DNA from: Candidatus Woesearchaeota archaeon
GTDB lineage: Archaea; Nanobdellota; Nanobdellia; Woesearchaeales; GW2011-AR9
Assembly: GCA_018303045.1 (NCBI GenBank)
Contig: JAGVYX010000009.1
Coordinates: 1-32,650, forward strand
Direction of reading: 5' to 3'
Length of the DNA stretch: 32,650 nt
The notes beneath the pieces were generated by a model. The model did no database searches. It worked only from the letters and a program-made list of their open reading frames with translations, and was not told the DNA's origin. The translations under genes were made by a program, and so were the position numbers. Shown piece by piece: positions 1-32,650 of this stretch (its first letter is position 1; every line of letters starts with the position of its first letter).

Positions 1-1239
1 GAAATGTTCTACTGGACGGGCGCGGGAAAAGCTCCTGATTTATTTGATCCGAAAGATAAGCACTGGGTGGAAATCTGGAATGACGTGTTTATGGCTTATG
101 ATCGGAAATCTGCCGGAAAATTAGAACTCTTGAAACAAAAAAATGTAGATACCGGGATGGGTATGGAGCGTACGGTAGCCGTTTTATCCGGGAAAAAAAG
201 CGCTTATGAAACGGAATTATTTCAGCCGATGATTAAGGTTATAGAAGAAATTGCCGGAATAAAGTATACCAAAAAAAAGAAAGAAATCAGGATTATTGCC
301 GATCATTTAAGAGCCGCGGCTTTTGTCTTGGGCGATGAAAATTATGTTGTTCCTTCCAATGTTGACCGAGGCTATATTTTAAGAAGACTAGTTAGAAGAG
401 CTATCAGATATGGAAAATTGATTGGCATTAAAGATCTATTTACAGCTAAAATTGCCGAACTGGTGATTAAAGAATATGGCGGCGGCTACCCGGAATTAAA
501 GAAAAATAAATCCAGAATTGTTGCAGAACTGCAGAAAGAAGAGGAGAAATTTGCTTCTACTTTGGAAAAAGGGCTGAAAGAATTTAATAAAATGGCTGCT
601 GAAAATGATCTTATTACCGGCAAAGATGCTTTTTTATTGTTTCAGTCGTATGGTTTTCCATTAGAGATGACGCAGGAATTGGCCTTGGAGCAGGACCTCA
701 CTGTGGATGAAGCAGTCTTTAAAGAAGAATTTGAAAAACATCAGGCGTTATCGAGAACGGCGGCGGCCGGCAAATTTAAGGGCGGCCTTTCCGATAATTC
801 TCCAATTGTAACGAGAATGCATACCGCTACGCACTTGTTAAATGAAGCCCTGCGCCGGGTTATTGATCCCAGAATAAAACAGCGGGGCAGCAATATTACT
901 CCGGAACGGCTGAGGTTTGATTTTAGTTTTGACCGAAAACTAACCAGCGAAGAAATTCAAGCGGTGGAAGATGAAGTTAATCGGGTAATTCAGTCGGGGC
1001 TGGAAGTAACCCGGGAGGAAATGTCTAAAGATGAAGCCATGCAGCTGGGAGCGCAGATGGAATTTGGCGCTAAATATCCGGACCGCGTTTCGGTCTATTT
1101 TATTGGCGATTATTCCAAAGAATTTTGCGGCGGGCCGCATGTAAGGAACACCAACGAGATGGGCAGGTTTAAAATTATTAAGGAAGAAAGTTCTGCCGCC
1201 GGCGTGAGAAGAATTAAAGCAGTAATGGGAGAAGAATAA
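1..1239 (+). CDS. alaS: Alanyl-tRNA synthetase, 5'-partial; short form ending after the editing domain
   Basis: Motifs EIWNDVF, VDTGMGMER, IIADHLRA, GYILRRLVRRA; editing-domain HTATH and CGGPH; ends at AAGVRRIKA. Frame is open at the window edge. Confidence 0.97.
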   Translation, partial: EMFYWTGAGKAPDLFDPKDKHWVEIWNDVFMAYDRKSAGKLELLKQKNVDTGMGMERTVAVLSGKKSAYETELFQPMIKVIEEIAGIKYTKKKKEIRIIADHLRAAAFVLGDENYVVPSNVDRGYILRRLVRRAIRYGKLIGIKDLFTAKIAELVIKEYGGGYPELKKNKSRIVAELQKEEEKFASTLEKGLKEFNKMAAENDLITGKDAFLLFQSYGFPLEMTQELALEQDLTVDEAVFKEEFEKHQALSRTAAAGKFKGGLSDNSPIVTRMHTATHLLNEALRRVIDPRIKQRGSNITPERLRFDFSFDRKLTSEEIQAVEDEVNRVIQSGLEVTREEMSKDEAMQLGAQMEFGAKYPDRVSVYFIGDYSKEFCGGPHVRNTNEMGRFKIIKEESSAAGVRRIKAVMGEE

Positions 1240-1372
1240 AAATTAAAAAAAACAGTGCAGATTCTAGGAATTTTCTCTTTCGTCAGGAATAATATCATTC
1301 TGGAAGTTTTAGGCCCTTTACTGGAAAAATATCTTCTTTAATTTCACAACAAATTTAAATAACTTCAACTTA

Positions 1373-1666
1373 TTGAGTTTAATGATTCCTAAAGATATTG
1401 TAAACAAAATTATTTCTGAGGATCTGCAGTTGGCCGGGGAAGCTGTTGATAATCCTACTTGGGATGAAACGGCTTTAGGAATCGAAGCTCGCGTGGGCAA
1501 TATCCTTCTAAGGGTTTATGATCGGGCTAACAAAGAAGCTGCCAGAAGGGAGTCGGGAATTATTGAATTAGGTTACGGCCTTAAACCAGGACAATCAACA
1601 GGAAGTTCCGGATACAACGGGAATCTTCGCTGGTATACCATTATAAGCAATAGAATAAATAACTGA
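1373..1666 (+). CDS. Hypothetical protein (97 aa; real start may be ATG 1382)
   Basis: Intergenic ORF preceded by a TATA-like TTTAAATA (~1354); no family recognised. Confidence 0.5.
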   Translation: MSLMIPKDIVNKIISEDLQLAGEAVDNPTWDETALGIEARVGNILLRVYDRANKEAARRESGIIELGYGLKPGQSTGSSGYNGNLRWYTIISNRINN

Positions 1667-1855
1667 GATGCCTTTTTTCTGTGAAATTTGCCAACGAGGA
1701 ATAGCCCTTAACAATTGATCCGTAAATTTGGCTTTGGTCGTATTCTGCCAGCGAGGAAAAGTTCGCGTCAGCAGGAGGATCTTCCTGACGGAAAAGATCT
1801 GCTTCAAATAGCTTAATTCTGGCATTAAGGTGATCTTACAGATTCATAATAAAAA

Positions 1856-1962
1856 TGCGGTAGCCGAGATTTGAACTCGGGTCACAGCCTGTTTACAAAA
1901 TTTGGCAAGGCCGCATAAAGGTCGGATGGCTATTAATCCCCTAACCACTATACTACTACCGC
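1856..1962 (-). tRNA. tRNA-Gly(GCC) with two introns: 22/23 (23 nt, 1918-1940) and 37/38 (12 nt, 1891-1902)
   Basis: Removing both inserts gives a 72-nt cloverleaf GCGGTAG..CGGCC-TTGCCAA-GGCTG..CCGAG-TTCAAAT-CTCGG-CTACCGC-A. The D-arm intron has a strict BHB (GGTT/GACC helix, AG|G and TT|T bulges). Confidence 0.93.
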
Positions 1963-2103
1963 GTTATAGTTTCTGATTTAGAAGACTACTTTATTAAGAT
2001 TTTGGTAATTTTCAGTTTATAGTAACGGGCATTAATCTTTAGGCAATTATTAACAGTTAAGGTACACAAAGAATGTCAAAAATAAATTAAAAAATAAAAA
2101 AAA

Positions 2104-2460
2104 TTAAGCTTTGGCTAAGCTAAACACTGATTTTAGGGCAACGATAATGGTTGCTGGAACAAACAGGGTTAAAATTCCTCTCAAAATGTTTCCGATAACT
2201 GGTGCTACTGCATCGAAAACTCCTGCTTCTACTCCTAAAAAGGAGATCAGCGCTAAAACTGTTCCGCCAGTCAGGAATGCTCCTGTTTCATCATGGGTTA
2301 CGTTTAGTAATCCAACTACAATACCTAATAGGAATACAATCCACAGCATTGTTGCCTGGTAGGGTCCAGTTAAGCCTAACCCCAGAAGCACTGCCAGAAC
2401 TAATCCTACTAAGAAAGACCAACTTCCCACCAAACTGGCTCCGTTAAATCCTTTTTTCAC
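2104..2460 (-). CDS. Small integral membrane protein (about 4 TM helices)
   Basis: Almost entirely hydrophobic 118-aa ORF; GAGGTGA SD directly upstream of the GTG start. Confidence 0.85.
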   Translation of the reverse strand: MKKGFNGASLVGSWSFLVGLVLAVLLGLGLTGPYQATMLWIVFLLGIVVGLLNVTHDETGAFLTGGTVLALISFLGVEAGVFDAVAPVIGNILRGILTLFVPATIIVALKSVFSLAKA

Positions 2461-2651
2461 TTACTATCACCTCTTTTTTTATGCGCATAAAGGGAAAGAT
2501 ATCCCTTGCTGATATCATGTCGCCATAATACCTTATAGTAAGTAAATTTTTTTAGTTTAAAAGCCTTTTGGTGGGGTTAAAGGATTTTCTTTAAATTTTT
2601 CCCGAAACAGACAGAAACTTTAATAAGTAAAACTCATCTTCGTCGGCTAAT

Positions 2652-2805
2652 CCCTCCATAGTTCAGCGGTAGAACGCTCGGCTGTAGCATATGCTTTTGA
2701 TTTGTCTTGGAGACTGTAATGATAAAGTATCAGCCGTTACCGAGAGATCCCCGGCAAACTTTGACTTAAGGCGGAGTTTGGGGAATTCAAATCCGGGTGG
2801 GGGGA
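2652..2805 (+). tRNA. tRNA-Tyr(GTA) with two introns: 37/38 (51 nt, 2688-2738) and 53/54 (31 nt, 2755-2785)
   Basis: CCCTCCA/TGGGGGG acceptor stem with archaeal Tyr C1-G72; CTCGG-CT-GTA-G..A-CCGAG; CCCGG..TTCAAAT-CCGGG. The T-arm intron has a CCCC/GGGG helix with GG|C and AA|T bulges. A T-tract follows. Confidence 0.92.
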
Positions 2806-2845
2806 CTTTTTTTTTCATAAATTATTTTCCATAAGTTAAACAGAT

Positions 2846-2875
2846 TAAACAGCTTAAGTCTAAACAGCTTAAGTC
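2846..2875. repeat. Two tandem copies of 15-bp TAAACAGCTTAAGTC
   Basis: Exact copies at 2846-2860 and 2861-2875. Confidence 0.85.
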
Positions 2876-3044
2876 TAGAAATTCTTTAGAAGATAAATTA
2901 AAATAAGTTCTCGCGCGGGCTATTTTACTCCGCAGTCCTCAAAAAATTCGATAAATTTATAAACAAACCGCGGTTTTAATCAGAAAATGGTCGGCTATTC
3001 TCTACATTTAATGTTATTATGTAGATGGTAGGCTATCTAATGAT

Positions 3045-3174
3045 GCCCTGGTAGTGTAGTTCGGCCTAGCACGGAGCCCTGTCACGGCTGGGAATCGCCA
3101 AAGTAAGGCTTCGACCCGGGTTCAAAGTGGTGTGGAATGGATAATTACATGTCAGGAATGTCCCGGCCAGGGCG
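3045..3174 (+). tRNA. tRNA-Asp(GTC) with two introns: 37/38 (21 nt, 3085-3105) and 59/60 (34 nt, 3127-3160)
   Basis: GCCCTGG/CCAGGGC acceptor; GAGCC-CT-GTC-A..A-GGCTT; CCGGG-TTCAAA..T-CCCGG. Both inserts fold into BHB-like motifs. Confidence 0.92.
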
Positions 3175-3188
3175 TTTATATTTCCCAG

Positions 3189-3312
3189 GGGCCGGTAGCT
3201 CAGCTTGGTAGAGCGCTTGACTTTTAAGTCAGGAAGGCATCGCAAATAAGAAATTTGCCGCTTCTTTACTGAAGCTATCAAGCGGTCGCGAGTTCAAATC
3301 TCGTCCGGCCCG
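3189..3312 (+). tRNA. tRNA-Lys(TTT) with canonical 37/38 intron (50 nt, 3227-3276)
   Basis: GGGCCGG/CCGGCCC acceptor; CTTGA-CT-TTT-A..A-TCAAG; CTTT/GAAG central helix with CT|A bulge. Confidence 0.95.
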
Positions 3313-3329
3313 CTCACAATTATTAAAAA

Positions 3330-3560
3330 ATGGACATCAGCAAACATCTATTGGTACCTAAACATACGAAGTTATCTGATGTAGATAAGAAAAAGGTATT
3401 TGATAAATATTCCGTTACCGTTAAGGAATTGCCTAAAATTATGAAAGACGATCCCGCCATCCATGCGCTTAATTCTAAAGTGGGAGATGTAATTATGATT
3501 GAACGGGAAAGCAAAACCGCCGGCAGAGCGATCTATTATCGGGTGGTAATTGATGGTTAA
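3330..3560 (+). CDS. rpoH: RNA polymerase subunit H (Rpo5)
   Basis: HLLVPKH, LPKI..DDPA, GDVIMIERES.TAG..IYYRVV motifs; first gene of the RNAP operon. Confidence 0.97.
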   Translation: MDISKHLLVPKHTKLSDVDKKKVFDKYSVTVKELPKIMKDDPAIHALNSKVGDVIMIERESKTAGRAIYYRVVIDG

Positions 3561-4959
3561 TAATCTGGCTCAAGACCGGTCAATCCTCATCAAGAAATAT
3601 TTTGAAGAGAAGAAATTTGTCGACAGCAATATTCAGTCTTTTAATAATCTGTTAGAGCAGGGGCTGCAGGAAGTTATTGAAGAAAATAAGGAAGCAGAGC
3701 CAGCCATTATTCCCCATAACATTGAGAAATTTAAAATCCGCTTTGGCCGGATTACTATTGGAAAACCGGAAATCATCGAAGCCGACGGCAGCAAGCGGCC
3801 AATTTATCCAATGGAAGCCCGGCTGAGAAAAATTTCTTATCATGCTCCTATCTTTCTGGAAGTCAGCTCTTATGTTAACGATGTGCAGAGAGAGAATTTC
3901 GTCGCTGAAATTGGGAAAATGCCCATCATGCTAAAAAGCAAGCATTGCAATTTAAATAATTTAAATCGCGAAGAATTAATCAAGCGCGGGGAAGATGCCA
4001 CTGACCCTGGAGGGTATTTTATCATTAATGGAACGGAGAGAGTAATTGTCAATGTTGAAGATTTAGCTGCAAATAATTTTGTAGTGGAAAGGGCTAAAGA
4101 AGGAACTTGCTCGGGACGATATTTTGCGGCTAAAGGTTCTTATAAAATTCCACATTCGTTGGAAAAGAAGAAAGACGGCCTGTATTATCTAACTTTCACC
4201 AGAGTTAAGCAAATGCCCCTGATTATTGTCCTTAAGGCATTGTTTATTGACATCAAGACGCAGGAAGAGGCTGTTGATTATATTGCTAAGAGAATTGGCA
4301 TAGCCCAGGTTAGAGAAATTCGGATGGAACGGACTAAAGAAATCTTGGACAAGTATTTGTTGCCAAATGTGGGGGTTGATTCCAGCGCAGCTTCCGAAAA
4401 AGCCAAAAATTTATGCAAGATGCTGAAGAAATTAATTGATGTGGATAATCATGATCGTGAAGCCGACGATAAAGACCACTACATGAATAAGCGGATTAGG
4501 ATGGCTGGAGATCTATTGCTGGATTTGTTCAGAGTTAATTTTAAAGTTTTAGTTGGAGATATTTTATATAATTTCCAGAGGATCATTAAGAGGGGAAAAC
4601 TGCCGTCCATCAGAGTTATAATCAGGGATAAATTATTAACTTCCAGATTATATTCCGCTATGGCTACAGGAGAATGGGTCGGCGGCCGACAGGGAGTTTC
4701 CCAGCGGATGAGCCGGACTAACTTTTTAGACATGGTCTCTCATTTGCAAAGAATTGCCAGCCCTCTTTCCACTTCACAGGAAAATTTTGAAGCCAGGGCT
4801 TTGCATTGCACCCATCTGGGAAGGCTTTGCCCGATTGAAACTCCGGAAGGGACTAACATCGGCTTAAGAAAGAATTTGGCGATGCTTTGTTCCTTGTCGC
4901 AAAATGTATCTGAAGAAGAAGTGATAGAAAAAATAAAGGCCATCTGGCCGAATCAATAA
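3550..4959 (+). CDS. rpoB2: RNA polymerase subunit B'' (Rpo2 N-terminal half), with an apparent internal deletion
   Basis: DPGGYFIINGTERV, D.DHY.NKR, GRLCPIETPEG.NIGL.KNLA motifs. Confidence 0.96.
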   Translation: MMVNNLAQDRSILIKKYFEEKKFVDSNIQSFNNLLEQGLQEVIEENKEAEPAIIPHNIEKFKIRFGRITIGKPEIIEADGSKRPIYPMEARLRKISYHAPIFLEVSSYVNDVQRENFVAEIGKMPIMLKSKHCNLNNLNREELIKRGEDATDPGGYFIINGTERVIVNVEDLAANNFVVERAKEGTCSGRYFAAKGSYKIPHSLEKKKDGLYYLTFTRVKQMPLIIVLKALFIDIKTQEEAVDYIAKRIGIAQVREIRMERTKEILDKYLLPNVGVDSSAASEKAKNLCKMLKKLIDVDNHDREADDKDHYMNKRIRMAGDLLLDLFRVNFKVLVGDILYNFQRIIKRGKLPSIRVIIRDKLLTSRLYSAMATGEWVGGRQGVSQRMSRTNFLDMVSHLQRIASPLSTSQENFEARALHCTHLGRLCPIETPEGTNIGLRKNLAMLCSLSQNVSEEEVIEKIKAIWPNQ

Positions 4960-4962
4960 AAT

Positions 4963-6768
4963 ATGGCGGACTTATACATCAACTCTAAATACCTTGGACC
5001 TGTTGAAAATGACCAGCAGTTTGTAGCCGAATTTAAAGACTTAAGGCGTAAAAGTTCCCTGCCGGAAGATGTTAATATTTATCATGACCACGAAACTAAA
5101 GACATTTATATTTTAACTGATGAAGGAAGAGCCAGAAGGCCGCTGATTATTGTTAAAGATGGAAAACCGCTGCTGACTGACAAGCATCTGGAGCAGCTTA
5201 AAAATGGCGAAATAACCTGGGTGGATTTAGTCCGGCAGGGAGTAATCGAATATTTAGACGCGGCGGAAGAAGAAAATGCTCTCGTAGCTTATACTCCGGA
5301 AGAATTAACCGGCCAGCATACTCATTTGGAAATTACGATGGGCTCAATGTGCGGGATTACTACTTCCCTGGTGCCGTTTTCGAATCGGGCGCCTTCTTCC
5401 AGGGTGATCATTGGCAGCAAGAACCAGAAACAAGCATTAGGATTTTATGCTGCTAATTATTATTTAAGAATGGACATGGATGCTAATCTGCTGCATTATC
5501 CGCAACTGCCAATTGTTAAGACTAAGATTCACGACGTAACTGGTTATGAAGAGCATCCTTCGGGGCAGAACATGGTTGTTGCCGTGATGTGTTATGACGG
5601 GTATAACATGGAAGACGGAGTTATTCTGAATAAAGCATCAGTGGAGCGCGGTTTAGCTCGAAGCACCTATTTCCGGCCAGTTAGTGCTGAAGAGTTAAGG
5701 TATTCCGGGGGCTTAGTTGATGAAGTGTCTATTCCAGACAAAGATGTTAAAGGCTACCGCAGCGAGCATGATTATCGCTTCTTGGAAGAAGATGGGATAA
5801 TTTATCCCGAATCCAAAGTTAATGAAGGCGATGTAATTATTGGCAGAACCAGCCCTCCGCGCTTTTTAAGCAGTTTAGATGAATATAATTTATCGGCAGC
5901 TATCAGAAGAGAAAGTTCTATTGCTCTTAAGCATGGCGAGAAAGGAGTGGCTGATTTTGTAGTGATTACTGAAAATGAAGAAGGCAATAAGTTAATTCAG
6001 GTCCGGTTAAGAGAAGAAAGAGTTCCAGAAATTGGAGACAAATTCACCAGTCGCCACGGGCAAAAAGGCGTAACGGGAATTTTAATCCCTCCTCAGGACA
6101 TACCTTTTTCGACTAGGGGAATTGTGCCGGACTTAATTTTCACTCCCCACGGCGTTTCTTCAAGAATGACCATCTCGCACCTGATGGAATTGATCGGCGG
6201 CAAAGTAGGGGCCTTAAGCGGCCGCTTTGTGGATGGAACGCTGTTTGAAGCCGAAGATGAAACCAGCTTGCGGGAAGAATTATTACAGTTAGGCTTCCGC
6301 GATGATGGAACGGAAATCTTTTTTGACGGCCGAACCGGAAAGCAAATGCTGGCGAATATTTTTGTTGGCAACATGTACTACTTAAGGTTGCGGCACATGG
6401 TAGCTAACAAAATGCAGTCCAGAGCTCGCGGCCCAATTCAATTGCTGACGAGGCAGCCTACCGAAGGCAAAGCTAAAGAGGGGGGATTGCGGCTGGGAGA
6501 AATGGAAAAAGATACGTTCATTGCTCATGGGGCTTCATTATTGCTGAAAGAACGGTTTGATTCGGATAAAGTGGTAATTCCCGTCTGCAATGAATCCGGC
6601 TTAATGGGGTACTATGACTTAAGAAAAAACGGCAAGGCGATCTCGCCCTTACATGGCGAAGACGCTAAAGTTTCCAACATTGAAATGAGCTATGCGTTTA
6701 AACTATTGTTGGATGAATTCAGAAGCTTGGGGATTTATTCAAAGTTAAATTTAATAAATAAATATTGA
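4963..6768 (+). CDS. rpoB1: RNA polymerase subunit B' (Rpo2 C-terminal half)
   Basis: GYNMED, GDKFTSRHGQKG, LTRQPTEGKAKEGGLRLGEME motifs. Confidence 0.98.
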   Translation: MADLYINSKYLGPVENDQQFVAEFKDLRRKSSLPEDVNIYHDHETKDIYILTDEGRARRPLIIVKDGKPLLTDKHLEQLKNGEITWVDLVRQGVIEYLDAAEEENALVAYTPEELTGQHTHLEITMGSMCGITTSLVPFSNRAPSSRVIIGSKNQKQALGFYAANYYLRMDMDANLLHYPQLPIVKTKIHDVTGYEEHPSGQNMVVAVMCYDGYNMEDGVILNKASVERGLARSTYFRPVSAEELRYSGGLVDEVSIPDKDVKGYRSEHDYRFLEEDGIIYPESKVNEGDVIIGRTSPPRFLSSLDEYNLSAAIRRESSIALKHGEKGVADFVVITENEEGNKLIQVRLREERVPEIGDKFTSRHGQKGVTGILIPPQDIPFSTRGIVPDLIFTPHGVSSRMTISHLMELIGGKVGALSGRFVDGTLFEAEDETSLREELLQLGFRDDGTEIFFDGRTGKQMLANIFVGNMYYLRLRHMVANKMQSRARGPIQLLTRQPTEGKAKEGGLRLGEMEKDTFIAHGASLLLKERFDSDKVVIPVCNESGLMGYYDLRKNGKAISPLHGEDAKVSNIEMSYAFKLLLDEFRSLGIYSKLNLINKY

Positions 6769-6823
6769 TGATAATTAAAATGGAAAAAATAAAAAATATT
6801 GCTTCTAAATTGATGGTGATTTC

Positions 6824-9394
6824 ATGAGACACCAAGTTAACGAAAAAATTGAAAGCATCACCTTCGGAATCTTTTCGCCAAAGCAGATTGTAGCCGCTTC
6901 TACAGCTAAAGTGGTTACCCCGGAATTGTATGACCGTGAAGGCTATCCGGTGGACGGCGGATTAATGGACCTGCGCCTGGGTGTAATTGATCCCGGGCTG
7001 CGCTGTAAAACCTGTGGGCAGAAGCTAAAAGAATGCCCCGGGCATTTTGGCTATATTGAATTAGCCAGGCCGGTAATTCATATTCATTTTGTAAAGCAAA
7101 TTTTAGACTTGTTAAAATTAACCTGCAAATCCTGCGCTCGCGTATTAATTCCAGATGAAAACTTAAAGAAATATTTCGGCATCCTGGAAAAGGTCGGCAG
7201 GGAGGAAGGATTTGAAGCGCGAAGGAAGAAAATAAAAGCCATCGTTAATAAGTACAAAGTTAAGGAAAAATGCCCTCACTGCAACACGGCTCAGGATAAA
7301 ATTAAATTGGATAAGCCTTACACCGTTTATGAGAATGAAGTTCGATTAAGCCCGATAGAAATCAGGGCCAGATTAGAAAAAATATCTAATGATGACCTGG
7401 AAACGTTTGGGTTCAAATCGGGGAATTTCAGGCCGGAATGGCTGATCATTACCGTTATGCAGATCCCGCCGGTAACGATGAGGCCCAGCATAACCCTGGA
7501 GTCTGGCGAGCGCAGTGAAGACGATTTGACCCATAAATTGGGAGATATCGTCAGAATCAATCAGCGGCTATTTGAAAATATTAATGCCGGAGCGCCGGAA
7601 GTAATCATTGAGGATTTATGGGACTTGCTGCAGTATCATATCACTACTTTTTTTAATAATGAAGTTCCTCAATTGCCTCCAGCCCGCCATCGCGGCGGGC
7701 AGATTCTGAAAACTCTAGCCACCAGAATCAGCAGCAAGGATGGAAGAATCAGGCATAATCTAGCCGGTAAAAGAACCGATTTCTCTGCCAGAACGGTAAT
7801 CAGCCCGGATCCGTTAATAAGTTTAAATGAAGTAGGCGTTCCTTTTAGCATGGCCATGGTGCTTACCGTGCCTGAACGAGTTACGGAATGGAATATCGAA
7901 TATTTAAAAAAATATATTGCTAATGGAAGCAAGGTTTATCCGGGAGCTAATTATACCCTTAAATCGGACGGCCGAAGAAAAACCATTACTGAGGAAACCA
8001 AAGCGGAGATTTTGGAAGAATTAGAGCCGGGATTCATTGTGGAGCGGCACTTGATTGATGGCGATATCGCTCTATTCAACCGGCAGCCATCGCTGCACCG
8101 GATGAGCATGATGTGCCATCGGGTTAAAGTTCTTCCCGGGATGACTTTCCGCTTAAATCCAGCGGTCTGCAATCCTTATAACGCTGATTTTGACGGCGAT
8201 GAAATGAACCTGCATATTCCGCAGACTGAAGAAGCCCGCGCTGAAGCTCAAGTATTAATGCTGGTGGAAACGCAAATTATCAGCCCTCGCTATGGGTTAA
8301 GCGTAGTAGGCTGCATTCAGGATGGAATTACCGGCAATTACCTTTTAACTAAAGAGCTGGTCTTAACTAGGAATGAGGCTGTTGATCTGCTTTATTCCTC
8401 AGGGGTAGATGATTTGTCGGCTTTGCCTAACAAGGAAAAGATTGATGGCAAGGAAGTTTTCTCGGTGTTATTGCCGGAAGACTTTAATTTTGTGGGAAAG
8501 GATAAAAGCGGCAATGATGTAAAAATCGTTAATGGGCAGTTAAAGTCTGGATGCATGGATAAAGCAAATTTAGGGCAGGAAAGCGGATTGATGCTGAGAA
8601 ACATTTATGAAAAGTACGGCCCGACATTTACTTCCGGCTTGCTGGGTAAAATTTCTAAACTGGGAATTACGGTGTTATCTAGAAGAGGATTTTCCATTGG
8701 GCTGGCGGATATGGACTTAGAAGAAGGAGCCAATGAAGAAATAAAAGAAGTTATTGCCAAGGCTGAAGAAGAGGTAAATCAGTTAATTAATTCCTACAAT
8801 CAAGGCAAGCTGGAATCCCTGCCTGGCAGAACGGTAGCTGAAACTTTAGAGTTAAGAATCCTGGAATCATTAAACAAAGCCCGCAACAAAAGCGGCACTA
8901 TAGCCATGAAGCAAGTTAGAGACAGCGCAGCCTTGATTATGGCTAAATGCGGCGCCAGAGGCAATCCTTTAAATATTGCTCAAATGACAGCTATTGTTGG
9001 GCAGCAGGCGTTGCGGGGCAAGAGAATTGAGAGCGGGTACCGCAGCCGGACCCTGCCTTATTTTAAGCCCAATGATCTAAGCCCTAAAGCCAGGGGGTTT
9101 ATTAAAAGCAATTTCAAGGAAGGATTAAAGCCGCATGAATTCTTCTTTGGAGCCATGACTGGAAGAGACGCCTTAATGGACACGGCATTGCGTACGCCTA
9201 AATCCGGATACCTTTACCGAAGGCTGTCTAATGCCATGCAGGATTTAAAAGTGGAATATGATGGCACGGTCAGAGATGCCAGCCGGAAAATTGTCCAGTT
9301 TTTGTATGGCGAAGATGGCTTGGACGTTTCCAAGACAGAGAATGGCGCGCTGGATATTAAAAAAATAATTCAACAAGTCCTAGGAGCCAAATAA
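6824..9394 (+). CDS. rpoA1: RNA polymerase subunit A' (Rpo1N)
   Basis: Catalytic [11 protein letters not shown], Zn-binding CKTC..CPGHFG, NRQPSLH; GGTGA SD. Confidence 0.98.
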
Positions 9395-9404
9395 TGGTGA
9401 GCCA

Positions 9405-10547
9405 ATGAAACATGACGAGGTATTAAAAGAATACAGTGAAAAATTATCGCCAGCCCTGCTGCAGGAAATCGCTGCGTCTGTTCCGGCAAATATCGCTAAA
9501 GAGAAATTAATTAAAATTCTGGAAGAAGCGGCGGGGTTATATTCCAGGGCTAAAATTAATGCCGGAGAATGCGTTGGGTTAGTAGGCGCTGAAAGCATTG
9601 GCGAGCCTGGCACGCAAATGACTTTAAACACTTTCCACCTGGCCGGGGTAGCTGAGATGAACGTTACTACGGGCTTGCCCAGAATTATTGAAATTTTTGA
9701 CTGCCAGAAAGAAATTAAAACGCCGATGATGGAAGTATTTTTGAAAGCGCCGCATAATACTATTGATAAAGTGAAAAAATTTGCTGCGGCCTTAAAAGAA
9801 ACGTTATTTGGCGAATTAGTTTCAGAATATTCCTTAAATATTTATGAGCAAACATTAACTCTAAAAATTAATGAAACTTTAATGAAAGACTATGGCTTTA
9901 CTGATATCAAAGAGCTGGCTAAATTGCTAAAAACCAAATCCAAGGGTTTTATCAGCGAGACCAAAGACTATCTGATTATTTTTACCCAGAAAGATAAAGG
10001 CGGGGAAAATTTAAAAGAAATGTATGGATTAAAAGAAAAATTAAAAGTTGTAAAAATCAAGGGAATAAAAGGCGTAAAGCAGGTTTTGCCGGTTAAGCGG
10101 GGCGAGGAATATATTATTCTTACTTCTGGCACCAACTTGAAAGATATTTTGCAGTTATCCGAAGTTGATGCAACTAGAACTTACGGCAATGATCTTAGGG
10201 AGGTTTATGAAGTGTTGGGTATTGAAGCTGCCAGGCAGGCGATTATTAATGAGGTGTATAAAGTTATGGAAGCGCAGGGGTTGAACATTGATATTCGCCA
10301 TATAATGCTGGTGGCCGACATTATGTGCGCATCCGGGGCGGTGAAAGGAATTACTCGGTATGGTGTGGTTAGCGAAAAGGCTTCCGTGCTGGCGAGGGCG
10401 TCTTTCGAAACTCCCATTAAGCATTTAATCAATGCGGCGTTGGAAGGCGAGGTTGACCGGTTAACTTCAGTCGTAGAAAATGTAATGATTAATCAGCCCG
10501 TTCCCTTAGGCACGGGATTGCCGGGATTAGTTACCAAGATGAAATAG
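9405..10547 (+). CDS. rpoA2: RNA polymerase subunit A'' (Rpo1C)
   Basis: [37 protein letters not shown] motifs. Confidence 0.98.
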
Positions 10548-10588
10548 TTAGAAGAATTTTTAAAGACAACCTTAATACTTTATTAAAA

Positions 10589-10882
10589 ATGGCGCAAACA
10601 GAACCACCAGCGGAATTGGAACAAAATTTAGCCCTAATAAAAGTTAAATTGCAGGATGGAAAAGCTATTTTGGGAACAGCAGCAGTTATCAAAAAGTTGC
10701 GCGGCGGAATGTTAGAGTCCGTTTTTCTGGCTCGAAATTGTCCTGACACGATAAAAAATGATCTCCAGCATCTGGCTAAATTGGGTAATATTCCAGTTGA
10801 GGTTTTATCTCTGGACAACGAAGAATTAGGCGTATTTTGCAAAAAAGGTTTTTTTATCTCTGTTCTTGGCGCGATGAAATAA
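10589..10882 (+). CDS. rpl30e: Ribosomal protein L30e
   Basis: GKAILG, LARNCP, ELG..C.K.F.ISV motifs; canonical position after rpoA''. Confidence 0.9.
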   Translation: MAQTEPPAELEQNLALIKVKLQDGKAILGTAAVIKKLRGGMLESVFLARNCPDTIKNDLQHLAKLGNIPVEVLSLDNEELGVFCKKGFFISVLGAMK

Positions 10883-11296
10883 ATGAATCGCATAATCTTT
10901 GATCAGGAGATATTAGGGTTGTCTTCCCTTCTCGAGAATAGAACTCATGCCCGCATTAAGGATGTTTTTAGGGATGAGGAAATAATTTATGTTATTGTTG
11001 CTCCCGGCGAAATGGGGAAAATCCTGGGGAAGGGCGGAGAAACGATTAAAAGGCTGCAGCAGCAGCTGGGGAAGAGAATTAAGGCTGTTGAATTTAATGA
11101 TGCAGTGGAAATGTTTGTGAAAAACATTATTTTTCCGCTGAAAGTAGAAGAAATTATTCAGGAAGGGCTTGTGGTGTTAATCAAAGACTCGCAGAAAAAA
11201 ACAAAAAGTTTATTAATCGGGCGTAATGGGAGGAATTTGAAGTTGATCAATAGAGCCGTTAAGCGGTTTTTTAACGTGGAAGTTAAAGTAATATAA
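10883..11296 (+). CDS. nusA: Archaeal NusA (two KH domains)
   Basis: LGKGG and IGRNGRN KH motifs; canonical synteny. Confidence 0.93.
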   Translation: MNRIIFDQEILGLSSLLENRTHARIKDVFRDEEIIYVIVAPGEMGKILGKGGETIKRLQQQLGKRIKAVEFNDAVEMFVKNIIFPLKVEEIIQEGLVVLIKDSQKKTKSLLIGRNGRNLKLINRAVKRFFNVEVKVI

Positions 11297-11327
11297 TTAA
11301 GTAAGTAATAATAAAGAAAATATAAAA

Positions 11328-11747
11328 ATGGCTAAAAAATCCCGAGGATTAAGAGCGGCAAAGAAATTGCGAAAGCGCCGGCGGCAGTTTAAGCTAATGA
11401 GAAGATCCAAGCTAAAGAAGAAAGTAGACCCTTTATCTGGTTCTTCGCAAGCTAAAGCTATTGTTCTGGAGAAACTTCAGGTGGAAGCCAAACAGCCCTG
11501 CTCGGGCATGAGAAAATGCGCTCGCGTCCAATTAATTAAAAATGGGAAACAGATTACTGCCTTCATGCCGGGAGATGGCGCCCAGAAACTGATCAATGAG
11601 CACGATGAAGTTATCGTTGAATGCATCGGTGGGAAGATGGGAAGAGCTAAAGGTGATCTTCCTTGCATCAGATGGCAGGTAATTAGAGTTAACGATCAAA
11701 GCTTGGATGCCTTATTGAAAGGTAAATTGGAGAAAGCCAGAAGATGA
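11328..11747 (+). CDS. rps12: Ribosomal protein uS12 (S12/S23)
   Basis: [29 protein letters not shown] motifs. Confidence 0.98.
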
Positions 11748-11804
11748 GGAAAAACAACGATTTTTCAGCATCTTCTAAAACTCCAGAGGATTTTTGTTAG
11801 ATAA

Positions 11805-12404
11805 ATGGCCGAAATAAAATTTTTCAATAAATGGACTGCTGAAGGAGTTCAAGTAACGGACTTGGGCTTGCAGAGGTATTTAACTCTGCAGCCAAAAATT
11901 ATTCCCAAGACCGGCGCCAGATATGCTGGCAACAGGTTTCATAAATCACAGACTTTTATCGTAGAAAGATTAGCCACCAAGCTAATGAATTCCGGCCATC
12001 GCGCTAAGAAGCATCTTCTGAGTTCCGGGCATAACAGCGGCAAGAAAAATCATGCCTTAAGCATTGTGGAAGAAGCCCTGAAAAAAGCTGAAGTAAAATT
12101 AAAAAATAATCCTTTAGCGATATTAGTAAAAGCTGTGGAAAATGCTGCTCCCCGGGAAGAAGTTATTGCCATTGAATATGGCGGAGCTCGTTATCCGAAA
12201 GCCGTGGATATTGCTCCGCAGCGAAGAATTGACTTGGCTTTGCGGTTCATGACGCAGGGAGCTTACGCTAAATCATTCAATAAAAAAGTTAAAATCGAAG
12301 ATGCTTTAGCGGAAGAAATTATTTCTGCTGCCCAGTGTTCCGGCAAAAGCGCGGCTGTTTCTAAAAAGAAAGATTTGGAGCGGCAGGCAGCCAGCAGCAA
12401 GTAG
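11805..12404 (+). CDS. rps7: Ribosomal protein uS7
   Basis: AVENAAPREE, YGGARYP.AVDIAPQRR.D.ALR, ERQA.SS motifs. Confidence 0.98.
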   Translation: MAEIKFFNKWTAEGVQVTDLGLQRYLTLQPKIIPKTGARYAGNRFHKSQTFIVERLATKLMNSGHRAKKHLLSSGHNSGKKNHALSIVEEALKKAEVKLKNNPLAILVKAVENAAPREEVIAIEYGGARYPKAVDIAPQRRIDLALRFMTQGAYAKSFNKKVKIEDALAEEIISAAQCSGKSAAVSKKKDLERQAASSK

Positions 12405-12575
12405 AGTTCTAGGTTGAATGGGGGAAAATTTCTTTTCCCTGATTTAGGCAATCTTAAAAATTAAAGATAACTAGAAATAAATCCACAAAAATTAGTTATG
12501 TCTTTTGTATATAATAACTGCTATTTATTGTTCAAAAATTAATATCAGTTACTATAGAATAAAAAAATAAAAACT

Positions 12576-14470
<1,895 letters not shown>

Positions 14471-14504
14471 AGGCAGCACCCCGCTATTTTTTAGAATTTT
14501 TTAC

Positions 14505-14644
14505 GATTTGGTTAATGTTAGTATGATTTAATGAAGATTTGGTTAATGTTAGTATGATTTAATGAAGATTTGGTTAATGTTAGTATGATTTGATGAAGAT
14601 TTGGTTAATGTTAGTATGATTTGATGAAGATTTGGTTAATGTTA
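14505..14644. repeat. Tandem array of 4.5 copies of 31-bp GATTTGGTTAATGTTAGTATGATTTRATGAA
   Basis: Units start at 14505, 14536, 14567, 14598 and 14629 (partial); one A/G variable site; no spacers. Confidence 0.97.
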
Positions 14645-14794
14645 ATTTATGTTAATGATAGTCTTTTAAATGTTAATGATGGTTTTTTAAATTGCTTATA
14701 TTTAAAGATTGTGAGAGAAAATTACAGATTTTTGTTCTGGAAATAAAATTATGGCTTCAAAAGTTATTTATAGTGTTAAATTTTTGTTTAACTA

Positions 14795-15163
14795 ATGGCC
14801 GATAAACAGCTTTGGAACGTTCACTATAAATTTTACGAAGCGATGGGATTTGGAGAGGGCAGCATTATATCAAGATGTTATCTCGTAGTTGCTGGCAGTG
14901 AAGAGGAAGCTTTGGCGAAGGGCAATAAGGTGTTTGCAGGAATTTCTACAGATCATGCCGGGCTAGTCGGTGGTGAGAAAGAAGTTAATGGCCGCGTGAT
15001 TTTAAGAGATCTGGAAAAAAAGGTCGGCATTTATGAAGGGCTAAATTTAATTCCTCCCCAGCTGGACGGCTTAGATGCTGTAAATTTTGAACTTGAGACC
15101 AAAGTTCAATTTGACGACCAGAATATTAAAGTAGCTTATCTTCCAAGACCAAAAACCGGTTAA
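14795..15163 (+). CDS. Hypothetical protein (122 aa)
   Basis: Intergenic ORF with a TATA-like element ~25 nt upstream; no family recognised. Confidence 0.7.
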   Translation: MADKQLWNVHYKFYEAMGFGEGSIISRCYLVVAGSEEEALAKGNKVFAGISTDHAGLVGGEKEVNGRVILRDLEKKVGIYEGLNLIPPQLDGLDAVNFELETKVQFDDQNIKVAYLPRPKTG

Positions 15164-15213
15164 TTGTAATTTATTATTCAGGAATTTTTCTTTAAAAAAC
15201 TTTAAATCGTTTT

Positions 15214-16305
15214 TCAAAATTGGTCTTTAAATTCCTTAAACTTTCCTTTCTTAATTGCTTCTTTTGCTTCCTCAAGCATTCTTTGTATGAAAAAGAGATT
15301 ATGGATGCTCAAAAAACGTTTAACAATCGGCTCTTTAACCTTGATTAAATGATGCAGGTAAGCCCGAGTATAATTGTTGCAAGTATAACAATTGCATCCC
15401 TGTTCGATTGGAGAAAAGTCATCTTGATATTTTAATTGCTCAATCAATACATTTCCCTGTCTGGTAAATAATGTTCCTCTTCTTCCCACCTGGGTTGGAT
15501 ATACTGAGTCAAAACAATCGATGCCCCGGCCAATTAATTCCAGCATTTCTTTCGGCGAACCGATACCCATGACGTAACGCGGCTTTTCTTTAGCAATATA
15601 TGGCAGCACGGCATCAATGGCTTGATACATTTTTTCTTTCGGCTCACCGATAGCCACTCCGCCAATGGCTACGCCATCAAAAGCTAACGAATTAATGAAT
15701 TTAGCAGATTGCTCTCTTAATTCCGGGTAAAAATTGCCCTGCGCGATGCCAAACAATAACTGGCTGGAATTTTGCTCTCGCTTTAATTTTTGATGCCATT
15801 CCAGACTTTCTTTTCCCCAGCGATGCGTATTTTCCATAGCTAATTTAGCTTCTTCATAAGAGACGCCATAACCAGACATATCATCCAGCATCATGGCTGC
15901 GTCGCTGTTAATGGCTAGTTCTATCTCCATAATTTTTTTTGGAGTAATGATTACTTTACTATTGTCATAAGGACTTCTGAAATGCAACCCTTTTTTATAT
16001 TTCTCCTCAAAAATCCCCCGGGACATCTGGAATCCACCGCAATCCGTGAAAATAATTCCAGAAAAATTCATGAACTGGTGAATTCCGGCAGCTTTCTTAA
16101 TTATTTCAATTCCCGGCTTTAGGCTAAGAATCAAGGCGTTGGCGATAATGGCTTTAATCCTTATATGCTTATAGTCATCGGTAGTAATTACCTTGCCGGT
16201 GGCTTTGGTAGCTGCGGGCATGAAAAAAGGAGTTTCTATCGTTCCGTGAGCAGTAGTTAATTGGCCTATTCTGGCGCTGCCGTCCTGGTGAGTTATTTGG
16301 AACAT
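15214..16305 (-). CDS. tgt: tRNA-guanine transglycosylase, short bacterial-like (position-34) type
   Basis: TP.FMP, TDCGGFQ, FGIAQG, GG.AIGE, PRYVMG.G, D.FDSV.P and Zn CxCxxC..H motifs; 363 aa, no PUA/C-terminal archaeosine-TGT domains. Confidence 0.93.
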   Translation of the reverse strand: MFQITHQDGSARIGQLTTAHGTIETPFFMPAATKATGKVITTDDYKHIRIKAIIANALILSLKPGIEIIKKAAGIHQFMNFSGIIFTDCGGFQMSRGIFEEKYKKGLHFRSPYDNSKVIITPKKIMEIELAINSDAAMMLDDMSGYGVSYEEAKLAMENTHRWGKESLEWHQKLKREQNSSQLLFGIAQGNFYPELREQSAKFINSLAFDGVAIGGVAIGEPKEKMYQAIDAVLPYIAKEKPRYVMGIGSPKEMLELIGRGIDCFDSVYPTQVGRRGTLFTRQGNVLIEQLKYQDDFSPIEQGCNCYTCNNYTRAYLHHLIKVKEPIVKRFLSIHNLFFIQRMLEEAKEAIKKGKFKEFKDQF

Positions 16306-16421
16306 CTAATGCAATTTCCAGCCTTATTTTATAAGATTATCTGGATTTAAATTAATGATGGAGAAAGCTTAATATTATTTAAAGCAATATTTTTTAAAAT
16401 AGAGGCTTTCCCTAATGTTTT

Positions 16422-17414
16422 ATGATCACCCTCGGCATCGAATCCACCGCCCATACCTTTGGCATAGGCATGGTAACAGACAGAGGCAAAATCCTCGCTA
16501 ATGTTAAAGACAGCTATAGCTCCCTAAATGCAGGCATGATCCCTGACCAGGTAGCCGAACATCACCAATTGGTGAAAGGTGAAATTTTAAAACAAGCTTT
16601 ACGGGAAGCCAAAATAGATTTAACTGATGTTGATTATCTGGCTTATTCATCTGGCCCGGGAATTGATCCCTGTTTGTGGGTCGGGTATAATTTTGCTAAA
16701 GAGCTGTCGGAAAAAATAAAGAAACCATTAATTGCTGTTAATCATTGCGCAGCTCATTTAAGCATTGGCAAGCTCTATAATCAATTAAAAGATCCCGTTT
16801 ATCTGTATGTTTCCGGAGTTAATACGCAGATTATTATTGAGAAAACTGCTGACAGAAAAAGCCACTATGTGGTTCTAGGCGAAACTCTGGATATCGGTTT
16901 AGGAAATATGTTGGATAAATTGGGCCGAATAATGGGTTTAGGGTTTCCGGCAGGACCCGGAATAGAAGAATTAGCTAAAGGGGGTAAATATCTAGAACTG
17001 CCTTATGTTGTTAAAGGCATGGATGCATCGTTTTCAGGAATTTTAACCAAAGCGCAGCAATTATATGAGCGCAAACAGGCAACTAAGGAAGACCTTTGTT
17101 TTTCTGTTCAGGAAACTTGTTTTGCCATGATAACTGAAGTGGCTGAACGAGCCCTGGCGCATACAGGTAAAACAGAACTGGTCTTGATTGGCGGAGTGGG
17201 CGCTAATCAACGATTCTGCGAAATGTTGCAAATAATGTGCAAAGAGAGAAAAGCTGAATTTTATAATGTTCCAATAGGCTTGGCTGGCGATCAGGGAGCG
17301 ATGATTGCCTGGGAAGGTTTTTTAAGGAAAGGACAGTATGGTGATGGACAGTATGATGATAGACAGTATGGTGAAGGAGGAGTAAAACCGCACTGGAGGG
17401 TGGATGAAGTTTGA
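16422..17414 (+). CDS. kae1: t6A37 tRNA threonylcarbamoyltransferase Kae1
   Basis: LGIESTAHTFG, NHC.AH, LYVSG.NTQ, GETLDIG.GN.LD, LPYVVKGMD.SFSG motifs. Confidence 0.96.
   Translation: MITLGIESTAHTFGIGMVTDRGKILANVKDSYSSLNAGMIPDQVAEHHQLVKGEILKQALREAKIDLTDVDYLAYSSGPGIDPCLWVGYNFAKELSEKIKKPLIAVNHCAAHLSIGKLYNQLKDPVYLYVSGVNTQIIIEKTADRKSHYVVLGETLDIGLGNMLDKLGRIMGLGFPAGPGIEELAKGGKYLELPYVVKGMDASFSGILTKAQQLYERKQATKEDLCFSVQETCFAMITEVAERALAHTGKTELVLIGGVGANQRFCEMLQIMCKERKAEFYNVPIGLAGDQGAMIAWEGFLRKGQYGDGQYDDRQYGEGGVKPHWRVDEV
17331..17375 (+). repeat. Three in-frame 15-bp tandem repeats at the Kae1 C-terminus (GQYGD GQYDD RQYGE)
   Basis: RGACAGTATGRTGAW units at 17331, 17346 and 17361. Confidence 0.9.
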
Positions 17415-17665
17415 AATTAAGAAAAATAAAACTATCTAAGCGCGCTCCGGTTTATTTCTTACGAAATGAAATTAGAAGAGAAGTTAATAGGCTGACCATC
17501 CCGTATGGTGTTGATCCGATTAGTGGTTCTTCTTATATCCCAAGATTCTTGGAAGATTTAGAGGCTGAATATGAATGTTATTTTAGAACCAAAGAATTTG
17601 TTACAAAAACTAGAGCCAAATCTTGGCGGCAGTATGTTTATGCTGGGTTGCAATGGTCAAATTGA
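17411..17665 (+). CDS. Hypothetical protein (84 aa)
   Basis: TTG start overlapping the kae1 stop (TTGA), suggesting translational coupling; no family recognised. Confidence 0.5.
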   Translation: MKLRKIKLSKRAPVYFLRNEIRREVNRLTIPYGVDPISGSSYIPRFLEDLEAEYECYFRTKEFVTKTRAKSWRQYVYAGLQWSN

Positions 17666-17840
17666 GAATTTTCTTGCGCGTAATGATTTAACGACCATTG
17701 TAGATAAGTTACGATTATTGCCAATCAACTTTTAAGATAAATACGAACTAACTATCAAACCTCCGATACCTTTATAAACCTAAAAAGGCTCTTGAATTTA
17801 CGATTTTATCGACGATAAACCAAGGAAATCCCCCCCTTAA

Positions 17841-19772
<1,932 letters not shown>

Positions 19773-19784
19773 GGTGGTTAAAAT

Positions 19785-20045
19785 ATGAAATTAAGAATTA
19801 GTCCGGAAACTCTTAAAAAAGTAGCTTATGGCTTTATTTTAACTGGTTTTTTAGGATATGTCGGTACTCAAGCTTATCTTCGCAAAAGAAATGCTGAGTT
19901 TGAGCAACAGAAATCAGCATCTCAACAACTTGTTGAGCATCAGGCCAATTATCAATTCTGCGATAACTTAATGAAAGAAACCGCCGGCGATTCAGGTTTA
20001 GAAGGATTTGTTTTAGACAAAGTAAAAATTTCCGGCTGGTGTTGA
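19785..20045 (+). CDS. Small single-pass membrane protein
   Basis: N-terminal hydrophobic segment; GGGTGG SD upstream. Confidence 0.65.
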   Translation: MKLRISPETLKKVAYGFILTGFLGYVGTQAYLRKRNAEFEQQKSASQQLVEHQANYQFCDNLMKETAGDSGLEGFVLDKVKISGWC

Positions 20046-20184
20046 TAACGGCCGATCCTGCAGAGTAGTTCTGGCTGGATGTTCTACAGAGTAATGGGAT
20101 AAATATTCTTTTAACCTTTTTTTAGAAACTTAAATAAAGAAAGCCTTAATTGAGGTATCAAATGAAAAGTAAGTTGTTGTTAAT

Positions 20185-20315
20185 AAAAAATCCCAATCGG
20201 AGCAGAGCTCCGGGGTATTTTTTAATCTTGCTTGGAATCGACATCGCAGTAGTCAAGTCACGTTGTTCGTGAGTTTCCTGCGGAAACAACTCCTGGGCAT
20301 GATACCCAAGCAAGA
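20185..20315 (+). ncRNA. Putative structured leader or ncRNA
   Basis: Hairpin CGGAGC-AGA-GCTCCG extended by AAAAAAT-CCC/GGG-T-ATTTTTT; 10-bp closing stem TCTTGCTTGG/CCAAGCAAGA enclosing three hairpins; BRE/TATA-like GAAACTTAAATAA at ~20125-20137. Confidence 0.5.
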
Positions 20316-20347
20316 AATCAATAATCTTTAACTGAACGAGGTAAAAA

Positions 20348-20581
20348 ATGGCTTTTGACAAGAATTTAGATCGGGAATTGTTTTCAGAATCAGTTGATTT
20401 GGATAAGTCGGTAATTGCGGTAGCTGTCTTTTCCTATAATAATGGAACTCCCAAGCTGCAAATTTCTCGGCAGAATAAAAATGCTGCTGGCGAGTTGAGT
20501 TTTGCCAAGCTCGGAAGAATGACTAAAGAGGAAGTAGAAAAAGTTTTGCCATTAATGGAGAAAGCAAAAACTTATTTGTAA
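20348..20581 (+). CDS. Small conserved-looking protein, possibly PC4/YdbC-like nucleic-acid-binding fold
   Basis: GAGGT SD; pattern V.VFSYN.G.PKLQISR...K.GRMT.EE followed by a C-terminal helix resembles PC4-like proteins. The fold call is inference. Confidence 0.7.
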   Translation: MAFDKNLDRELFSESVDLDKSVIAVAVFSYNNGTPKLQISRQNKNAAGELSFAKLGRMTKEEVEKVLPLMEKAKTYL

Positions 20582-20587
20582 TAAAGT

Positions 20588-21277
20588 ATGAAAAAATCTG
20601 AAAAGAAAGCTCTTTCCATGCATCCATCACAACAAATCAAGTTTATTGAAGATTATGTCCGAACTGAATTATCCGGTGAAGCTTCCGGGCATGACTGGTG
20701 GCACAGCCATCGAGTTAGAAATTTAGCCTTAACTATCGCCCGAGCTGAGGGCGCTGAGTTGTATCTGGTGGAAATTACTGCCTTAATGCATGATATCGGC
20801 GACCCTAAATTTTATGAGGGGGACGAAACGGTAGCTCCGCGGTTAGTCGGCCTGAAATTGGCAGAAGCTGGACTCGCAGCAAAGGATAAAGACAAGATTA
20901 TGTACATCATCGCCCAGATGTCTTATTCCCAATCTTTAGCTGGAGAAACGGATATAGAAAAGTCTAAGGAATTTATGGCCGTGCAGGATGCCGACCGGCT
21001 GGATGGAATCGGAGCCATCGGCCTAGCCCGCGTTTTTGCCTATGGCGGCAGCAAAGGGCGGCTGATTCATGACCCAAATATAAAACCCAAACAGAATATA
21101 ACTAAGGAGGAATACCGGGTTTCTAAAGGAACCAGCATTAACCATTTGTATGAAAAAATGTTACGATTGAAGGATTTAATGAATACGGAAACTGGCCGAA
21201 GAATCGCCGAAGAGAGACATTTATTTATAGGGCAGTTTTTAGATCGGTTTTATAAAGAATGGGATGGTCAGGCTTAA
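20588..21277 (+). CDS. HD-domain phosphohydrolase
   Basis: GHDWWH..RV, MHDIGD, VQDADRLD.IGAIG.AR.FAYGG, HLYEK motifs. Confidence 0.92.
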   Translation: MKKSEKKALSMHPSQQIKFIEDYVRTELSGEASGHDWWHSHRVRNLALTIARAEGAELYLVEITALMHDIGDPKFYEGDETVAPRLVGLKLAEAGLAAKDKDKIMYIIAQMSYSQSLAGETDIEKSKEFMAVQDADRLDGIGAIGLARVFAYGGSKGRLIHDPNIKPKQNITKEEYRVSKGTSINHLYEKMLRLKDLMNTETGRRIAEERHLFIGQFLDRFYKEWDGQA

Positions 21278-21322
21278 AGCTTTAGAGAATTTTGAATAAT
21301 TCATATTTTATGATTTTCAACT

Positions 21323-22036
21323 TTAATTTATCACATCATAAACTAGATGAAGATAAGAATTCTTTAACTTCCTGCACGTCTTCAGTTTAAGGGTTTTGAT
21401 CTTATTTAAATCAGATATTGACTTTAAAGACTCTCCGCCTATTAGCGCGGATGTTTGTTCTCCGCCAATTAAAGCTGGAGCAATGACCAGATTAATTCTA
21501 TCAATTAAGCCCAACCTAACTAGAAGGGCATTTAAAGTTCCTCCCGATTGTACGGTTACTCGATTCATTTTATATTTTACTTTTAATCGATTAAATAAAT
21601 CATTAAAATTAATTTTGTTTTGGTAAAAGATGGTTTCAGCTTCTTTGAAATTAAAAGCGGGATGATTTTTATTGGAAGTCGCTAGAAATAGCTTTTTCGA
21701 TTTTTTAATCATATTTTTAATGCCGGTTTGCGTAAGGTGATTGTTATCAACGATAATAAAGTTAACTGGTAATTTGTGAATCTCTGTTTTTGAGTCATTC
21801 ATTCCGATTTTGACCATTACCCTGCCAGTGTTAAATGAATTGATGTCCGTGCTCTGTTCTAATTGGTAATACTGCTTTAATCCTTCTTTTAGGCCATTAA
21901 TCTTGGGAAAATCTTTATCAAAGTCTCGTCCATCAACACACCCCGTGGAGATTTTTCCATCAACAGAAGAAAGCATAAACAAGGTATTGAAAGTTCTGTT
22001 TTTTGCCATCATTATCTCTAAACTTAATACCTGCAT
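21323..22036 (-). CDS. RibD C-terminal / dihydrofolate-reductase-like protein (start may be 22012 or 22009)
   Basis: SVDGKI, QSGGTLN..L...LID.I.L.IAP.LIGG motifs. Confidence 0.85.
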   Translation of the reverse strand: MQVLSLEIMMAKNRTFNTLFMLSSVDGKISTGCVDGRDFDKDFPKINGLKEGLKQYYQLEQSTDINSFNTGRVMVKIGMNDSKTEIHKLPVNFIIVDNNHLTQTGIKNMIKKSKKLFLATSNKNHPAFNFKEAETIFYQNKINFNDLFNRLKVKYKMNRVTVQSGGTLNALLVRLGLIDRINLVIAPALIGGEQTSALIGGESLKSISDLNKIKTLKLKTCRKLKNSYLHLVYDVIN

Positions 22037-22082
22037 GCCCCCTATTCCCTGCTGAATAATTAAATGTCTGATCTAATCAATC

Positions 22083-25000
22083 CTAAATATTTAAGCTGGT
22101 AACTTTGCTTACTCCGTCTTTCATGCTGATGCCGAATAAAGTGTCAGCTTCGGAAATCAAGGCGTCATTGTGCGAGATGACCACATACTGGGCTTTATTC
22201 GAATATTCCCGGATCAATTTGGATAACCGCTCAGCATTGTGCTTGTCCAGAGCAGCGTCAATTTCATCCAAAATGTAGAAGGAAGCCGGCTGGTATTCCT
22301 GGATCGCAAAGATAAAGGACAGGGCAGTTATGGTTTTCTCTCCTCCCGACAACGATTTGATATCCATGTAGCGGTTCCCAGTTAATTTAACTTTGATGCT
22401 TAGTCCTTCCTCAAAGGGCTTTTCCTTATTGTCCAGCTGCAGGTAAGCGTTGCCTTTGCTAAACAAGGTGGAAAAAATCCTCGTGAAATTTTTATTAGCT
22501 TGCTCAAAGGTCTTCATGAAATGCTCTTTCTTTTTGGTTTCAATTTCATTCATTAAAGTTAGAACATCAGTTTTTTCTTTATACAGGCTGTCTTTTTTTT
22601 CCAATAATTTATTAAATTCAGTTTCTACCTGTTCATAAACCTCTAAAGCCTTCAGGTTTACAGCGGACATCTGGGCCATCATTACTTCATATTTGCTCAT
22701 TTCCGGTTTTAATTCCGCAGCTGTTTTATTTTTTAAAATGGGCGCTTCTTTCACCAGGCTGAATTCTTCCTGCAATCCGGCCAGCTTGGCTTTAATTTCC
22801 GCATTTTTTAAAGAGCATAAATTCAATTCCCGCTCCTGGGCCCTCGTTTTTTCCCGGCAATTCTCGATTTCGTTTTCCGACCGGTTTATTTCGCCGTTTA
22901 ATTTTTCTCTCTGGGCAAATAAAGCCCGATATTTGGAGTAGAATTCCGTGCTGGCTTTCTCCTTATCCTTAAGCGCGGCTTCTTCATCTTTAATGGTGTT
23001 GGTTAAGAGTTTAATTTCCTCATTAAAAGCAACTTCTTCTTTGCCATGCTGTTTCATAATTTCGGCGATTTTTTCTTTTTCCGGAGCCAGCAATTGAATT
23101 TGATGGATATTGTTATTGCGCAATTCGCTGTCGAGTTTAACCAAATCTTCCCGGCATTTTTGCTTGGATTCCTCAAAAGCCTGCAGCTGGGCCAGCAAGC
23201 GGGGATCGCGCAATTCATTTACTTCTGTTCTCAGCAGCTGTTTTCTGCTTTTTAGAGCCGCTAAATCCCGGTTAATGGCCGTGATATCTTTTTGCACATT
23301 GCCCAACTCGGAGTCTATTTCTTTTAGCCGGCCGGCTAATTGTTGGCTTAATTCAGCATTGGCTTCTAAATCGCTGCTTTCCAGATGGAGCGTTTTTTCT
23401 GATTTGATGATTTCCGCTTCCAGTTCGGCTTTCAGGGTTCTTAAACAAGAAATTTCTTGTTCGTTAGCTCTTCTCTTGGTTTCGATATTTAAGATTACCG
23501 ACTGTAATTCGGAGATTTTTGCCTCCATTTTTTCTAAATCTTCAACGGAATCTTTTTCGATAAATCCCAACCCTGCCCTTTTATTGATAAATCCGCCCCT
23601 CATCGCGCCGCTGGCTTCAGAAATATCTCCTTCTAGAGTGGTCATTTTAATTCTTCCGACGCCGATTTTCCTCACGGCATTTAAGTCCTCAACCACTATA
23701 GAGTTGCCAAAAACATACTGAAAGGCAGTTTTAAACTGTGGCTTAAAATTAACCAGATTTAAAGCAAAATCGTGGACTCCGGGCTGTTTCAATAATTTCT
23801 TGTCTTCCTCATTAATCGGCTGCGCCTTTATTTTATTTAAAGGAATGAACGAAGCCAAGCCGCTTTTATTGGTTTTTAAGTATTTAATGCATTCAGCTGC
23901 GGTTTGGTCATCAGCTACTACAATCTGCTGCATCTTGTTTCCGGCAGACATTTCCAGGGCCGTAGCGTATTTCTTATTAGCCTGCCCTAATTCAGCAATG
24001 GTCCCATGAACTCCAGAAAATTGTTTTTTGTTTTCCAGGATGCTTTTTATAGCCTGGTTGCTGGCCAGATGAGCCTGCAGGGACATGGTTTTTGCCTGCA
24101 GCTTGGCTTGAAGATCTTGCTGTTGGATCAAGGACTGTTTAGCCTGGCCGAGCTGGGAAGCAAAACTGCTGTCAGCGTCTAAGCGCTGGTTTAGCTTGAG
24201 TGCGGCATTTTTAAAATTTTTTTTGCAGTCCTGCAGGATTCTGATTTGCTCTTTATTTTGCTCGCTGACTTCTTTAACTTTTTTAATTTTTTCGTTGATC
24301 GTCTGCAGCTGGTATTCGAGGCGGTCTTTTTCACGCAGCAATTCCTGCTGCTTTTGCCGGACGGTTTGTATTTCTTCCTGTTTTTGCTCAATCAACTTAT
24401 CTTTTTCTTCAATTTCCGAATCCAGTTCTTTGGAAGATTCAATGTTATTTTTTTTCTTGAAGGAATCTATATTTTTTTGAAGATCCTGCAATTCTTTATT
24501 TTTTCTGGAAAGGGAATGCTGCAATTCTTTCTGCTGTTGATTATAAGAAGCGCTTTTAGCTTCCAGATCTTTTAGTTCTTGGTTAAACTGGTCTCTGCGC
24601 TGCAGGATTTTATTAATTTCATCTTTAAGCGTGGAGGTTCTGGCTTTATCTTTGGTAATAGATATCTTTAAATCTTCAATTTCTTTATGAACTTTTAACT
24701 GTTCTTTCTCTCCTTTCTGTTCAATTTCCTGATTCATGGAAGCGATTTCGGTTTTAGCTGAAGTTATTTTTTCTTTCAATTCATTAATTCTTTTTTCAGA
24801 TTCAGCAATTCTGCGCTGGCTTTTTCCTAATTCAGTCAAATGCTCGGAATTAGCTGATTCCAGATCCTGAATCCGCAACTGCAAATAAGTTGCTTTATAG
24901 GAATTAATTTTATCCTTAAGATCTTTGAATTTTAGGGCCTGATCGCGGTCCTGTTTCAGTTCTTTGAGATAAACGCTTCTTTCTTTAAGGATAATCTCAG

Positions 25001-25574
25001 CATTATTTAGCTTCTCTTCCACTTTGTTCAGCTCCAGCAGGGATTTGTGTTTTTTATCTTCATAAATGGAAACGTCGCTGATTTCTTCGATAATCTTTCT
25101 CCTTTCCAGCGGAGACATATCCACAAATCTGGTGATATCCCCCTGTAGAATAATATTGTATCCTTCTGGATTAACTCGGGCTAAAGACAAGAGGTCAACT
25201 ATCTCAGTTCTGGTCTGCTTTTTTCCATTTACCCTGTAAGCGCTGCTGCCGTCTTTAGAAATAATTCGGCTGATCACTACTTCTTTCTCATCGAGCGGAA
25301 AGATCTTTTTCTCGTTGGAAAAAGCAATTTCCACGCTGCCAGAGCCTGCTGGCTGCTTGCTTTTCCCGCCATTGAAAATTAAATTTGCGGCTTTCTCAGC
25401 CCGCATGGATTTAGCTGATAACCGGCCCAACACAAAACACAGGGCATCTCCAATATTGGATTTGCCTGAACCATTTGGGCCTAGAATGCAGTTAAATTGG
25501 TCTTTAAATAAGATATCCGTTTTATGGGCGAAACTCTTAAATCCCTGAATAGTTACGCGATTAATTTTAGTCAT
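22083..25574 (-). CDS. smc: Chromosome segregation protein SMC
   Basis: GFKSF, Walker A GPNGSGKS, Q-loop ILQG, hinge GV.G..and GG, LSGGE signature, Walker B LDEIDAALD, long coiled coils. Confidence 0.98.
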   Translation of the reverse strand: MTKINRVTIQGFKSFAHKTDILFKDQFNCILGPNGSGKSNIGDALCFVLGRLSAKSMRAEKAANLIFNGGKSKQPAGSGSVEIAFSNEKKIFPLDEKEVVISRIISKDGSSAYRVNGKKQTRTEIVDLLSLARVNPEGYNIILQGDITRFVDMSPLERRKIIEEISDVSIYEDKKHKSLLELNKVEEKLNNAEIILKERSVYLKELKQDRDQALKFKDLKDKINSYKATYLQLRIQDLESANSEHLTELGKSQRRIAESEKRINELKEKITSAKTEIASMNQEIEQKGEKEQLKVHKEIEDLKISITKDKARTSTLKDEINKILQRRDQFNQELKDLEAKSASYNQQQKELQHSLSRKNKELQDLQKNIDSFKKKNNIESSKELDSEIEEKDKLIEQKQEEIQTVRQKQQELLREKDRLEYQLQTINEKIKKVKEVSEQNKEQIRILQDCKKNFKNAALKLNQRLDADSSFASQLGQAKQSLIQQQDLQAKLQAKTMSLQAHLASNQAIKSILENKKQFSGVHGTIAELGQANKKYATALEMSAGNKMQQIVVADDQTAAECIKYLKTNKSGLASFIPLNKIKAQPINEEDKKLLKQPGVHDFALNLVNFKPQFKTAFQYVFGNSIVVEDLNAVRKIGVGRIKMTTLEGDISEASGAMRGGFINKRAGLGFIEKDSVEDLEKMEAKISELQSVILNIETKRRANEQEISCLRTLKAELEAEIIKSEKTLHLESSDLEANAELSQQLAGRLKEIDSELGNVQKDITAINRDLAALKSRKQLLRTEVNELRDPRLLAQLQAFEESKQKCREDLVKLDSELRNNNIHQIQLLAPEKEKIAEIMKQHGKEEVAFNEEIKLLTNTIKDEEAALKDKEKASTEFYSKYRALFAQREKLNGEINRSENEIENCREKTRAQERELNLCSLKNAEIKAKLAGLQEEFSLVKEAPILKNKTAAELKPEMSKYEVMMAQMSAVNLKALEVYEQVETEFNKLLEKKDSLYKEKTDVLTLMNEIETKKKEHFMKTFEQANKNFTRIFSTLFSKGNAYLQLDNKEKPFEEGLSIKVKLTGNRYMDIKSLSGGEKTITALSFIFAIQEYQPASFYILDEIDAALDKHNAERLSKLIREYSNKAQYVVISHNDALISEADTLFGISMKDGVSKVTSLNI

Positions 25575-25946
25575 TTTTATATAGATAAAGCACTAAATAT
25601 TCGTACATTTCATAGTACATTCCAATATCGTTTGTCACTAAATTTTATACCAAAATTTAGTGCCTACACTATACCTAGAAGGTTTCATTTTTTGTTTATA
25701 AACTTTTGCCTTTAACAAAAAGACGGGGAAGAACAGTAATTTTTAAGCAGAAATTATTTTTGTTGGGCTGAATCTTGCGAATCGGAAGTTTTACAGCAAT
25801 TTAATGCTAACCACATGGATTTTCTAAGCCAAACTCCTCTTATTGTCGCATTCGCCCAACAGCTAAATCTATAGTTAAGAGAATTTATAATTGTTTCTTA
25901 CCACTTCGGGTAAATAAAAAAGTAAAAATGAGAAAATTTAAAAAAA

Positions 25947-26702
25947 TTAACCTTTTAAATTAAGGTCTTTCTGCGCTGAAGCCATGGCTTTGGGCACTTC
26001 TTCATCATTGTTGAACAAGATGACTCTTACAGTAACGCTTTCCAAATTTCCAGCTTCTTTTTCATTGTAGCCGAAAGGTTTGTCCAAAGTCACTTTGCCA
26101 GACTGAGTTTCACCGGATCTTATCATCTGTAATTCAGAAGAAAGAGTAGCTTTTTTCTCTACATCTTCATAACCTTCGACCATGATTAAAAAATATCCCG
26201 GAGTTATTGAACCAGGTTCACCGTTAATGATCGAATAATCCAAAGCAATAATTTTTCCCCACGTATCCTGCCATTGCACTTCGAGGTCATTTAAGCTGAT
26301 TTTAGTGTTTTTATAAGTTTCAACAACCGGTTCATTGCTTTTATCTTCAACTGCTGGTTCAGATTCCTCTTTTAATTTGGTTTTTGGTTCTGTTACTGTT
26401 TCTTCTGGAAGAACTTCCTTGGGCTGGGATGGTTCTACTACTGCTTCCGTGGTGGTTAATCCAGTAAGCTCAAAATTGTTAGCGCTTAATCTTCCCAGAA
26501 AGAATACTGCTAGCAACACAACTACCACTAAGCCTACGCGGCCGATACGGCCTGGATTCAGCTTAATGCGTATTTCCCGGTCCTTTCCCGGACGCGAATT
26601 ATCTCTGGTTTCCCGAACGGGCTTGACTTCATCCCTGTTTTCCCGGAAGGGTTTTATTGGTCTGGAAACCTGCACACCATCTTCTTCAAATCCTCTTGCC
26701 AT
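25947..26702 (-). CDS. Membrane-anchored exported protein (TM helix, Pro/Glu-rich linker, beta-rich domain)
   Basis: VGLVVVVLLAVFFLG helix followed by LTG; AGGAGTGA SD. Confidence 0.8.
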   Translation of the reverse strand: MARGFEEDGVQVSRPIKPFRENRDEVKPVRETRDNSRPGKDREIRIKLNPGRIGRVGLVVVVLLAVFFLGRLSANNFELTGLTTTEAVVEPSQPKEVLPEETVTEPKTKLKEESEPAVEDKSNEPVVETYKNTKISLNDLEVQWQDTWGKIIALDYSIINGEPGSITPGYFLIMVEGYEDVEKKATLSSELQMIRSGETQSGKVTLDKPFGYNEKEAGNLESVTVRVILFNNDEEVPKAMASAQKDLNLKG

Positions 26703-26782
26703 AATAATATCACTCCTTTTAGATAATAGGTTAGAGTAAAATTTTAGGATATATAAAGATAACGGTGATTGAAGAATTATAG

Positions 26783-26812
26783 AAATGCACCCGCCTGGAT
26801 TCGAATCCGGTC
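26783..26812 (-). repeat. Degenerate duplicate of the tRNA-Gly(TCC) 3' end (att-like)
   Basis: AAATGCACCcGCCtGGATTCGAAT matches 27623-27646 at 22/24 positions in direct orientation. Confidence 0.88.
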
Positions 26813-26883
26813 TTTGAAAATATACTTACAATATTGACAATCTTTAATAATTTAATCTATTCATTCATACATAACTTTCTGAT

Positions 26884-27624
26884 ATGAATAAACAAAGATT
26901 AAATTCAACAGAATTAGACCAAATATCTACTTTAATTCTTAGTGGTTTTTCCTTAAAGACTATAGCAAATAAGCTTAATAAGAGTAAAACTACAATTTAT
27001 TATCATTTTAGAAAAGTTAAGGGTAAAACTATTATTCCTCTAACAATAAATCGATTAAACGACGAGTTGATTGGTGAATTTATCGGTTTATTCGCCGGTG
27101 ATGGTTCTTTTTACAAGACTAAAGATTATAAATATAAAATAAGGCTTCATTTTAGTTGCAGAGACCAGAATTATGTTGATAATTTGATCAAGAACGTATT
27201 AGTCCCCTTATTTAATAAAAAACCAATGCAATTTTTAGAAGAAAATAGACTTAATTTATGCTATAATTCTAAGGAACTTTATGGATTTATCAAACAGTAC
27301 TTGCTTTGGGATCATCATTTAAAGAAAACGTATACAGTTAGACTTATTTCAAATAATTATTCAAAGAAATTTTTAATTGGTTTTATTAGAGGTAGTTTAG
27401 ATAGTGATGGTCATTTTTCATCTGATAAAATTTCCTTTGCAACAGTTTCAACTAATCTTAAAGATAACATTATTTCTGCTTTAAAAATTTTAGATTTAAC
27501 CTATTCTGTTGGGTATTATGTTGATAAAAGACCTAATCGGGTTGGAATTTATCATATTAATATCCCCAAGGGAGAACATCCTAAGTTTATATCATTGATA
27601 AAACCAAGAAATATGAGGAGCTAA
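26884..27624 (+). CDS. Free-standing double-motif LAGLIDADG endonuclease-family protein with N-terminal HTH
   Basis: Motifs FIGLFAGDGS and FIRGSLDSDG; HTH-like SLKTIANKLNKSKTTIYYHF; no intein splice junctions; visibly more AT-rich than neighbours. Confidence 0.88.
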   Translation: MNKQRLNSTELDQISTLILSGFSLKTIANKLNKSKTTIYYHFRKVKGKTIIPLTINRLNDELIGEFIGLFAGDGSFYKTKDYKYKIRLHFSCRDQNYVDNLIKNVLVPLFNKKPMQFLEENRLNLCYNSKELYGFIKQYLLWDHHLKKTYTVRLISNNYSKKFLIGFIRGSLDSDGHFSSDKISFATVSTNLKDNIISALKILDLTYSVGYYVDKRPNRVGIYHINIPKGEHPKFISLIKPRNMRS

Positions 27625-27625
27625 A

Positions 27626-27771
27626 TGCACCGGCCGGGATTCGAATATCCGAACGCCGCTCCTCGAAGCGTTTCCCGGATCATCGGCTGACTTCTGGATA
27701 ATGGAAGGCCGACATTTGCTCGTTCCAATGCCATTAACAAATGGAACTACTAGCCGTTATACTACCGGTGC
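27626..27771 (-). tRNA. tRNA-Gly(TCC) with three introns: 23/24 (33 nt, 27716-27748), 37/38 (13 nt, 27689-27701), 53/54 (28 nt, 27646-27673)
   Basis: Removing the three inserts gives a 72-nt cloverleaf GCACCGG..TCGGC-CTTCCAA-GCCGA-TGAT-CCGGG-TTCGAAT-CCCGG-CCGGTGC-A. Each insert has BHB geometry, e.g. TCCG/CGGA with GG|A and TA|T. Confidence 0.93.
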
Positions 27772-27885
27772 TTAATCAGTTATTTAAAGAGATTCTTTAT
27801 TAAATTTTTGGTGCTTTGTAATACTTCACTATTCTGAAGCCGCTTAATTATATTTTAGGAGTATTGAAAAGCTTATTTACTTGTG

Positions 27886-27904
27886 TTAGCTACTTTGTAG
27901 CTAA
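27886..27904. promoter_or_regulatory. Perfect inverted repeat TTAGCTAC-TTT-GTAGCTAA, candidate operator
   Basis: Lies between a BRE/TATA-like GAAAAGCTTATTTA and ATG 27905. Confidence 0.55.
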
Positions 27905-27985
27905 ATGAAAAAAGAGGTCAAAATAGAATTATTGGGCTTTGAAATGCTTGAAAAGCAAGTAAACCAAAGTGGAAACAGTGGTCGA
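27905..27985 (+). pseudogene. Truncated DUF2080-like (transposase-associated, AbrB-like) gene
   Basis: Reads MKKEVKIELLGFEMLEKQVNQSGNSGR, matching the family's EK.V..SGNSGR pattern, but the expected IYLP..W.G tail is missing and the frame runs into antisense dnaJ. Confidence 0.65.
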
Positions 27986-28007
27986 CACCTGATAGATAAT
28001 CGGTTTT

Positions 28008-29123
28008 TTACCCAAACATCATCTTCAAAAAACTCTTCATCGGCTTTTCTTCGTGAAGCTGTTTAATTAAATCAATTTGTTTTTTGCTTAATTTGTCTGG
28101 CACTTCGATTCTTACGGCAACCAGCTGGTCTCCGCGGCGCGGACTGTTAACCGCAGGCAGCCCTTTCTCTCTCATCCTTAAAATAGTTTCAGACTGGGTT
28201 CCCGGCGGTATTTTTAATCTGGCTGACCCGTTGATGATAGGCACTTCAATTTCATCTCCCAGAACGGCCTGGGTGAAAGAAATAGGTATTTTAATCTGAA
28301 TATCCTCGCCTTCTCGAGTGAATATCGGATGCTCTTTAACCTGAATCTCCACATATAAATCTCCATTGGAGCCGCTTCGCTCTCCGGCTTCGCCTTCTCC
28401 TGGCACGCGCAGTTTCATTCCCTCCTCTACTCCGGGTGGAATTTTAACCGCTAATTCTTTTCTTTTTCTTACCAGTCCTTCGCCGCCGCAGGCAGGGCAG
28501 GAGTCCTGAGGCAATTCGCCCTTGCCGTGGCAATAAGGGCAGGGCCCAGTTTGCTGGAAAATGCCAAACACGGTTCTTTCCACTCGCTTCAAATATCCAG
28601 AGCCTTGGCAGTGAGGGCATTTCTCAAACTGCTGCGCTCCCTTGCCGCGGCACTTTTCGCAATTCTCCAATTTGTTTAAATGAATCGTTTTGCTGGTTCC
28701 TTCCGCTACTTCTTCTAAAGTTACTTCCAGTTCATACAATAAGTCCGAGCCTCTTCTAGCTCTGGAGCTTCTGGTTTGCCCGCCGCTAAATAACTGGTCA
28801 AAAATGTCTTCAAAATTGCCAAAAGCCCCGGATCTGAATTGCGACATGATGTCGGAAAAATCGAAGCCCGGATGAGCGCCAGAGCCGCCCTGGAAAGCCG
28901 AGCTGCCGAACTGGTCGTATTGCTGCCGCTTTTTATCGTCTCCTAAAATGGAAGCAGCTTCATTTATTTCTTTAAATTTTTCTTCATACTCCTTTTTCTT
29001 GTCTTCTGGAGCGCGGTCAGGGTGATATTTTAAGGCCAGCTTTTTGTAAGCTCTTTTAATCTCTTCTTTAGCGGCATTTTTATTCACTCCCAGAATTTGA
29101 TAGTAATCTTTGGTTCCGGCCAT
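28008..29123 (-). CDS. dnaJ: Chaperone DnaJ
   Basis: J-domain HPD, G/F region, four CxxCxGxG repeats. Confidence 0.98.
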   Translation of the reverse strand: MAGTKDYYQILGVNKNAAKEEIKRAYKKLALKYHPDRAPEDKKKEYEEKFKEINEAASILGDDKKRQQYDQFGSSAFQGGSGAHPGFDFSDIMSQFRSGAFGNFEDIFDQLFSGGQTRSSRARRGSDLLYELEVTLEEVAEGTSKTIHLNKLENCEKCRGKGAQQFEKCPHCQGSGYLKRVERTVFGIFQQTGPCPYCHGKGELPQDSCPACGGEGLVRKRKELAVKIPPGVEEGMKLRVPGEGEAGERSGSNGDLYVEIQVKEHPIFTREGEDIQIKIPISFTQAVLGDEIEVPIINGSARLKIPPGTQSETILRMREKGLPAVNSPRRGDQLVAVRIEVPDKLSKKQIDLIKQLHEEKPMKSFLKMMFG

Positions 29124-29125
29124 AA

Positions 29126-29776
29126 TTAAACGCTCCGCCGAATGGCTTCGTTCAGCCGAATGCTTCGTTCAGCTTCCATAGCTTCCTTTAATTGGCAAGG
29201 CTCTAAATCCAGCCTGGCGAAAATGTTCTGTTCAACTATTTTGTTTCGGTCCAAGGCTTTTCTCCATAGCTTATTTTTGCTTATGTAAACTTCAGCAAAA
29301 TAAGCGAATCGCTCTTCTAAAGACACTATTTGCTCTTTAAAGATTCGGTAATCAACATAAGTAATTAAGGCTTCTTCAATGGTTCTATCAGTTATATGCA
29401 GATCGCCTTCATGCAACAGTGTCAAGGCTAATTCGGGGAATCTGTCTTTAAATATTTCGTAAGCAATCTTGGTTTCATGCTGGCCGGGAAATTCTTTCCT
29501 TAACTTTTCCCGCATAGCCAATTCCTCTTTGCTGAAAACAATCTGATGATGCTGATTTGGTTTAGGATCTTTAATTCCAGCCATCTTAAACAAATCGTGA
29601 AGCAAAGCCGCAGCTTGCACCAATTCGATGTTGATTTTGACTCCCGAATTTTTAAGCTTCCCAGCCAGAAAGACCGCTACTTCCTGCACTTTTAAGCAAT
29701 GCCGTTGGATATTTTCAGGCACTTTATATTCTTCAAAATAATCTAGGCATTGCTGCTGCGTAGGTAATTTAATCAT
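29126..29776 (-). CDS. HD-domain protein (HDIG-like)
   Basis: HCLKV..VA, AALLHDL, HE, YVD motifs. Confidence 0.88.
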   Translation of the reverse strand: MIKLPTQQQCLDYFEEYKVPENIQRHCLKVQEVAVFLAGKLKNSGVKINIELVQAAALLHDLFKMAGIKDPKPNQHHQIVFSKEELAMREKLRKEFPGQHETKIAYEIFKDRFPELALTLLHEGDLHITDRTIEEALITYVDYRIFKEQIVSLEERFAYFAEVYISKNKLWRKALDRNKIVEQNIFARLDLEPCQLKEAMEAERSIRLNEAIRRSV

Positions 29777-29849
29777 TGATGGGGCTTTAGGGTTTTTTCT
29801 GTATCAGGAAGTTTATAATAAAAAAATTAAAAGTCAAAACAGACTTTCT

Positions 29850-31694
29850 TTATTTTTTATCTTTCTCTTCGAATTCGGCATCTACAACTGTATCATCCTT
29901 TTTATGGCTTTTCTTTCCTTTAGGCTGAGACTGAGCCTTGGCTGCGGCTTCCTGATACATTTTAGCGCCAATCTCCTGAGCCGTTTTGTTCAGCTCGCTG
30001 ATTTTTTGATTGATTTGATCCACATCTCCGGATTTTCTGGCTTCTTCCAACTCTTTGATTCCAGAATCCAATTTTTTCTTGGTTTCCGGATCAATGTTGT
30101 CTTTAAACTCGCCCATCATTTTCTTGGTTTGATAAACGACCGATTCAGCAGTGTTTTCGGCTTCGATCTTGGCTTTGCGCTTTTTGTCTTCAGCTTCGTT
30201 CTTTTGCGCATCTTCTTTCATTTTTTCAATGTCCGTTTTGCTTAAAGTTGTTGACCCGGTAATCTGGATTTTGTGTTCTTTTCCGGTGCCCAGATCCTTG
30301 GCTGAAACATGGACTATGCCGTTGGCGTCAATGTCAAAGGTAACTTCAATCTGCGGCACGCCGCGCGGAGCTGGCGGAATGCCCATCAAGTCAAACTGGC
30401 CCAGCAGTTTATTGTCGGTAAACATGGATCGCTCTCCCTGCCCAACCCGAATCGTTACCGCAGACTGGTTATCGGCGGCTGTGGAAAAGATCTGCGACCG
30501 CTTGGTGGGAATGGTGGTATTTCTTTCAATTAATGCCGTGAAAACTCCGCCTAAGGTTTCAATGCCTAAACTTAAGGGGGTTACATCCAATAGCAAAATA
30601 TCTTTAACATCCCCGGACATTACTCCGGCCTGAATGGCCGCTCCAATGGCTACAGCTTCATCCGGATTAACTGATTTATCCCCGTCTTTGCCGGTTAATT
30701 TTTTAACTAATTCCTGAACCACGGGAATCCTGGTAGATCCGCCGACGAAAATTACTTTGTCAATATCCTCATTAGACATGCCGGCGTCTTTTAAAGCGCT
30801 TTTAACCGGGCTTTCTAATCTTCTTAGAATATCTGAAATTAAATCCTCAAATTTGGCTCGCGATAATTCTTCTTTAATGTGTTTAGGGCCATGCTGGTCG
30901 GCAGTAATGAAAGGTATGCTGATTTCCACTTTGGTTTTAGTAGATAATTCAATTTTAGCTTTTTCCGCCGCTTCCTTCAGCCTTTGCGCGGCAGTAGGGT
31001 CATTGTTTAAATTGATGCCCGTAGACCGTTTGAAATTATCAGCCAGATATTTGATAATTATTTCATCAATATCATCTCCGCCTAACTGGTTGTCTCCACT
31101 GGTGGATTTTACTTCAAATACGCCGCCTCCCAGCTCCAGGATGGAAACGTCAAAAGTGCCTCCGCCAAAGTCAAAAACTAAAATGGTATGCTCTTTTTCC
31201 TGTTTATCTAACCCGTAAGCCAAAGCTGCGGCGGTAGGCTCGTTAATAATTCTTAACACGTTTAATCCGGCAATTTCCCCGGCATTTTTAGTAGCCTGGC
31301 GCTGCGCGTCGTTAAAGTAAGCTGGAACGGTAATTACGGCATTTCTGACCGGCTGGCCGAGATAAGCTTCAGCATCTTTCTTCAGCTTCTGCAGAATCAT
31401 GGCGGAAATTTGTTCGGGGCTGTAATCTTGTCCGTCAATTTCAATTTTCTCGTTAGTCCCCATTTTTCTCTTGATAGACCTGATGGTATGAGCTGGGTCT
31501 ACGATGGCCTGATTTCGGGCTACCTGCCCGACAATAACTTCATCATCTTTAAGATGCACCACGCTAGGTGTAGTTCTGGTGCCTTCGGCATTAGAAATAA
31601 TGGCCGGTTTGCCTCCTTCCAGCACTGCTGTTGCGGAAAAAGTTGTGCCTAAATCTATTCCTATAGTTGCTCCACTTGCATTTTTTGTTGCCAT
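29850..31694 (-). CDS. dnaK: Chaperone DnaK (Hsp70), archaeal/Gram-positive type lacking the ~24-aa insert
   Basis: [40 protein letters not shown] motifs. Confidence 0.99.
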
Positions 31695-31699
31695 TTTGA

Positions 31700-32356
31700 T
31701 TAATCCTCCTTAAGATCGTTTTTATTAAGATTATTTTTATCTGGTCTTTGATGATTCTGATTATTCTGATTTTGTCTTGTTTCTTCTGTTTTCTTTCCTG
31801 AGCTGATTTTTACTTTAGCGTGCCGGATCACCTCTCCATGCAAAGTGAATCCTTTCTGGAACTCTTCTAAGATCATTCCTTCCGGCTGTTCTGATTCAAC
31901 TTTCAACAAGGCTTCATGAAGATACGGGTCAAACTTTTGGTCCAAGCATTCAATTGCCTTAACTTCGTGGTTTTCTAACAGGGTATTTAACTGGACATAA
32001 ATTAGCTCGATTCCTTCCTGGAAGGCTTTACCTAGGTGATCATTATTTTTGAAAGCTAGCTCAAAATGGTCTAGTACAGGCAATAATTGTAAGATAATAT
32101 TTCTCGAAGCCATTTCTTTAATTTCCATAATTCTTTTCTCGGCCTGCTTGCGGTAATTCTCGAAATTAGCCTGAGTTCTCTGCAGCAGTTCCTTTAGCTC
32201 AAGAGCTGAAAGTTCTTCTTTTTTAACCTCGGCTTTAACGGTGGATTCCTGGTAATTAGTTTCAATCTGGGCCTTAGTCTCTTTGTTATTAACTTCAGCT
32301 TTCACAGTTTGTTCTTCCTTTTTTGCTTCCGATCTGGTTTCTTTAGTCATGTTCAT
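31700..32356 (-). CDS. grpE: Nucleotide exchange factor GrpE
   Basis: [26 protein letters not shown]...VIR.A.V motifs. Confidence 0.96.
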
Positions 32357-32650
32357 TTCCTAGTTAGTTTACTTTAAGTCAACGTTGTAGATTTGATTTT
32401 GATAGTAATATATAAATGTTTTGGAATAATTGTGCATTTCTGGGAAATGTTTATAATGTTAATGATAAACTAACGATAAACTAACAATTAAATAATAGTA
32501 TTGTATAATATAGTAATTGTGAATTATTTTCGAATATTTGTTCACAATTACTAATAGCAAATGTGTGGATAAGTGTACGAATATTTAACACATTTGCTAT
32601 ATCAGTAAAGCTGACTTAGCAAAGCTGATTTGGAATTATACTAAAAGACT

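What the first reader, a model, noticed from the sequence alone, without database searches (positions are those of the whole stretch)
26783..27673. Integrase-free LAGLIDADG cassette at a tRNA 3' end whose distal duplicate lacks the 53/54 intron: possible endonuclease/tRNA-intron collaborative homing
Seen: the HTH-LAGLIDADG stop codon (27624) is 1 nt from the tRNA-Gly(TCC) discriminator (27626). About 840 bp away is a direct-repeat copy of the tRNA 3' end (22/24 identity). That copy continues TTCGAA-TCCGG-TC, resembling the spliced form (TTCGAA-CCCGG-ATC), whereas the functional gene has a 28-nt intron at exactly this junction. Known: tRNA 3'-end duplications normally mark tyrosine-integrase elements; free-standing homing endonucleases in phages can cut tRNA regions or mobilise neighbouring introns. 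Inference: the nuclease cuts intron-less tRNA T-arms and repair copies in the cassette with a replacement, intron-bearing 3' half. The intron would immunise the new allele and the old 3' end would decay. This would be a minimal mobile element and a route for spreading non-canonical tRNA introns.
Basis: partly seen in the sequence, partly recalled or inferred. Interest (0 to 1): 0.88.

Follow-up and report, generated by a model that had tools for sequence, protein, structure and literature searches.

The report
Homing-endonuclease cassette inside a tRNA gene
A small selfish nuclease gene has lodged in the end of a glycine tRNA gene of a tiny archaeon, bringing a replacement tRNA end with a short spliceable intron, and relatives of this nuclease sit against tRNA genes in many related archaea.

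Summary
ORF 26884-27624 (+) is an I-DmoI-like LAGLIDADG nuclease with an N-terminal HTH. Its stop lies 1 nt from the 3' end of a three-intron tRNA-Gly(TCC) (27771->27626, minus). A decayed intron-less copy of the tRNA's T-loop and acceptor 3' end lies at 26786-26810.

The pattern repeats. A 28%-identical paralogue on another contig mirrors it at tRNA-Phe. In 19 of 24 relatives' loci and 43 of 47 evaluable public loci, the homologue's stop abuts or overlaps a tRNA end. Nuclease clades follow tRNA species.

In the Gly(TCC) clade, 17 of 19 convergent tRNAs carry a homologous 27-32 nt insert at 53/54. It folds as a bulge-helix-bulge intron with strong covariation. Among 38 typed tRNA-Gly(TCC) alleles, the cassette occurs in 5 of 8 with this intron and 0 of 30 without.

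Two loci keep a displaced old 3' half of a different allele type (T-loop intron), so the functional 3' end was replaced. No integrase is present.

Best reading: a mobile nuclease cassette that replaces a tRNA end. This resembles fungal mitochondrial mobile ORFs, and collaborative homing with a BHB intron as the immunity device. Cleavage and immunity are untested. Exceptions exist: the intron without the cassette, and the cassette without the intron.

The parts
26767..26785 (.). Left junction of the cassette. Similarity to the same-genus genome G001 ends at 26766, 19 nt before the distal tRNA fragment.
   Evidence: blastn of the window against the G001 locus: window 26677-26766 aligns, the next aligned block starts at 27748. 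G001 holds other genes in between.
26786..26810 (-). Displaced, decaying copy of the tRNA 3' end: discriminator 26786, acceptor 3' strand 26787-26793, T-stem 3' strand 26794-26798, T-loop 26799-26805, T-stem-5'-like CCGGA 26806-26810. It has no 53/54 insert and no partner 5' acceptor strand within 450 nt.
   Evidence: local alignment score 16 against a maximum of 13 in 200 shuffles; one extra site, 0 expected
26811..26883 (+). A+T-rich non-coding leader of the nuclease gene (presumed promoter region).
   Evidence: sequence read; no function tested
26884..27624 (+). Free-standing nuclease gene, 246 aa: N-terminal three-helix HTH (about residues 8-46) plus a two-domain I-DmoI-like LAGLIDADG core. 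Motif 1 is ...FAGDGS (D73) and motif 2 is ...LDSDGH (D175).
   Evidence: GDG and DG invariant in 28 sequences; PI-PfuI E 1e-8, I-DmoI E 9e-5; pLDDT 92.7; I-DmoI TM 0.74-0.77
27626..27645 (-). tRNA-Gly exon 4: T-loop, T-stem 3' strand, acceptor 3' strand and discriminator. This is the functional 3' end; inferred to have come in with the cassette.
27646..27673 (-). 28-nt bulge-helix-bulge intron at position 53/54. It is homologous in 19 aligned alleles.
   Evidence: 98.5% of cells paired, 9 of 11 pairs with compensatory change, 0 of 500 shuffles as high
27674..27771 (-). Rest of tRNA-Gly(TCC): exon 3 27674-27688, anticodon-loop intron 27689-27701, exon 2 27702-27714, D-arm intron 27715-27747, exon 1 27748-27771. 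The 5' part, including the D-arm intron, is shared with same-genus G002.
   Evidence: (90% identity over tRNA positions 1-70 with G002)

Best explanation
Window 26786-27673 is a roughly 0.9-kb selfish cassette sitting in the T-arm of the tRNA-Gly(UCC) gene.

Read in tRNA sense, it consists of:
- a 28-nt BHB intron;
- a replacement T-loop and acceptor 3' end;
- an antisense, tightly abutting gene for a monomeric I-DmoI-like LAGLIDADG endonuclease with an extra HTH;
- that gene's leader.

The tRNA's former 3' end was pushed to the far side and is decaying.

Proposed mechanism:
1. The nuclease cuts tRNA-Gly genes that lack the 53/54 intron, in or near the T-arm.
2. Recombinational repair from a cassette-bearing copy puts in the intron, the new 3' end and the nuclease gene together.
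3. The intron splits the nuclease's DNA site, which cannot be changed by silent mutation in a tRNA.
4. The host splicing endonuclease removes the intron from the RNA, so the tRNA still works.

Shown: the anatomy; the fold and conserved catalytic residues of the nuclease; the family-wide abutment to tRNA ends; the match between nuclease clade and tRNA species; the BHB structure of the intron; the statistical link between intron and cassette; and the replacement of a 3' half by another allele type in two loci.

Inferred: cleavage, the cut site, immunity, and the repair route.
For: 1. Anatomy at the stated coordinates.
2. A second, 28%-identical paralogue on contig C44 has the mirror-image layout. 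It is convergent on a tRNA-Phe(GAA) whose T-arm is interrupted, and a T-loop/acceptor copy lies just beyond the ORF start.
3. In 60 relatives, 17 have homologues and the two same-genus genomes do not. In 19 of 24 loci the ORF stop lies between 75 nt inside and 47 nt outside a tRNA end. Of these, 12 converge on the 3' end and 7 are codirectional onto the 5' end.
4. In 51 public DPANN loci, 43 of 47 evaluable have a tRNA at the ORF end.
5. The nuclease tree follows tRNA species. All 20 Gly(TCC) rows form one clade (SH-aLRT 97). A clade of 12 holds the 10 Pro(TGG) rows, in both orientations. The labels need 19 changes, against 34.9 in shuffles (0 of 200 as low).
6. In the Gly clade, 17 of 19 convergent tRNAs have the 53/54 insert. 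In the relatives the cassette sits at 5 of 8 alleles with the intron and 0 of 30 without. By hand this is a hypergeometric 56/501,942, ignoring relatedness.
7. The intron is a textbook hBHBh' with covariation, and a splicing endonuclease gene is present.
8. G002 shares the 5' half of the tRNA but not the 3' half.
9. In L083 (intact cassette) and G013 (cassette lost) the displaced fragment is a T-loop plus 59/60-intron half. The functional half is of the 53/54 type.
10. Distal copies begin at about tRNA positions 49-54, where the intron sits. This holds for G000, L085 and L088, less exactly for L077, L083 and C44.
11. Signs of a gain-and-loss cycle: the copy in G025 is a pseudogene with a TAG stop, and G013 has lost the cassette.
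12. There is no integrase, and a host gene lies right up to the cassette.
Against: - No cleavage data exist, and no cassette-free allele was seen in four metagenome runs. Those runs are contigs only, which cannot show absence.
- The intron occurs without the cassette in G013, G022 and G037, and in at least five other tRNAs of this genome.
- The cassette occurs without the 53/54 intron in L091 and L093.
- A detectable distal fragment is the exception: 4 of the 18 tested Gly-clade public loci (3 by score, 1 by eye), plus G000, and 1 of 23 distant paralogues.
- The window's distal copy has no 59/60 intron although both same-genus genomes have one. It is therefore not simply the old G002-like end.
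- In G011 the proximal and distal copies share a genome-specific acceptor variant. This fits duplication in place, or homing between near-identical genomes, as well as import from a foreign donor.
- There is no clean empty site. G001 holds about 1 kb of other genes at the equivalent place.
- Clustering of tRNA labels on the tree is also what vertical inheritance at a fixed locus would give.
- Nuclease identities largely follow host relatedness.
Confidence: 0.68

Rival explanations
1. Resident, no longer mobile (or domesticated) nuclease gene. An old insertion beside tRNA-Gly has been inherited vertically and lost many times. The 53/54 intron is an independent feature of these intron-rich tRNAs, and its link to the cassette reflects shared ancestry.
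For: - Nuclease identities roughly follow host SMC identities: G021 60 vs 67%, G011 53 vs 59%, G025 52 vs 60%.
- 53/54 introns of the same build occur in other tRNAs without a nuclease gene and in three cassette-free tRNA-Gly alleles.
- The cassette allele is fixed in contigs of four runs.
Against: - The cassette is missing from both same-genus genomes, whose tRNA has another T-arm intron type.
- G052, from another family, has 53% nuclease identity but only 46% SMC identity.
- The catalytic residues are invariant in 28 diverse sequences.
- Both orientations occur within one nuclease clade at the same tRNA species.
- Displaced halves are of a different allele type.
- Independent paralogues repeat the end-duplication at Phe, Gly(CCC) and long-arm tRNAs.
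Confidence: 0.17
2. Remnant of a tyrosine-integrase element that integrated into the tRNA 3' end. The two tRNA-end copies are attL/attR, and everything but the nuclease gene was later deleted.
For: - Direct repeats of a tRNA 3' end are the classic mark of such elements (established knowledge).
- In G022 an ORF with weak integrase similarity (phrog_1, E 0.001, no Pfam hit) follows the same tRNA.
Against: - No integrase lies on this contig. The only PF00589 match in the assembly is on C60.
- The interval is 0.86 kb and is filled by one ORF.
- Host sequence shared with G001 reaches to 19 nt from the distal copy.
- The same one-gene layout recurs in dozens of loci and for the paralogue on C44.
- Integrases do not explain the ORF stop abutting the tRNA, nor the codirectional 5'-end cases with 5' fragments.
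Confidence: 0.04
3. Local duplication unrelated to the nuclease. tRNA genes here are hot spots of partial tandem duplication and rearrangement, and the nuclease gene merely landed between two copies.
For: - L016 has three tandem copies of a tRNA 3' part downstream of the gene.
- G012 has a 12-nt copy of the tRNA-Gly end about 50 nt downstream with no nuclease gene.
- The locus is rearranged among the three same-genus genomes.
Against: - The fragment lies just beyond the ORF start in G000, C44, L077, L085, L088, L083, L016, L025 and L109. It is always the tRNA end that the ORF abuts: 3' for convergent, 5' for codirectional.
- Chance gives no such match.
Confidence: 0.08

Closest known systems
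Mobile ORF elements (mORFs) of fungal mitochondria: Allomyces macrogynus atp6; Glomus atp6, atp9, cox2, nad3
   Same: In both, a free-standing LAGLIDADG (or GIY-YIG) endonuclease gene is inserted at the end of a host gene. A foreign replacement end joins to the gene core, and the native end is displaced beyond the ORF and diverges (passages read in PMC3630166). L083 and G013 here show proximal and displaced ends of different allele types.
   Different: - The host gene is a tRNA on an archaeal chromosome, not a mitochondrial protein gene.
- The nuclease gene is antisense to (or upstream of) the host gene, not fused in frame.
- The replacement end is joined through a BHB intron rather than by synonymous divergence.
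- Foreign origin of the window's own proximal end is not shown.
Collaborative homing: free-standing F-CphI and the ORF-less group I intron of cyanophage psbA
   Same: In both, a free-standing nuclease gene lies next to a gene whose short ORF-less intron would split the nuclease's site. There, the intron prevents self-cleavage and the nuclease mobilises the intron (passages read in PMC6083498; the original Zeng et al. 2009 paper was not read). Here the intron and the cassette co-occur strongly.
   Different: - The intron is a protein-spliced BHB intron of 27-32 nt, not a ribozyme.
- The nuclease belongs to the LAGLIDADG family, not the Endo VII type.
- The host is a cellular archaeon.
- The cut site and immunity are untested here.
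- An end duplication is present, which the phage system does not need.
I-DmoI and other archaeal intron- or intein-borne LAGLIDADG endonucleases
   Same: It has the monomeric two-motif fold (Foldseek best match I-DmoI, TM 0.74-0.77), sequence matches to PI-PfuI and I-DmoI, and both catalytic Asp residues.
   Different: It is free-standing rather than inside an rRNA intron or an intein. It has an added N-terminal HTH. It is associated with tRNA genes. A survey of archaeal group I introns found LAGLIDADG ORFs only in rRNA introns (passages read in PMC6125680).
Phage T4 free-standing endonucleases (SegB in the tRNA region, MobE)
   Same: Both are free-standing nuclease genes that promote inheritance of themselves and neighbouring DNA. 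MobE mobilises a neighbouring defunct intron-borne nuclease (abstract of PMC2790892 seen in the listing). SegB acting in the T4 tRNA region is recalled, not read.
   Different: They belong to other nuclease families (GIY-YIG, HNH), sit in phage genomes, replace no tRNA end, and involve no BHB intron.
Tyrosine-integrase elements integrated in tRNA 3' ends
   Same: Both have direct repeats of the tRNA 3' part at both ends, and the functional tRNA end is supplied by the element.
   Different: There is no integrase. The element is 0.86 kb with one gene. The ORF stop abuts the tRNA. There are mirror cases at tRNA 5' ends.

Membership tests
LAGLIDADG homing endonuclease (monomeric, I-DmoI type) | Two LAGLIDADG helices, each ending in a conserved acidic residue | tested here: met
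   G72-D73-G74 and D175-G176 are invariant in 28 aligned homologues. Pfam LAGLIDADG_3 scores 31.9 bits against a cut-off of 22.5.
LAGLIDADG homing endonuclease (monomeric, I-DmoI type) | Tandem alpha-beta-beta-alpha-beta-beta-alpha fold | tested here: met
   AlphaFold2 model with pLDDT 92.7. The best PDB matches are I-DmoI chains: E 2e-10, TM 0.74-0.77 normalised by target.
LAGLIDADG homing endonuclease (monomeric, I-DmoI type) | Site-specific double-strand cleavage of an allele lacking the gene | not testable with these tools
   Needs protein and substrates.
LAGLIDADG homing endonuclease (monomeric, I-DmoI type) | Sporadic distribution with gain, decay and loss | tested here: met
   Homologues occur in 17 of 60 relatives and in 0 of 2 same-genus genomes. 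G025 has a pseudogene with a TAG stop. G013 keeps the intron and the displaced half but no gene.
Mobile ORF element with duplicated host-gene end (fungal mitochondrial type) | Nuclease ORF flanked by a functional replacement end and a displaced copy of the same gene end | tested here: met
   Window. Also C44, L077, L085, L088, L083, L016, L025 and L109.
Mobile ORF element with duplicated host-gene end (fungal mitochondrial type) | The replacement end has a different origin from the displaced native end | tested here: inconclusive
   Met in L083 and G013, where the functional half is of the 53/54 type and the displaced half is of the 59/60-intron type. In the window the two copies differ by 2 of 21 nt, which could be decay. 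In G011 they share a genome-specific variant.
Collaborative homing (free-standing nuclease plus ORF-less intron) | Nuclease gene adjacent to a target gene that carries an intron without an ORF of its own | tested here: met
   The 28-nt intron starts 21 nt from the ORF stop.
Collaborative homing (free-standing nuclease plus ORF-less intron) | Intron and nuclease gene co-occur across genomes | tested here: met
   The intron is present in 17 of 19 convergent Gly-clade loci. The cassette sits at 5 of 8 alleles with the intron and 0 of 30 without. Exceptions: G013, G022, G037, L091 and L093.
Collaborative homing (free-standing nuclease plus ORF-less intron) | The nuclease cuts at the intron insertion site, and the intron blocks cleavage | not testable with these tools
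   The only indirect evidence is that distal copies start at about tRNA positions 49-54.
Collaborative homing (free-standing nuclease plus ORF-less intron) | The intron is a self-splicing group I intron | tested here: not met
   The insert is 27-32 nt and folds as a bulge-helix-bulge. The resemblance is therefore in how it works, not in membership.
Archaeal bulge-helix-bulge intron | Two 3-nt bulges separated by a 4-bp helix, flanked by helices, with splice sites in the bulges | tested here: met
   The central helix pairs tRNA positions 48-51 with the intron's 3' segment. There is a 6-bp inner helix, and the bulges are G52-G53-A and A/T-A-T54. In 19 sequences, 98.5% of cells are paired, 9 of 11 pairs show compensatory change, 0 of 500 shuffles score as high, and slid controls reach at most 58%. 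The rule for the cut position inside the bulges is recalled.
Archaeal bulge-helix-bulge intron | Host encodes the splicing endonuclease, and the intron is removed in vivo | tested here: inconclusive
   The endonuclease gene is present on C33 (PF01974, E 3.8e-31). No RNA run is listed. This is the only archaeal-type tRNA-Gly(TCC) found in the assembly.
Tyrosine-integrase integrative element at a tRNA | Integrase gene inside the element | tested here: not met
   PF00589 matches only on contig C60. A single ORF fills the interval.

The most novel reading that the evidence does not exclude
Homing-endonuclease cassettes are a vehicle that creates and spreads non-canonical BHB introns in archaeal tRNA genes.

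The DNA site in a tRNA arm cannot be disguised by silent mutation. A nuclease that targets it can therefore persist only next to a copy split by a host-spliceable intron, and homing carries that intron into new genomes.

After the nuclease gene decays, the intron stays behind, as in G013. Repeated cycles by a whole family of tRNA-species-specific nucleases would explain part of the extreme intron load of DPANN tRNAs.
Probability: 0.3. Interest if true: 0.92.

Novelty: new variant of a known kind. Interest (0 to 1): 0.8.

Why it matters
Where archaeal tRNA introns at non-canonical positions come from, and how they move, is an old open question. No mobility enzyme has been tied to them.

This work identifies a large, sequence-defined family of DPANN nucleases. 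Each clade is tied to one tRNA species. One clade is tied to a specific, structurally validated BHB intron at the point where the tRNA end was replaced. That turns the question into a bench test: four synthetic substrates and one 246-aa protein.

It extends two mechanisms from organelles and phages to archaeal chromosomes and RNA genes. These are end-replacing mobile ORFs and collaborative homing.

It supplies candidate new specificities, since compact monomeric LAGLIDADG enzymes are used as meganucleases.

It shows that standard tRNA finders miss most tRNAs of these genomes. Only 11-12 were found in 1.0 Mb.

My full-text searches found no description of tRNA-abutting LAGLIDADG genes in archaea. 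Subscription journals are not covered.

Tried and rejected
Led nowhere:
- ARAGORN and Rfam on the window do not see the tRNA-Gly. I therefore wrote a home-made detector based on acceptor and T-arm pairing. Its first two versions were far too noisy. Its calls are not curated annotations, and it missed L087, L090 and L095, which I added by eye.
- Automatic typing of multi-intron tRNAs by single-segment deletion plus ARAGORN gave wrong or unstable isotypes for three-intron genes. For example, L001 was called Asp. I set those labels by eye or to 'unk'.

Empty site:
- G001 and G002 (same genus) lack the nuclease gene but give no clean empty site.
- G001 keeps SMC, the membrane-protein gene and tRNA-Gly in order. 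In place of the cassette it has an HxlR-type gene, an RNA-like stretch and a small basic ORF.
- Part of that stretch lies on contig C42 in G000.
- G002 shares only the tRNA 5' half and 37 nt upstream.

Population polymorphism:
- In Logan contigs of four runs the cassette allele is contiguous, and no contig skips it.
- The two joints listed inside the tRNA are other organisms' tRNA-Gly genes.
- Contigs cannot show absence.
- No RNA holder is listed.

Other points:
- Footprints downstream of the other 53/54-intron tRNAs of G000: none seen by eye.
- The G022 ORF that I first read as an integrase has no Pfam hit and only a weak PHROG match. I do not call it an integrase.
- The sigma-70 and terminator scan is at shuffle level and does not apply to archaea.
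- A functional split-tRNA 3' half was considered for the distal copy and rejected. It has no complementary leader, and its T-stem pairs at only 3 of 5 positions.
- An ORF inside a large tRNA intron was considered and rejected, because the ORF is antisense to the tRNA.
- I neither asked for nor saw any supplementary files of papers. Those of PMC3630166 and PMC6125680 may hold alignments or intron tables that bear on the comparison.
Full report
WHAT IS THERE

The window is contig C36 of a 1.0-Mb, 39% G+C assembly in 74 contigs, 84% complete. Public relatives of its nuclease come from Woesearchaeota, Nanoarchaeota, Pacearchaeota and other DPANN assemblies.

ORF 26884-27624 (+) encodes 246 aa, with Pfam LAGLIDADG_3 above its cut-off and an N-terminal HTH.

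Its stop codon ends at 27624. The complement of 27626 is the discriminator A of a tRNA on the minus strand, running 27771->27626.

ARAGORN and Rfam do not see this tRNA. Taking out three inserts leaves a 72-nt sequence that ARAGORN draws as a canonical tRNA-Gly(TCC). The inserts are:
- 33 nt in the D-arm, 27715-27747;
- 13 nt after position 37, 27689-27701;
- 28 nt between the T-stem 5' strand and the T-loop, 27646-27673.

The only other Gly(TCC) call in the assembly, on C47, has discriminator U and a different acceptor stem. By recalled rules that is bacterial-type, so the interrupted gene is probably the organism's own.

A 21-nt probe of the tRNA 3' end finds one more site, 26786-26806, with 2 mismatches. 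None was found in 100 shuffles. That copy has T-loop, T-stem 3' strand, acceptor strand and discriminator. It is preceded directly by CCGGA, against CCGGG in the gene. It has no 53/54 insert and no 5' partner within 450 nt.

THE NUCLEASE

- A profile of 28 homologues matches PI-PfuI (E 1e-8) and I-DmoI (E 9e-5) among solved structures.
- The AlphaFold2 model (pLDDT 92.7) has three N-terminal helices followed by two alpha-beta-beta-alpha-beta-beta-alpha halves. Its best PDB matches are I-DmoI chains (TM 0.74-0.77 by target).
- GDG (D73) and DG (D175) are invariant across homologues down to 30% identity. This argues for a maintained active site.
- The database holds at least 85 clusters at 31-100% identity. 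Where they are named at all, they are called hypothetical or LAGLIDADG endonuclease.

THE LAYOUT IS NOT A ONE-OFF

1. The same genome has a 28%-identical paralogue on contig C44 (LAGLIDADG_3).
   - It is convergent on a tRNA-Phe(GAA), and its stop overlaps the tRNA 3' end.
   - The tRNA's T-arm is again interrupted right after the T-stem 5' strand.
   - A T-loop/acceptor copy lies just beyond the ORF start.

2. Among 60 relatives, 17 have homologues and the two same-genus genomes have none.
   - I oriented 24 loci by the ORF, leaving out L020 and L024 as second pieces or copies of L006 and L018.
   - In 19 of them the stop lies between 75 nt inside and 47 nt outside a tRNA end.
   - Twelve converge on the tRNA 3' end (L001-L009, L014, L019, L022). 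Seven are codirectional onto the tRNA 5' end (L010-L012, L015, L016, L021, L025).
   - L023 is a truncated gene with a tRNA 376 nt further on.
   - L013, L017 and L018 show none, and L026 ends at the contig end.
   - By my estimate, about 45 tRNAs with 150-nt zones at both ends cover roughly 1.3% of a 1-Mb genome. Chance would therefore give well under one locus.

3. A scan of one genome per species gave 51 loci. Four of them are the same places as L003-L006.
   - My detector found a tRNA end within -120 to +250 nt of the stop in 39.
   - L090 and L096 and L087 and L095 add four more.
   - Four loci end at the contig end (L094, L120, L122, L123). Four show none (L105, L113, L116, L126).
   - The total is 43 of 47 evaluable.
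   - ARAGORN alone confirmed 24 of these tRNAs without any editing.

4. I built a maximum-likelihood tree of 57 nuclease sequences.
   - I dropped the duplicates L003-L006 and L096, the truncated L023, L020 and L024, and all loci without a tRNA.
   - All 20 Gly(TCC) neighbours fall in one clade (SH-aLRT 97).
   - The 10 Pro(TGG) neighbours fall in a clade of 12 (97). At least one of the other two (L106) has the Pro-type acceptor stem.
   - The two Asp(GTC) rows pair (99).
   - The labels need 19 changes, against 34.9 in shuffles (0 of 200 as low).
   - Inside the Pro clade both orientations occur. Inheritance of one fixed arrangement does not explain that.
   - Caveats: I set the Gly labels from the sequence. 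Seven labels are 'unk'. Kin share labels.

THE 53/54 INSERT IS A REAL BHB INTRON AND GOES WITH THE CASSETTE

All five cassette-bearing tRNA-Gly genes of the relatives carry a homologous 27-31 nt insert at the same place, with visibly compensating hairpin changes.

In an alignment of 19 such alleles I tested this structure:
- outer pair 46:55;
- a 4-bp helix between tRNA positions 48-51 and the intron's 3' segment;
- a 3-nt bulge (52, 53 and the first intron base);
- a 6-bp inner helix;
- a 3-nt bulge (the last two intron bases and T54).

Result: 98.5% of 202 cells pair. Nine of 11 pairs have changes on both sides. None of 500 shuffles reaches any measure. Sliding the partners drops pairing to 17-58%.

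The placement of the splice sites after the second bulge base, which makes this geometry fit exons ending at 53 and starting at 54, is from memory of the canonical motif. A splicing endonuclease gene is present.

Census of tRNA-Gly in the 61 genomes:
- The 5'-end pattern hit 41 genomes.
I dropped three GCC genes and G026, where my regular expression failed.
- 8 alleles have the 53/54 intron, 21 have an intron inside the T-loop (59/60 type), and 9 have an intact T-arm.
- The cassette is at 5 of the 8 and at 0 of the 30. By hand, ignoring relatedness, this is about 1e-4.

In the public set, 17 of 19 convergent Gly-clade loci have the 53/54 intron. L087 and L090 have a 59/60 intron as well. L091 and L093 have an intact T-arm. 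L095 is codirectional.

Several database homologues end in peptides such as NAPAGIRISE. This is the antisense reading of the tRNA-Gly 3' end, and an independent trace of the same junction.

THE 3' END WAS REPLACED

G002 (same genus) shares tRNA positions 1-70 at 90% identity, including the D-arm intron. It then has no anticodon-loop intron, no 53/54 intron, a 96-nt T-loop intron and no cassette.

In L083 the cassette is intact and the functional half is of the 53/54 type. Beyond the ORF start lies GG, the T-loop start, a complete 59/60 intron of the family seen in G003, G012, G018, G024, G030, G031 and G058, and then T-C-C, after which similarity stops.

In G013 there is no nuclease gene (tblastn E 3.8). 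The tRNA has the 53/54 intron, and 109-155 nt downstream lies a remnant of that same 59/60 intron family.

These two loci show a functional end and a displaced end of different allele types. That is the hallmark of the fungal mitochondrial mobile ORF elements.

Displaced copies that beat all shuffles:
- L001, L005/L085, L077 and L088 (3' fragments);
- L016, L025 and L109 (5' fragments in codirectional loci).

They begin at about positions 49-54 in the 3' cases. Most loci have none: 14 of the 18 tested Gly-clade public loci and 22 of 23 distant paralogues. Decay would produce this, but it also means the duplication is not shown to arise at every insertion.

WHAT DOES NOT FIT THE SIMPLE STORY

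- The invaded alleles in L083 and G013 were not intron-less. If the nuclease cuts near 53/54, it must tolerate a 59/60 intron.
- The 53/54 intron exists without the cassette in G013, G022 and G037.
- Introns of the same build (A-rich first bulge, inner hairpin, segment complementary to 48-51...AA before T54) occur in at least five other tRNAs of this genome with no nuclease gene and no visible footprint.
- Among distant paralogues only some neighbours (C44, L019, L111, L112) have a T-arm insert.
- The intron link is thus specific to the Gly clade. The general rule of the family is abutment to a tRNA end.
- The window's distal copy lacks the 59/60 intron that both same-genus genomes have. Its acceptor variant is the one seen in G004 and G027. 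It may have travelled with the cassette, or it may have simply mutated.
- In L088 the bases before the distal T-loop resemble the intron's 3' end.
- In G011 both copies share a genome-specific acceptor base.
- Nuclease identities (60, 53, 52 and 53% to G021, G011, G025 and G052) mostly track SMC identities (67, 59, 60 and 46%). Only G052 hints at transfer.
- No cassette-free allele appears in contigs of four metagenome runs.

RIVALS

An integrase island is excluded for this locus:
- there is one ORF in 0.86 kb;
- no PF00589 match lies on the contig;
- host sequence shared with G001 reaches to 19 nt from the distal copy.

A purely vertical, inactive resident and unrelated local duplication remain possible in part. 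Both are weighed in the rival section.

COMPARISON WITH WHAT IS KNOWN

- It works like a fungal mitochondrial mobile ORF element. It has the nuclease ORF, the replacement gene end and the displaced native end.
- For the Gly clade it also works like collaborative homing of F-CphI with the psbA intron.
- It is not a member of either family. The host gene is a tRNA on an archaeal chromosome, the intron is a protein-spliced BHB intron, and the nuclease gene is antisense or upstream rather than fused.
- A plausible reason for the intron is that a tRNA arm offers no silent positions with which to disguise the target. Splitting the DNA site with a host-spliceable insert is then the only way for the nuclease gene to sit next to a working copy. 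This is inference.
- Full-text searches found no report of LAGLIDADG genes abutting archaeal tRNA genes. The survey of archaeal group I introns found LAGLIDADG ORFs only in rRNA introns.

VERDICT

Noticed in passing
window 2652-2805 (+); also G000 contigs C9 (two genes), C18 and C74: Further tRNA genes with a 19-32 nt insert at 53/54 of the same build as the tRNA-Gly intron, and with additional introns. None has a neighbouring nuclease gene. ARAGORN and Rfam find only 11-12 tRNAs in the 1.0-Mb assembly, so most tRNAs here are probably multi-intron and unannotated.
   Followed up: partly
tRNA-Gly T-loop of G003, G012, G018, G024, G030, G031 and G058 (loci L032, L028, L054, L066, L061, L051, L069); remnants in L055 about 1730-1776 and L083 about 1240-1320: A roughly 75-nt intron at 59/60 has a strongly conserved sequence across genera (starting GGTTTAGCTTAGAAAA, ending GTAAAACCTGTCTCGAAAG). 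Such conservation suggests a function of its own (small RNA?) or mobility of its own.
   Followed up: no
48-223 nt upstream of the nuclease ORF start in L076, L081, L082, L083 (variant), L084, L085, L089, L096 and L111, and in G000 contig C44 about 3470-3484. Not present in the window's cassette.: A conserved motif CCACTGGACA(A/T)(G/C)T lies in the cassette leader, between the ORF start and the displaced tRNA fragment. It may be an operator for the HTH domain or a cassette-end signal.
   Followed up: partly
G000 contigs C47 (252-395) and C51 (4722-4793): Uninterrupted tRNA-Gly(TCC), tRNA-Pro and tRNA-Gly(CCC) genes. The Gly genes have discriminator U, which is bacterial-type by recalled rules. 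These short contigs may be contamination.
   Followed up: no
L028 (G012), about 50 nt downstream of the tRNA-Gly 3' end: A second exact 12-nt copy of the tRNA 3' end (CCGGCCGGTGCA) with no nuclease gene between. It may be a footprint of a lost insertion.
   Followed up: no
L016 2200-2500: Three tandem copies of the T-arm/acceptor end of a long-arm tRNA, 85-185 nt apart, downstream of the gene. One interval is masked with N. The tRNA's first 16 nt are also repeated upstream of the codirectional nuclease ORF.
   Followed up: partly
L067 (G022) 1756-2409: A G+C-richer ORF, cut by the contig end, follows a cassette-free 53/54-intron tRNA-Gly. It has no Pfam hit and a weak PHROG integrase match (E 0.001). 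It may be an integrative element at the same tRNA.
   Followed up: partly
L064 (G001) 930-1140 and G000 contig C42 700-904: A non-coding, structured-looking stretch is 70% identical between the two same-genus genomes but lies at different loci. It was not identified.
   Followed up: no
window 27600-27625 and equivalents in L003-L005: The conserved C-terminal codons of the nuclease (..KPRN..) read on the other strand as the T-rich tract right after the tRNA 3' end. The nuclease's C-terminus and the tRNA's likely terminator would then share the same bases.
   Followed up: no
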